The position numbers and the translations under genes are program-made. From Desulfatiglandales bacterium (GTDB taxonomy: Bacteria; Desulfobacterota; DSM-4660; Desulfatiglandales; Desulfatiglandaceae), in contig OY759599.1 in assembly GCA_963662465.1 (NCBI GenBank), positions 2,496,001 to 2,560,000 of the forward strand: DNA of 64,000 nt. Direction: 5' to 3'. This document shows positions 1 to 64,000 of this stretch, one piece after another (the first letter of the stretch is position 1; each line of letters begins with the position of its first letter). The notes beneath the pieces were generated by a model, which saw only the letters and a program-made list of their open reading frames with translations, was not told the origin of the DNA and did not search any database.

Positions 1-812
1 GAACGATTGGGTTTACCGGTTTGATCGTTTTTGCCTCTTCCGGTGGTATCTCCCAGATAGACCCAGTTGGCGGCTTTATAACAGGTGCCGGAAAACAAGG
101 TTTTATCAACGAATGTCTCAAGATAACAAATAGGATGGCGGTATTGCTTTTGCCAATCCTTTGAAATACGCCGGGCCATTTGGCTCAATATATGAGACGC
201 CAGATATTTGACCCGAATCCAGGGCAATATGAGAAGCCGGGTATTATAGGCCATCAGCGACAGGTTCTTCATGCGAACATCAGGAGACCATCCGATAAAC
301 TGATCCCGGCTTTTGATATGGCGTGGCGGTGAACTCCAGGCCATGCATGCAATGGGATTTTCCCCTGCGAAAACAATGTATTTCAGATGTTCTCCGACAG
401 GCCTGCAATAACCCAGGTAATGGTACTGGTCCACCAAGCTGTTGAACAGTTTCTCCAAAGGGGTGCGGCGTACCTGAATAAACCGCAGTGGGCGAATCGA
501 AATCACCGATGTTGTCAGAGGCTTTTCGGGAACGGGGATCACTTCAGGTTTTTTCTGTTTTCCCGATGGATTGACCGGAGGCCGTTTCCTTTTGGGCAGC
601 TGAATATGCCCCGACCGGTGAAGCTGCAACATCAACCCCCGGCATACCATATCCCTTGTAACACCATTGGGTTGCACCCAGTTCCATGCCTTACACAGTT
701 TCACAGATAATGCATACCGGCTGTCTTGCGGGTTAGACGCGATCAACTCCTTTATAAAGGAGATGTCTTCTCGGTTGTAGTTCTTGCCTCTGTATTTGAT
801 GATCGTTTCCAT
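1..812 (-). CDS. DUF4338 (DruA-like) protein, 3' end beyond window edge
   Basis: Manual translation from ATG 812: METIIKYRGKNYNREDISFIKELIASNPQDSRYALSVKLCKAWNWVQPNG...YHYLGYCRPVGEHLKY; absent from the ORF track, consistent with no stop in window. Confidence 0.75.
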   Translation of the reverse strand, partial: METIIKYRGKNYNREDISFIKELIASNPQDSRYALSVKLCKAWNWVQPNGVTRDMVCRGLMLQLHRSGHIQLPKRKRPPVNPSGKQKKPEVIPVPEKPLTTSVISIRPLRFIQVRRTPLEKLFNSLVDQYHYLGYCRPVGEHLKYIVFAGENPIACMAWSSPPRHIKSRDQFIGWSPDVRMKNLSLMAYNTRLLILPWIRVKYLASHILSQMARRISKDWQKQYRHPICYLETFVDKTLFSGTCYKAANWVYLGDTTGRGKNDQTGKPNR

Positions 813-866
813 GGCAAAAACATAAGCATGTATGTTTTGAACGCAAGGGGGGGGGACCTGGTTTTT

Positions 867-1214
867 TCAGGGTAAGCTAATTTTTTTCCATAAAGGCGCG
901 GCTCCTTTGGGGTTGGTGTTCCATAAAATCATCTGCTGTTCATGGGCGGCCAGCTGCTCCAAACGGCCATTTTCCGGCCACCAGTGAAAACGACCACTCG
1001 ACAGCCGTTTTTGGCAAAGCCAGAATCCCTGGCCATCATACCCGAGAATTTTGATGGTGGTCCCTCGTCTATTACGAAAAACAAAAATATACCCGGAGAA
1101 GGGATCTGATTTTAAAACACTGCGGCAAATGCCGGCCAGGCCATCAATGCCTTTTCGAAAATCCACCGGCTTCACCGCCACAAGTATCCGCATTTGGGGG
1201 CTGATCTGCATCAT
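867..1214 (-). CDS. tnpB: IS66 accessory protein TnpB (Orf2)
   Basis: PVDFRKGIDGL...FVFRNRRG..IKILGYDGQGFWLCQKRL signature; ATG at 1214 overlaps the tnpA read-through stop. Confidence 0.9.
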   Translation of the reverse strand: MMQISPQMRILVAVKPVDFRKGIDGLAGICRSVLKSDPFSGYIFVFRNRRGTTIKILGYDGQGFWLCQKRLSSGRFHWWPENGRLEQLAAHEQQMILWNTNPKGAAPLWKKISLP

Positions 1215-1606
1215 GACTGTTGCCTCCAAAATGTTTGGATCAGGGATGCAACATCAATAGGCCCCTTCACATGGACTTTCATTCTGGCGCCTGCTTATTC
1301 AAGCTCCAGATTCACTTCAACCGAATCAGCTGGTGGGTTGAGTGGTGGCAATTCTATGAATGTGGGTGGAAGAAGTTCTTCGGTCGGGCTGTTCGGAATA
1401 CTTTCAATGCGATCCTTCAGGTCACTGTAATTCAGGTGCAATGCTTTGGAAAGTTTATTAATGCTGAAATTATCCACCAGGGAAACAGCAGCATCCCATA
1501 AGGACTCAGGAATACGGTCCCGTTTCTTGCGGTTTTTGCGCCAGTCGGAAAACTGGGCTTGTACTGCTTCGAGACGTTGCTTCTCTTTTGATTTTTTCTT
1601 CGCCAT
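1211..1606 (-). pseudogene. IS66 TnpA-like protein with an in-frame TAA at 1295-1297
   Basis: RIPESLWDAAV motif; the frame continues past the TAA (AGARMKVHVKGPIDVASLIQTFWRQQS) to a TGA overlapping the tnpB start. Confidence 0.65.
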
Positions 1607-1683
1607 GGGCTATCCTCCTGAAAGGTTTTAGCCCAAGTTAAGTCCCCCGCGCAGCATTTCATGCGGGCTTGCCGAAAGGACAC

Positions 1684-2462
1684 AAAAGAGCAACAAGAAG
1701 GGTAAACGCCCGATGATCATCATTGATGAGCTGCAGGCCCTGGACGAGATCTATTTCAACAGCGGGCGTGAGCTGCTCAACGAGATGTTTAATTTCTTTG
1801 TGGCCATGACCAAGGAGTCGCACCTGTGCCATGTGGTCATTGCCAGTTCAGACGGGTACTTCATTGAGCGCATTTACCAGGACAGCAAACTGAAAAAGAC
1901 CAGCGAATTCATGGAGGTCAAGTATCTGCTGGAAGCAGATGTAATGGATTGGCTGAACGACCTGAAAACCTACAGCAAGATTAAGGATTACGTATTGAAC
2001 AATCGACAAAGACAGACTATTTGGGATTTCTTTGGCGGTTCGTGCTGGGAAATTTCAAATTTTCTCGGCAACCTTTTGAATATTGCGCATAAGGGGCAGG
2101 TTTTAGACGATGAGTTTGATGAGATGCTGCAAAATAAGCTGGTTTTCTTTCGGTCCATGTTTGTGGAATACGCCACTATTGAGCCGGAGAAGGAACAGCT
2201 ATTGCTGAAGATAGCAGCGTTGATCACATACAACCCGGCCAAGGGCTTTACGTTCAATGAACTTCGCTCACTCGTGGAAGACAATATCTGGACGATTTCC
2301 GCATTAAGAGCCGAGTTGAACAGCCTGGTGCGAAAGAATTTTCTCAGCTACGCCCCGCCCCGGGCCGAATATGCCTTGCAGGGCCGAAGCATGGAATTAG
2401 GGCTTCAGGCGTATGTGAAATTGATTCCACCTGGAGACGGAGTGAAAAGGAATGGAGATTGA
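1684..2462 (+). pseudogene. 3' part of an archaeal-type AAA ATPase (ATPase_2-like), 5' half displaced by the IS66-like element
   Basis: Highly similar to 3811-4587; has Walker B IIIDE but no Walker A. Confidence 0.85.
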
Positions 2463-2545
2463 AACATCTAAACATCGGGTTGGACCGACTTAACAACTTA
2501 ATAACACAACGAATATATCATTTTCCATAGTGTCTGTTCAGGTAA

Positions 2546-2572
2546 AGGGCAAACACACAGGTTCGCCCCTAC
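2546..2572 (-). repeat. GTAG-type REP-like palindrome
   Basis: Minus strand GTAGGGGCGAACCTGTGTGTTTGCCCT: GTAG followed by an imperfect GGGCGAAC/GTTTGCCC stem. Confidence 0.6.
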
Positions 2573-2676
2573 ATTGGTGGCCGAAAGGATGATCAAGGCC
2601 GAAACACTCAAGAGCAATGACCCATGAAGAAAGTTAAACATATTTTCGGAAGGCCGACCAAATTGATATAGGGGGT

Positions 2677-2925
2677 ATGGAAATGAATATACATGAATTG
2701 ATTGAATCAATGCCTGAGGTCATGCGGGGCAAGCCGGTGATCAAGGAAACAAGAATTCCGGTTGAGCTCATTATACGAAAAATGGGTGAAGGCGCCTCTA
2801 TTGATGATTTGCTTGATGGATACCCGAATCTGACAAGAGAAAGTGTACAAGCTGCGCTTGTTTACGCTGCTGATATCATTGGGAATGAAAACATCATATA
2901 TCTCAAGACCGGCACATCAAATTGA
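2677..2925 (+). CDS. DUF433 family antitoxin
   Basis: PEVMRGKPVIKETRIPVELI...LLDGYPNLTRESVQAALVYA. Confidence 0.9.
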   Translation: MEMNIHELIESMPEVMRGKPVIKETRIPVELIIRKMGEGASIDDLLDGYPNLTRESVQAALVYAADIIGNENIIYLKTGTSN

Positions 2926-3304
2926 TAAACAATCTCAATCAAACTTTTCTTTCGGATGAAAGCTGCGATTTTGCCATTATTCGCGCTCTTCGAGCCGAAG
3001 GCTTTGATGTTGTTTCTGTTACTGAAAGCTATCCAGCTTTAGCGGATGAATACGTATGATAGCCTACCGCGAAAAGAGACTATTATTAACGGAGGATAAG
3101 GATTTTGGAGAATGGGTTTTTTCACATGGGAAAAAGATGGCCGGCATAGTGCTGTTTCGGTATCCTGCAAGACTGCGACACAGCATAGCAAATATGACAG
3201 TTGAACTTGTCAGGGAGCACGGATTGTCGCTGTTAAGCAATTTCACGGTAATCGAGCCGGGAAGAGCCAGAATCCGAAAAATGACAGGTAACTTAGATGG
3301 GTGA
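2922..3304 (+). pseudogene. DUF5615 PIN-like toxin, frameshifted near 3056
   Basis: FLSDESCDFAIIRALRAEGFDV... stops at 3057-3059; RLLLTEDKDFGE continues in another frame. Confidence 0.75.
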
Positions 3305-3420
3305 CCTCCAATGGTAAGATGGGGTCGGACCAAACTAAACAATTGAAATGTGATAGCTTGTCCAACCCCAAGCGAAACCAAGCGAACAACATCGATATAA
3401 GGAAACCAGGAGATCAGACG

Positions 3421-4587
3421 ATGAATACTTTAAAGCCGTTTACCAATGTTCCTCCCTTTATAAACCGTGCTGAAGAGATTCATTATCTACAGTCCTGGAT
3501 AGCGGAAAAGCCCAAGAATATCCTTTTCCTCTACGGTCCAAAATCAAGCGGCAAGACCACGTTGATCTATCGCTTCATTGAGCAAAACCTGTCCAACGGC
3601 AAGTACGATATCAAGCACTTTAATTTGCGTGAACTCCTTCTGGTCAACTACAAGAGCTTTTTGCGGGCTTTTTTCGAGTTGAAAAGCAGCGAACAGGTCA
3701 AAGAAACCCGTCAGTATGATTTGAAAGTCTTCAAACTCAGCGTAGAGACCCTCAAAGGGCTGGAATCCAAAGAACTTGACCCGTTCATCGTCATGAAGCG
3801 GGAGTTGGAGAAGAGCAACAAGAAGGGAAAGCGCCCGGTGATCATCATTGATGAGCTGCAGGCACTAGATGAGATTTACTTCAACGGCGGGCGTGAGCTG
3901 CTCAACGAGATGTTTAATTTCTTTGTGGCCATGACCAAGGAGTCGCACCTATGCCATGTGCTCATTGCCAGTTCCGACGGGTACTTCATCGAGCGCATCT
4001 ATCAGGACAGCAAGTTGAAGAAGACCAGCGAATTGATGGAGGTCAAGTATCTTCAGGAATCTGATGTAATGGATTGGCTGAGCGATCTGAAAACCTACAG
4101 CAAAATTACGGATTACGTATTGAACAATCGACAAAGACAGGCCATTTGGGATTTCTTTGGTGGTTCGTGCTGGGAAATTTCAAATTTTCTCGGCAACCTT
4201 TTGAATATTGCGCATAAGGGGCAGGTTTTAGACGATGAGTTTGATGAGATGCTGCAAAATAAGCTGGTTTTCTTTCGGTCTATGTTTGTCGAGTATGCCA
4301 CCATTGAGCCGGAGAAAGAACAGCTATTGCTGAAGATAGCAGCGTTGATCTCAATTAACCAGGCCAAGGGGTTTACGTTCAATGAACTTCGATCACTCGT
4401 AGAGGATAATATCTGGTCGATTTCCGCATTAAGAGCCGAGTTGAACAGCCTAGTGCAAAAGAATTTTCTCAGCTACGCCCCACCTCGGGCCGAATATGCC
4501 TTGCAGGGCAGAAGCATGGAATTAGGGCTTCTGGCTTATGTGAAATTGATTCCGCCTGGAGACGGAGCGAAAAGGACTGGGGATTGA
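3421..4587 (+). CDS. Archaeal-type AAA ATPase (ATPase_2-like)
   Basis: FINRAEE, Walker A GPKSSGKT, Walker B IIIDE; AGGAG upstream of ATG 3421. Confidence 0.85.
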   Translation: MNTLKPFTNVPPFINRAEEIHYLQSWIAEKPKNILFLYGPKSSGKTTLIYRFIEQNLSNGKYDIKHFNLRELLLVNYKSFLRAFFELKSSEQVKETRQYDLKVFKLSVETLKGLESKELDPFIVMKRELEKSNKKGKRPVIIIDELQALDEIYFNGGRELLNEMFNFFVAMTKESHLCHVLIASSDGYFIERIYQDSKLKKTSELMEVKYLQESDVMDWLSDLKTYSKITDYVLNNRQRQAIWDFFGGSCWEISNFLGNLLNIAHKGQVLDDEFDEMLQNKLVFFRSMFVEYATIEPEKEQLLLKIAALISINQAKGFTFNELRSLVEDNIWSISALRAELNSLVQKNFLSYAPPRAEYALQGRSMELGLLAYVKLIPPGDGAKRTGD

Positions 4588-4695
4588 AGCATCTAAGCGT
4601 CAGGTCGGACCAACTTAACAACCTGATAAAACGATGAATATGGAATTATGAAACGCATAAGTCTAAATGTTGTGGGGTTGTATAACCCATCAAAA

Positions 4696-6250
4696 TTAAA
4701 AGGCGTTTTCGGTAAACAAGAATGCATTATGAACATTCATAACTTGAATCCAAGGTAAGTCAAATGTTTGGCCGTTGGCTAATTCAAAGGGACTTTTATG
4801 AGCATTTTTTGCGCCAGGTAAAAATGGGACAAAATTCCTGATAGTCGCATGTGCTCGAAAGAAAAGACTTGCCCATTTCTTATCTCGAAAACTCTCAATT
4901 TGTTTTAGTTTACGTTTGATTCCTTTTAAATAATTGTCAACAATGGAGGTTGTTTGTTTTATCCCATTTCTATTTTTATGAGAGGTATAATGAGTGGCAT
5001 TTTCTTTTAATTCTACTACCCTCTTTTTTAGTAATGGATGAGAAAATGCATCGTCATCTAATGCCTTAATCTTTACTTCCAAGTTAACTTTAGATGTGGA
5101 TGTTTTCAAAACTTTCTTAAATTTTTTATAAAGCTTGTCCACTTCTTGGTCGGTACATTTTGATTCTTTTTGATATTTTGATAGTGCATCGTAGAAGTTT
5201 TTCAAACAATGACGATGGCAATATCCGACCCAAATGTTATGGAATACGGTCTTGATAGCATTGGTTGAGGCTTTCCACTTATCTTTTGTTACACCAAGGA
5301 TTTTGAAGTCGATTTTTTGCAAAAAATCCTCAAATGAACCGCACAGGTTTTCTTCATCAACATGATCAACATAATCGGAGTGCCATACTAATAAATTTTC
5401 AGGATCGACCATAACTACAGAATAAGTTCTTAAATTTGGTTCTTTTTCAAAGCCCTCATCTTCCTGTAGATATCCTGAGCCTTTCACTCCTGCTCTTGTT
5501 AGTATTGTTGCAGGATGAAGTGTTCCTGCCCATCGATTCCAATTCAAGATGGTTTGTTTGCTTTTGACACTTTTTTTGCCAATAATTTTAAGGCTTTCGA
5601 TGGCTCCTTGAATGCTCGCATTAAAACGGTACATATTCCGAAATACGTGCCCAATAATCTCTATACCAAAATTCTTTTCCCTTGGGAGAAAGCTGGGAAC
5701 AAGAGAGAACTTTTGTTTGCACTTCCGGCATTGTATCATGCGGATTGGGAATGTCTGTTGTTCTCCTCCATTCATTATTGTTTTTCGAGGATTCCCGCGG
5801 AAACCAGATAAAATATATTCTTTAGGTCCAGAACATGTTGAATTATGGCCTGTGTGGTGATCATATTTATCGAGTTTATCTAATACTTCAATGCGAAACT
5901 TCTTACTATCTTTTACGAGAGCATGATAGCTTTCGGTGTTATTATAAGGAAAGATATATGTTTGATTTCCTCGTTTAGAAACAAGGTCTTCCATTTTCTT
6001 TTTTACATTTTCGATTATGGATTTATCAAAAGATTTTAACATCCCTATCTCAAATGCAATACTGATTGTACTATCACGACTTTTTACATTATTCAATTTT
6101 TTAGTAATATTACTTATCATTGAACGAATTGAATAAAAGATTCTAATTTTCTGTCGATCCCGTTGTGTTTTTGGAATGCTTTTTTTCCCTTTTATTGGCT
6201 TACAAATATCCCATAATTGACTTATTAACCTACCAAGTTCATCAATAAGA
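4696..6250 (-). pseudogene. IS-X transposase, C-terminal part (N-terminus at 15987-16240)
   Basis: Near-identical to 12269-14077. Confidence 0.9.
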
Positions 6251-6558
6251 CTTATCGTTCGCGTTTTAAATTTGCACTTCGATTAATTTCGAAATCTGGT
6301 AGCGGGTACCTCTCTTGGCAGGGGGAAAAGCTATTTCCGGAAAGCCTACCAGGAGTCTTTTTGAGCAACATGCATCCATGGGTTAGTAAAGCCTGAAAAA
6401 TAACACACGTCGAATATTGGAACAACACAATAGGGCAGAAAATGGAATGGATTGTGCGTAAAACACCATCGTTCCATATCTCCAACAATGATATGAATTG
6501 TCGTAAAATCTGTATTTCAATTGTGACAACCTATAAGGGCTATGACGATAACATTCTA

Positions 6559-6873
6559 CTATTGCATAACTTCTAAATTATCGCATATAGAAGCGCTAAG
6601 TCCAAAGTGTTTTAGAATTTCACGTTGCAATTGAGAAAGCGGGGTTAGATGTCTTATCACACTATCTCCTGTTTCAATTATCGTTAATGTAATTTTGCTG
6701 AAAGCATTTAATAGTTTCTCACACGTTGGATTGCTCGTAGCTTTCTTGGGATTTCCCAGGTGCAATCCAACAAGCTTTTCGTCACTTCTTGCTAATGAGC
6801 GGCGAACAACAAATTCAACCAGAGTAATTACCCTGACTCCTATCATCAGAAGATGCGTTATTCCTTTAACTTG
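6559..6873 (-). pseudogene. IS1634 transposase, C-terminal piece
   Basis: QVKGITHLLMIGVRVITLVEFVVRRSL joins in frame to APFYVKRED at 11855. Confidence 0.85.
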
Positions 6874-6963
6874 AAAGCATAGGAATTTCCATTTTTGATT
6901 TGGCATATCAAATAGTTGTTGCAGTGATGGCATTAAATGTGTCAAAAAAAGCACATTATGCAT

Positions 6964-7312
6964 ATGCCATCAAACCAAAAAATTGATAAGGAGACTTTCC
7001 GGACGATTTTTATTGATCATTGGGAATCATTCAAAGAGCATCATCCAGGGTATGATAATTCGCAATATGAAGATCCGGTTCAGAAAATGCTTGGTTGCGG
7101 CAAGGAAAGCGCCGGATATAGCGAGCACCGGTGTGTTTATTGCGGTGGTGATGTTCGCCGGATAGGTTTTAGTTGCAAGAGCTGTTTTTGTTTATCCTGC
7201 GCCAAGAAACATGTTGACGATTTTGTCAGTCAAGTGAGTAGGGTGCTTCATGGGGGCATGAATTACCGTCACATTGTTTTGACAATTCCCGAGCAACTGA
7301 GAATCGTTTTTT
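6964..7312 (+). pseudogene. IS91-family transposase, N-terminal zinc-binding part
   Basis: KMLGCG...CVYCG...SCKSCFCLSCA, YRHIVLTIP; interrupted at 7313. Confidence 0.85.
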
Positions 7313-7531
7313 CTACAGCGTCAGGATACGGTTGGATTCAATAAGCCATTGAATTAACGGTATTATCTTTGATATTTTTTTCATAATTGTACCACACAAA
7401 CGCTGGGAAACAAACCTTATATTTCAGTAACCACTTGATTTTATTGAATTGGAGGATTGACAAGCAATTGGCATTTTGATACATTTATTTGGAAATAGCC
7501 ACAGAAAACAAATAAATGTATCAGAGGTCAC

Positions 7532-8224
7532 ATGTTATCTCCTGAAGACTCCAAAAAGGCTTTACATAAATGGTTTAGGAAGAAATACATCGCAGATCTC
7601 AATCAGCTCTTCCATGTACTGAAAACAAGTTCTCGGATGAGTGTATTCCGGAGGCTTAAACTTATCGGATACTTGACAAGCTTTACGGATGCCGGTCGTT
7701 ACTACACCCTTGAGGATATTCCTTCGTTTGATTCTTGGGGTTTGTGGTTTTATCGGGGAATCGGCTTTTCAAAGGCCGGCACGCTAAAAGCGACTGTGGT
7801 GGAAATTGTGCATTTATCGAATGCCGGAATGACACCGAAAGAGCTGTTGCATTTGTTGAAGATTCGGATTCCCAACACGTTGCACAACACGCTTCATGGG
7901 CTGGTTCAATCCCAGCAGATAAGTCGGCACCGATCCGAAGGGCTTTCCTTATATACCAATGGAGATCCGGATAAAGGAAAAGTGCAAATAGCGGCGCGTC
8001 GCGTACATATACAAGAAGGGGTTCAAATTGTCGGGCCGGTCCCAATGGAAACGACCATTGCTGTTCTTGTGGAAGCGCTGAAGGCGGGCCAAGTTATTGT
8101 ATCTCAATCTGAAATAGCAACCCGCCTCGCCGTTCGGGGATTGGCCGTCACTGTCGATCAGGTGAACCGGATTTTTTCAGAACATGGCATTCAAGCAGAA
8201 AAAAAAACGTCAAGATTCCGCTGA
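7532..8224 (+). CDS. IS ORF A, putative DNA-binding N-terminal part of the transposase
   Basis: Inside the IR-bounded element; ends just after an A9 run. Confidence 0.7.
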   Translation: MLSPEDSKKALHKWFRKKYIADLNQLFHVLKTSSRMSVFRRLKLIGYLTSFTDAGRYYTLEDIPSFDSWGLWFYRGIGFSKAGTLKATVVEIVHLSNAGMTPKELLHLLKIRIPNTLHNTLHGLVQSQQISRHRSEGLSLYTNGDPDKGKVQIAARRVHIQEGVQIVGPVPMETTIAVLVEALKAGQVIVSQSEIATRLAVRGLAVTVDQVNRIFSEHGIQAEKKTSRFR

Positions 8225-8259
8225 AAACGCTGGTCTACCTAAGGCATCAGGCGCATCGT

Positions 8260-10122
8260 TTGAATGATAGTTGTTTTAAACAAGTGGTCGGGTTAGCGGA
8301 TATCGTTGTATCTGCTAAGGATGAGGTTGGGGTATGTGAACTCTGCAATGGACCGATGCGTGTACAAAAAACGTTTGTGCATGAAGGACGGACCATCGAG
8401 CATGGTACGTTTAATGTTAGGGAAACGGTACATGTATGTTCGGAGCGGTGCCGTAATGATGATGGGACATTGTTTACCAAGAGAGCAGAATCGGTCGTTC
8501 GGACCATTATGCCAAACGGCATTGTCGGTTATGACGTAATGGTTTATGTGGGTCTCAATAGGCTGCTCGGCTATAAACAGAGAGAGGAAATAAAAGCAGA
8601 ATTAAAGGAAAGGCACGGCATCAAATTGTCTTGCGGTGAGGTTAGCAATCTGACACGATACTTTTTGGAATACTTGCTCAGACTTCATCACGTGCGGGCT
8701 GAGCAATTGAAAGGGGTCCTGGAGGCGGATGGGGGTTGGCCGATGCAAGTGGATGCCACTGGAGAAGCCGGTCGAGGGACCCTATTTGTTGTGATGGCTG
8801 GTTGGAGAAAATGGGTGCTTGGCGCCTGGAAAATTTCAACTGAACGAGCCGATCTTTTGTTACCCTGCATGCGGGATACGGTCAGTCGATTCGGCCCGCC
8901 TTGCGGAGCCATGCGCGACTTGGGACGCGCGGTATCGCCGGCCATCGACGAACTCGTATCTGAGATGCAATTGGATATACCCGTGTTAGCTTTCCATCAA
9001 CACTTTCTTGCCGACATTGGTAAAGACCTTATAAAACCTGACCATTCCGCTTTGCGGGACCATTTCCGGCGTACAAAAGTACGACCTAAAATCAATAACT
9101 TAGTCCGTGAGATCGGGCGAGAGATAGGCTTTGAGATCAATGAAACACGGCAGGCGGTTCTGGATTGGCAAGAGAGGGATGACTATCGTCTCCCACCGGG
9201 ACGAGATGGTCTTGCCGTTGTACGAAACATAGCACAGTGGATAATCGACTATAAGGCAGATCTTTCAGGCCTGGATTTTCCTTTTGACAGACCGTATTTG
9301 AGTTTTTTCAACAGGTGTATGGTTGCTCTGCGAGCAATAGATGCATTTCTTCGCATTCCTCCGAATGATAAGCATGTTGTGCGCATGATTCGTCGGCTTA
9401 GGAGGATCGCTTCGAAGGTTTCTTGTGAAGTGCCCTTTCGTCAAACTGTCAAACAGTTGCACCGCCGTGCTGCTTTATTCGATGAGCTGCGAAATCAATT
9501 GCGGTTGGCAAAAGAACTCCCGGATAAGGAATCAATAGAAGACCTTAACGAGATGCGGTATCAGTTTGAAACATGGACGACTGCCCTTAAAGATCGCCGG
9601 CCAAAACGAGGCCCGGGAAAAGATATTCGGGAAGCTATTGATATTATAATCAAACATATTGACACGCATGGTGATAGTCTTTGGGGGCACAGCATATGTT
9701 TGCCGGAAAGAACAGGCGGCGGCATACGGCTTATGAGTCGAACCAACGAACTGCTCGAAAACTTCTTTGGAACAATGAAGCATGGAGAACGACGGCGCAG
9801 TGGACGGAAAAATCTTGGTCAGGATCTGGAACATCTACCGGCAGAAGCGGCTCTGGCATATAATCTGGAACACGCCGATTACGTCAATATAGTTTGTGGA
9901 TCGATCGATCAGCTTCCTCTTGCATTCGCGCAATTAGATATGGAAAACCGGAATAGGAAGAATAAATGGCTGCCTTCCCAAGAAATTGTGAATCTTAAAA
10001 AAGAGCTTCAGCTTTCTACAGCATCTCTATCGACAGCAGATAGACGTTTGGTTAGGACGGATCAGATGAATCATCGCATCAAGAAAGCAGCCAGTAGCCG
10101 TGCTCCTCGCACATTGCAGTGA
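8260..10122 (+). CDS. IS ORF B, DDE transposase
   Basis: MQVDATG, AMRDLG, FHQHFLADIG, RTNELLENFF motifs. Confidence 0.75.
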   Translation: MNDSCFKQVVGLADIVVSAKDEVGVCELCNGPMRVQKTFVHEGRTIEHGTFNVRETVHVCSERCRNDDGTLFTKRAESVVRTIMPNGIVGYDVMVYVGLNRLLGYKQREEIKAELKERHGIKLSCGEVSNLTRYFLEYLLRLHHVRAEQLKGVLEADGGWPMQVDATGEAGRGTLFVVMAGWRKWVLGAWKISTERADLLLPCMRDTVSRFGPPCGAMRDLGRAVSPAIDELVSEMQLDIPVLAFHQHFLADIGKDLIKPDHSALRDHFRRTKVRPKINNLVREIGREIGFEINETRQAVLDWQERDDYRLPPGRDGLAVVRNIAQWIIDYKADLSGLDFPFDRPYLSFFNRCMVALRAIDAFLRIPPNDKHVVRMIRRLRRIASKVSCEVPFRQTVKQLHRRAALFDELRNQLRLAKELPDKESIEDLNEMRYQFETWTTALKDRRPKRGPGKDIREAIDIIIKHIDTHGDSLWGHSICLPERTGGGIRLMSRTNELLENFFGTMKHGERRRSGRKNLGQDLEHLPAEAALAYNLEHADYVNIVCGSIDQLPLAFAQLDMENRNRKNKWLPSQEIVNLKKELQLSTASLSTADRRLVRTDQMNHRIKKAASSRAPRTLQ

Positions 10123-10173
10123 GGCTAAAGCTGCTGATGGATCCAACCGTATAATGACGCTTTAGCGTTTTTT

Positions 10174-11132
10174 ATAAGGCTCGAAATGATGGACGTTTGT
10201 TATCGGCTTTTATGAGATGCGGGTACGAATGTTTGGAGGATGTTGTCGGAACGGTTCTTCGGCGGAAACTGAAAATAGGAACGATCGTCGTTGTTCAAAC
10301 GCATGGTCGATCCGGTCATTATAATCCGCATTTGCATATCATCATGACAAGCGGTGGGATAAATGAAGATCTGTGCGGTTGGTTTGATTTAAGGTTCTTC
10401 AAGTATGAGATTATACATAAGAAATGGCAGTATCATCTATTCAGAATGCTCAAGTCCCATTTTAACAGCAGTGCGGTCGATAAACTTATTGATGAGCTGT
10501 GGAAAAAATACCCTAAAGGTTTGGTAGCCAATGTGAGCAAGGGTAATGTTCCTGAGACATGTGGGGGTCTGGCGCGATATTTGGCGAAATATGTTGCATC
10601 TCCTCCGATAGCTCTGAGACGGATAATCAGTTATGATGGCCAATATGTTACCTATTGGTACAATGATCACATGACAAAATCCAGGAAGGTTGAAACCGTG
10701 GAAGTGGATGTTTTTATCGGTCGAATGGTTCAACACATAATGCCCAAAGGGTTCCAGCGGGTTCGTTATTATGGGCTACAGGCTACGAAAACTTTTAAGA
10801 AATGGTCGGAAGTAATACGGAAAGGGATGAAGGCTTTGGGGCGTGGGATTAAAAGAACGTATCAAGTCGTAAAAGCGAAAAGATATCGAGAACGTTATAA
10901 GGAGATCAGCTCTCAAGATCCTTTTTTGTGTCGTTATTGTGGCCATGAAATGGTGCTATGGAAGATATGGCATCCAAAATATGGAGTTTTATATGACGAA
11001 TATGAAAACATCAAAAACGACAGGTACGGCACGGTTACAGGACAAAATGACAGCGGGGGTGGAAGGCGAGGACTTCCCGTTCGGCCCTCCTCCGGAGGAA
11101 TATCCTTACCGTTGTTCCCATTGCCGGCATGA
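10174..11132 (+). pseudogene. IS91-family transposase, catalytic part
   Basis: HUH motif NPHLH, Y2 motif YLAKY, PKGFQRVRYYG. Confidence 0.9.
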
Positions 11133-11283
11133 AATGAAGGTAAATGAAGCGATAATAGACGTCGAGATTGCAAAAGCAGAATATGAAGGAAGGAATGTGG
11201 AAGGCTTTATGCCCATTCTCGGTTGCCCTCAGTGCAATCGAGAAACAATGAAATATGCGCAAGGTAGAAAGCCCGCGCGTTAG
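11047..11283 (+). CDS. Small putative zinc-ribbon protein overlapping the IS91 tnp 3' end
   Basis: CSHC and CPQC pairs in 78 aa; stop codon lies in the ter-like hairpin. Confidence 0.45.
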   Translation: MTAGVEGEDFPFGPPPEEYPYRCSHCRHEMKVNEAIIDVEIAKAEYEGRNVEGFMPILGCPQCNRETMKYAQGRKPAR

Positions 11284-11295
11284 CGCGCTAAGTTC

Positions 11296-11854
11296 ATCCC
11301 CTGTTGCCACCCAGCGGGATACACATAGGTATACCAATCCAGGGGCTGATCAAAAGGCGTTTTGACGGCGATCCACCAATCTGCATTTTGACCTGCTTTG
11401 CTTTCCGGATCAAGGCTGATGGTGATGGATACCAGAGTGCCTGGCGGAACGACAATCGGTCCATCCGAGCCGTTGGCCTTAATGTCTAACGCGGGAATAA
11501 CAGGCTCGTTGATCGTAAAGGTGCGAAAATCGGAACACCTGAAATTGTTCGAATTTGTTCCACCGATTCCGGCGGGACCATACACGTTCACCCGCCACTT
11601 ATAAGAACTTCCGGTTGGTAAATTGAGGCCTGTGGGAAGGGTAAACGATGTCTCCCCACTATAGGGGGAATCATACCATCTGATTCCCGTAGTGTAATCC
11701 GTTATGCGCACTGAATAGCGGTAGCTCCCATCTCCCGGATCCCCTGTTACCCTGGCCCAGCTGAAAGAAGGGGTGAGTGTGTCAAAATACGCGTTGTCGG
11801 CAGGGACGCGGGAATCCGTTGAAAAGTCCGGCACGGGATTGTAGGCGTAATTTA
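11296..11854 (-). pseudogene. Internal fragment of an exported/surface protein gene carried beyond the IS91 ter-like end
   Basis: Frame open at both junctions; fibronectin-III-like stretch TPSFSW...YKWRVNV; lies inside the IS1634 gene. Confidence 0.7.
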
Positions 11855-12218
11855 ATCTTCCCTTTTGACGTAAAACGGGGCGATGTTTAGCCTACTTTTC
11901 AGCCGGTTAAATATTCGTTCAACCCGGTATTGTTTTCGATAAGACCTAACTACATCGATAAAATCAAGTCGCTCCCTTGATACATCTGTAACATAGGCCT
12001 TCCACCCATACTTCTTCTTCTCCGCATCTATTGCTTCTTTAATCCGTGTCACTTTTGTTATTTGATAACGTATTTTTTCTTCAATCTTTTTCTCTCTTTT
12101 GACACTCCCTCTACCTTTACCAATATATTTCGTTTTACTTTCTACTTCCCGCACATATTCATATTTGAGGAAATCTTTCACCCTATGTTTTTTCAAAATC
12201 GATTTTGCTGATTCTATT
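11855..12218 (-). pseudogene. IS1634 transposase, middle piece
   Basis: GWKAYVTD...YRKQYRVERIFNRLKS catalytic-E region. Confidence 0.85.
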
Positions 12219-12226
12219 AATTTTTC

Positions 12227-14232
12227 CGCATAAGTCTAAATGTTGTGGGGTTGTATAACCCATCAAAATTAAAAGGCGTTTTCGGTAAACAAGAATGCAT
12301 TATGAACATTCATAACTTGAATCCAAGGTAAGTCAAATGTTTGGCCGTTGGCTAATTCAAAGGGACTTTTATGAGCATTTTTTGCGCCAGGTAAAAATGG
12401 GACAAAATTCCTGATAGTCGCATGTGCTCGAAAGAAAAGACTTGCCCATTTCTTATCTCGAAAACTCTCAATTTGTTTTAGTTTACGTTTGATTCCTTTT
12501 AAATAATTGTCAACAATGGAGGTTGTTTGTTTTATCCCATTTCTATTTTTATGAGAGGTATAATGAGTGGCATTTTCTTTTAATTCTACTACCCTCTTTT
12601 TTAGTAATGGATGAGAAAATGCATCGTCATCTAATGCCTTAATCTTTACTTCCAAGTTAACTTTAGATGTGGATGTTTTCAAAACTTTCTTAAATTTTTT
12701 ATAAAGCTTGTCCACTTCTTGGTCGGTACATTTTGATTCTTTTTGATATTTTGATAGTGCATCGTAGAAGTTTTTCAAACAATGACGATGGCAATATCCG
12801 ACCCAAATGTTATGGAATACGGTCTTGATAGCATTGGTTGAGGCTTTCCACTTATCTTTTGTTACACCAAGGATTTTGAAGTCGATTTTTTGCAAAAAAT
12901 CCTCAAATGAACCGCACAGGTTTTCTTCATCAACATGATCAACATAATCGGAGTGCCATACTAATAAATTTTCAGGATCGACCATAACTACAGAATAAGT
13001 TCTTAAATTTGGTTCTTTTTCAAAGCCCTCATCTTCCTGTAGATATCCTGAGCCTTTCACTCCTGCTCTTGTTAGTATTGTTGCAGGATGAAGTGTTCCT
13101 GCCCATCGATTCCAGTTCAAGATGGTCTGTTTGCTTTTGACACTTTTTTTGCCAATAATTTTAAGGCTTTCGATGGCTCCTTGAATGCTCGCATTAAAAC
13201 GGTACATATTCCGAAATACGTGCCCAATAATCTCTATACCAAAATTCTTTTCCCTTGGGAGAAAGCTGGGAACAAGAGAGAACTTTTGTTTGCACTTCCG
13301 GCATTGTATCATGCGGATTGGGAATGTCTGTTGTTCTCCTCCATTCATTATTGTTTTTCGAGGATTCCCGCGGAAACCAGATAAAATATATTCTTTAGGT
13401 CCAGAACATGTTGAATTATGGCCTGTGTGGTGATCATATTTATCGAGTTTATCTAATACTTCAATGCGAAACTTCTTACTATCTTTTACGAGAGCATGAT
13501 AGCTTTCGGTGTTATTATAAGGAAAGATATATGTTTGATTTCCTCGTTTAGAAACAAGGTCTTCCATTTTCTTTTTTACATTTTCGATTATGGATTTATC
13601 AAAAGATTTTAACATCCCTATCTCAAATGCAATACTGATTGTACTATCACGACTTTTTACATTATTCAATTTTTTAGTAATATTACTTATCATTGAACGA
13701 ATTGAATAAAAGATTCTAATTTTCTGTCGATCCCGTTGTGTTTTTGGAATGCTTTTTTTCCCTTTTATTGGCTTACAAATATCCCATAATTGACTTATTA
13801 ACCTACCAAGTTCATCAATAAGAGCAGACAATGTTACATAAAAATATTGCAATGATTGAAACATCTCCCTTTCATTGATCCATGATCTGATGGCATTAAT
13901 GCATTTCTCAATTTCAAAGAAAATCTCAGGATACTGTTTTGGATCGTAATAACATTGTCTTGCAAGTCTGTTTTGAGCTTTGTCCAACATTGTCAAAGCT
14001 CTCTTAATATTATTAATCATGTGTAACCTCTCTAATTTAACATAGACTGTTGCACTATGATTATGCACACTTATCAAAAAAAGTCCCTAACTTTTTTCCG
14101 CTAAGGCGAATTCAGGAAAAAATGTTTGGCCTCACGAAATGCGCTTTGATTAGGATATTGATTCGGAACCGTTTAACAGATGAAATAATTTCAATATGTT
14201 AGAGTAAACCCCACAACATTTAGACTTATGCG
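12227..14232 (-). mobile_element. IS-X copy 2, intact 2006 bp
   Basis: 26-bp perfect IRs; 8-bp target duplication AATTTTTC (12219-12226 and 14233-14240). Confidence 0.95.
12269..14077 (-). CDS. IS-X transposase (Mutator/IS256-like, CxxH motif)
   Basis: LQEDEGF, VTKDKW, YCHRH, TTSIVDNY; sole long ORF of the element; alternative ATG at 14020. Confidence 0.75.
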   Translation of the reverse strand: MISVHNHSATVYVKLERLHMINNIKRALTMLDKAQNRLARQCYYDPKQYPEIFFEIEKCINAIRSWINEREMFQSLQYFYVTLSALIDELGRLISQLWDICKPIKGKKSIPKTQRDRQKIRIFYSIRSMISNITKKLNNVKSRDSTISIAFEIGMLKSFDKSIIENVKKKMEDLVSKRGNQTYIFPYNNTESYHALVKDSKKFRIEVLDKLDKYDHHTGHNSTCSGPKEYILSGFRGNPRKTIMNGGEQQTFPIRMIQCRKCKQKFSLVPSFLPREKNFGIEIIGHVFRNMYRFNASIQGAIESLKIIGKKSVKSKQTILNWNRWAGTLHPATILTRAGVKGSGYLQEDEGFEKEPNLRTYSVVMVDPENLLVWHSDYVDHVDEENLCGSFEDFLQKIDFKILGVTKDKWKASTNAIKTVFHNIWVGYCHRHCLKNFYDALSKYQKESKCTDQEVDKLYKKFKKVLKTSTSKVNLEVKIKALDDDAFSHPLLKKRVVELKENATHYTSHKNRNGIKQTTSIVDNYLKGIKRKLKQIESFRDKKWASLFFRAHATIRNFVPFLPGAKNAHKSPFELANGQTFDLPWIQVMNVHNAFLFTENAF

Positions 14233-15653
14233 AATTTTTCTCTTTCTTTGATCTGCCTTTTCCCCGGGCCTCTTGGTGGTGTCAGAGCATATAATTTTTC
14301 CTCGGCGCTTTTAAGCCGTCGTTCCAATCCCAGTTCTTTTTGCTTTTCATACGCTGGTGATTTTACAATCAATACGCGTTCCTTCCATTTCAGCACTTTT
14401 CCATTTATTTCACCAGATTGGTTACGCTCTATCTCATACCCTTTTGCTTTCAGTTCCTCTTGACCTTTATCGTCTTGGACGATGTACTTTATCAACTCGT
14501 TCTTTTTGTCTTTCAAATTTCCTTCATCTATCCATTTCTCCATATATTCTGGGGTTTTCCCAGTATTAGGCAATGGACATAAATAATGTCCTTCCGCTTT
14601 TTCCTTAATGTGTAAACGATTTTCAAGAGAACTCAGTTTGCAATCGCCCACATAAAGGACACCTTGTTTCTGGAGCATAGAGTGAATGCGACTTATGATA
14701 GGTGCATACAATTTGTCATCGGCCATTTGCCCTGGAACAACATCCGTGGCTAACGGCATCCCAAGAGGATCCAGCGAACCCGTCATGATTTTTATTTGCG
14801 GTCTATTGGGGTCGTCTTTACTAACACCAAATTGGAATATCCCACCTTCAACTGTTTTGTGGTAGCCGGATACAGTCGTAGCATCAACCCTGACAGTTTC
14901 TTCCGGCAACTCATATGCTTCAATCGTATTGCCACTTATTCTCTCTTCAACTTTTCTCCAAATATCATTATCGCTTAAATACCTGGCAAGATTAGCTAAA
15001 CGATCGTCTGTAAAATCATTTTCGGAGATTATCAATCCTGTTAATTCGATTAAGGTATGCCGCATTCCAGATACATATTCCCGAACAACTACTTTGCGAT
15101 GGTCTCCCTCCGATAACATATATGCCAACCATATAACAGCCGTCCATCCCCAGCTCAAATCTCTTTGGTTCTTTTGAATTGGGATTTGTTGGTCTATAGC
15201 TTCTTGTATACCCATTTTCACCATGGCCTTTATCAATAGGGGTATATCGTCAACTCTTTCTGCTGTAACGTTAATCTTTTTGACCTTTTTCCTTTTGTTT
15301 GCAATGTGAGAGGCGCCATTATCCGATGATAGATTTACCTCACGCTTTTTCTTAGCAGTTTTCGTTTTATTTGATTTTTGCTTTTTTTTTCGTTTCCTTA
15401 CAGGTGCTGATTTTTTACCTTCTTCCAACCTGTTTCGTTGAAGCTTTGGGATTTTCTGCCGATCATTCTTCTGACCGAAAGGTCTGGGTTGATTTTCAGA
15501 TTGACCGGTTTGTTGATTTGATGATGCACCGGCATTTATATTATTTCCAGTACCTGCTGAAATAGGTGATGCCTGCACCTTTGAAAAACTGCAAAACCAA
15601 ACCAAAAAACACACTGATGCGAAAATGAACACATGCGTCACATGTCGGTTCAT
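14233..15653 (-). pseudogene. IS1634 transposase, N-terminal piece with a long extension
   Basis: ERVDDIPLL, VRVDATT, GVSKDDPNRPQIK, YVGDCKL; the three pieces total 2100 nt (699 aa). Confidence 0.85.
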
Positions 15654-16631
15654 ATAGTTCCCCTGTTATTTCAAGTGGTTGTAATGTTGGGAAACTAATA
15701 TAATACAAACAGCTGTGAATGTCCATCGTTATTCCAGCATGTTATCGTATTGTTTTTGAATCCATTAAAAAATAATAATAGCTATGAATTACGACAATTT
15801 CAAATCAATCTATCAAGGCGCTCGTTCCTGTTCCCCTTATGGGCCTGTATCCTTACCGGGGATGTACTACCAATGCCTCTGATATCGCATTTTATCGTGG
15901 AGATGTTGTTCCGCCAAGTGAGTGCTGCCTGCCTCCTCGGCAAAATTTGCAGAACTTATTTTTAAAACGCGAACGATAAGATAAGAGCAGACAATGTTAC
16001 ATAAAAATATTGCAATGATTGAAACATCTCCCTTTCATTGATCCATGATCTGATGGCATTAATGCATTTCTCAATTTCAAAGAAAATCTCAGGATACTGT
16101 TTTGGATCGTAATAACATTGTCTTGCAAGTCTGTTTTGAGCTTTGTCCAACATTGTCAAAGCTCTCTTAATATTATTAATCATGTGCAACCTCTCTAATT
16201 TAACATAGACTGTTGCACTATGATTATGCACACTTATCAAAAAAAGTCCCTAACTTTTTTCCGCTAAGGCGAATTCAGGAAAAAATGTTTGGCCTCACGA
16301 AATGCGCTTTGATTAGGATATTGATTCGGAACCGTTTAACAGATGAAATAATTTCAATATGTTAGAGTAAACCCCACAACATTTAGACTTATGCGCAAAA
16401 TTGGATAGGGATACAATCGTTTCAGGTAAGAAAACCATGCCTTGAAACAGAATTAAACAGTCTTAGTTTTTGCCTATAGAATAATATAAACCGTTGTATT
16501 TGACGGTGAAATGTCCATTTTTAGGTCCTAAAATAGACTGAAATAACGAGGCCTATACAACTGACTTCATTGCAAAATTTTTTCTATCCACATCATACAT
16601 AAAGCAAGAAGAACAAAACCGAACCAATACC

Positions 16632-17304
16632 GATTCCTTCGCTCCCAACGTACGACCAAGCGCACGGGAATCATACCCCTTATCGGCTTGTAATGCACCG
16701 GGCCGTTTTTTGGGTCTTCCGACACTGCCTGTATGGATATTCACATAATCCAGTAATATATCGACCTGCTCCCGTTCACTTTCAGCGGCGCGGTTGATTT
16801 CAGACCGAACGGCATGCCGTTTCCATCAATAAGACAGTGGAGAGTAACTCCCTTGCCTTTGTAGCCATATTGTACATCTTCACCTCCCCCCTTACCCGCA
16901 ACAAAAGAACCGTCTATAGAAGCACGTTCCCAATTGATTAATCCGGATGATTCGGCAATAGCGATTACGTGGAACAGTATCTTTTCCCAAGTTCCGTCAG
17001 CCTGCCATTTACCGAGCCAGTCATGAGCAGTGGATTTTGGAGCCCACTGCACCCCCTTTGGAACATTGATCCACTTGGCTCCGTTAAGTAAAATCCAAAT
17101 GATCGTATTCAGCACTTTGATAAATTCAGCATACGGCCTGCACCGTCCGGTTTGTTGAGACGGAAGAAAGGGTTCAAAAACTTCATACTGAGCCTGAGCG
17201 AGTCCTTCGAATCTTTTCTGCATGGTTAAGTTCCTCCTTTGAATCAATATAATACATCGATTTTTAAAAGGAAGTTAACCGAAAATTATTTTTCGGATAG
17301 ATTC
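16632..17304 (-). pseudogene. IS5-family transposase remnant, frameshifted and 3'-truncated
   Basis: IIWILLNGAKW..P...PKSTAH, ASIDGS, LQADKGYDS spread over two frames; boundaries approximate. Confidence 0.75.
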
Positions 17305-17360
17305 AAAGTTTTAACGATATAACTTTATTCACCAATAAATCCAAGGGGGAAATATTTCCA

Positions 17361-17631
17361 GTGCAGTCACAAATAGATGAACATAAAACTGACTCTCCTG
17401 TGCCTTTTATGCATGAAACTGAAATAAAAGCAATATGTTGCTGCTTTAAGATATTCCATAAACCTATTAATGTGCTTGAATGGGGTTCCGGAAATAGTAC
17501 AACATATTTTTCAGAATATTTGCCAGGAGGTAGCGAGTGGCACTCTGTTGAACATAATCCGAAATGGGTGGCACATGTTCAGTCTTTAATAGATAAATTA
17601 GGATGTCAAAACATTCACCTTCATTATCTTT
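17361..17631 (+). pseudogene. 5' part of a two-domain SAM methyltransferase gene interrupted by an IS
   Basis: VLEWGSGNST motif; rejoins in frame at 20257 (HYLSCIGEFQ...NYVFFP). Confidence 0.85.
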
Positions 17632-20250
17632 CAGACATCATAGTAAATGACGTTTTTTCTCAATTCAAATTGTGCATTTAGTTCAACAGCGGCCTTGATC
17701 ATTGTTTCGGCCATTAGGGCGAAAGACCCTTTTTTTAAACTGGGCGCCCCTACATGTGGTCGAAACACGATACCCTGTAGGATGCCTGAAACGATGATCA
17801 AGGCTTTAACAGCAATAACCCACTTGAGGGATTGAGGAGATGCGAAAATAAAGGTCGAACTCCATGCGACCTCTCAATTTGGGCGACATAGTGTTTATCA
17901 GATGGCAAAATCTTGTTGCTGCCTTCCGATGCTTTTTGTCCTCTATCCAATCTAAAAGCACAACAAGTGTTTTCCCGACTAATTTCACATAACCAGGGAG
18001 TTTTGTGACCTTTGTCAGGATCTGTTTCACATCCCGCGGATCATCATAACATGAACGGAACAGGCCAACCAGATGCTCGCGTGAGTGAAAGGCAATCATT
18101 TGTATCAGGTCGTAGAGCTTCTTTTTCTCCAGATCTGCCTTGTTCATTGGTCTGCCTTTCAGCACTTCAATTATCGATACTTTGTCAGGCATTTCTTTTA
18201 AGGCTGCCTGAAAGCCGTCAAGCTCTTTGTCGTATTTCTCTATCTCTTCCTGGAGCGTGTTTAGCTTTTTTTTAAGACGAAGATCTTTTCGTGCTTCTAT
18301 TTTGGACTCTGTTTGTTGTTTTGCAAGCGCCAATTGCCCCATCTTTTGTTTAATTCCCTTGATCGTCTTTTTGATTGTTTTTACCTCAGGATTATCTACG
18401 AGGGGCTGTTCTTCAAGTTCTTTAAGATCATAGCCGGGATGATAATTGAAGTTGTACAGGGACATCATCTCTTTGAAAAAGTTTTCAGACTCTCCCCATC
18501 GTGAAAGCATATATGCAGCAATATCAGGAGCAGGCTTTTGATGATTGCTGGTATATATTGCTACAGGTCTATCCTTGTCCAATTCCTTGAAAACAACCAT
18601 ACGTACTTCTGTCGAAGTTGCCTCTGTTCGGCCTTCTTTGGCAGCTGTAGAAATCGATTCACGAATCAGTTTTGTTTTCTCGGCAATGTGATATCTTTTC
18701 CCATTAAACATCAAGCAGCTCGTATATTCCAAGTCTTTAAATTCGTCTTTTTTCACATACCTGGCCCACGTAATAAAGTCAGCCCTTGTCGATAATTGAC
18801 TGAAAAAGTGAACACCATAACCACCGCGATCAAAAACCACAATGGGGCGGTCGACACCCAGGCTGATTATCTTGTCGGCCGCTCTTATGATGATCGGCCT
18901 GAAATCGATATCACACCCTTCGGTAATTGAAAAGAAAGGCTTCCCGTCAAGGTCGCTGACAACATAAATTTCGTTTCCTTTCATTACAATTCGTCTCACG
19001 GTATGGTAGCCTTTGGACAGAACCTTGAGGCCATAATAGGGAAGGAAGTGTCCATCGATAAAAAACACCTCCGGGTTGATGAATCCCAATGATAGAAATA
19101 GGTTTGCAAAATAATCTATCAAGCTCTCTGAGGGCTTGAACTCGGCCATCTGTTTTAAACGCAACCGAATAGTGGTCTCATCGGGGGAACTGGTTCGTCC
19201 CAGCAAAAGCCCCATGTCCCTACTGTTGACCAGCTTATGGGATTCGATAGATGGCAACCCGATGTTCAACCCGAAAAGGACAGTCTCCATCACTTCATAA
19301 TCATTATACGTATTATTGACAGAAGAAGGTGAATCAAAGGCATTCGGGAAATTGATACGATCTAAAAACAGATGGTGAAAAAGCATACCGGCAAAGACAT
19401 TGCGTTGTCCTTGTTGAAGATGATCCAGGAATACTTTATCTGTATCGGTTTGTGGTTTGGGTGTATCCTCATCAGCGAATTCATCTACCTTCTTTTTGAA
19501 TTCAGGATCAGCCTCAAAGTTGAAAGAAAGCTGTCGCTCGTCGTGTTGCTTCAGATCAATACTATCCGCAATTTTAGCCAGTTGCTCCAAGTCATGCTTT
19601 GTAGGCTTTTCAGTTTCTGCATCTTGATCTGCGGTTCTGATACGAGCTACAGCACTTCTGGAAATAGTCGTTTCAGTTTGTTTTTCCGCAGCATTTGCAA
19701 TCTGCTGGTCAGTCCAGTCAGGATTCTCGCGGATAAGTTTCTTGATGGTTTTGCGAATGCTGCCAATATATTTCCAGGGAGCCTTGGGGCCACGGTTGTC
19801 CTCAAATATGGCCTCAACACCTAAAAGCCTTTTGGTGCGAAGCAGTTTGCCAACCGTATTGCGGTGAAACCCACAGATTTTACCGGCAAGCCGGTTTTTA
19901 CAATAAGCAAGCTCGACAAGTTGTACGGCAGCGAGTCTCCTATCATTTATCTTCCCAGGATCGAAACTAACGACAGGACGATACTCATGATAAACCGTAA
20001 CAGTGATTTTTTCCTTCCAATCCCGCTCAGTCCATACGGATAGGTCGCTGATTTTTTCTGTTTTGACAATCATGGTCTGAAGATAATTTTTCAGTTTTCA
20101 TTTGTCAAGAAAAAATATGTTTTAGCCAATTCAATGTTTTCAGTAGGTTACGCTGAGCTAAAATCTGAAATGCACACGAAATTATGAGAAACTCCCGTAT
20201 AACGATTTCAAACAGTTAGGTTGTACAACGGTCATTTACCAGGAACTCTG
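17632..20250 (-). mobile_element. 2619-bp IS with a large IS4-superfamily-like transposase
   Basis: Imperfect 20-bp IR CAGACATCATAGTAAATGAC / CAGAGTTCCTGGTAAATGAC; 6-bp target duplication ATCTTT. Confidence 0.9.
17806..20073 (-). CDS. DDE transposase, 755 aa
   Basis: FFIDGH, VVFDRGG, SRWGESENFFK motifs. Confidence 0.8.
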   Translation of the reverse strand: MIVKTEKISDLSVWTERDWKEKITVTVYHEYRPVVSFDPGKINDRRLAAVQLVELAYCKNRLAGKICGFHRNTVGKLLRTKRLLGVEAIFEDNRGPKAPWKYIGSIRKTIKKLIRENPDWTDQQIANAAEKQTETTISRSAVARIRTADQDAETEKPTKHDLEQLAKIADSIDLKQHDERQLSFNFEADPEFKKKVDEFADEDTPKPQTDTDKVFLDHLQQGQRNVFAGMLFHHLFLDRINFPNAFDSPSSVNNTYNDYEVMETVLFGLNIGLPSIESHKLVNSRDMGLLLGRTSSPDETTIRLRLKQMAEFKPSESLIDYFANLFLSLGFINPEVFFIDGHFLPYYGLKVLSKGYHTVRRIVMKGNEIYVVSDLDGKPFFSITEGCDIDFRPIIIRAADKIISLGVDRPIVVFDRGGYGVHFFSQLSTRADFITWARYVKKDEFKDLEYTSCLMFNGKRYHIAEKTKLIRESISTAAKEGRTEATSTEVRMVVFKELDKDRPVAIYTSNHQKPAPDIAAYMLSRWGESENFFKEMMSLYNFNYHPGYDLKELEEQPLVDNPEVKTIKKTIKGIKQKMGQLALAKQQTESKIEARKDLRLKKKLNTLQEEIEKYDKELDGFQAALKEMPDKVSIIEVLKGRPMNKADLEKKKLYDLIQMIAFHSREHLVGLFRSCYDDPRDVKQILTKVTKLPGYVKLVGKTLVVLLDWIEDKKHRKAATRFCHLINTMSPKLRGRMEFDLYFRISSIPQVGYCC

Positions 20251-20256
20251 ATCTTT

Positions 20257-21341
20257 CATGTATTGGTGAATTCCAAGAGGGAAGTAGCGATGGGCATCTT
20301 GAAACTTTTCGTAATTATGTGTTTTTTCCAATAGAGCTAAAAAAGACGTTTAAGATTGTTATTGTGGATGGCCGTGCGCGGATCTATTGTCTGAAAGTTG
20401 GATGGCAACTGCTTGATAATAATGGTGTGATGATTTTGCATGATGCTCAGAGGAAACAATACAATAGCGGCATTCCTGATGAATGCTATTGGTTGAGAAC
20501 GGTAAATCCGGACGTCATTTGTGAAGACAAAATATCAACAATTTTTATTGCTAAATCTCATGATGTTATAAAAAAAATTGGAATATTGATGCGGGAAGTC
20601 CTCCCTGATTCTATCGAAATATCCAATAATCTTGACGGAAACGGTGAGGTTGAAAATGAAGGGGGGAGAATGAATAACATTAGTTCAGTACAGGGAGCAT
20701 ACGATAATCTATGGGAAGAAAAACTCAATGATCCTGCGTGGCTGAAGAATGATGGAAAAGGCCGGGTGGAATTTTGCGCTGGTTTTCTTAAAGCTCACAG
20801 TAGAATTGGCCAGGGGGCAAAAATTCTGGATATCGGTTGCGGCAGAGGGACGTTAGCTCATTATCTGGATTCCGAAGTCTGTTTGTATGGTATTGATATA
20901 AGTGAAAAAGCTATTTCAGAGACCAGGAAAGTCTATAAAAAGGCTGATGTCGTGGATCTGAACATGGAAAAACTGCCTTATGAAGATAATTTTTTTGACT
21001 GTGCAATTACCTTGGATGTTATAGAACATGTGTTTGATCCTCTATTTTTTCTAAAAGAAATTCACCGTGTATTAAAGATCGGCAGTGAGATTATTCTTAG
21101 TACGCCGAATATCTTAAATGAAAATCTTTTGAAATCTCTGGTTCATACTCGACGCTTTCCCAAGACAAGTGGTGATCCCTTTCCTTATGATGGCGGGCAT
21201 ATTCATTTTTTCACGTATCGGGACATTTTTGATCTCATGAAAAGTGTTGGTTTTAATTTTACACCCATTGGCCCATTAAAGGATGCATTTGATTATGAAT
21301 TCAAGGAACCTATGGCCTGGGTATCAGGAAAGAAAATATAG
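20257..21341 (+). pseudogene. 3' part of the methyltransferase gene; second class I MTase domain is intact from ATG 20670
   Basis: VIVDGRAR; ILDIGCGRG, LDVIEHV, ILSTPN. Confidence 0.8.
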
Positions 21342-21349
21342 GGGAGTTT

Positions 21350-24300
21350 ATGGAGAATACACCTGTTATTCTGATTGCTTACAAGCGGGCATGGCATACA
21401 GCGCAGGTTTTAGATTCGCTAAAAGAACATAATATTCAAAATTTATTTATCTTTTCTGATGGGCCAAGAAATAATGATGATCTGTCTGATGTATATGAAA
21501 CACGATTATTATTTCAAAGGATTGACTGGACAAAGCCCACTATTATTGAACAAAAGAGAAATATTGGCTTGGCAAATTCAATCGTTTCAGCAGTAAATTA
21601 CGTTTTTGAGAAATATGATAGAGTAGTCCTTCTGGAGGACGACTGCGTTCCTCAAAAACATTTTTTTGATTTTATTGGCGCGTGTTTGGATAAATATGAA
21701 AATATTGAAAAGGTATTCGGCATTTCAGGTTACACCGTTCCTATGCCTAACTCTGTTTTGAAAACTTATCCGCATGATCTTTATTTCTTTCCCAGAATCG
21801 GAAGCTGGGGATGGGCTACATGGAAGAGGGCATGGCAACATTTTGAGCCTGATCTGGCCAAGGCATACAGGCAAGCTGTAGAAAATAATATCGATCTATC
21901 CCAGGGCGGGACAGATATCCCGGTAATGCTCAATAGTATGCTGAATGGAAATCTGAAAGACGTTTGGACGTTGCATTGGGTACTCTCAGTATATTTGAAT
22001 AAAGGTTTCTATATCTATCCAACACTTTCCCATATTGAAAATATTGGCATGGATGGAAGCGGCGTCCATTGCGGTGCAACCCAAAAATTTATTACAAGAA
22101 TGGCTGACAGGAAACCCTCACGATATCCAAATACTATCGAAATCAATGAAGATACCTACAAAAATTTTAGAAAGTATTATGACGTACTACAACCAATCCC
22201 AAAAACGCACAAGAAGATATTTTCAGAAAGGCCACCTTTAAAAATCGCACACCTCTGCATGCAGGATTTTGGGGGTGCTGGGAATGCAGCATACAGGCTT
22301 CATAAGGGTCTCCAATCAATGGGTGTGGATTCTACCATGCTTGTGCTGAATAAAAGAAGCGGTGATCCGAGCGTTAGAGTGTTGCCAAATGATTATACCA
22401 TGGGCAAGGCAAATTGTTTGGATGTCTCTGCATATAACTCTCCTGTGTGGAATAAGCAGTCTGTCAGATGGCAAAAACTCATGATTGAATATCCCGGAAG
22501 ACCTACCGGGCTTGAGGTTTTTACAGACGCTGTTTCGGACGTAAGACTCGATCGTGTCCGTGAAATGCAGGAGGCAGATATAATTAACCTGCATTGGGTT
22601 GCCGGGACAATCGATTGGCCCAGTGCGCCTTTGGGAATTGGGAACAAACCCATTATCTGGACGCTTCATGACATGAACCCTTTTACAGGTGGGTGTCACT
22701 ATGCCGGAGACTGTAAGAAATATATGGACGGCTGTGGGGCATGCCCTCAGTTGGGATCTAATATTCATGATGACCTCTCACACAAGGTATGGGAACAAAA
22801 ATACAAGGCTTATAAGGATTTGAATATAAACGTTGTCACCCCAAGCCGATGGCTGGGGAAATGCGCATCTGAAAGTAAGCTGTTTTCTCGTTTTCCGGCT
22901 CAGGTCATCCCATACGGATTCCCTCTTGATACTTTTCGACCACACCCGAAGGCAGAGATCCATAAGGCTCTAAAAATCCCTGATTCTGCAAAGGTAATCC
23001 TGTTTGGCGCGAATTCTGTCCTGAATGAAAGAAAAGGCTTTAGATACCTGCTTGAGGCCTTAAACAAAATCCCTCTAAAAAGCGGGCATGATATTGCTAT
23101 TCTTACATTTGGAGGTTTGCCAAAGGGGATCAAGATTCCCTCAAAGTATTCAGTTGTGAATCTAGGCTTGATTGCAGATGAGAAACAACTTGCCATGGCT
23201 TACAGCGTAGCCGATGTTTTCGTTCTCCCCTCCCTTGAGGATAATCTCCCGAATACCGTTATTGAGGCAATGGCTTGCGGCGTACCTGTGGTCGCCTTTG
23301 ATATAGGCGGTATGCCGGACATGATAGAGCACAAAAAGACCGGTTATTTAGTAAAGCCTAAGGATATAAAAGGTCTAATTGAAGGGATCGATTGGGCCAT
23401 TTCATCTGCCGATAACGGCAGGGATTTTTTAAAAGAATGCAGAGCAAAGGCGGAAAGAGAGTATGCTCTGGATGTGCAGGCGAATGCGTATGTGGGTTTG
23501 TATGAGCGGATAATGACAGACGTCGGAGGTCGGAGGTCGGAGGTCGGAGGTCAGAGATCAGTAGACAGAAGTCAGAAATCGAAGATCAGTGGTCAGAAAG
23601 AACAGGATGGCTGGGCGGATGGACGAGTACAAGGCGATAGGGGGAGTACTCCTGATGAATTGTATCAAACAGCACAGGGATTTATGGAAAGCGGGAGAGA
23701 AAAAGAGGCAATTGGGGCTTTGAGAGTGTTTTTGGGATTATATCCTGGTTACGCTCTGGCGCATAACGATCTGGGGGTTTTGTGTTATAATGAGGGGCAA
23801 AAAGAAAAGGCGCTCAGGCACTATGAACAGGCTGCACAACTGGAACCCAATAACCTGACTCTTCAGAAAAACCTGGCTGATTTTTATTATTTCGAACTGG
23901 AACGTATCGAAGAAGCTTTAAAAATATACAATCGAATTTTAACCGAAAATCCTGAAGATTTGGAAACGTTGCTTGTAATGGGGCATATTTGCATTAAGCT
24001 TAACAAGATTGATGATGCAATAGATTTTCACAACAGGGTATTGGAAATTGATTCGGGTAATGAGAATGCTATTGAAATGCTTCGCAAAATTCGAGAAATG
24101 GTTGCTCAGTTTTTTTTGGATAAATCTCAAGAAGACTTATCGGAACATTACACCCGTGAATATAGCAGTACACATCGCAAAATACTGGCAGGCAATTTGA
24201 AAGATTATCCACTATCCGATGATGAGCAGGCTTTTTTGGATGCGTTTACGGCCAGGACAAATAGTGTTGAGAAATCGCAGGAGGCTATTCCCTCTTTTTT

Positions 24301-25819
24301 AGCATCAATGCTGTACCATTATCCATATCAGATGCCCATCGAATTTGACCTATTAGAGATGCCGGAGTGGCTTCAGGAGGATTATTACACCTTTCTCCTT
24401 TCCTACCCACGTTGTTTTATAAGACAAGGAGAGGTGGACGATTATTGCCGTTATATTAAAAGAGCTTTTGCATCTTTTTACAAAAGCATTCAAGATGCGC
24501 CGAATTCGAAACCATTGCAAAAACTGGCACACATATTTACGCAGAAAGCATATTTCATTCCTTTGTACTTCAGCAACGAAAACTTGACAGATCTTTATCT
24601 CCACCGGGCTGCGATTGCGGAATTGTCTCTTAAAACCCAGGGGTATGCGCTGGACTTTACACTTCCACAAAGGCCCGCGGAACGAAAAAAGCTAAGGCTC
24701 GGAATCTATGCCAGGGGTATTGCACTGGGCACGGAGGCTTTTGCAACCCTACCTGTGTATGAATATCTTAACCGTAAAGAATTTGAGGTGCTTCTTTACG
24801 TTCATCAGCAAAATGGAAACCCTGTTGAGTCACATGCCCGGCAATTAGCGGACAGGTTTATAGCGTTGCCGAAAGATATGAAAGCAAGCGTAGATATTAT
24901 CCGAGCCGATGATCTGGATGTTCTGTTTTTCAGCAATAACTTAACCGCGGTGATGAACCATACCTTTATTTTGGCGAACCATCGCTTGGCGCGCTTTCAG
25001 TGCGTCCACTTCTGCCAGCCGGTTACATCCGGGTTAAAACATATTGACTACTTTTTTTTAGGCGATGTGATTCAGGAAAAAGGAAAAGAACAGGAGCGAT
25101 ATCACGAGCAGATCGTAAATCTGGAAGGGTCCGGAATTTGTTTTGACCTAAGGAGCAGTAACGCCCAGCCCGCTGCTGCCAAGAGTCGTGAACAAATTGG
25201 AATTCCTGAAAACAGCGTCGTATTTGTATCGGGCGCTAATTTTTTCAAAATAATACCGGAATTGCGTCACCTGTGGGCAAGACTGCTTGAAAAAGTTCCG
25301 GAGTCGGTCCTTGTTTTATATCCGTTTGGACCGGCCTGGTCAGCTTCATACCCGAAAAATGTTTTCAGGGATCATTTTAAAAAGACGCTTTCCAAATATG
25401 ACGTCAAAGAAAACCGCTTGATTATCTTGGATCCATTGCCGACGCGTGAAGACATCAAAGAGCTGTTAAAAATTACCGATGTTTACCTCGATGCCGTCCC
25501 CTATAGCGGCGCCACATCCCTTCTGGATCCTCTGGAAGTGGGAGTGCCGACGGTTGTTATGGAAGGGGAAGAACTGCGCTGCCGCCAGGGGGCTGCTATA
25601 TTAAGGGAACTCGGGGTGGAGGAACTTGTTGTCAAGAGCGAAGAAGAATATATCGAGTTGGCCGGCAGACTGGCAACCGATAAGGAATTCCGAAGTGACT
25701 TGAGGAAAAAGATTCTGAGCAGAATGCAGAACACACCTCCCTTCCTTGATCCCAAAGGCTATGTACTGAAAATCAGTGCGGCTTTGAAAAATATTGTGGC
25801 TCATGGCGGTTTCGCGTGA
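21350..25819 (+). CDS. Multidomain glycosyltransferase: GT-A (GT2-like) + GT4 + TPR + GT41 (OGT/HMW1C-like)
   Basis: LLEDDC; INLHW, WTLHD, EDNLPNTVIEAMACG; TPRs; DVYLDAVPYSGATSLLDPL. Confidence 0.85.
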   Translation: MENTPVILIAYKRAWHTAQVLDSLKEHNIQNLFIFSDGPRNNDDLSDVYETRLLFQRIDWTKPTIIEQKRNIGLANSIVSAVNYVFEKYDRVVLLEDDCVPQKHFFDFIGACLDKYENIEKVFGISGYTVPMPNSVLKTYPHDLYFFPRIGSWGWATWKRAWQHFEPDLAKAYRQAVENNIDLSQGGTDIPVMLNSMLNGNLKDVWTLHWVLSVYLNKGFYIYPTLSHIENIGMDGSGVHCGATQKFITRMADRKPSRYPNTIEINEDTYKNFRKYYDVLQPIPKTHKKIFSERPPLKIAHLCMQDFGGAGNAAYRLHKGLQSMGVDSTMLVLNKRSGDPSVRVLPNDYTMGKANCLDVSAYNSPVWNKQSVRWQKLMIEYPGRPTGLEVFTDAVSDVRLDRVREMQEADIINLHWVAGTIDWPSAPLGIGNKPIIWTLHDMNPFTGGCHYAGDCKKYMDGCGACPQLGSNIHDDLSHKVWEQKYKAYKDLNINVVTPSRWLGKCASESKLFSRFPAQVIPYGFPLDTFRPHPKAEIHKALKIPDSAKVILFGANSVLNERKGFRYLLEALNKIPLKSGHDIAILTFGGLPKGIKIPSKYSVVNLGLIADEKQLAMAYSVADVFVLPSLEDNLPNTVIEAMACGVPVVAFDIGGMPDMIEHKKTGYLVKPKDIKGLIEGIDWAISSADNGRDFLKECRAKAEREYALDVQANAYVGLYERIMTDVGGRRSEVGGQRSVDRSQKSKISGQKEQDGWADGRVQGDRGSTPDELYQTAQGFMESGREKEAIGALRVFLGLYPGYALAHNDLGVLCYNEGQKEKALRHYEQAAQLEPNNLTLQKNLADFYYFELERIEEALKIYNRILTENPEDLETLLVMGHICIKLNKIDDAIDFHNRVLEIDSGNENAIEMLRKIREMVAQFFLDKSQEDLSEHYTREYSSTHRKILAGNLKDYPLSDDEQAFLDAFTARTNSVEKSQEAIPSFLASMLYHYPYQMPIEFDLLEMPEWLQEDYYTFLLSYPRCFIRQGEVDDYCRYIKRAFASFYKSIQDAPNSKPLQKLAHIFTQKAYFIPLYFSNENLTDLYLHRAAIAELSLKTQGYALDFTLPQRPAERKKLRLGIYARGIALGTEAFATLPVYEYLNRKEFEVLLYVHQQNGNPVESHARQLADRFIALPKDMKASVDIIRADDLDVLFFSNNLTAVMNHTFILANHRLARFQCVHFCQPVTSGLKHIDYFFLGDVIQEKGKEQERYHEQIVNLEGSGICFDLRSSNAQPAAAKSREQIGIPENSVVFVSGANFFKIIPELRHLWARLLEKVPESVLVLYPFGPAWSASYPKNVFRDHFKKTLSKYDVKENRLIILDPLPTREDIKELLKITDVYLDAVPYSGATSLLDPLEVGVPTVVMEGEELRCRQGAAILRELGVEELVVKSEEEYIELAGRLATDKEFRSDLRKKILSRMQNTPPFLDPKGYVLKISAALKNIVAHGGFA
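23515..23598 (+). repeat. Heptamer tandem array in coding sequence
   Basis: GTCGGAG x4 perfect (23522-23549) within 12 degenerate units. Confidence 0.9.
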
Positions 25820-26066
25820 TATTTTGTTCAGGGAGCAATCCTACTTTCTCACCCTCTCTCCCTCTTTCTCCACTCCAAATAGTTGACGCCCCGGTTTAAA
25901 AAAACTCGGTTCTTCACGTCAATGCGTAGCAAACGGTCAATACTCTCCAACAATCCATCCTTCTCCCATCATTTTCCGTCATTCCCCCCCTGTGTTGATT
26001 CTTGCTCCCCATCACCTCCTCAACCCGTACACACCTCTTATGAAATATCCGTTACTCACAAATACA

Positions 26067-26312
26067 GACTACCGTCACAAGCCGGGACAAAATGTTTGAA
26101 CCCGATTTAAAAGATTATAATGATGGACAGGATTGCCATTGGCCGATAAAATGCGAACAAAATGGTGTAAGGGGGGAAGGAACTTGTCCGGACGCCGTCT
26201 TTTAATCCTGTCCATCGTGTTCAAGACAATGAGGATGCCCACAGTGCCTGATAACCCTTTGCCCGTTTTTGAAAACTATAAAAATCACATCATCTACGGT
26301 CACAAGCCGGGA
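26067..26312. repeat. Non-coding unit bounded by 21-bp direct repeats with an internal stem-loop
   Basis: CTAC(C/G)GTCACAAGCCGGGA at both ends; GATGGACAGGATT / AATCCTGTCCATC inverted pair; 26067-26140 matches the reverse complement of 53468-53540. Confidence 0.75.
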
Positions 26313-26575
26313 GAATTTAGAAAATCACGTTCCTACGTTCTGTGTGGAAATGGATTACAGTAAGGACCTGGTTAAACTGTCCCGCTTTGTGTCCGGTCCG
26401 TAGCCATTGGGAATGAACGGATAGGTGGATGATTGAAGAATGCTGGGATGTTGGAATACTGGTATGCTGAAATCGAGGGATGGGTGGATGATTGGCGTAA
26501 TCTTGGATAGATGCGTCGAATAGCCGTTAGCATTAAAAAGGGATGGAAATGAGAGATTTTCGAGAACTTAACCGA

Positions 26576-26682
26576 CAGATCAAGGGAAAGAAATACCATG
26601 AGAAATATGCGGGAAGCGACGTTTATCTGGTGGGCGTCGAATTCAGCCATGAGGATCGGAATAACGTCAATTTTGAATGGGA
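26576..26682 (+). pseudogene. 3'-end stub of the AAA-ATPase/PD-(D/E)XK gene
   Basis: Direct repeat of 28117-28223. Confidence 0.85.
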
Positions 26683-26700
26683 ACAGGTGAAAAAAGAGCC

Positions 26701-28242
26701 ATGAAAAAACTGCCGATCGGGATTCAAACATTTGAAAAGATGATCCATCAAGGGTTCTGCTATGTTGACAAAACCGCGTTTATCAAGCGACTGGTGGATG
26801 AAGGAGAGTATTATTTTCTCTCCCGACCCAGGAGATTCGGCAAAAGCCTGTTTCTGAGTACACTGAAATCAGCATTTTCAGGCCAACAGGAATTGTTCAA
26901 AGGGCTTTTTTTAGAGAAGAACTGGGATTGGAATGTAAAATATCCTGTGGTGCATATCAGTTTTGGCGCAGGCGTCGTGCAAAACAAGAAGGATCTTTAT
27001 GCTAATTTTGGTTATATTTTAGACGATCATGCCCGAAAATACGGCATTACTTATACCTACGAAGATCCTAAAAACCGATTTGCGCAACTGATCCAGACCC
27101 TTTATGAGATGTTCAAAATGAACGTGGTGGTGCTGGTGGATGAATACGACAAGCCCATTCTGGACAACATTTCAGACACACAAACCGCCATTGCCATCCG
27201 AGAAGAACTGAAAAACATCTATTCCGTCATCAAGGACAGCGACCCTTACATCAAGTTCGTATTCATTACCGGTGTTTCCAAATTCAGCAAGGTCTCCCTT
27301 TTCAGCGGTCTTAACAATTTGAACGACATCACACTTGCCCCCAAATATTCCGCTATCTGCGGCTACACACAAAAAGAACTGGAAACGGTCTTCGCAAACC
27401 GTTTGGAAGGAGTGGACCTGGATGAAGTCAAAAAATGGTACAACGGATATAACTGGCTGGGCGAGGAGGTTTACAATCCTTTTGATGTTCTGTTATTTTT
27501 GGACAGAAAAGAGTTTCTAAATTATTGGTTTGAAACCGGGACCCCCACTTTTTTGATCAAACTGCTTCAGGAGGGACGGTATTATATCCCAAACATTCAG
27601 CATCTCACCGCCGGAGAAGAAATTGTGGGCAGTTTCGATGTGGAAGACATTCGACCGGAAACCCTTCTGTTTCAAACCGGATACCTCACCATTCAGGACA
27701 TAAAACAAATTGGCGCGTTTCGAAAGTTCCATCTGACCTATCCCAATCTGGAAGTGAAGGCCAGCCTGAACAACTATATCCTGGGGGCGCTGGTGAAGGA
27801 CCGCCTGGCCAAAACCCGGAACCAGTCGGACGTATTGGACGCGTTGATGGACAATGACTTTGAAAAGCTGAAAAACGCCTTCCACGCCTTCTTTGCTTCC
27901 ATTCCCCATGAGTGGTATCGAAAGAATCAAATTTCCCACTATGAGGGGTATTATGCCTCCATCGTGTATTGCTATTTCGCATCCCTGGGGCTGAATGTAA
28001 CGCCTGAAGACCCCACCAACCACGGACAGATCGACATGGCTATCCGGTTTGAGGACCGGGTTTTTATTCTTGAGTTCAAGGTGGTGGAACTGGCTGGGAA
28101 CGGGCGTGCGCTTCAGCAGATCAAGGAAAAGAAATACCATGAGAAATATGCGGGAAGCGACGTTTATCTGGTGGGCATCGAATTCAGCCATGAAGATCGA
28201 AATATTGTCAATTTCGAATGGGAGTTCCTGCCGGCGTTGTGA
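26701..28242 (+). CDS. AAA-ATPase-like protein with C-terminal PD-(D/E)XK nuclease domain
   Basis: KKLPIGIQTF, SRPRRFGKS, LVDEYDKP, GQIDM...ILEFK, ALQQIKEKKY. Confidence 0.9.
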   Translation: MKKLPIGIQTFEKMIHQGFCYVDKTAFIKRLVDEGEYYFLSRPRRFGKSLFLSTLKSAFSGQQELFKGLFLEKNWDWNVKYPVVHISFGAGVVQNKKDLYANFGYILDDHARKYGITYTYEDPKNRFAQLIQTLYEMFKMNVVVLVDEYDKPILDNISDTQTAIAIREELKNIYSVIKDSDPYIKFVFITGVSKFSKVSLFSGLNNLNDITLAPKYSAICGYTQKELETVFANRLEGVDLDEVKKWYNGYNWLGEEVYNPFDVLLFLDRKEFLNYWFETGTPTFLIKLLQEGRYYIPNIQHLTAGEEIVGSFDVEDIRPETLLFQTGYLTIQDIKQIGAFRKFHLTYPNLEVKASLNNYILGALVKDRLAKTRNQSDVLDALMDNDFEKLKNAFHAFFASIPHEWYRKNQISHYEGYYASIVYCYFASLGLNVTPEDPTNHGQIDMAIRFEDRVFILEFKVVELAGNGRALQQIKEKKYHEKYAGSDVYLVGIEFSHEDRNIVNFEWEFLPAL

Positions 28243-28272
28243 TCGAGTGCAAAAAGGGGACAGGTGGAGCGG

Positions 28273-28378
28273 GCCTGGGGGTTGAAACTGAGGTTGAAAC
28301 CCCAGGCTATTATCAACCTACAGGACGGTAAAAGCCCCATCGGGTCGACAAACAATGGCCCGACAATTCATTGCCGGG
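28273..28378. repeat. Two REP-like palindromes
   Basis: GCCTGGGG...CCCCAGGC (28273-28307) and CCCGACAAT-TC-ATTGCCGGG (28359-28378). Confidence 0.55.
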
Positions 28379-28447
28379 TGGTTGGAACGATGATCAAGGC
28401 CGATTCGTCTTATTCGTGGTCAAAAAAGTATGTCAGCGGAGGCGCCC

Positions 28448-29596
28448 ATGCACTACAAAAATGAGGCTGCGTTTATCAACCGACAGGATGAATTGCATTA
28501 TCTAAAAAACTGGATTGCAGAACAACCCAAACACATTCTGTTTCTTTACGGTCCCAAATCCAGCGGCAAGACCACCCTCATATACAAATTTGTCGAGCGA
28601 TATCTAAGCGACGAGCGTACGTTTTCCATCAAACTTTTTAACTTGCGCGAGGTTCTTCTTGTCAATTATGAAGATTTTTTGCAACGATTCTTTCAGTTAG
28701 AAGAACCGAAAGAAGAGACCTCCCGTCAGGCGCGGCATTATGATTTGAAAGTTTTCAAACTTACGGTAGAGAATCAGAAAAAGATCAGGAACCGGCAGTT
28801 AGACCCTTTTGATGTGATGAAGACTGAACTCCAGGAGCTGAACATAAAGGGGATCAGGCCGATCATCATTATCGACGAGCTGCAGGCCCTGGATTTTGTT
28901 TATTTTAATGGACAGCGGGAACTGTTAAAGGAACTGCTCAATTTTTTCGTGGCCATGACAAAAGAGAGCCACCTCTGCCATGTTCTGCTTTCCAGCTCTG
29001 ACGGGTATTTTATAGAAAAGCTTTACAATGACAGTAAACTCAAAAAAACCAGTGACCTATTAGAGGTGGACTACCTGCCCAAAGAGGATATCGTCTATTG
29101 GCTGAACAATCTGAAAAAAGAATCCAGGATCGAGGACTATATACTGACCGATTATCAGATCCAATACATCTGGGATCACTTCGGGGGAAGCATATGGGAG
29201 ATATCGAGGCTGCTGGGTGATTTTTTGAGGGTCAGTAAGGACGGGGAAGTCTCTGATAAAGAGATGGAAAACATCGTTGCGCGCCATTTGATTCAGGCCA
29301 GAAGCTATTTTATGGAATATGCTTCTATTGATGAACGGAAAATCGCGTTATTGAAAAGAATTTCGGAAATCATCCATAAACAGAATTTTTTCTTTGAGCC
29401 GCAGTTGTCGGGCCTTGCAGCAGGAGGCATTTTCAAAGGACAGGGCGCCATACGCAATGAGTTGGACCACCTGGTGCGGCGGAATTTTCTCTATTATAAC
29501 CCCGCAAAGGCTGAATACAAACTTCAGGGGAGAAGCATGGAGATAGGTCTTGACAGGTATGTGCGGGATATTGAGGGGTTGATGAAAGGGAAATAG
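28448..29596 (+). CDS. Archaeal-type AAA ATPase, paralog of 3421-4587
   Basis: GPKSSGKT, IIIDELQ; GGAGG before ATG 28448. Confidence 0.85.
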   Translation: MHYKNEAAFINRQDELHYLKNWIAEQPKHILFLYGPKSSGKTTLIYKFVERYLSDERTFSIKLFNLREVLLVNYEDFLQRFFQLEEPKEETSRQARHYDLKVFKLTVENQKKIRNRQLDPFDVMKTELQELNIKGIRPIIIIDELQALDFVYFNGQRELLKELLNFFVAMTKESHLCHVLLSSSDGYFIEKLYNDSKLKKTSDLLEVDYLPKEDIVYWLNNLKKESRIEDYILTDYQIQYIWDHFGGSIWEISRLLGDFLRVSKDGEVSDKEMENIVARHLIQARSYFMEYASIDERKIALLKRISEIIHKQNFFFEPQLSGLAAGGIFKGQGAIRNELDHLVRRNFLYYNPAKAEYKLQGRSMEIGLDRYVRDIEGLMKGK

Positions 29597-29612
29597 TCTC
29601 CGTGGGCATCTA

Positions 29613-30075
29613 TAGACCGTGCAGAGGAAATTCATTGTCTACAGTCCTGGATAGGGGAAAAACCCAAGAATATCCTTTTCCTCTACGGACCAAAATCAAG
29701 CGGCAAAACCACGTTGATCTATCGTTTTATTGACCAAAATCTGTTCAACAGCAAGTACGATATCAAGCACTTCAACCTACGTGAACTCCTTCTGGTCAAC
29801 TACGAGAGCTTTTTACGGGCTTTTTTCGAAGAGCGCATCTACCAGGACAGCAAGCTGAAAAAGACCAGTGAATTCATGGAGGTGGGCTATCTTCAGCAAG
29901 CGGACGTCATGGACTGGCTTGACAATCTGGATAAGTACAGCAAGATTAACCGGTTTGTATTGAATGATCGTCAAAGAGAGGCGGTATGGGATTTTTATTG
30001 ACGAACTGAACAACCTGGTGCGCAAAAATTTTCTGAGCTACGCCCCTCCCCGGGCCGAATACGCTTTGCAGGGCC
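29613..30075 (+). pseudogene. Internally deleted copy of the archaeal-type ATPase
   Basis: Three collinear blocks matching about 3460-3678, 3991-4156 and 4438-4512. Confidence 0.8.
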
Positions 30076-30127
30076 GGGGCGTTTTTCAGCCGGTGAACAC
30101 CGGACATTCAAAACGAAGAAGGAAATC

Positions 30128-33100
30128 ATGGACAATTCCAAAGGACTGGATCGGGTACAGACAATACCCATAAAATCCCCAGATGTTTTATACACGGAAG
30201 TCGGAAAGGTGATGGCTGACGGCAACCCAAAAGAAGCCATTGGCGCGCTGGAGATGTTCCTGGCAATATGGCCGGATTATGGCCTCGCGCATAATGATCT
30301 GGGCGTTCTATATTTTAATGAAGGAGAGAAAGAGAAAGCGCTCGGACACTACGAGCAGGCGGCACGGCTTGAGACTGAGAACACTACCTTTCAGAAAAAT
30401 TTGGCGGATTTCTACTACGTCGAGGCGGGGAGAGTGGAAGAGGCCATGGGACTCTATATCAAGGTTTTGGCGGCCAATCCGCTGGATACTGAGCTCCTTC
30501 TGATTCTGGGCGGTATCTGCGCATCACTGGAAAAAACGGATAATGCCAAATTCTTTTATGGGCGGGTTTTGGAGCTTGAGCCGTGGCATGTGGAGGCGAG
30601 ACAAAAGTTCGAAGAACTTGGGAAGGGGGAGGACGGAGGACGGGGGACGGAGGTCGGAGGTCGGAGGTCGGAGGTCGGGGGAAAGGAATATCTTGTTTCG
30701 GCTATTGTATCCACATACAACTCCGAGCGGTTTATTCGAGGGTGCTTGGAGGATCTGGAGGCGCAAACCATCGCGGATCAAGTGGAAATCATCGTCATTA
30801 ACAGCGGTTCGGAACAGAATGAGGAAGCTGTTGTTAAGGAATTTCAGCAGCGATACGAGAATATCAAGTACATCGAGACCGATAGCAGAGAAACGGTATA
30901 TGAGGCATGGAATCTGGGCATAAAGGCGTCCACCGGAAAATACCTCACCAATGCCAACACCGATGATCGACACCGGAAGGATGCCTTTGAGGTGATGGTT
31001 AAAGTCCTGGAAGCACTCCCTGAGGTTGCTTTAGGTTATGCTGACCTAATCATTACTGAAGTTGAAAATGAAACATTTGAAAATTGCACACCTGCCGGTC
31101 TCTTTCGCTGGATGAATTGGAACAGGAAAGATCTATTGAAAGGTGTTTGCTTCATGGGCCCACAGCCCATGTGGCGAAGGAGTGTTCATGAGGAATATGG
31201 TTATTTCGACGGATCTCTTGTCACATCCGGAGACTATGAGTTCTGGCTCCGCATTTCTCAAACCCAGACTTTCCTTCATATCCCGGTCCTGTTGGGAGTC
31301 TATCTTCGATCTCCGGGAAGTATTGAACACGCCAATCGAAAAAGACAAGCCAAAGAAAATAGAGAAATTGTTCAAACCTATAAATCCGCCTATGAATCCA
31401 AAAAAATCATCAAGCGTCGAAAAATTGACGCCACCCGCCGCAACCTTGAAACCGCTAAATACACGCATCCCCTGGACCATCAGAGGCCGATGGCCCCACT
31501 TCTGGAAACCCCTTGCCAAAAAGATCTCACCTCGATCATTATCATTGTCTCGGACCATCAAACCCGAATAAAAGAGTGCTTAAATCTCATAGAACGTCAC
31601 ACCCCTGACCCTTCCGAGATCATATTCGTTGACAAAAGCGGCGGAAGCCCTACATCCAAATGGATAAAAGAAGAATCCAAGCGTAAAGAGCGCTGCCAAC
31701 TGATCACCGTCTCAAAAGAAAGCGGGCTCAGTCAATGCGCTAACAAGGGGATATCAGTATCCTCCGGAGAATACATTCTCCTCCTTCACGACCATGTACG
31801 CGTTGCCGACGGATGGTTAAGCGGCATGCTGGAATATGTGAAGAGCGCGGATGATGTCGGCATCGTCGGTCCCATGACCAACCGGAAGACGGCGGGCGTG
31901 CAATATGTACCCGGCTCGAAGCATGTCGGCATTGACCCATTCATAGAATACGCAGAAGCATTTCGGGAAAGAAACCGACATCGGCGCATCCCCTCGCGTG
32001 AATTAGCGGATGACTGCATGCTCTTTCGCCGGCGTCTGGTTCAGCATATCGGCCTGTTTGACGAAGCGCTGCAACAGGGCAGTGAATCGGCGGATTATTG
32101 TCTCCGTGCGGCCCTTGCGGGATACCACAATGTCATCGCCGGGGATGTGTTTGTTCAATGCGAAGATCCTTCTTTGAAAACAAACAAAAATTCGTTTACA
32201 TACAAATGGAGCGGCATCGATCTAAAGAGCCATGATGGAAAGAGACTCGCGGTACTCAATGCGGTTGAGGCGGCCGAAGACTTCTATCACAAAGATGAAA
32301 TCGACAAGGCCGTTCGCGCGCTCATCGATGCGCTAAAATACAGCCCGCACGAGATATCCATCTATCACCGACTGGCACAGATGCTCATCGATTGTAAACG
32401 CTTCCAGGAAGCGCTTGAGGCAATCAAGGCCATTCCCAAAAAGAACAGGGAGCATCCCAAAACCCTGGAACTTGCCGGGTATTGCAAGGAAGGCATGGAT
32501 TTAGATGACGAGGCCGAACCATTGGCGGACCGCGCCCTCTCCCTAAACCCCTCCTGTGCGGCGGCGCTCAACCTGAAAGGCGTGCTGGCCTACAAAAGAG
32601 GCGACAAAGACGCATGCCGGGCCTTTTTAGACAGGGCCATGGTCGCTGATCCCGGTTATGGAGACGCCTATACCAACATGGGGATTCTTGACTGGGGGGC
32701 CGAACATCAAGAAGATGCGCTCAAATTTCTGGAAAAAGGTTGCCGCCTGTCCCCTGCAGTCTCAGATCATATTGAGGCCTATCTTTCTGTTATTTCAGAC
32801 ATGTCGGAATTTGCAAAAGCCGAGGAAATATTTCGCGAGGCAAAGGCCCTGTACCCTCAAAACCGCCGGATTCTATGGGTCCTGATCGATATCCTGTTCC
32901 GGCAGGAAAAATATGAATCGGCCTTGCAGGAAATCCAGGGCGCCATGACCACTTTCGGCATTACCGATGATATTCTTGCCACGGCAGAAACGGTCCTTGA
33001 TAAACTGAGTACCCGGGAGACAAAGGAAGCCGAAAAATCACCCAAAATCTCGCTGTGCATGATCGTCAAAAATGAAGAAAAATGTCTGACCAAATGCCTC

Positions 33101-34240
33101 ATGAGCGCCCTGCCCGTTGTAGATGAAATCATTATTGCAGACACAGGCTCAACCGACAGAACCCGGAAAATCGCAAAGGCATTCGGCGCAAGGGTGCTGA
33201 ATTATGAATGGACGGATGATTTTGCGGCGGCCAGGAATGCCTCGCTTGAAAATGCCGAGGGCGAATGGATACTGGTCCTCGACGCAGATGAAGTCATATC
33301 GCCACTGGACTATGACCCCCTCACCAAACTCGTGAAAAATGCATCCGAGCATCCTTTAGCGTACACCATCACCACCCGGAACTATGTCAGGCCCGTTTAT
33401 ATCAGCGGATGGACCTGCAATAAGGGAGGCTATCCGGATGAGGAACAGGGGACAGGCTGGTATCCATCCCGGAAGGTGCGCCTTTTTTCAAATGACCGCC
33501 GCATCCGCTTTCAAAACGCCGTCCATGAACTGGTGGAACCCTCATTAAAGGCCATCGGGATTCACGCAAAAGAGTGCGACATTCCGATACACCATTATGG
33601 CCAGCTTGACAAAAATCACTATGTGGCCAAAGGAGAAGAATATTATCTTTTGAGTAAGAAAAAACTCGAGGAAAAAGGCGATGATCTTCAAGCGCTCATT
33701 GAGTTAGCCACTCAATCCGGCGGTGAATTTGGAAAATACGAAGAAGCAATCGACCTGTGGAAAAGGGTCCTGAAGCTGGATGCCAAAAACAAAAAGGCTT
33801 TTTTGAATATGAGCTTTAATTACTTGAGGCTAAGACGCTATGAAGCGTCCCGTGAAGCAGCCAAAAACGCCATTGCACTGGACCCCTCTTTAAAAGAGGC
33901 GGTGATCGCTTTTACCACCTGCGAACTACTAATCGGAGATGCGGAAAAAAATGTTTTAATGCTTGAAGACTTGTTAAGACAGTTCCCTGATTATCCGATG
34001 GCACTGGCCATCCTGGGCGCCACCTATGGCATGGGTCATGAAGAAGAAAAAGGATTTTCCCATATCAGGTATCTCATGAAAATGGGATTCGCATGCGCCG
34101 ATTATCTGTATGACTTATCGGAACGGCTTGTTTCCCTGAGAAAAGCCGACAGGGCTGCTTCGCTGCTGGAGTTCGCCGTCAGAAGCGGCAATGGCACGAA
34201 AAAGGTAAGGGAATTGATGGATAGTCTGTTGATTGGATGA
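30128..34240 (+). CDS. TPR-GT2-GT2-TPR-GT2-TPR glycosyltransferase
   Basis: VSAIVSTYN, NANTDD; ISLCMIVKNEE, ILVLDADE; TPRs. Confidence 0.85.
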   Translation: MDNSKGLDRVQTIPIKSPDVLYTEVGKVMADGNPKEAIGALEMFLAIWPDYGLAHNDLGVLYFNEGEKEKALGHYEQAARLETENTTFQKNLADFYYVEAGRVEEAMGLYIKVLAANPLDTELLLILGGICASLEKTDNAKFFYGRVLELEPWHVEARQKFEELGKGEDGGRGTEVGGRRSEVGGKEYLVSAIVSTYNSERFIRGCLEDLEAQTIADQVEIIVINSGSEQNEEAVVKEFQQRYENIKYIETDSRETVYEAWNLGIKASTGKYLTNANTDDRHRKDAFEVMVKVLEALPEVALGYADLIITEVENETFENCTPAGLFRWMNWNRKDLLKGVCFMGPQPMWRRSVHEEYGYFDGSLVTSGDYEFWLRISQTQTFLHIPVLLGVYLRSPGSIEHANRKRQAKENREIVQTYKSAYESKKIIKRRKIDATRRNLETAKYTHPLDHQRPMAPLLETPCQKDLTSIIIIVSDHQTRIKECLNLIERHTPDPSEIIFVDKSGGSPTSKWIKEESKRKERCQLITVSKESGLSQCANKGISVSSGEYILLLHDHVRVADGWLSGMLEYVKSADDVGIVGPMTNRKTAGVQYVPGSKHVGIDPFIEYAEAFRERNRHRRIPSRELADDCMLFRRRLVQHIGLFDEALQQGSESADYCLRAALAGYHNVIAGDVFVQCEDPSLKTNKNSFTYKWSGIDLKSHDGKRLAVLNAVEAAEDFYHKDEIDKAVRALIDALKYSPHEISIYHRLAQMLIDCKRFQEALEAIKAIPKKNREHPKTLELAGYCKEGMDLDDEAEPLADRALSLNPSCAAALNLKGVLAYKRGDKDACRAFLDRAMVADPGYGDAYTNMGILDWGAEHQEDALKFLEKGCRLSPAVSDHIEAYLSVISDMSEFAKAEEIFREAKALYPQNRRILWVLIDILFRQEKYESALQEIQGAMTTFGITDDILATAETVLDKLSTRETKEAEKSPKISLCMIVKNEEKCLTKCLMSALPVVDEIIIADTGSTDRTRKIAKAFGARVLNYEWTDDFAAARNASLENAEGEWILVLDADEVISPLDYDPLTKLVKNASEHPLAYTITTRNYVRPVYISGWTCNKGGYPDEEQGTGWYPSRKVRLFSNDRRIRFQNAVHELVEPSLKAIGIHAKECDIPIHHYGQLDKNHYVAKGEEYYLLSKKKLEEKGDDLQALIELATQSGGEFGKYEEAIDLWKRVLKLDAKNKKAFLNMSFNYLRLRRYEASREAAKNAIALDPSLKEAVIAFTTCELLIGDAEKNVLMLEDLLRQFPDYPMALAILGATYGMGHEEEKGFSHIRYLMKMGFACADYLYDLSERLVSLRKADRAASLLEFAVRSGNGTKKVRELMDSLLIG
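30632..30680 (+). repeat. Heptamer tandem array in coding sequence
   Basis: 7 units of G(A/T)CGG(A/G)G. Confidence 0.9.
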
Positions 34241-34252
34241 TGAGGAGCAACC

Positions 34253-34910
34253 ATGAATACATTCAAATCGTTTATTAATGTTCCGCCCTTTATCAATCGG
34301 GAGAAAGAGATGCATTCTCTCAGGACCTGGATAACCGAACAAACGTGCGGCGCTATATGGCCGTTTGGATCACAATCATAAGGAGAGGGCATGAATTTAG
34401 ACGAAACCTATGACTTTAGAAACACGAGATGGGGCATGACAAAAAAGGAGGTTCTGGCCGCCGAGCCGGATATGCCGGTTGTCAATACCGATAACCAGAT
34501 CGGGTATTTTACCCAAATTCTGGATAAGAATATTTATGTGGCCTTTGTTTTCGACAATGAGCACCTGGTCTCCACCCTGTATGCATTGAGGGATATGCGT
34601 GAAAAACTGGAGGACTCTTTCAAGGATTTTGAAGACTTCAAACAGATCCTCACCATGAAATACGGTGAACCGAACAGCGGCCAGGGGGATGTGTGGACCG
34701 ATCCGTCACAGGGAAACAAGGATACGCTGAAGGCCCTTTTACAAAATAAACAGGCGAATTCCAAAACCCTGGCATTGGCGGAATACTGCAATGAAGGCAT
34801 GGTTTGAACCAGGAGGCGGAGCAACTGGCAAACCGTGCACTTTCCATGAACCCATCGTCTGCGACCGCCCTTAACCTGAAAGGCGTTCTGGCCCACAAGA
34901 GCAGAGAGCC
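34253..34910 (+). pseudogene. Patchwork remnant: ATPase 5' stub + 5' part of the 36989 paralog + TPR-GT internal fragment
   Basis: 34253-34342 resembles 3421-3510; 34391-34745 resembles 36989-37340; 34746-34905 resembles 32440-32600. Confidence 0.75.
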
Positions 34911-35156
34911 TTATCGGCGTTGGAAAAAGAGAAAGGGCTGTTTTCATGCTGACGTTTGCCCTCGAAAACGGCAGGTCCGAGCGTGGCTGGATCACGTATT
35001 GTGGAGAAGCCAGTAGTGAGACATGACGATTGATTACAGCAATGCACACAAGCTGGCGACTTGAATTTTCTCGTGCATACACATCGGCTGGACCACAAAT
35101 ACCTCGAATTTTGCGAATACAGAAATTGCCTGATCTTGAATTTATCCAGACTATAT

Positions 35157-36764
35157 ATGACTGAAACTGCCCTTTATGAACGAAATATGTTTTCCGTTAA
35201 GGAAATGCTTGACTCTGCAATATGTTATCATCGCAACGGCGAGATTGCAAAGGCGCTTACGCTGTATCGGCGTATCCTGCAAGCCGAACCGGATCAGTCC
35301 CAGGCACTGCATGGGATGGGAATTATCGCATTTCATTTGAAAAAATATGATGTGGCCCACAGTCTGATTACCAGAGCCATCAAGCGCAGACCGGATGTGG
35401 CCTGTTTCCATTATAACGCCGGGCTTGCGTCAATTTCACTTAACAGAGCAGATGAAGCCGTTTCGGCTTTCAAAGAGGCAATCCGGCTGAATCCCGCCTA
35501 TTCGGACGCCTATTATAACCTTGGGCTTGCGCTAAAAAATCAGCAACAGTTTGATAATGCTGTTGAAAACTTTAGGACCGCAATTCACCTTTGTCCCGAA
35601 GATGCGGACGCCCACTATAACCTTGGAAACACCTACAAAGCTTTGGACCGGTACGAGGCTGCAGCGGAGAGCTATCGCATGGCGGTACGATGCAGGGAAG
35701 AATTTCCCGAGGCCCATCATAACCTTGGCGTTGTACTAAAGATCATGGGCCTCCTCGATGTGGCCATCCGCCATTTCAGAAAATCGATTCACCTGCAAAC
35801 GGATCTTGCCGAGCCCCACTGGAGCCTGTCTCTTGCGCTTTTGCTGAACGGAGAATTCGAAGAGGGCTGGAAGGAACATGAGTGGCGGTTTAAGATGGGG
35901 AAAATGGATACAATCTATCCACATGTTTTTGAAATCCCCCGATGGGATGGTTCTCCGTTTCCGGGTAGACGCTTGTTTGTTCATTCGGAACAAGGTTTTG
36001 GAGATACGCTGCATTTTGTTCGATACCTCCCCTTGGTAAAGCGACTCGGGGGAAAGGTGGTTTTCGAGACCTTCAAGCCACTTCTGGAAATTATGAAAGG
36101 TTTTTCAGAAATCGACGAACTGGTTGAGATCTCCCCAAACAGGGACTTTGCCGAAACCTGTGACTATTATGCCCCCTTGATGAGTCTGCCCATGCTCCTG
36201 AGAGGGCGCTTTGAAACCATTCCTCAAGAGATTCCATACATTACGGCAGACCCGGAAAAAGCGACACAATGGAACCAACGCATTGGAAAAGCGGGATTGA
36301 AAATAGGCATTGCGTGGGCCGGCAAGCCTGCCCACAAAAATGATAAAAACCGCTCATGTCAATTGCGGCATTTCTTGCCACTAACTGAAATCCCCGGAGT
36401 TTCACTTTATAGTTTACAAAAAGGGGATGCCGTGCAAGCAACTGAAACTTTTGAATGGGCGAAGTGTCTGATTCGGCTTGATCGGGAATTGTCAGATTTT
36501 TCAGTAACTGCTGCCGTGATTGAAAACCTGGATCTGGTTATTTCCGTTGATACGGCGCTAGTCCACCTGGCCGGTGCCATGGGTAAACCAGTCTGGATAC
36601 TACTGCCGCATGCTCCGGACTGGCGATGGATGCTACACCGGGAAGACAGTCCCTGGTATCCGACCATGCGTCTTTTTCGCCAACCTTTACCTGGAAATTG
36701 GAATTCTGTATTCGAAAAGGTAAGAGATGAATTGTACAAACTCATAAGCCGAAGAAGAGAATGA
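35157..36764 (+). CDS. TPR protein with C-terminal GT-B (GT9-like) domain
   Basis: TPRs; SEQGFGDTLHF, LDLVISVDTALVHLAGAMG, DWRW, SPWYP; start uncertain. Confidence 0.85.
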   Translation: MTETALYERNMFSVKEMLDSAICYHRNGEIAKALTLYRRILQAEPDQSQALHGMGIIAFHLKKYDVAHSLITRAIKRRPDVACFHYNAGLASISLNRADEAVSAFKEAIRLNPAYSDAYYNLGLALKNQQQFDNAVENFRTAIHLCPEDADAHYNLGNTYKALDRYEAAAESYRMAVRCREEFPEAHHNLGVVLKIMGLLDVAIRHFRKSIHLQTDLAEPHWSLSLALLLNGEFEEGWKEHEWRFKMGKMDTIYPHVFEIPRWDGSPFPGRRLFVHSEQGFGDTLHFVRYLPLVKRLGGKVVFETFKPLLEIMKGFSEIDELVEISPNRDFAETCDYYAPLMSLPMLLRGRFETIPQEIPYITADPEKATQWNQRIGKAGLKIGIAWAGKPAHKNDKNRSCQLRHFLPLTEIPGVSLYSLQKGDAVQATETFEWAKCLIRLDRELSDFSVTAAVIENLDLVISVDTALVHLAGAMGKPVWILLPHAPDWRWMLHREDSPWYPTMRLFRQPLPGNWNSVFEKVRDELYKLISRRRE

Positions 36765-36988
36765 ATTCATCAGTACTTCCTCTGCTAAAGCTTAATTTAG
36801 GTTGTGGACAGAACCCTCTTCCGGGCCATATCAATGTGATAAAAGAGATTCGGATGCTGCTGAAAGTTGTTAAGTAGAGCTTGGACTGCTACTTTCGTTT
36901 TATTACCAACACAGGAGACTTGAAAGCAAGATTGACAGGTATTTTGAGGCTGTTCTTATTAGAAATCCCTAAAACTCAAAGGAGGAAC

Positions 36989-37495
36989 ATGAATTTAGAT
37001 GAAGACTACGATTTCAGAAACACCCGATGGGGCATGACAAAAGAAGAGGTTCTGGCTTCGGAGCAGGCTGAACCTGTTGTCCACACCGATAACCAGATCG
37101 GGTATTTTACCCAAATTCTGGATAAGAATATTTATGTGGCCTTTGTTTTCGAGGAAGACCGGCTGTTCTCCAGCCTGTACGCCTTACGGGATATGCGTGA
37201 CAATCTGGAGGATTCCTTCCGAGATTTTGAGGACTTAAAAAAAATACTCACCATGAAATACGGAGAGCCAAACGCCGGTCAGGGGGACGTGTGGGCCGAT
37301 CCCTCTTTTGGAAATGAAAGCGAACTCAAAGAGATTCTGGATGAGCCTGTACAATATGAACTGGCATTGAAGGAAGGGCGCATCCTCCATGCCGCATTGT
37401 GGAAAACCCAAAACACCTGGATCAAAGTGACGTTATCTAAAATAATGGAAGGACAGGTGTGCGGTGTGACGATCGAGTATCAGAAGATAGAGTAG
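36989..37495 (+). CDS. Hypothetical protein
   Basis: GGAGG RBS; DFRNTRWGMT motif; a partial paralog begins at the same ATG at 34391. Confidence 0.75.
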   Translation: MNLDEDYDFRNTRWGMTKEEVLASEQAEPVVHTDNQIGYFTQILDKNIYVAFVFEEDRLFSSLYALRDMRDNLEDSFRDFEDLKKILTMKYGEPNAGQGDVWADPSFGNESELKEILDEPVQYELALKEGRILHAALWKTQNTWIKVTLSKIMEGQVCGVTIEYQKIE

Positions 37496-37505
37496 CCATA
37501 GTTTT

Positions 37506-39629
37506 CTATGGCCGGGGGAGAGCAGGCACCTTGAAGCTTCGGGGTGAATTTCCTGATTTGAAACCCTTCCATGCCATTCGATAAGCTTTTTCAAGATGGG
37601 CTGCAAACCTTGGAATATCAAACAGGGGATAGATCGACATGTTTCGCCAAAGCCGTTTTTTCACTTCGCACAACTCGCCTTTGTCCCCTGCCAGGGCAAC
37701 GGATTTCTCTTCATATTCCTGAATACCACTACAAATCATATCCTCAAGCCCCACATGGGTGAGAAAACTGGAACAGATCCTTGAATAAAAGCTTTTTCCG
37801 GGGCAGGTTACAATGGGGAGTCCCGCCCACAGGGAATCAATGGCGGTGGTCGAAGCATTGTAGGAAAAGGTGTCCAGAAACAAATCGGCCAATCGGTGAC
37901 GGGCAAAGTGTTGGGATTTATCCGGAACCCTTTCGGCAAACACCAGACGGGTCGGATCAATACCTCGTGTTTGGGCTTCCATTCGCAGGTTTTGCACCAG
38001 TCCTGCCGATTGTTTCGGGTTGGAGAGCCACAATTGACTTCCCGGGACCCGGTGCAGAATTCTCATCCATACATCAAAAACCTCCCGATTGATCTTCTGA
38101 GGGTTATTGAACGCACAGAAAACCGTCACATTCTCATCCAGATGGAAATCGCTTCGAACTAAAGACGCATCAGAAACAGGCGGCGTATCGGTTGGATGGT
38201 AAACTTCCGGCATGCGGATAATTTTTTCCGTGTAGAGCTCTTCTTCCCCCTTGGGTATCACCACATCATCGGCGATGACATAGTCCATAAACGACAGACC
38301 GAGACCGCCTCCGTGTCCGAGCCAATATATTTGGATCGGCGCAGGCCGATGGGCGAGAATTTCAAGCCGGGCGTCTTTCATATAACCGCATAGATCCACA
38401 AGGATGGCAATGCCGTCGCTTGCAATGCGATCGGCGGCGGCATGGTTGGAGAGTCGGGACAGGTCGATAAAGTGATCGCAACGGCTGCTGATCATCCGGT
38501 GATAACCGGAAGTTTCACGGGATCGATCTCTTAAAGAGTAGGCAAATATTTCAAAATTTGATCGGTCGTGGGCGGAGAACACCCCTTTCAGTACATGACT
38601 GATGGGATGATCCCCAAAGTCGGGAGAAACATACCCGATTTTAAGTTTTGAGTTTGAATCGGGAAAGGAAAAGTGGAATGGCTGTTTAACTCCCGAAAAC
38701 GATCGATCCACAAAGCGGGTCAGCCGAGGTTTGATCTCTTCATCCAAGGAAAGCAACGGCGCCAGATAGATCAGCTCATCCTGCCAACGGGTGAGATCCT
38801 GTTCCAGAAACATATCCAGCTTGGCAAGGATCGTTTGTTTCAGGGTTTCGAGTTCGGTTAATTCTCCAAGGCTGAGCAGCATACAAGCAAGGCCCGCATA
38901 AGGGGCGGCGTAACGGGAATGGGTCTGGACCGCTCTTCCGTAACAGGCCCGTGCCGATTCAAACAGTCCCATGTCCTGTAATGCGCTTCCCGCGTTGATG
39001 AGCGCCTCTTCATTTTGGGGATTTGCTTCCAGCGCCTTTTTGTAGCACGAAAGCGCCATATCCAGTTTCCCCAATTTTTTGAATGCCCGCCCCATGCCGT
39101 TATGGGCCACCGAGTGACCGGGTTCTTGGTTTATGACCTGCTGGAAGCAGTCAATTGCCTGATCCGGTTTGCCTTGGTCGTTAAAGATAGCGCCCATATT
39201 GCACCAGGCGCCGAGATGGTTTGAACTAATTTGGACGGCACGTCGATAGCTGGAGATGGCGGTATCCGGCCTCCCCTGTTTTCTCAGGGTATTTCCGATA
39301 TTGTAATGAACATCCGCATAGTCGGCATCCAGATGAATCGCCTTTTGATAATTCGCCAAGGCCTCCTCAAACTTTCCCAGCGCATTTAAACCGACACCCA
39401 GACTATTGTAATAAAAAGGGCTGTCAGGATTATTCCTGACAGCCCTTTTTATTAGATCAACCGCTTCTTGAAAACGGCCCCTTTGATAGTAAACCAGCCC
39501 CAAATGGTGAAGGGCGTCGGGATGGTCAGGCGCCCTCCCGAGGACCTCTTTGTACCCACTTTCAGCCTGTTGAAACCGACCGGATTCATAGTGCCCTGTC
39601 GCTTGTCGAAACGTTTTTTCTATCGTCAC
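37506..39629 (-). CDS. TPR O-GlcNAc-transferase-like protein (GT41/SPINDLY)
   Basis: KIGYVSPDFGDHP, AFNNPQKI, ADLFLDTFSYNASTT. Confidence 0.9.
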   Translation of the reverse strand: MTIEKTFRQATGHYESGRFQQAESGYKEVLGRAPDHPDALHHLGLVYYQRGRFQEAVDLIKRAVRNNPDSPFYYNSLGVGLNALGKFEEALANYQKAIHLDADYADVHYNIGNTLRKQGRPDTAISSYRRAVQISSNHLGAWCNMGAIFNDQGKPDQAIDCFQQVINQEPGHSVAHNGMGRAFKKLGKLDMALSCYKKALEANPQNEEALINAGSALQDMGLFESARACYGRAVQTHSRYAAPYAGLACMLLSLGELTELETLKQTILAKLDMFLEQDLTRWQDELIYLAPLLSLDEEIKPRLTRFVDRSFSGVKQPFHFSFPDSNSKLKIGYVSPDFGDHPISHVLKGVFSAHDRSNFEIFAYSLRDRSRETSGYHRMISSRCDHFIDLSRLSNHAAADRIASDGIAILVDLCGYMKDARLEILAHRPAPIQIYWLGHGGGLGLSFMDYVIADDVVIPKGEEELYTEKIIRMPEVYHPTDTPPVSDASLVRSDFHLDENVTVFCAFNNPQKINREVFDVWMRILHRVPGSQLWLSNPKQSAGLVQNLRMEAQTRGIDPTRLVFAERVPDKSQHFARHRLADLFLDTFSYNASTTAIDSLWAGLPIVTCPGKSFYSRICSSFLTHVGLEDMICSGIQEYEEKSVALAGDKGELCEVKKRLWRNMSIYPLFDIPRFAAHLEKAYRMAWKGFKSGNSPRSFKVPALPRP

Positions 39630-39689
39630 CCTTCCCTCTTATGTTACATTTGTTACATTTTTTTCGCCGAATTTTTTGTCTGTCGACAC

Positions 39690-40076
39690 TTATTGCTCGG
39701 CCATTGGCCGACTTCTCAAACCGGCCGCCAAACCATTGTTGATATTGATAATTGCACTCAATTTCTCACGATCAGGCGTGACCAGCATTTCAAAAATTCG
39801 ACTGTCAATAAACACACTGAGATTGAGCAAATTCTGGCGCAATTTTTTATCCATGGGATGATCGGGCTTTGCAAGTTCTGCCTGCAATATGGACCAAACG
39901 CGCTGGTTGTACGTGCAAGCCTCCTCAAGGTCAGCCCTGCGATTTTCCGAATCCCAGTTTTTTTGACAATCTCTCAGTTTGGCGGCAGCCTTGCTCAACA
40001 CCCTGGCTTCTATTTCACGTCCGGACATCGTCGCGGCGGCCGACTTCTCGTATGCGTTATATGCATTACCGTACAT
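39690..40076 (-). CDS. flaF: Flagellar biosynthesis regulator FlaF
   Basis: REIEARVLSKAA, NQRVWSILQ, LRQNLLNLSVF, ININNGLAAGL; adjacent to flbT. Confidence 0.9.
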   Translation of the reverse strand: MYGNAYNAYEKSAAATMSGREIEARVLSKAAAKLRDCQKNWDSENRRADLEEACTYNQRVWSILQAELAKPDHPMDKKLRQNLLNLSVFIDSRIFEMLVTPDREKLSAIININNGLAAGLRSRPMAEQ

Positions 40077-40452
40077 TTAACAACTCCTTTTCGTATTCTA
40101 TGAGTTCCCGTGTAAGCTTGAGCGCCTGATAATACCGGGTATGAAGTATATGATCGCTGATCCCGTCAATCCGTTCCAGCATGCTGGGCGCTGCCGCCAG
40201 GACATCCTGGACTTCCCGCCAATATTGCTTGTGGTAAACTTTCAAGTTGGTTTCATCCACATACATAAGCTGAACGATAAAATAAATCCTGCGGCAAGGA
40301 GAGTCAGCCTCTTTCTCCGTCATGATATCCTTTTCACGCAGAATAGGGACTTTGTTTTCCACCACGAAGTCGGCTGTCCTATTCCCGTTTGCCAAGACAG
40401 CCCCGCCGATAATCATCCGTTCCTTTGGTTTCAGTGTAATTTTCAGCGCCAT
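40066..40452 (-). CDS. flbT: Flagellin translational regulator FlbT
   Basis: MALKITLKPKERMIIGGAV, PILREKDIM, SPCRRIYF, YYQALK. Confidence 0.9.
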   Translation of the reverse strand: MALKITLKPKERMIIGGAVLANGNRTADFVVENKVPILREKDIMTEKEADSPCRRIYFIVQLMYVDETNLKVYHKQYWREVQDVLAAAPSMLERIDGISDHILHTRYYQALKLTRELIEYEKELLNVR

Positions 40453-40490
40453 GGTTTCGACCCGCCCAAACTATAAAACTACAGCTTCAG

Positions 40491-40526
40491 TCAGAAAAAT
40501 AGGAGGGGGCAGTTGCGCCCCCCTCC
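40491..40526 (-). terminator. Probable rho-independent terminator after flagellin
   Basis: GGAGGGGG / CCCCCTCC stem followed by TATTTTT on the minus strand. Confidence 0.6.
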
Positions 40527-40546
40527 ATTACATCCCGCGGTTAAAG

Positions 40547-41704
40547 TTAGAACAACCTCAAGACAGACTGCGCTGACTGTGCAGACATGCTCAGTGAGGT
40601 GACGGCGAGGCTCTGCTGGGTTTGCAGCATCAGCATATTCGCCCCCTCCTCGTTCATGTCAGCCAGGGTGAGGTTATCCGCACCGGTTTCAAGCGTATTG
40701 ATCATACTTGTACTAAAAGCCTGCCGTGCCTTGATGGTACTCAGGTTGGAGGCGAGATCCGAGGCTTCCATCTCCAGTTTATCCTTCGCGGCCTCAAGCT
40801 TACCGATGTCTGTTTCCGCGTTTGCTTTGCTTGCCCAACCATCTGTGGCCGTCACTTCCAAACCAAGTCCGAGGTTCGCCCTGGCATCAAAACCGCCCAA
40901 GGTAATCGAATGGTCATCCGTAAAGTCCACCACCAGTTGGTTTGCTTCATCTGAGACCGTATCCAGAAGATTGGTTCCCTTGTAGTTGGAATCCGCCACA
41001 AGATCATCAAGCTGGGCCATCAACTGTGCATACTGCGCCACAAGATTAGCGCGTTCATCGGCTGAATCACCTCCCCCAGCGGTTAGCACGGACTCGGTAA
41101 TCCTAGCCTCATTATCAGTATTGACCACAACATCTCCGGCTTCCATGTCGCCACTGCCCCTTGCAAGAGAGATTGTGGCGCCATTGACGCTCGTGGCATC
41201 TATTTCCTGGGTTTCAGCATTTGAATTGATCAGCATTGCAAGGTTAGCTGCGGCTATGGAATCACTGCCACCGATCCCAAACGAAGTTCCACTTGAAGCA
41301 TCGCCGGTAGCAGCCGTATATTGATAACCTCCGATCGTTACGATGTCGCCGTCCTCGACATCGTCAAGGGTTATGGTTTGGGTTGCGTTCCCTGCGGAGG
41401 CATCCAACTCCTTGGCATCCTTTGCGACGGCAATCGCGGAATCGATTAATGAGGTAATGCCTGTAATACCCGCATTTGCCGCATTGATCGCCTGAACCGC
41501 CTCACCCATCCCATCCTTGTACGCAGCCAGACCCGAAGCCCGCTCCATATGGCCCTTGGCCGTAAAATAGCTGCTCGGGTTATCGAGTGCCGAGTTTACC
41601 TTTTTACCGCTGGAGAGACGCGTTTGGGTTTGGTCCATCATTTGCGCCGTATTCTGGAGAGAATACAGATTGCTCCTCATTCCTGCTGTTAATGATATCG
41701 ACAT
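40547..41704 (-). CDS. Flagellin (alphaproteobacterial style)
   Basis: RLSSGKKVNSALDNP N-terminus; LTLADMNEEGANMLMLQTQQSL...SVLRLF C-terminus. Confidence 0.9.
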   Translation of the reverse strand: MSISLTAGMRSNLYSLQNTAQMMDQTQTRLSSGKKVNSALDNPSSYFTAKGHMERASGLAAYKDGMGEAVQAINAANAGITGITSLIDSAIAVAKDAKELDASAGNATQTITLDDVEDGDIVTIGGYQYTAATGDASSGTSFGIGGSDSIAAANLAMLINSNAETQEIDATSVNGATISLARGSGDMEAGDVVVNTDNEARITESVLTAGGGDSADERANLVAQYAQLMAQLDDLVADSNYKGTNLLDTVSDEANQLVVDFTDDHSITLGGFDARANLGLGLEVTATDGWASKANAETDIGKLEAAKDKLEMEASDLASNLSTIKARQAFSTSMINTLETGADNLTLADMNEEGANMLMLQTQQSLAVTSLSMSAQSAQSVLRLF

Positions 41705-41858
41705 GATTTATTCTCCTTTCTGGATTTTCATTTGGCTTTCTTGCCTGGTGGTTTGTTGATTAGCCGACTTCATTGCGGCCTTCAAGTGCATTTCCCATCT
41801 CTTTTCCGATCTCCACCTCCCTTCAGGACGCTCCTTATGTACTGCGCCTTTAAATTCA

Positions 41859-41885
41859 GTATCGGTATCATGGGGAAAAACTTTA
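41859..41885 (-). promoter_or_regulatory. Sigma-28 promoter of flagellin
   Basis: TAAA-N15-ACCGATAC versus consensus TAAA-N15-GCCGATAA. Confidence 0.7.
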
Positions 41886-42057
41886 GAAAAAAAGCATCTT
41901 TTAATATGACGCCAAAATCAGATGCCTCTATTGTCTTGACATCGGAAGTGCATATAGGTGAAAAAAAGGACGGTGGCGCCGTCAAAACATTCAGTAACGC
42001 ATTTTCTTATAAAACAGTTTCGCCACTTGTTGCGGTTTACCGGCAACTCTTGAATTC

Positions 42058-44805
42058 ATGGAACCCATGACCCAAATAGTTTTCAAAAAAAAATGCAATC
42101 CCGGCGCCGTCAGCATCATTGTCCCTTTAACCGGTCATTCCAAACTGCTTAAAATATCGATCGAAAAAATAGAGAAGCATACTCCCAAGATTTATGAGCG
42201 GATATTTGTAAACCGCGGGAACACGCCTCCAAAATGGTTGATGAATTGGGTAAAAAAGAGACCAAACGACCATCTGATCGAAGCTTTAAAAGGAACAAGT
42301 CGGGCCGAATGCATGAATATGGGAATCGAGGCATCCTCAGGGGAATTCATTGTCATCATGCAAGAGCATGTGATGGTGTCGGACGGATGGTTGAACGGTA
42401 TGTTGGAATGCATTGACGGCAGGGAGGATATCGGTATTGTCGGACCCATGACAGACGCCGAAACGGCCGGAATTCAGTGCGCGGTCGATTCCGCTCATGC
42501 CAAAATCAACCCCTTTGATGAATTTGCAAGGGGGTTTCGTAAAAAGAACCGCTTCCGGCGGATACGATCACGCCAGATAGCGGATTTCTGCACCCTTTTC
42601 CGCTGGCGCCTTGTTGAACAAATAGGGCCGTTCGACGAGACCTTGGAACAGGGGAGTGAGTTTGATGACTACTGCCTTCGCGCGGCATTGGAGGGGTATC
42701 ATAACTTGATTGCGGGAGATGTAATGGTACATTGCGGCAAAATCTTTCCCGTGAATAATAAAAGAGCCTTTAAGCATAAATGGCGCGGCATCGATGCACG
42801 GAGCCGTGACGGCAAGAGGCTTGCGGTTCTAATTGCGGTAGAGGCAGCGGAAAAACTCCACCACCGGGGAGATATTGACAAGGCGATCGTAATGATGATC
42901 GAAGGGATAAAGTACCGCCCGGAGAAAAAGGCGATCTACCATGGTTTGGCCGGAATGTTAATTGACGCCGGACGCTTTAAAGAAGCCCTTGAGGCGATCA
43001 ACGCCGCTCCCGACGATAAGGGAGACGATTTAACAACCATCGAGCTGTCAGGCTATTGCAACGAAGGGATGAAACGGTATGATGAGGCGGCTCGATGTGC
43101 GGACAGGGCGCTTTCCCTGAATGCGTCCTCGGCGCCGGCGCTGAATTTGAGGGGCATGCTGGCGCACCAAAAGGGAAACAGGGACGCAGCGAAGGACTTT
43201 TTTAAAGCGGCCATTGCTTCTGATCCGGGCTACGGGGATTCGCATACAAACCTTGGAATACTTTCGTGGGAGGCCGGACATCAAGACAATGCGCTGGAAC
43301 TCCTGGAGAAAGGCTTTATCTTATCCCCAACTGTCGAGGGGTGCATAAGGGCTTATCATTTTGTTGTCTCGGAAATGGCGCAATTCAAAAGAGCGGAGAG
43401 CGTGTTTCGGGAGGCAAAGGCGTTATTCCCCCAGCACCGGCGAATCGCCTTCCTCCTGATAGACATCCTCATCCAACAAAAAAAGCATGCCTCCGCCATG
43501 CGGGAAATTCGGGAAGCCATGGTCGCCTTCGGGATCAACGACGGCATCCTTTCCGCGGCAAACGGGGTACTTGACCGGATTGATGCGGAAAAAACCAAGG
43601 ATGCTCGGAAGAAACCAAACCTGTCGCTCTGCATGATCGTCAAGAATGAAGAAAAATATCTCGCAAAATGCCTTATGAGCGCACTCCCGATTGCAGACGA
43701 GATGATCGTCGTGGATACGGGCTCGACAGACCGGACACGGGCCATAGCCAAGATCTTCGGGGCTGAGCTATACGATTTTGAATGGTGTAACGATTTTTCA
43801 CGGGCGAGGAATCTGTCGCTGTCAAAGGCCGCCGGAAGGTGGATATTCGTCATGGATGCGGATGAAGTCATATCGCCGCTCGATTATGCAGCGCTCACCA
43901 GGATAGTGAAGAAGCGCCATGATGATCCCGAGGCCTATTTTATTACAACGAGAAACTATGTCAGGCAAGCCTCCATCACCGGATGGACATGCAATGACGG
44001 ACAATACGCGGATGAAGAAGCCGGAACGGGCTGGTGGCCAACAAGGAAGGTGCGTCTTTTTACCAACCATGGATTCATACGTTTTGAAAATCCCATCCAC
44101 GAATTGGTGGAACCCTCGCTGATAAGACGGAGCATCCATATAAGGGAATGCAACATTCCGGTGCATCACTACGGTCAGCTTAACGAAGATCAACATATTG
44201 CCAAACGGGAAGCGTATTATCTGCTGGCCAAAAAAAAGGTGGCCGAGGAAGGGGATAATATCCATTTCCTGATAGAATTCGCGATTGAAGCGGGCGGACT
44301 TGAAAAATATGAAGAGGCGGTGGAATTGTGGAAAAGAGCGCTTCGGATTAACCCCTTCAACGCAAAGGCATTGCTGAGTCTCGGATATACCTACATGAAA
44401 CTGAAAAATTACGAGGAAGCACGTGTCTCGGCAAGGAAGGCGATGCTGCAGGCGCCCACCCTGAAGGAAGTGGCGGTACTTCACACCACCTGCGAACTCT
44501 TATTCGGGAATACGGGAAAGAGCGTGTCATGCCTTGAGAAACTGTTGCAAGAGACGCCGGAATACCCGATGGCCCGTTCCATACTGGCTGCGACCTACAG
44601 GATCGAAGGAGAAAAAGCGAAGAGTTTAAAACAGATCAGAACGCTCACAAAAATGGGCGTGGACTGCGCGGAATATCTGCATGACCTCTCCGGGAAGCTC
44701 GTCTCCACCGGACGAACCGGCGATGCCGTCTCGCTGCTTGAACTGGCCGTGGAAAGTGGACACGACACAAAGGATATTCGCGAGTTCCTGAGTGAGTTAA
44801 AATGA
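42058..44805 (+). CDS. GT2-TPR-GT2-TPR glycosyltransferase, paralog of the C-terminal two-thirds of 30128-34240
   Basis: LSLCMIVKNEE, FVMDADE; collinear similarity to 30128-34240. Confidence 0.85.
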   Translation: MEPMTQIVFKKKCNPGAVSIIVPLTGHSKLLKISIEKIEKHTPKIYERIFVNRGNTPPKWLMNWVKKRPNDHLIEALKGTSRAECMNMGIEASSGEFIVIMQEHVMVSDGWLNGMLECIDGREDIGIVGPMTDAETAGIQCAVDSAHAKINPFDEFARGFRKKNRFRRIRSRQIADFCTLFRWRLVEQIGPFDETLEQGSEFDDYCLRAALEGYHNLIAGDVMVHCGKIFPVNNKRAFKHKWRGIDARSRDGKRLAVLIAVEAAEKLHHRGDIDKAIVMMIEGIKYRPEKKAIYHGLAGMLIDAGRFKEALEAINAAPDDKGDDLTTIELSGYCNEGMKRYDEAARCADRALSLNASSAPALNLRGMLAHQKGNRDAAKDFFKAAIASDPGYGDSHTNLGILSWEAGHQDNALELLEKGFILSPTVEGCIRAYHFVVSEMAQFKRAESVFREAKALFPQHRRIAFLLIDILIQQKKHASAMREIREAMVAFGINDGILSAANGVLDRIDAEKTKDARKKPNLSLCMIVKNEEKYLAKCLMSALPIADEMIVVDTGSTDRTRAIAKIFGAELYDFEWCNDFSRARNLSLSKAAGRWIFVMDADEVISPLDYAALTRIVKKRHDDPEAYFITTRNYVRQASITGWTCNDGQYADEEAGTGWWPTRKVRLFTNHGFIRFENPIHELVEPSLIRRSIHIRECNIPVHHYGQLNEDQHIAKREAYYLLAKKKVAEEGDNIHFLIEFAIEAGGLEKYEEAVELWKRALRINPFNAKALLSLGYTYMKLKNYEEARVSARKAMLQAPTLKEVAVLHTTCELLFGNTGKSVSCLEKLLQETPEYPMARSILAATYRIEGEKAKSLKQIRTLTKMGVDCAEYLHDLSGKLVSTGRTGDAVSLLELAVESGHDTKDIREFLSELK

Positions 44806-44847
44806 GGCAACCCTTTTGTTTTAAAAAGCGGAAGAGGATCAGGAATC

Positions 44848-46551
44848 ATGCCGGAGAATGTGGCTTCGGGACATCACGAAACAGATCTTCAGTTCAAAAA
44901 GGCGCTCGAATACTATCGACTCGGCCATGTTCATCAAGCTGAGAAAATATGCAAAGAAATATGCTATACCGCCTGTGACCATGCACCTGCCTTGCACCTG
45001 CTTGGCATGACGGCATACCGGAGGAATCGGTATGATGTCGCAGTGAACCATATTGCCGCGGCCGTTCATATCAGCCCGGACAATGCCACGTACCAAAATG
45101 ACCTCGGCAATGCCTTCCTTGCTCAGGAAAAGTTCGATGAAGCCATATCGTGTTATCGAGACGCATTGAAACTGGACCCGAGTTTTGTCCGGGCATACTG
45201 CCGTTTGAGCGTCGCACTGACGAGGAAGGGACTGCTTGACGAAGCGCTTCAAAGCCTCAGTATAGCACTCAAACTCAAGCCTGATTATACCGATGCCCTG
45301 TATCAGGCAGGCTGCATATTGAATCAGAAAAACAAACCGGCAGAAGCGATCAACTGCTTTGAAAAACTACTAACGTTAGAGCCTGGAAGGGCCGAGGCCT
45401 TCTTTGCGTTGGGTACTGCACTGAGCGCGCTTGACAGGGAAGATGCTGCGATGGCTTCTTATGGGAAAGCGCTTTCAATTGCGCCCGATCATGCCTATGC
45501 CCTGAATAATATCGGGTTATTGCTCAAGGAACGGGGCGAGATAGATGATGCAGCGGCCCTGTACCGGAAAGCGATAGAGACCAACGCTGATTTAGAGGGA
45601 GTTCACTGGAACCTTTCTCACGTCTTTTTGCTGACAGGCCGGTTTGAAGCGGGCTGGAAGGAATTCGAATGGCGGTTAAAAAAAGACGACTGGCAAAAGG
45701 CAAATCTCAGGCATTGTAAAGCGCCTCTCTGGAAGGGTGAATCTCTCCGGGGAAAAACCCTGTTCATTCACGATGAACAGGGTCTGGGCGATACCCTGCA
45801 ATTCATACGCTACCTTCCGATGGTCAAGGCGCTCGGCGGAAATACCCTCTTTGAAACCCAAAAATCGCTGATGGGGCTTTTGAAAGACTTTCCGGGAATC
45901 GATCGCTTGTTGCCGCGATCCACAAAAGGCGTATTGCCGAAAGATATGGACTTTTATGTACCCCTCCTGAGCCTGCCGGCCATATTCAATACCAACCTTT
46001 ATACCATACCGGATACGGTTCCCTACCTTCATGCCGATGCCGGAAAGGCGAAATACTGGAAAGAACAGCTCAAAGGGCCACCTTTCAAAGTGGGGATCGT
46101 ATGGGCGGGAGCGCCTAAACACTGTAATGACCGGAACCGCTCGTGCAGCTTAAAGCAATTTGAACCGCTTGCAAAAATCACGGGGGTGCGGGTAATCGGA
46201 ATACAGAAGGGAAAAGCGGCTGAACAGGTCGACGATCTATGTGCAAACATTGAGATCGTTAATTATGGACCCAAGCTCGAGGATTTTACCGATACCATGG
46301 GCCTCATTGAGAATCTGGATCTGGTTATCTCCGTGGATACAGCCGTAGCCCATCTGGCAGGCGCAATGGGCAAACCAGTCTGGACACTGCTCCCCTTTTC
46401 ACCGGACTGGCGCTGGCTTTTGAATCGAACCGACACCCCATGGTATCCAAGCATGCGGCTTTATCGTCAGGAAAGAAAGGGTGCCTGGGCGCCGGTGTTT
46501 GAACGGGTTCTAAAAGACCTGCGCGAACTGGTTTCAGAAAAATCATATTGA
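44848..46551 (+). CDS. TPR protein with GT9-like domain, paralog of 35157-36764
   Basis: DEQGLGDTLQF, LDLVISVDTAVAHLAGAMG. Confidence 0.85.
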   Translation: MPENVASGHHETDLQFKKALEYYRLGHVHQAEKICKEICYTACDHAPALHLLGMTAYRRNRYDVAVNHIAAAVHISPDNATYQNDLGNAFLAQEKFDEAISCYRDALKLDPSFVRAYCRLSVALTRKGLLDEALQSLSIALKLKPDYTDALYQAGCILNQKNKPAEAINCFEKLLTLEPGRAEAFFALGTALSALDREDAAMASYGKALSIAPDHAYALNNIGLLLKERGEIDDAAALYRKAIETNADLEGVHWNLSHVFLLTGRFEAGWKEFEWRLKKDDWQKANLRHCKAPLWKGESLRGKTLFIHDEQGLGDTLQFIRYLPMVKALGGNTLFETQKSLMGLLKDFPGIDRLLPRSTKGVLPKDMDFYVPLLSLPAIFNTNLYTIPDTVPYLHADAGKAKYWKEQLKGPPFKVGIVWAGAPKHCNDRNRSCSLKQFEPLAKITGVRVIGIQKGKAAEQVDDLCANIEIVNYGPKLEDFTDTMGLIENLDLVISVDTAVAHLAGAMGKPVWTLLPFSPDWRWLLNRTDTPWYPSMRLYRQERKGAWAPVFERVLKDLRELVSEKSY

Positions 46552-48390
46552 CATCACAACCGGCGCAAGGATTTCAAGATAGGTCTTCATGGTTTGGACT
46601 TTATGGGAAACCAGCGCCTGTGAACGCTGTCGAACATCAAAATTAAGAAGCCTGCCGATCACATCGTCCGCTGAATCAGACGAAGGATCGATATATTCGG
46701 CAAGAAATCCGTCCACGGTGCTTGAACGTGCGGAATGCTTGATGACGAAAGAGGGGATGCCTAAAGATGCCGCGATACCCGCCCCATGCACTCGCGTTGT
46801 TACAATCAGATTGAACCTGTCGTAAATGTCGAAATAGTCGCCGGAATCATAGGAATAATGGATCGGGACCCCAAGTTCAGAAAGGGGATTCAGCTCATCG
46901 ATATAATGACAAATCACCTCACACTGAAATTTCTGGATCAATTTCTGGAACAAAGCGAAGGTGTAAGGGTAAATCCCTTTGGCTGAAGGCGGTTGCAGGG
47001 AAGCGTCAGGTTGGGTGGATAATCCTATTCTGAGGGTCTTCCCGCTTCTCACACGCTCTGTCTTGGAGGAAAAAAGAGCCGGGCACGGCAGCTTGAGGGC
47101 ATTCAAGGAACCCAAGAGCTTTTGGGCCTGATCATCTCTGACCGTAACGACAGCGGCCCGTTCCAAGACCTTTCTATCGGCATCGGATAATTGATGAAAT
47201 GTCAGGCTCTCCCGTCTCTCAAATCCGCCAACACCCAGATACATCACCGGAATGTTGCTGTCCTGAAGCTGAAACGTCAAGGGACTCACCATCGGACCAA
47301 ACCATTCAGGCGTTCCGGCAAAAATGCAACAATCAACAAAATCCAAAGAATGCCGCTGAGTCCATGAGTTATCCCAGCGCCAATTCGTTTCCTTGATATA
47401 TTGAGACAGATCAACATCCATCTCCTGGGATTGCTCTCCTTTGCCTACCCTCAACCTCGGTTTTGAAAACAGGAGCCGTTGCACATGAAGATCCGGATTT
47501 CGATTGTATGCCATGAAGTTTCCGCAGGGCAGTAGCCGTTCAATCAAACGTCTGATGCCGAAAGCAATGAAATCATCCCCACAATTCCACATTCTGGTTG
47601 TTGAAAGCAAAAAAATTTTCCGCGATTCAGTCACATTTTTCTCAGTCCGATGACGGTTTCCGACTAAAGAAATATCCGCCGATTCCAGTTTGTAACCCGC
47701 ATCGGCTAAACATGGGCCGTGAAGATGGATAAAAGCCTCTTTCTGTCGATCGGAAAAAACGTCTTTCCACCCCCCGACAATACCTCTTGGCCGTTCATGC
47801 GACTTGATTTTTTCAATAAGCTGTTGCGTGTATTTTATGGCGCATTTTAGCATCAAAGTTTCGTCAATGTCCGAAGCGCCAACAAATTTTAACATTCTTT
47901 CAACCCAATATAGTGTATTTTTTCTGACATCTTCATATCTTACCACCATCACATTCTCTTTGTTCATGTAAGATCCGACATTCTCACTCCAGGTCCCCAT
48001 CCATGACCCTAAATACAATTCCCTGGGACTGTTCATATCTCCGCAAACGACATGTCTTTGAAAATAATCGTCCCAACTTTCCGCGTAACCCCGGTGATCC
48101 ATATTAAAATGGTAATAGGAATAAATGGCATCTCTCCCATCTCTTATCAAATAAATAATGGGGACATCCGGATAGCAAGTTTCCCACTTCCCATGACTCT
48201 TGGCTATATGGTGATGCTCATTTTCTTTCAGAATCGATTGCGGAATAATCAAATGAGTCGAAAAAGAATTGCCTTGCGCATCCTTGGAAAAAACCGGATT
48301 GACATCTAATCCTTTTGCCCCCAGAATTTCCATCAGCATCAAACGAATCCAAGTGTTACCGGATCTTGGAAAAGAATTCACATAATACAT
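46543..48390 (-). CDS. Sulfotransferase fused to a polysaccharide pyruvyl-transferase-like domain
   Basis: SFPRSGNTW and YLIRDGRDAIYS PAPS-binding motifs; NCGDDFI, VTVRD, TTRVHG. Confidence 0.75.
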   Translation of the reverse strand: MYYVNSFPRSGNTWIRLMLMEILGAKGLDVNPVFSKDAQGNSFSTHLIIPQSILKENEHHHIAKSHGKWETCYPDVPIIYLIRDGRDAIYSYYHFNMDHRGYAESWDDYFQRHVVCGDMNSPRELYLGSWMGTWSENVGSYMNKENVMVVRYEDVRKNTLYWVERMLKFVGASDIDETLMLKCAIKYTQQLIEKIKSHERPRGIVGGWKDVFSDRQKEAFIHLHGPCLADAGYKLESADISLVGNRHRTEKNVTESRKIFLLSTTRMWNCGDDFIAFGIRRLIERLLPCGNFMAYNRNPDLHVQRLLFSKPRLRVGKGEQSQEMDVDLSQYIKETNWRWDNSWTQRHSLDFVDCCIFAGTPEWFGPMVSPLTFQLQDSNIPVMYLGVGGFERRESLTFHQLSDADRKVLERAAVVTVRDDQAQKLLGSLNALKLPCPALFSSKTERVRSGKTLRIGLSTQPDASLQPPSAKGIYPYTFALFQKLIQKFQCEVICHYIDELNPLSELGVPIHYSYDSGDYFDIYDRFNLIVTTRVHGAGIAASLGIPSFVIKHSARSSTVDGFLAEYIDPSSDSADDVIGRLLNFDVRQRSQALVSHKVQTMKTYLEILAPVVMSI

Positions 48391-48435
48391 TGTGATACCT
48401 CCGAAAAATCAAAGATGTAAAAAAAGCCCCAACCC

Positions 48436-48730
48436 GGATGGCCACTTTAAAATCCCCCACTTGTGGCCACCCCAAAATCCCCCACCTGTGAAGGAGTTTG
48501 TGTAGGATCTTGACCGTGGCAATGGAAAGATCTTCAGCGACAGAACGATTACAATTTATTCTTTTTTCTTCCCTATGGCAAGCTTTTCTGCAGCCTCCTT
48601 TAGCCTGTAGCTTTTTCCTTCAAATTTGAGCAAATGGCCTCGGTGGAGCAACCTGTCAAGGATCGCAGAGGATGCGGCATTGTCTCTGAGCAGTTTACCC
48701 CAGTCCTCCACCGGACGGTTTGATGTTGTT
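48436..48730 (-). mobile_element. istB: IS21-family remnant (one end plus istB C-terminus)
   Basis: Repeated TGGCCAC..AAAATCCCCCAC terminal motifs; TTSNRP..W...AILDRLLH...GKSYR. Confidence 0.8.
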
Positions 48731-49193
48731 TGGGGTTTGCCGATGATCAAAAAAAGTATCTCTACAACAATTTCCAATATATTTTAGACGACCATGCACG
48801 AAAATACGGTATTGCCTACACCTACGAAGATCCGAAAAACCGATTTGCACAACTGATCCGGACACTGCATGAGATGTCCAAAATGCACGTTCTGGTGCTG
48901 TTGGATGAATACGACAAGCCCTTCTGAACAACATTTCAAACACGCAAACCGCCATTGCGACCCGCGAAGAATTGAAAAACCTCTATTCCGTTATCAAGGC
49001 CTGTGACCGGGTTTATCTCTTTGAGTTGAAGTTGGTGGCGCTGGTGGGGACCGGGAGCCCGCTTCATCAGCTCAAGGAAAAGAAATATCATGAGAAATAC
49101 GCGGGAAAGGACATCTATCTGCCGGGCATTGAATTCAGCCTTGAAGATCGAAATGTTTTCAATTTTGAGTGGGAATTTCTGCCGACCTTCTGA
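48731..49193 (+). pseudogene. Internally deleted AAA/PD-(D/E)XK paralog
   Basis: Matches about 26960-27244 joined to 28058-28242. Confidence 0.85.
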
Positions 49194-49319
49194 TTGAGCG
49201 TAAGGAGAATAAGACGGAAATATGGGCATCCTTCACTTAAGGCCTTACAATTTCCGACAATGAGCTATAAATTATAAATAGCCGCAAAAAGGCGCAGAAG
49301 TATTCATTTTACATATTTA

Positions 49320-51209
49320 GTGTCTGAACGGTATCCCATTTTCTATTGATTTGTCAACTGCTTACGACACATATGGTCATCCGGATTTCTCCAAATTATT
49401 TATTTTTGAGCCCATTTTTCCCTTTACAAAATTAATCATAAATGCTATATATTGATACGAATTACTTACGTATGGTTTAAAATAATGACGCAAAGCGTCA
49501 TGATTTTGCAAAGATTCGGAGGAAAATATTATGCGAGAGGTATTCCAAAGCCAAATGAGATTCGGCGAAGTAGCAATCAGTGACATTGAATTTGACGTCC
49601 GCTCTCGCGATGAAATCCCGAAACTGCTCATTGGTCTGCAAGCGATATACTGTGACCTCGACGTTCGCCCAAAGGTTTTTGCTGCACTCACAGATTTGGT
49701 TCCCGCCAATATCAATCCTAATAACGGACGAAGAGGTATGGACCTGTGGAAAATTCTTGTTTTGGGAACCTTGAGATTGTCCTGCAACTGGGATTACGAT
49801 AAATTAATGGAAATCGCCAATAATCATCTATCATTACGATTGATGCTCGGTCACAGCATCATGGATAACGACTTCCGTTATGCTTTGCAAACTTTGAAGG
49901 ACAACGTGTCGCTCTTTACACCTGAAATTCTTGATAAAATTAACCAGATTGTCCTTAAGTATGGGCATGAAATTGTTGGGATGAAGCCTGGTGAAAAGCT
50001 GAATGCGAGCTGTGATTCTTTTGTTTTGGAAACGGATGTTCACTATCCGACAGACATCAATCTCTTGTGGGATGCCATGCGGAAAATGATCCTGTCGATT
50101 GTGTTCTTATGTGTTCAAGCAGGATTGCCTGGATGGCGCAAAAGCGATAACCTGTTAAAAAAAACCAAAAAGCTTTTTCGAAAGGCTCAACTGACGAAGC
50201 GGTCCACTTCAAAAAATAAGGAAAAGAAAGCCAAAAGGGAACAATTGATTATTGCAGCCCATATTGCATACCTTGATTTGGCCCAAGATATCATCAATAA
50301 GGTAAAAGAGACCCTTTTAGCGGCGTTATCGCCTGCGGACATTATTGTTCAGTTGAAGATACAGCAAATCCAAGGGTACATTGCCCATGCTGAACGGCAG
50401 ATTGATCAAATTCGCAGAAGGGTCGTGGAAGGAGAAAGTATTCCTCATCATGAAAAAGTTTTCTCCATTTTTGAGGAGCATACCGAGTGGATCAGCAAGG
50501 GCAAGGCTGGCATATCACAAGAACTGGGACTCAGGGTCTGCATTGTCAAAGATCAATTTGGCTTCATTCTACACTATCGGGTTATGCAAAATGAAACGGA
50601 TGATAAAATTGCAGTCCCCATCATTCAAGAAACGAAAGATCGCTTCGCTGAGCTTGCCAGTTGCAGCTTTGACAAGGGTTTTCACAGTCCGGAAAACCAG
50701 GAAAAACTGCGAGACCTCCTAGATCGAGTGGTGCTTCCCCGCAAGGGCAAGTTGTCTGCCATCAACAAGGAGATCGAAAATTCTGAAGATTTTCGTGAGG
50801 TCCGGAGAAAGCATTCCGCAGTAGAATCCAGCATAAACGCTCTTGAAAACCATGGGCTGGATCGCTGCCGAGACCATGGGATAAAAGGGTTTAAGCGCTA
50901 CGTGGGGTTGGCCGTTCTTGCGCGAAATATCCAAATCATCGGCCACGTTCTCCAACAAAAAAAGCTGAAGCAAGTACAACGATTGGAAAAAATGCAAAAG
51001 AGACGGCTTAAAGCGGCCGCGTAGTCTCAATTTTTAATTCTTGTTTTACTTCACATGGACGAGTATGCCCAATTTCGCTCAATTTAGTCCATTAAAGCTC
51101 AATCCCAAAAAGCATGTCAATTTTTAATAGAAAACTTCGATTCCCCGGCAAGGTTATTCCGATATTTCCGTCCTATCAGGCTGAAGATTACGGGTTTTCG
51201 TTCAGGCAC
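49320..51209 (+). mobile_element. ISNCY (ISDol1-group-like) element, 1890 bp
   Basis: IR GTGTCTGAACG / GTGCCTGAACG; 6-bp target duplication TATTTA. Confidence 0.85.
49531..51024 (+). CDS. ISNCY family transposase
   Basis: CDSFVLETDVHYPTD, CSFDKGF, HSAVESSINALE. Confidence 0.85.
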   Translation: MREVFQSQMRFGEVAISDIEFDVRSRDEIPKLLIGLQAIYCDLDVRPKVFAALTDLVPANINPNNGRRGMDLWKILVLGTLRLSCNWDYDKLMEIANNHLSLRLMLGHSIMDNDFRYALQTLKDNVSLFTPEILDKINQIVLKYGHEIVGMKPGEKLNASCDSFVLETDVHYPTDINLLWDAMRKMILSIVFLCVQAGLPGWRKSDNLLKKTKKLFRKAQLTKRSTSKNKEKKAKREQLIIAAHIAYLDLAQDIINKVKETLLAALSPADIIVQLKIQQIQGYIAHAERQIDQIRRRVVEGESIPHHEKVFSIFEEHTEWISKGKAGISQELGLRVCIVKDQFGFILHYRVMQNETDDKIAVPIIQETKDRFAELASCSFDKGFHSPENQEKLRDLLDRVVLPRKGKLSAINKEIENSEDFREVRRKHSAVESSINALENHGLDRCRDHGIKGFKRYVGLAVLARNIQIIGHVLQQKKLKQVQRLEKMQKRRLKAAA

Positions 51210-51223
51210 TATTTATTTTTGCT

Positions 51224-51413
51224 ATAAACGCCCATGACAAGGGGTTTTTTGACACCCCGGCAGAAAAATGATGGCTGAACCCATATCGCCTGTTTTCATG
51301 GTAAACGCTCATGGCAAGAGGATTTGCCACCCCCACGCATGAAAATGACATCTACCGCTTTTAAGCTAACAGCTAACGGCTAATAGCTAACAGCTGTATT
51401 TTCATGGTAAATC
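51224..51413. repeat. Two tandem non-coding units ending TTTTCATGGTAAA; the second forms a bulged hairpin around an AGCTAAC heptamer array
   Basis: 51224-51270 resembles 51301-51347; CATGAAAAT / ATTTTCATG inverted pair. Confidence 0.65.
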
Positions 51414-51460
51414 ACCGCATTGTGGTGTATGGTTATTACAATAAGAATTGAGAAAGGAGA

Positions 51461-52147
51461 ATGCACATGGAAGCTCATGCCAGAGAAGAAATCAAAAAAA
51501 TTATCATAGCAGAACTTCCTGAATTGATGAAGATTGATCCGGATATACGTAACTTCATATTGAATGTGACGCATGAAAGCTATTCGAGCAAACGAGAAAC
51601 CGAAAGTCGTTTTGACCGGATCATGGACGAGTTAAAGAGGGACCGTGAAGCCCGTGATAAGAAATGGGAGACACAGGATAAGAAATGGGAAGAAAACCAG
51701 TGTGTCATCAACGAGATGCTTGTATCGATCCAGAAACTTGACCAGAAACACGAGGCTACCATAGGCGCTCTTGGGGCAAGATGGGGCCTGAATTCTGAAT
51801 CTGCGTTTCGAAAGGGTCTGAGGGCTATTCTGGAAGGGTCCTTTGGGGTGAAGGTGGAGAGATATGAAGACTACGACCATGAGGGAACGGTATTCGGGCG
51901 ACCGGAGCAGGTTGAGTTGGATGTGATCATTCATAACGGAACCCTGATTCTGTGCGAGATCAAATCGTCCATGAGCAAATCGGATATGTACAGTTTCTGG
52001 CGCAAGAAAAATTTCTATGAAAACAAGCATAACCGCAAGACCAGCCGGCTCATGGTTATTTCGCCCATGATAGATGATTATGCCAGGTCCGCTGCAAAGG
52101 ATCTGGGTATCGAGGTTTACGGATATGCCGATAGCGTCAAGCTTTAG
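51461..52147 (+). CDS. DUF3782-type PD-(D/E)XK nuclease-fold protein, short coiled coil
   Basis: IGALGARWG..SESAFR, VELDVII...LCEIKSS. Confidence 0.8.
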   Translation: MHMEAHAREEIKKIIIAELPELMKIDPDIRNFILNVTHESYSSKRETESRFDRIMDELKRDREARDKKWETQDKKWEENQCVINEMLVSIQKLDQKHEATIGALGARWGLNSESAFRKGLRAILEGSFGVKVERYEDYDHEGTVFGRPEQVELDVIIHNGTLILCEIKSSMSKSDMYSFWRKKNFYENKHNRKTSRLMVISPMIDDYARSAAKDLGIEVYGYADSVKL

Positions 52148-52634
52148 ATGCGTCAGAGTGGAATAAATGCGGAGGGAAGTTTAACCAAAGCCGCAAGCCA
52201 GGTATCGGATGTGCTGATTTAACAATGGTTCAAAACGATACTGCATGGTTACCGGTGGCATGGGCGAAAGATTTTTCACCCCTACGAAGGCCCCAATGAA
52301 TATCCCATCAATAATTAAGGCGATCTGCTTTTGATGTCTTGCAGGCGTATTTTTTTGTGATCGTTTGCTGGGACGCCGTCTTCTCATCCTGTTCATCGTG
52401 TTAAATCCTGTGAATCGTGTTCAAGACGGGGAGAAAGCCAATAATGGCGTATCCCCCTTTTCCCGAGTTCCGCGTAGGAATGAATTAGAATAGGGCTTTG
52501 GCTAAGCTATCCCGGCTTGCGACCGTAGCCTCATTTTCTATCCTTCCTTACTGATTATCAAATCAACCAATTCGACGTTACAGGAAATATGAGAGGTGTC
52601 AATAAGGTGGAAGCACAAGGGTACTAAACATTCC

Positions 52635-52663
52635 TTGACGGAATTACCCTATAAGGTTAACGT
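52635..52663 (+). promoter_or_regulatory. Sigma-70 promoter with MqsA-box-like palindrome
   Basis: TTGACG-N17-TAACGT overlapping TACCCT-ATA-AGGTTA. Confidence 0.6.
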
Positions 52664-52668
52664 TCATT

Positions 52669-52971
52669 ATGGAAAAGCGAAAACCGCATTATGATCTTTC
52701 AACTGTGCAATCCGCGGTTTGTTTACGTGGTGCGGACGCTTTTACCGCAACAGCATTGATTGGCGCCCAGGCAATGGGGCTTGAAATTGCTCAGGCGATA
52801 GAAATAGTCTGTTTCATGAATCGATCCGATTTTTACAAAAGCATGACGACCCATTCGTCAAGCCAAATTTGGCAGGATGTTTATCATCCGGAAACGCCTG
52901 CCGGGATAGCCTATGTGAAGGTCACGTTACGCCATGATGGGTCTATAGTGATCCAGTTCAAGGAGAAATGA
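52669..52971 (+). CDS. mqsR: MqsR family toxin (mRNA interferase)
   Basis: MEKRKPHYDL, FYKSMTT...WQDVYHP, IVIQFKEK. Confidence 0.95.
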   Translation: MEKRKPHYDLSTVQSAVCLRGADAFTATALIGAQAMGLEIAQAIEIVCFMNRSDFYKSMTTHSSSQIWQDVYHPETPAGIAYVKVTLRHDGSIVIQFKEK

Positions 52972-52972
52972 A

Positions 52973-53371
52973 ATGAAACGCGACTGTCTGAATTGTGGAC
53001 AAAAAGAAATGGTGCATACTGTTCGAGATGTGCCTTACACCTATAAAGGGCATCATGCCGTTATACCTGTCGTCAATGGATGGCACTGTTTTCATTGCGG
53101 GGAAGTCGAATTTGATGTAGGTGAAGGAGTTCGTTTTGCCGAGGCCATCAAACAAGTCGCCAGGGAAATTGATTCGAAGGAAGCGGCTGAACTTGCAAGA
53201 ATTCGTAAAAAACTCAAGCTGACACAGCAGGAAGCGGCCCTGCTCACCGGGGGAGGCCGAAATGCATTTTCCCGATACGAACGTGGGAAGGCCAAACCCC
53301 TGCAATCAGTCAGCAACCTTTTTAAACTTCTGGACAAACATCCCGAGCTGCTGGATGAAATCACTCCTTGA
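52973..53371 (+). CDS. mqsA: MqsA family antitoxin
   Basis: CLNC / CFHC zinc finger; LTQQEAA..GGGRNAFSRYERG HTH. Confidence 0.95.
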   Translation: MKRDCLNCGQKEMVHTVRDVPYTYKGHHAVIPVVNGWHCFHCGEVEFDVGEGVRFAEAIKQVAREIDSKEAAELARIRKKLKLTQQEAALLTGGGRNAFSRYERGKAKPLQSVSNLFKLLDKHPELLDEITP

Positions 53372-53550
53372 TCTTTCGGAAGAATGGGACGTTATAAAAT
53401 TATAAAATGGTCTCGCGCAGAGGCGCAGAGGCGCTGAGAAGAGAGGAAAAGAAGGTGAGAGGGTAAGAATGGCAATCCTGTCCATCATTTAATCTTTAAA
53501 ATCGCGTTCAAGCATTTTGTCCCGGCTTGCGTCCGTAGCCATTTCTGCCA

Positions 53551-53742
53551 TTATGGGATTGCACCCGAATGGTATGCTGCTGAGGAAAATGCCAAACAGG
53601 CAATGGGCCTGTCACCGGAAAATGCCAGGTATTTCAAATGCTCGCCAACAGGCTGCGTATAGCCGAGATAGAGATACTGCGCCATAAGCGCATTGAAAAA
53701 CTTTTCGGAGACGTACACCTTCTGCCGGGCATTGAATTCAGC
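53551..53742 (-). pseudogene. DUF4338 internal fragment abutting a 22-bp piece of the AAA-nuclease 3' end
   Basis: YLGYTQPVGEHLKYL...PIACL; TCTGCCGGGCATTGAATTCAGC also occurs at about 49118-49139. Confidence 0.65.
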
Positions 53743-53836
53743 GGTGACAGTCTGCGTCATATTGTCGTTTTTTGGTGTAAATCACCGCATTGTGGAGTAT
53801 GGTTATCGCGATGAGAATTGAGGAAGGAGAATACAC

Positions 53837-54742
53837 ATGGAAGCTCATACCAGAGAAGAAATCAAAAAACTTATCATAGCAGAACTTCCTGAATTGATGA
53901 AAATTGATCCGGATATACGTAATTTCATATTGGATGTGACACGTAAAAGCTATTCGAGCAAACGAGAAACCGAAAGTCGTTTTGACCGGATCATGGACGA
54001 GTTAAAGAGGGACCGTGAAGCCCGTGATAAGAAATGGGAAGCTCAGGAGAAGAAATGGGCGGCCCAGGACAAAAAATGGGAAGCTCAAAATAAAAAATGG
54101 TTAGGTCAGGATAAGAAATGCGAGGCCCAGGATAAAAAATGGGAAACAGAGCGAAGGGAACAGAATGAAAAGTGGGTCTCTTGGGAGAAGAGATGGGAGG
54201 TAGAGCGAAAGGAACAGAATGACAAGTGGGACGCCCAGGATAAGAAATGGGAGACAGAGCGAAGGGAACAGAATAACAAGTGGGAAGAAAACCAACGTGT
54301 TATCAACGAGATGCTTGTATCGATCCAGAAACTTGACCAGAAACACGAGGCTACCATAGGCGCTCTTGGGGCAAGATGGGGCCTGCATTCTGAATCTGCG
54401 TTTCGAAAGGGTCTGCGGGCTATTCTGGAAGGGTCCTTTGGGGTGAAGGTGGAGAGATATGAAGACTACGACCATGAGGGAACGGTATTCGGGCGACCGG
54501 AGCAGATTGAGTTGGATGTGATCATTCATAATGGAACCCTGATTCTGTGCGAGATCAAATCGTCCATGAGCAAATCGGACATGTACAGTTTCTGGCGCAA
54601 AAAAAAATTCTATGAAAACAAGCATGACCGCAAGACCAACCGGGTCATGGTTATTTCGCCCATGATAGATGATTACGCCAGGTCCGCGGCAAAGGATCTG
54701 GGTATCGAGGTTTATGGATATGCCGATAGCGTCAAGCTTTAG
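53837..54742 (+). CDS. DUF3782-type nuclease-fold protein, long coiled coil
   Basis: Near-identical to 51467-52147 plus 75 aa of WEAQDKK-type repeats. Confidence 0.8.
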   Translation: MEAHTREEIKKLIIAELPELMKIDPDIRNFILDVTRKSYSSKRETESRFDRIMDELKRDREARDKKWEAQEKKWAAQDKKWEAQNKKWLGQDKKCEAQDKKWETERREQNEKWVSWEKRWEVERKEQNDKWDAQDKKWETERREQNNKWEENQRVINEMLVSIQKLDQKHEATIGALGARWGLHSESAFRKGLRAILEGSFGVKVERYEDYDHEGTVFGRPEQIELDVIIHNGTLILCEIKSSMSKSDMYSFWRKKKFYENKHDRKTNRVMVISPMIDDYARSAAKDLGIEVYGYADSVKL

Positions 54743-55014
54743 ATGCGTCAGAGTGGAATAAATGCGGGGGGAAGATTAACCAAAGCCGCAAGCCAGGTGT
54801 CGGATGTGCTGATTTAACCATGGTTCAAGACGATACTGCATGGTTACCGGTGGCATGGGCGAAAGATTTTTCACCCCTACGAAGGCCCCAATGAATATCC
54901 CATCAATGATTAAGGCGATCTGCTTTTGATATTTTGCAGGCGTATTTTTTTGTGATCGTTTGCTGGGACACCGTCTTCTCATCCTGTTCATCGTGTTAAA
55001 TCCTGTGAATCGTG

Positions 55015-55190
55015 ATCTATGAAATAGAGGATCTCTCACTCGTTCCTCTTCTGTTCCAAACCGGATACCTGACGATTAAAGGACATAATGACGATTTCAT
55101 GACCTACAGACTGGGATATCCAAATTTTGAAGTGGAAAACAGCTTCCAGTATGCCCTTTTAAGAAGTTACAGCTATACAGAAACAGATGG
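55015..55190 (+). pseudogene. Internal fragment of an AAA/PD-(D/E)XK gene
   Basis: LLFQTGYLTIK...LGYPNFEV motif. Confidence 0.7.
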
Positions 55191-55288
55191 TTGCACCCTG
55201 AACCTGTGAACCCTTACAATTTTTCTTTGATTAGAAAATGGGATTATGACATAATGGCGCGATAAAAAATGAGGAGGAAAAAAACTCA

Positions 55289-55771
55289 ATGGATCAAATC
55301 AATACATTGGATTTGAAGACATATATTTCCAATGCAGTAACAGGTGTGTTCGATGCAATGCTCGCTATGAACGTGGAATTCGTTGATAGTGCAACCTACA
55401 CTGCCTCGGACGGAATGCAAATCGTGGGATCGGTTAGTTTCGCCGGAAAAGCCATGGGGAGCATCAACCTCCATGTCAATGGAGATTTTGCCCGACTCAT
55501 CACCGCCGCCATGCTGGACATGGAAGAGGATGAAATTGAAGGGGATGAGGAGGTCCATGACGTGGTTGGAGAACTGAGCAATATGATCGGCGGCGATCTC
55601 AAAAGCCGCCTTTGCGATGTCGGGCTTACCTGTGAATTATCCATTCCCACCATCACCAGCGGCAGGGAGTTTAGAGTTGAGCATAAGGGGTGGGCAAGGC
55701 ACGAAGGCTTTGTTTTTAACTACCGAACACAAACCGGTCTGGTGGATGTTTTTTTGAAATCCGTAAATTGA
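55289..55771 (+). CDS. cheX: CheX-family chemotaxis phosphatase
   Basis: DVVGELSNMIGG, LSIPTI. Confidence 0.8.
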   Translation: MDQINTLDLKTYISNAVTGVFDAMLAMNVEFVDSATYTASDGMQIVGSVSFAGKAMGSINLHVNGDFARLITAAMLDMEEDEIEGDEEVHDVVGELSNMIGGDLKSRLCDVGLTCELSIPTITSGREFRVEHKGWARHEGFVFNYRTQTGLVDVFLKSVN

Positions 55772-55786
55772 CGGTAAATCAGGAGG

Positions 55787-56533
55787 ATGGTTATGGCCTT
55801 GAAGGTCCTGGTTGTTGATGATAGTAAGACGATCCGAATGATCGTAAAGAAAGCCTTTAAATCCTTTAAATGCGAAATATTTGAGGCAGGTGATGGGAAG
55901 GAAGGCCTGGAGAAGGCATCCGGCGAAAAACCGGGCCTGATTGTTTTGGATATTACCATGCCGGTAATGACCGGAACGGAGATGTTGGAACAGTTGAGGG
56001 CAAACCCGGAATTGGCTGCCACCCCCGTTATCATGCTGACGGCGGAATCGGGCAAAGAAAATGTCATGAAGATTCTCAAGATGGGCGTCAAAGATTACAT
56101 GGTAAAGCCCTTCAAGGGACAAGACTTGATCGAAAGGGTTAATAAAATATTGACCCTCGAAGCCAAGGAGGCAGCGGGACCGGAGGATACTGCCGGCAAA
56201 TATTTTTCCATGGATGGCGATGTTCAACTTCTGACGTTGCCGAGGAAGATCGAAAGGCCGGTCAGTGTCGCCATTGAAGGGCATTTAAAAACCGGAATCG
56301 AAGGGATGAAAAGCGCCGGTATCACCAAATTCGTTCTGAATCTGAGCCGGGTATCGGGGACGAATGTGACGCTGATCAAATTGATCATCAAGGTGATTCA
56401 AAGCTGCCAAAAAGCGGGCATCCGCATTCGCGTCATGGGCACCCAGGCCATGCGGGATGAGCTGAAGGATTTCCAAGAAACCAGCGAAATCACTATCGAT
56501 CTTTCCATGGATGAAGCCAAGGCGGCCCTATAA
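55787..56533 (+). CDS. Response regulator receiver with C-terminal STAS-like domain
   Basis: VLVVDD, LDITMP, MLTA, KPF. Confidence 0.8.
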   Translation: MVMALKVLVVDDSKTIRMIVKKAFKSFKCEIFEAGDGKEGLEKASGEKPGLIVLDITMPVMTGTEMLEQLRANPELAATPVIMLTAESGKENVMKILKMGVKDYMVKPFKGQDLIERVNKILTLEAKEAAGPEDTAGKYFSMDGDVQLLTLPRKIERPVSVAIEGHLKTGIEGMKSAGITKFVLNLSRVSGTNVTLIKLIIKVIQSCQKAGIRIRVMGTQAMRDELKDFQETSEITIDLSMDEAKAAL

Positions 56534-56815
56534 CTTGATTGGCAGCGCTCGCAAGGAAACGTGGCATGCAAATGTTGCAGCACAGCTTGATCAAGAGGGT
56601 ATTTTTTTCCTATCCATGCAGGATTTTACCGCTTGAAAAATTCACATAACCCATTGCATTTTAAGATTAAAACCATTCTACTATAAGTCCTGCACGGTTC
56701 TTGCATCGCCTATATGCCAGTTAACACGGCGATTTGGAATTCGATTTCGGGCAGCCGGCGCCATCGCCAACCAACAGGCTTGAATGGCGCTGTCTTTTAA
56801 GGGAGGAGAAAGAAA

Positions 56816-57274
56816 ATGATCATAAATCAAAACCAAGAGATCCTTGCGAGCAATTACGCCGGAAGGACTAATTCTAAATCGAAGCCCGCCGGGTCTGAAT
56901 TCGGCGCCATCCTCGATGAGACCTTGGGGAAGGTATCGAAAGCAACGGCAAACGACCCGCAAATGCCCAAAATTGAAGGGCTATCCAAAACACAATTCGA
57001 TTTTTTTTCCTCTGTGGAAAATGGCACGGTCAAGCAGGTAGAAAATTTTCTGAAAATCCTGAGCGACTATCAAGAGAAACTGGGCAACCCCGATGCGGGG
57101 CTAAAAGAGATTTCCCCTTTGATCGATCAAATGCGGAAAGAAAAACAGGGATTGGCTTCGGCCCTCGACTCACTTCCCGATGAAGATGGCTTGAAGGAAA
57201 TCCTGAATGAAACGCTGATCCTATCTTCTCTGGAGACCATCAAATTCAACAGGGGGGACTATAACCCTCAATAA
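56816..57274 (+). CDS. Hypothetical protein
   Basis: GGAGGAG upstream, 152 aa ORF ending KFNRGDY. Confidence 0.7.
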   Translation: MIINQNQEILASNYAGRTNSKSKPAGSEFGAILDETLGKVSKATANDPQMPKIEGLSKTQFDFFSSVENGTVKQVENFLKILSDYQEKLGNPDAGLKEISPLIDQMRKEKQGLASALDSLPDEDGLKEILNETLILSSLETIKFNRGDYNPQ

Positions 57275-57281
57275 ACCTAAC

Positions 57282-57336
57282 GCGGCATAACCGCAGTTTT
57301 AAGTTTTAAGTTTTAAGTTTTAAGTTCCTGCGGCAT
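57282..57336. repeat. (AGTTTTA)4 array in a short stem between convergent genes
   Basis: CCGCAG / CTGCGG stem; GCGGCAT direct repeats at 57282 and 57330. Confidence 0.7.
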
Positions 57337-57338
57337 CA

Positions 57339-58670
57339 TTAATCCGACAATTCTGAATTCGCGCCCTCGGTTTCTACAAAATTCCGCATATTTTCGATGT
57401 AGATGAGCAGCTCATCCGCCAGTGTTCTATCCAGATCCACCAGTAGTCGATGCTGCGCCACTGCAGCAGCCCTGTTGCCGGAGGTCAAATAGATCAATCC
57501 CAGGATATGGTGGGCCTCCGCATATTCAGGGTTCAGCGACACCGCCTGCCGCAGTTCTGCCATCGCCTCTTTATAATAACGGCGTTTGGCGTAGGAAACG
57601 CCGAGGCCGTACCGCGCCTCCGCCAGGTCCGGGCTTGTCAAAATAATCTGTTTGTATACGGCCATGGCATCTTCATAACGGCCCAGCAATAGATAAGAAT
57701 TTGCCTGAACCAACGACGTCTGTGCAGAGCCTTGCTTGTTCGGTGCGGATGTTTGTCGGCCTTCCGGTTTTGGCGCTATGGCGCCGGCATCATTTGTTTC
57801 ACGATCCAAATTCCCATACCCCGCTTCCAGCGCTGGTGGGTCCGGCGGGATCACGCCGATCCGCCGGTCCGGGAAATAGGAGGCCACAACAAGCAGCACG
57901 GCAACCCCTAAAAAAACCCACAATATCCTTGGCCCTTCAATCTTCCGGTGTATCAACCGAAATTTTCCCAAACGATCCCATGGCGCAAGCCCATCCTTTC
58001 TAAGCCTGAAATATGAAACCGCTATTGTTGCGGGGGCAATCAAAAAAAAACCCGTACCGACGCCGTTGCACCATACGGAAATACTTCGCAGAAAGGCACC
58101 CCAAAGTCCGGGACTTCTTAAAGACCGATCGATTATTTCGGTGTTCAGCATCCATTTGCCTGGGGTGACGCCGAATACGCGCAACAGCACCGCTTCCACG
58201 AAAACCCAAAAAAACGTCATTACTACAGGGAAAAAAAAGGAAGGAACACTCCGCCAGAGAGCCAGGTCGAACAGATGCACCCATCGGAGAAACAGTGCAA
58301 ACAGGAAATAATCGATCATCCTTGCCGAAAGCCGTATCCATGGGTGCGTTCCCGCATAAGTCTGATGGCCGTTCTTCGGCTTCTTACGGGTTGCCGGTTT
58401 GGTAAAACGACCGAAAAAAGATGCGACTTCAGATGGCGGCTTCCCTTGGGGAAGCGCCCCTTCCCTTTGGAGGGACAGTGAATTAAGGATTTTCCGGTAA
58501 GCCTTGTTGATTTTTTTCAGCTTCTTTTCGGCCTTTTTTTTCAAACGGGGACTTTTTGAAAAAGCCTCGGGATTCCATGCCGCCAGAAGATCTTCATAGG
58601 CCTGCCCCACCTCTTCCGGCGAGGCATTGGCATCAATCTCCAGAATTTCATAGTACCGATATCTGTTCAT
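57339..58670 (-). CDS. J-like domain + RDD membrane domain + TPR protein
   Basis: YYEILEI...INKAY; PWIRLSARMIDY, TPGKW; TPRs. Confidence 0.8.
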   Translation of the reverse strand: MNRYRYYEILEIDANASPEEVGQAYEDLLAAWNPEAFSKSPRLKKKAEKKLKKINKAYRKILNSLSLQREGALPQGKPPSEVASFFGRFTKPATRKKPKNGHQTYAGTHPWIRLSARMIDYFLFALFLRWVHLFDLALWRSVPSFFFPVVMTFFWVFVEAVLLRVFGVTPGKWMLNTEIIDRSLRSPGLWGAFLRSISVWCNGVGTGFFLIAPATIAVSYFRLRKDGLAPWDRLGKFRLIHRKIEGPRILWVFLGVAVLLVVASYFPDRRIGVIPPDPPALEAGYGNLDRETNDAGAIAPKPEGRQTSAPNKQGSAQTSLVQANSYLLLGRYEDAMAVYKQIILTSPDLAEARYGLGVSYAKRRYYKEAMAELRQAVSLNPEYAEAHHILGLIYLTSGNRAAAVAQHRLLVDLDRTLADELLIYIENMRNFVETEGANSELSD

Positions 58671-58706
58671 TGTAGGTTTTAAGCCTTAGGTATTTTACCT
58701 ATAAAA

Positions 58707-58722
58707 CGGCACAAAAAATGCA
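58707..58722 (+). promoter_or_regulatory. Possible sigma-54 promoter
   Basis: CGGCACAAAAAATGCA (GG-N10-GC). Confidence 0.4.
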
Positions 58723-58875
58723 TATTAAAGTCATGCACCATATGGAGAAACGCAGCAATTGGACAACCCCGTATTTGAAATGGCCATTCACGGACCACCA
58801 CTGTCAATTTATTGACTAGAAAGGTAGAAGAGGCGTCATGACATTTGGGAAATGCCATGCAGAAAAGGATATTAG

Positions 58876-59916
58876 ATGAAAAACAGGCAGAATCCAAGGA
58901 CAAAGTTAATTCTCATTCTGACCTTTTCCCTACTCTTTTTCCGGGTAGCATTCGGGGATGCCGCGGATAATATCCAACTGAGAAAATACCCTTCGCGGGA
59001 TGCAATCGTTCTAGGGACCGTGTCTAGTGATCACGAAATTAAAATAATAGAAGAGTATGGCCCCTGGTACTATATTGTGGTTGAGGGAACGACCTATGGT
59101 GGTGGATGGGTATATGCAAATGATCTGAAATCAGAGCTCATCCAAAGCCGGGAGACAAGCGCCCTGCCTGAATTGGCAGATGTATCACAGGAAAAGACGC
59201 CAGGAACACTAAAACAAGGGATTCGTCCGGAAAAGCAATCATCTAAAATCCAGAGTTCAATCAAAATTGAGAAAAACCTTGCGCCGCCCTCTCATGGTAA
59301 AGTTTCCATGAGTACTGTCAAAATTCATTCATCCACCCATCCCGGATTTCCAAAGAAAAACTCTGGTGCGACAATCATTTCAAACAAAGGAATTCCCGAT
59401 AAAAAAAAGCCGGAAAAGCCTTCCGTTCAAGCCGAAAACATTGCCGTAAAAAGGGATTTGCATTCGGTTCAAACATCAATCGATCCGATACTTGAGGAAA
59501 GAGAAAATATCAGGGAACAAACTACCCATCAAACCGGAAGCGACCGATTCAAAGATAATTTGCATATGTCCAGAAGGGAAACCGCACCTGAAAATACAAA
59601 AGAACAACAGATCCACGAACAGGCAATAGCAACCACGTTCACAGAGCGTAGTAAGCGGGATATTATGTCTCATACCGCTGCCCCCAACGTCATGGTATCG
59701 AGGGAATCTCGCGATAAAAAAGATCCGGCCTACAAAGGCGGATTTAGAGCCTTACTCGATTTTGGCTTCAAATTGCTATCCGTAGCGCTTTCCTGCCTGG
59801 CCATCATTTTTTCCTATAAGGCCAAAAAGATGGCAACGTTGAGTTATCAGGTTGCCATCCAATTTCAGCACGATTTTGAAATCCGGCAAGAGAGAGAATC
59901 GGATAGGCGGTACTAG
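58876..59916 (+). CDS. Exported protein with SH3-like domain and C-terminal TM segment
   Basis: Signal-like N-terminus; LRKYPS...GPWY...GWVY. Confidence 0.65.
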   Translation: MKNRQNPRTKLILILTFSLLFFRVAFGDAADNIQLRKYPSRDAIVLGTVSSDHEIKIIEEYGPWYYIVVEGTTYGGGWVYANDLKSELIQSRETSALPELADVSQEKTPGTLKQGIRPEKQSSKIQSSIKIEKNLAPPSHGKVSMSTVKIHSSTHPGFPKKNSGATIISNKGIPDKKKPEKPSVQAENIAVKRDLHSVQTSIDPILEERENIREQTTHQTGSDRFKDNLHMSRRETAPENTKEQQIHEQAIATTFTERSKRDIMSHTAAPNVMVSRESRDKKDPAYKGGFRALLDFGFKLLSVALSCLAIIFSYKAKKMATLSYQVAIQFQHDFEIRQERESDRRY

Positions 59917-59985
59917 AGCCGTGCCGAAACCTTGCAGGCGATATGCGGCCGCAAACCCTTGGGAAGGACTCAATTGGAGGCAAGC

Positions 59986-61023
59986 GTGAGTCGCATCAAT
60001 GAGTATGGGGATCTTCCGGATAAGCTGAAAGATACACAAAACAAGCTTGAATCGACCAGAGCCGCCTTGGAAAAAATGAAAATGATGGTCATCGAAGCCG
60101 AAACCGTCAACATGGAACTCGAGCAGATATTCGACCAATCCAGCACCGGCATATGGGTCATTGACACGCACTTCGAGATCCTTCGAATGAACCAAACCCT
60201 GGCCAGGCTTGCAGCCAGGAACAAGGATTCGGTTCGTGGACTGAAATGCTATGATGTTTTCCCAATTTCCCTTTGCCATACGCCCGAATGTCCTTTGGGC
60301 AAAATTAAAAAAGGGCGTTACGAGCTGGAATACGACATCGAAAAAGATGCTGAGACCGGATCAGGCGCATCCTATCTTTTAACCGCCAACCCTTTTTTCG
60401 GAATTACCGGGGAAATCATGGGCCTCGTGTCGGAATTTAAGGATATCACCCCTAGAAGACGCGCGGAAACCGCTTTGAGGAAAGCCAACAAAGAACTTCA
60501 GCATCTCTCCCTCATGGACGGCCTGACGCAGGTCGCCAACCGGCGGCGGTTTGACGAAGTTCTGGTTCAAGAATGGAAGAGAGCCGGCCGATCCCGCACC
60601 CCGCTCTCTTTAATATTCTGCGATATTGATCGCTTCAAATCCTTTAATGACGCCTATGGACATCAGGCCGGCGATGATTGTCTACGTCTGGTGGCACAGG
60701 TTCTTCGTTCAAATCTGAATCGAAAGGAAGATTTCGTGGCCCGATATGGCGGGGAAGAATTCACATTAGTGTTGCCCAATACCGATGCCGACGGCGCTTT
60801 CCATCTAGCCGAAGCCATTCGCAGAAAGGTGGAAGAACGGAGAATCGCCCACGCATTCTCCGGGACAAGCCCACATGTTACCATCAGTCTCGGCGTTTCC
60901 ACCATTGTTCCCCATCGGGATATGGATCCCGAATCGCTGGTTAGAATCGCAGATAGAGCGCTTTACGAGGCCAAGGAAGGGGGACGAAATCGCACGATTC
61001 CGAAACCGGCGAATCCGGATTAA
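59986..61023 (+). CDS. PAS-GGDEF diguanylate cyclase
   Basis: DGLTQVANRR, RKED I-site, GGEEF; GGAGG before GTG 59986. Confidence 0.9.
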   Translation: MSRINEYGDLPDKLKDTQNKLESTRAALEKMKMMVIEAETVNMELEQIFDQSSTGIWVIDTHFEILRMNQTLARLAARNKDSVRGLKCYDVFPISLCHTPECPLGKIKKGRYELEYDIEKDAETGSGASYLLTANPFFGITGEIMGLVSEFKDITPRRRAETALRKANKELQHLSLMDGLTQVANRRRFDEVLVQEWKRAGRSRTPLSLIFCDIDRFKSFNDAYGHQAGDDCLRLVAQVLRSNLNRKEDFVARYGGEEFTLVLPNTDADGAFHLAEAIRRKVEERRIAHAFSGTSPHVTISLGVSTIVPHRDMDPESLVRIADRALYEAKEGGRNRTIPKPANPD

Positions 61024-61033
61024 AACCGGACCA

Positions 61034-61237
61034 TCAAGCGTAGGCGCCGTGCGATAACGGTCTGGGTTTCACACTCTTCTTTTCCTTGAACATGAGACAA
61101 TCCATTCCCGACGAATTTCCCCTTACGACCCTGTTGGGCAATTGTCGGCTCTTAAACCCCATCCCCCGGCAACCGTGTGGAAAACGTTTGTCCCAGGTGA
61201 CGTAGTAAAATCGGCATTTATGGCAATCGATGGACAT
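61034..61237 (-). CDS. Small Cys-rich hypothetical protein
   Basis: CHKCRFYYVTWD..FPHGC..MGFKS; AGGAG RBS. Confidence 0.7.
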   Translation of the reverse strand: MSIDCHKCRFYYVTWDKRFPHGCRGMGFKSRQLPNRVVRGNSSGMDCLMFKEKKSVKPRPLSHGAYA

Positions 61238-61256
61238 GCAAAGATTAACTCCTGGA

Positions 61257-61384
61257 TAACCGTTCACGGTTTACGGTTGCCGGTTTACGGTTGAAAAACA
61301 AGTGTAAATCTGTATGAAGGAAACCCATAATTCATTGAAAAACCGTGAACCGGCAACTGTAAACCGGCAACCGTAAACGGTTAC
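61257..61384. mobile_element. 128-bp MITE-like hairpin of inverted heptamer arrays
   Basis: CGGTTTA/CGGTTGC units versus their reverse complements; flanked by 9-bp direct repeat ACTCCTGGA. Confidence 0.6.
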
Positions 61385-61401
61385 ACTCCTGGAATAGCAG
61401 G

Positions 61402-61875
61402 CTATCGTCTCAATCCCCCGTCGACAATCAACCCCATATTATCGAGCATAGTCCATGCCCGACGATATTCCGGATCATTATCATCAAAGGACCCTGAAAC
61501 AATGGCGTTGAGGACCTCATCGCTCACGCCGGCTTTTTTAAGTGCAATCACATCATCCGGGGTCAGGCTTTTGATGGATTTTGTTTGGGTTCCATACACA
61601 ACGGGCTTTGTATCTTTTGTAAAAGAGCCTTTTTTGATGATGCTGGTAATGCTTTCATCACTCATCCCCGCCTGTTTCATTTCCACAATCTCCTTGACGC
61701 TGAAGGCGCAGGTCTCAACCACTTTTTCATCCATGACGGTCTGAATGACGCCGTCGCCCAAACCCGCTTTCTTGAGCGTGATGATATCTTCCGTATCCAG
61801 AGAAAGCGCCGGAACGGATGGCAAAAAAACCACAAGCAGCCAGAACAATGCCCAAATCAAGCTTTTCATACGCAT
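61402..61875 (-). CDS. Exported hypothetical protein
   Basis: Signal peptide; three repeats resembling DVIALKKAGVSDEV. Confidence 0.7.
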   Translation of the reverse strand: MRMKSLIWALFWLLVVFLPSVPALSLDTEDIITLKKAGLGDGVIQTVMDEKVVETCAFSVKEIVEMKQAGMSDESITSIIKKGSFTKDTKPVVYGTQTKSIKSLTPDDVIALKKAGVSDEVLNAIVSGSFDDNDPEYRRAWTMLDNMGLIVDGGLRR

Positions 61876-61878
61876 CTG

Positions 61879-63108
61879 TCACCTCAGAAAATCCATCAGA
61901 CTTTTGTCAAACAGGCTGGCGGATGCAGCCAACGCCGCCTCATAGGCCGTTTGCTGGGTCTGAAGTTCAACAATGGCTTCCGCAAGGTCCGCATCCTCCG
62001 TTTTGGAACGCATGCTTTCGACTGATAATTTGAACCGGCCCCAATAATTTTCGGTGGATTCGAGCCGGGTATAGGCAACTGAAAGGTTCACTGTGGCTTC
62101 TTGCACCTGCTCAAACCCTTTGATGAGGCCATCCTTCAGCTCCGACACCCGATCTGAATCATAAGTGGGCGATTCGAGGGCATCCTTCAATGCTTTCAGG
62201 GTATCAAATACGTTGGTTCCATCCGCCGCACCAGCGCCTGTAAAAACGTCTTCGCCCGTGGCATTGCCTTTTATCTTAAGGGTATTTGAAACCATAAAAT
62301 TCAAATCGCCGTCATCACCGTTATATTTTGCGGTATGCATCGTAAATCCGGTGTCGATTTCAGCAATCTCGGGAGAGGTCCCGTCGGCTGCCGATTCGAT
62401 TTGCAATCGCGATGCATCGTCCGCCGTGACCGAGGAAGCAAAAATCGACCCCGCCTGATCTTCTATGGCGTCCGCTGTTGCAGTCGCAACGTCAGACGCA
62501 TTACCACCGCCACTCACATCCACCCTAATGCCGGTCTTATCCGATAAATGGGTCGCGGCAAGGCCCGGATCAGCACTCCCTCCAACATCGTACCACACAT
62601 AATAATCGGAACCCAGGGTGAAATACTCACCCCCGCTTAATTCCGAAGCAGCCGTGCAGGTCACTTCCGCACAAGCGGTAAAAGGCTCCGTATCGTTTTG
62701 ATGCCCCGCAAAAATAAAATCGTTTCCTAATTTGGTATTGGCAATCTCCATCATACGGTCATAAATGGATTGAATGTCATCAGCCGTTTTCCGCCGATCG
62801 CTTTCCTCGACATTTGATTGATCTATGATAATGTTCTTTGCTGTTTGAAGCTGATCACAAACCTCCTCCAATTGCATTTCAGAATACTCGATACCGATCT
62901 TTGCCTGATCGATATTCCGGCTATACTGCTCGATGGAAGAAAGCGTTGTCCGATAACCCAAAATCCTGCCCATGGCCGCGGGGTCGTCGGAAGGCCGGTT
63001 CACCGACTTCCGGGTCGCCACTTTCTCCTGAGCTTTGAGAAGTTTCGTGGTGTTATCCCCAAGGCTTTGTCTGACGATATTTGACAATTGCCTGTTGGTG
63101 ACTCGCAT
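61879..63108 (-). CDS. flgL: Flagellar hook-associated protein 3
   Basis: MRVTN, VNRPSDDP, FIFAG, EDADLAEAI...YEAAL...SLMDFLR. Confidence 0.95.
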   Translation of the reverse strand: MRVTNRQLSNIVRQSLGDNTTKLLKAQEKVATRKSVNRPSDDPAAMGRILGYRTTLSSIEQYSRNIDQAKIGIEYSEMQLEEVCDQLQTAKNIIIDQSNVEESDRRKTADDIQSIYDRMMEIANTKLGNDFIFAGHQNDTEPFTACAEVTCTAASELSGGEYFTLGSDYYVWYDVGGSADPGLAATHLSDKTGIRVDVSGGGNASDVATATADAIEDQAGSIFASSVTADDASRLQIESAADGTSPEIAEIDTGFTMHTAKYNGDDGDLNFMVSNTLKIKGNATGEDVFTGAGAADGTNVFDTLKALKDALESPTYDSDRVSELKDGLIKGFEQVQEATVNLSVAYTRLESTENYWGRFKLSVESMRSKTEDADLAEAIVELQTQQTAYEAALAASASLFDKSLMDFLR

Positions 63109-63141
63109 GAGATTCCTCCTTAGGTCTTGGGACAGCCTTCC

Positions 63142-64000
63142 TTAGAGCGTATTGATCAAAGTGGACAACAACTCATCCGCTACGCTGATCAGCTTGGCCG
63201 CGGATTCATAAGCGCGCTGATATTGAATCAGATTTACCATTTCCTCATCGAGAGATACACCCGAGATGGACTCCCTGTAATTGTCCAGATAGGTGGCCAT
63301 CTCAGATTGGCTCTCAAAACGGACATCCGCCTGCTGCACGTCCGCGCCCACATGACTGACAATGGCATCGTAATAATCATCGAAAGTCGTGTCGGCATCC
63401 CCAATAGAAACGGTGGTAGTCTGTAAATCCGCTATGGCCAGCGCATTGCTGTTATCCCCCGGCAGGCCATCCACGGTTTGTGCGGCGGCAATTCGGTCTG
63501 AATCCTCCGCGATACTCGAATTGACTGAAAAATCGCCCCCTGCCAAACTTCCGGTAAAGAAATTTTTTCCCGTGGACCCGTCAAGCCCGAACCCGCCGGC
63601 GTGAAGGGTATTGACCTGGGTCTTTATGGCCTCGGTCAAATCTTCCAGACTGCTCATGTACCCCGGGATGATGACATCTCTTGTTTCCATCAACCCTTTA
63701 AGCTTACCACTGGAAATGCTGTCATTTATGCTTCGAGTGGGCAAAGAGGCCCAGCAGACATCCTTATGACCAGCGTCATTGACCAGGGTCGCCAGTTTCG
63801 AGGACCTGGATCCATCCACCAGATTTCTGCCGTCCCCCAGTTTAATGGTGATGCTGCCGTCTTTCTGTTCAAAAGTGGTCGTATCGATCAGCGAAGAGAG
63901 TTCTTTCAATGCCATATCCCGCGCATCCCTGTAATCGTTCGCATGGTCGCCCGAGGCTTCCACCTCAACGATTTTCTGGTTGTAATCCGCGATTTTGGCC
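63142..64000 (-). CDS. flgK: Flagellar hook-associated protein 1 (5' end outside window)
   Basis: GDNSNALAIA, SISGVSLDEEMVNLIQYQRAYESAAK. Confidence 0.95.
   Translation of the reverse strand, partial: AKIADYNQKIVEVEASGDHANDYRDARDMALKELSSLIDTTTFEQKDGSITIKLGDGRNLVDGSRSSKLATLVNDAGHKDVCWASLPTRSINDSISSGKLKGLMETRDVIIPGYMSSLEDLTEAIKTQVNTLHAGGFGLDGSTGKNFFTGSLAGGDFSVNSSIAEDSDRIAAAQTVDGLPGDNSNALAIADLQTTTVSIGDADTTFDDYYDAIVSHVGADVQQADVRFESQSEMATYLDNYRESISGVSLDEEMVNLIQYQRAYESAAKLISVADELLSTLINTL

Follow-up and report, generated by a model that had tools for sequence, protein, structure and literature searches.

The window, which is the whole 64,000-nucleotide stretch analysed here, contains several mobile elements nested one inside another. 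The outermost is an IS1634-type element on the minus strand (6251-15980), with a 6-bp duplication, ATAAGA, and a family label taken from weak Pfam matches (DDE_Tnp_1/DUF4277) together with the initial annotation of this DNA. Its 3' part (6251-6873) breaks off after a target sequence, TAACTTG (6867-6873, plus strand), and IS1634 sequence resumes at the target base in 11855-12226. The initial annotation stated that deleting 6874-11854 restores the IS1634 frame, and this is indeed the case, with no internal stop and the junction KRED^QVKG (carets mark junctions throughout). The interrupting DNA consists of an IS91-family element at 6874-11295, which is 1561 bp long once an unrelated insertion sequence of 2853 bp is removed, and of a 559-bp duplicate of the interior of a host gene (11296-11854, plus strand, with the gene fragment itself on the minus strand).

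The IS91-family element lies on the plus strand. Its ori end (6874-6895, AAAGCATAGGAATTTCCATTTT) matches the ori motif of E. coli and Shigella elements, and a promoter scan of this end found none. The 5' part of the transposase gene (6937-7312) encodes the zinc-binding domain PF14319, and the 3' part (10174-11132) encodes PF04986 with the HUH motif HLH and the Y2 motif YLAKY. The gene is split by the nested 2853-bp insertion sequence (7313-10165, plus strand), on which the initial annotation was silent; this has an 8-bp target duplication, three copies in the genome and ORFs of 230 and 620 aa that matched no family in Pfam or NCBIfam. With the nested sequence removed, the window copy differs from a nine-copy consensus at 2 of 1561 bases. 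The protein of an uninterrupted copy is 435-444 aa long, carries both domains and both motifs, and scores 216.8 bits on NF033538 (cut-off 125). A small conserved ORF of about 78 aa (11047-11283, plus strand, start inferred) with the pattern CxxC...CPxC overlaps the end of the transposase gene and stops in the ter loop. The ter end (11268-11295, plus strand) comprises AAAGCCC, a 5-bp hairpin (stem 11275-11279/11284-11288) and the putative cleavage site TAAGTTC, with GTTC at 11292-11295. Folding of the hairpin alone is no better than that of shuffled sequences (z -0.76); the support for ter is its conservation in relatives, across which the stems covary.

Window positions 6000-12500 were compared by BLAST with the host genome, G000, a single contig of 8.16 Mb. 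It contains 13 full copies of the element, five fragments from the ori side and a mini copy of 305 bp with an internal deletion. The ends are fixed in 13 of 13 full copies, from AAAGC at the start to the hairpin plus TAAGTTC at the end, with no target duplication. This agrees with the proposed left end after CTTG and right end at a hairpin plus GTTC, as every full copy begins at the base equal to 6874 and ends at the base equal to 11295. The 559 bp were found in the window copy only and are not a fixed part of the element. Each full copy starts AAAGCATAGGAATTT directly 3' of the host target TAANTYN, mostly TAACTTG; the tetranucleotide at the ori end is CTTG in eight copies, TTTA in two, and TTCA, CTCG or GTTC in the rest. 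The two ends differ in sequence, and terminal inverted repeats are absent. Among 100 ori matches in related loci the target is again TAANTYN (TAACTTG in 30, TAAGTTC in 14, TAATTTA in 11), with T at position 2 of the tetranucleotide in 99.

Empty sites, found as repeats or paralogues, place the insertion at CTTG^A or CTCG^A, co-linear and with nothing duplicated. Empty IS1634 copies read TAACTTG^ATCTTCC, in keeping with the earlier claim that the window copy made no target duplication. The initial annotation had also read the junctions in a +1 register, as TTNA^T, and this fails where the right flank begins with T: the copy at G000 1590105-1596398 reads CTTG^AAAGC...GTTC^T, and the empty site in another genome is TAATTTA^T. 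The first A is therefore the element's own, and the site is TAANTYN^(A/T). Flanks are co-linear with an empty site or paralogue in five of eight checkable copies. One other is the window copy, and the copies at 1704164 and 7676755 have different sequence behind ter; at G000 1705724 the sequence behind ter begins at another TAACTTG^A site. The IS1634 hot site is occupied in three of eight copies and was hit independently in two sequence variants, which differ 12 bp from the site. It has the best target score in IS1634, on a matrix whose training set included it. Spread by gene conversion among IS1634 copies is unlikely for the one at 7213112, where the variant-specific bases 12 bp from the site have been retained.

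Two candidate captures were rejected. An apparent ori-side capture at G000 8150016 is an insertion in a duplicated segment, and for a 10-bp micro-capture in L044 the empty sites show that L044 is normal and that L040 is short by 10 bp. The six ori-only fragments examined have no ter-like ends and so give early termination no support.

In a published description of the IS91 family, ori lies 3' of the gene and ter lies 5' (PMC9676059), and bottom-strand circles are reported as the working intermediate of IS91 (PMC13181058). The ori motif of the window element is ATAGGAATTT, compared with ATAGGAAATT in a Shigella (L036) and an E. coli (L037) element. In these two, the transposase is followed, on the opposite strand, by GTTC or GGAC^ACGTATAGGAAATTG, whereas in the window element this motif precedes the transposase on its coding strand, just behind the host target. 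Searches of genomes, metagenomes and plasmids gave 160 distinct loci after two duplicates were dropped, and we surveyed their polarity by scoring both sides for ori and ter; the loci are not independent, a single chromosome of Ca. Electrothrix laxa contributing 11. At 34% identity or more (n=133), 117 loci are reversed, one is classical and 15, mostly truncated, were left uncalled. The reversed loci span 34-95% identity, 66 being called by both ends and 51 by one. Below 34% identity (n=27), two are classical and 25 have other end types. The reversed polarity put forward in the initial annotation, with ori upstream on the coding strand and/or ter downstream, thus holds for most related loci. 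The clade is large, with no fewer than 120 protein clusters at 63% identity or above. The loci with titles come mostly from relatives of sulfate reducers, and also from a Clostridiales, a Pirellulales and archaeal MAGs. The ends of a Piscirickettsia relative (40% identity) were looked for and not located, and a viral collection yielded no relative of the element. A search of 401 genomes with the ori pattern found it in 12; none of the 23 ori loci inspected outside G000 has a transposase within 1.5 kb, and several are mini elements of 90-225 bp with ori and ter.

In the classical exception, L075, the ends are the ori and ter of the clade but the gene cassette between them is inverted, a layout confirmed by a second contig with another flank. 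Two trees from quick searches (66 of 127 rows in one, 26 rows in the other) place it inside the reversed group (97%) and near the group's base without resolution, respectively. An AU test rejects one clade (p 0.0001), but the set included L120, which was labelled by one weak ori match, and one or two flips therefore remain possible. On these quick trees L075 may be a second flip or may represent the ancestral state.

In its other traits the window element conforms to the IS91 family, with a Y2 HUH transposase, oriented insertion at CTTG/GTTC-type sites, ori near the target and a palindrome at ter. With IS91, IS801 and IS1294, as described in PMC13181058, PMC3189936 and PMC9676059, it shares this transposase and its zinc domain, a length of about 1.5 kb, the lack of inverted repeats and target duplication, the type of target beside ori, the ori motif ATAGGAA(A/T)TT, the palindrome beside the ter cleavage site and capture past ter; its transposase is about 31% identical to the enterobacterial enzymes. 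It differs in that ori lies 5' of the transposase on the coding strand, where theirs is 3' and the bottom strand moves, and also in a gene that faces with the fork, a target extended to TAANTYN and a downstream Cys4 ORF, possibly accessory. The classical arrangement, ori 3' with the bottom strand moved, is a trait of four characterised members and stands outside the definition of the family; with ori 5' on the coding strand, the window element is therefore filed as a variant of the IS91 family, of reversed polarity and predicted to move its coding strand. In the literature searched, including the portions of PMC12772301 and PMC10288648 consulted, we found no IS91 element with ori upstream; a prior mention elsewhere, for instance in ISfinder, is possible. 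With that proviso, the large reversed-polarity clade is the novel part, capture past ter being already known.

The layout resembles that of Helitron1 and Helraiser, in which the coding strand moves (PMC5876387), a 3' hairpin acts as terminator and 3' flanks are reported to be captured by bypass (PMC4778049). This is a likeness of layout and not of membership. The window element is bacterial and its 444-aa protein has the two IS91 domains only, in place of the Rep and Pif1 helicase of Helitrons; its ends are AAAGC...GTTC at a TAANTYN target and not 5'-TC...CTRR-3' at AT or TT. In Helitron2/Helentron elements (FoHeli3 versus FoHeli4/5) the ORF flips relative to fixed ends, as in the clade versus L075 (PMC5148889, PMC11417382). 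Those elements are eukaryotic, and in the sources consulted such a flip is described there and none was found reported for IS91. ISCR elements also capture flanks past ter by rolling circle, but their enzymes are described as Y1 (PMC10288648), whereas the window element has YLAKY and its transposase scores 34.7 bits on the ISCR profile NF052416 (cut-off 925).

The copies are also biased in orientation. The GC skew of G000 flips near 1.78 and 5.76 Mb, and the coding (ori-to-ter) strand is the G-rich strand in 12 of 13 copies (binomial p 0.003). These 12 run with the leading strand, contrary to the bias published for IS91, whose genes are reported to face against the replication fork (PMC3971601). 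The ori-to-ter strand is likewise G-rich in five of six ori-side fragments of G000 and at the donor site described below. In a second genome, G432, 13 of 14 exact ori matches fit the sign of a noisy skew taken from 20 sampled 20-kb pieces. With both gene orientation and polarity opposite to those of IS91, the strand entered would be the same, the lagging-strand template, as reported for IS608 (PMC5027513). Selection for co-oriented transcription could contribute to the bias. The lone exception is the window copy, around which the skew is weakly positive; it may owe its orientation to a local inversion or to a ride inside IS1634.

Among close loci that retain a 3' end, 91 of 102 have the small ORF, and all 27 distant loci lack it; its four cysteines are invariant in 51 rows. 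In position it is like Orf121, which is reported to sharpen ter cleavage in IS91 (PMC13181058); a BLAST comparison with the upstream ORF of the Shigella element L036 showed no likeness. Its Atlas matches are unnamed clusters and one weak zinc-ribbon lead. That it acts at ter is a guess by analogy.

The 559 bp behind ter were described in the initial annotation as captured foreign DNA. They are a captured duplicate and are not foreign, matching G000 2720887-2720329 at 558 of 559 positions, 213 kb from the window copy. The initial annotation had suggested looking for a donor locus with the element next to the parent gene: the parent gene is there and intact (654 aa, Ig-like domains), with the fragment drawn from its interior, and no element lies nearby in G000. 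The donor reads TAACTTG^ATCCCC at the fragment start and GTAATTTA^TGG at its end. On a target matrix built from 13 other G000 insertion sites, the donor start scores 11.9, a value reached by 2 of 300,000 random positions, and is the top target-like site within 3.9 kb; the donor end scores 8.5 (3.5e-4). The start bears no likeness to ori (-38.5 bits versus 35.9). The last 33 bases of the fragment (11822-11854, plus strand; AAAAGTCCG...GGCGTAATTTA) resemble the ter of relatives (AAAAGTCCGCCCGAAGGGCGCTAATTTA), and TAATTTA is both the natural ter end in at least seven relatives and a verified target. This cryptic ter scores 26.9 bits on a two-block model trained on 57 ters of other genomes, in which an optional one-base gap was allowed after the cryptic ter had been seen. 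Of about 16.3 million positions only 18 score as high; 14 of these are true ters, two lie elsewhere and the remaining two are the copies of the cryptic ter itself, which thus ranks among the top three non-element sites of G000; the next-best site in 20 kb of the donor strand scores 16. The capture past ter first proposed is therefore supported: the duplicated host DNA is bounded by a target site at its start and by a ter look-alike at its end.

The duplication itself is supported by short-read contigs. In sequencing runs X2 and X3 the 559 bp form one piece with a depth of 95.8 and 100.8, 2-3 times that of its flanks (33.7-44.5), and its branches lead into the donor flanks as well as into ter and IS1634, so that both pairs are represented. 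Donor-junction support comes from X2 and X3, which are one sample; X1 (share 0.07) and X4 lack coverage of the donor junctions. An assembly error, or an illegitimate recombination unrelated to the transposase, is thus very improbable and largely refuted. It could appeal to the single case seen and to X2 and X3 as the possible source sample of the genome assembly, but the doubled depth and four branches speak against an error, and an unrelated process would have to place both fragment ends on transposase-type sites with junction homology of no more than a few bases. No ori at the donor was seen among 23 of 33 loose ends listed, and no ter-to-ori or fragment-to-ori circle joints among the contig matches listed, in contigs that drop rare forms. 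The other 12 G000 copies and 4 of 11 right flanks tested (G432) contain no second capture.

We consider it probable that the 559 bp arose by one-ended rolling-circle read-through, the element having briefly occupied the donor gene. By HUH chemistry (PMC5714925) and IS91 precedent, the transposase would nick at target^ori and the coding strand would be peeled off 5' to 3' towards ter. The displaced strand would then be cut at TAAGTTC and joined into a single-stranded target at TAANTYN on the lagging-strand template. Single-stranded rolling-circle movement of this kind, with ori essential and ter leaky, is predicted for the element; the tandems of ter and ori, the strand bias and the one capture bear on it indirectly. 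In this case the element would first have entered TAACTTG^ATCCCC of the donor gene, moved again, run past ter and halted at the cryptic ter 559 nt beyond it; the composite would then have landed in the IS1634 hot site. Termination reportedly fails in 1-14% of events in characterised members (PMC13181058), and in vivo captures by IS801 took in 290-1431 nt from beyond ter (PMC3189936). The cryptic ter shows no stable hairpin in folding, which counts against read-through but is in line with the hairpin-free surrogate ends reported for IS801 and Helraiser (PMC3189936, PMC4778049). A site at +330 that is equally target-like (score 8.65) was passed, and the capture is the only one in our data. By our own arithmetic, so strong a look-alike would rarely lie within 559 nt of an insertion, at about 1e-4 per site. 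Moreover, the donor lacks the element, which a plain read-through must explain, and in the IS801 captures described the donor kept its element (PMC3189936). The donor may be empty today because the second move took place before the element was present in both strands, repair then copying the empty strand, or because it came from a sister chromosome.

The empty donor is where a second route, which we hold to be possible rather than probable, would be simpler. Here an element resident in IS1634, of the same polarity, would have offered its ter (TAAGTTC^A) as a target, while the donor TAACTTG^A was nicked as if it were an ori and the host strand was copied to the cryptic ter and resealed. A single event would yield the composite together with an intact, empty donor, and no loss of an element. 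Targets of the ter type are common, as the 14 of 100 ori matches after TAAGTTC illustrate, ter and ori stand in tandem at G000 1051302 and in L056, L062 and L090, and a plain element occupies the same IS1634 variant at G000 1704164. At G000 1705724 and in L040, ter is joined to a different target-type site; these ter-side rearrangements could also come from two copies recombining or from slippage at 7-bp repeats. Against such a route, the donor start has no ori motif, ori is reported to be essential for IS91 (PMC3189936), and the portions of the literature searched offered no precedent. Its fullest form, about which we are doubtful, would be a clade with Helitron-like polarity that copies host DNA, from a bare target to a ter look-alike, into a resident element with neither ori nor occupied donor, tuned by the small zinc protein beside ter.

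Known steps alone would account for the empty donor if the composite had formed by read-through in a sister lineage with an occupied donor, and had then been transferred horizontally as a circle or inside IS1634, or if the donor had been restored by recombination. The orientation of the window copy, contrary to the replichore bias, is one that a passenger of IS1634 could have, and this IS1634 has its own 6-bp duplication. We nevertheless regard this history as improbable. The 558/559 identity would call for a very close relative, none of the 30 relatives searched has the donor region above 74% identity, and local skew may account for the orientation.

Read-through from a transient insertion stays our preferred account, and the polarity has practical consequences. 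Capture by IS91-type elements is annotated on the assumption that ter, and hence the captured DNA, lies upstream of the transposase. With ter downstream in a large clade, its cargo and its many 90-225 bp mini elements would be sought on the wrong side. Few loci combine a capture with its exact chromosomal source and a ter look-alike in a single genome, as the window locus does; both the rules by which ter is recognised and the puzzle of the empty donor can therefore be tested directly here.

Between the ori (left) and ter (right) ends of the IS91-family element lies an unrelated insertion sequence at window 7313-10165. It is 2853 bp long, carries two ORFs of 230 and 620 aa, has inverted ends of approximately 25 bp and is flanked by an 8-bp duplication. 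Three copies are present in the genome, and neither Pfam nor NCBIfam returned a family match for its ORFs. It forms the innermost layer of a four-layer nest spanning window 4654-16400, in which the outermost 2-kb IS (~25 copies) holds the IS1634-type element, into which both the IS91-family element and a further 2-kb IS of this type are inserted.

At two sites in the host genome (G000 1704164-1705724 and 7676755-7678315) and at the related locus L040, the sequence behind ter does not continue the ori-side flank; at G000 1704164-1705724 and L040 it begins anew at a target-type site. Non-autonomous ori-ter minis of 90-225 bp were found at L087, L090, L093, L097, L105, L114, L203, L206, L208, L210, L212 and L214, and one genome, G374, contains 27 ori matches. 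In the host genome, an internally deleted mini copy shares a ter-ori junction with a full copy at G000 1050997-1052862. A solo ter-like site (31.6 bits) lies on the minus strand at G000 3702293, with no transposase or ori nearby.

GC skew is weakly positive at G000 ~2.46-2.55 Mb, which includes the window, within a negative replichore. This region is possibly an inversion or an island; a search around it for a bounding inverted repeat found none.

Further IS91-type transposases whose ends differ from those of this element occur at G000 4412355-4425229, 3288828, 3339700, 3354083, 3747477, 6746979 and 6789544, and include a tandem array of eight with a period of 1609. We take their ends to resemble integron attC sites. 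The nearest plasmid-borne relative of the element, L035, is found on a Piscirickettsia salmonis plasmid (40% identity). Relatives of the element's transposase terminate in QLSLF-like C-terminal residues (alignment A1), which presumably fit the sliding-clamp binding motif. An IS91 peptide is reported to bind the sliding clamp (PMC3971601).
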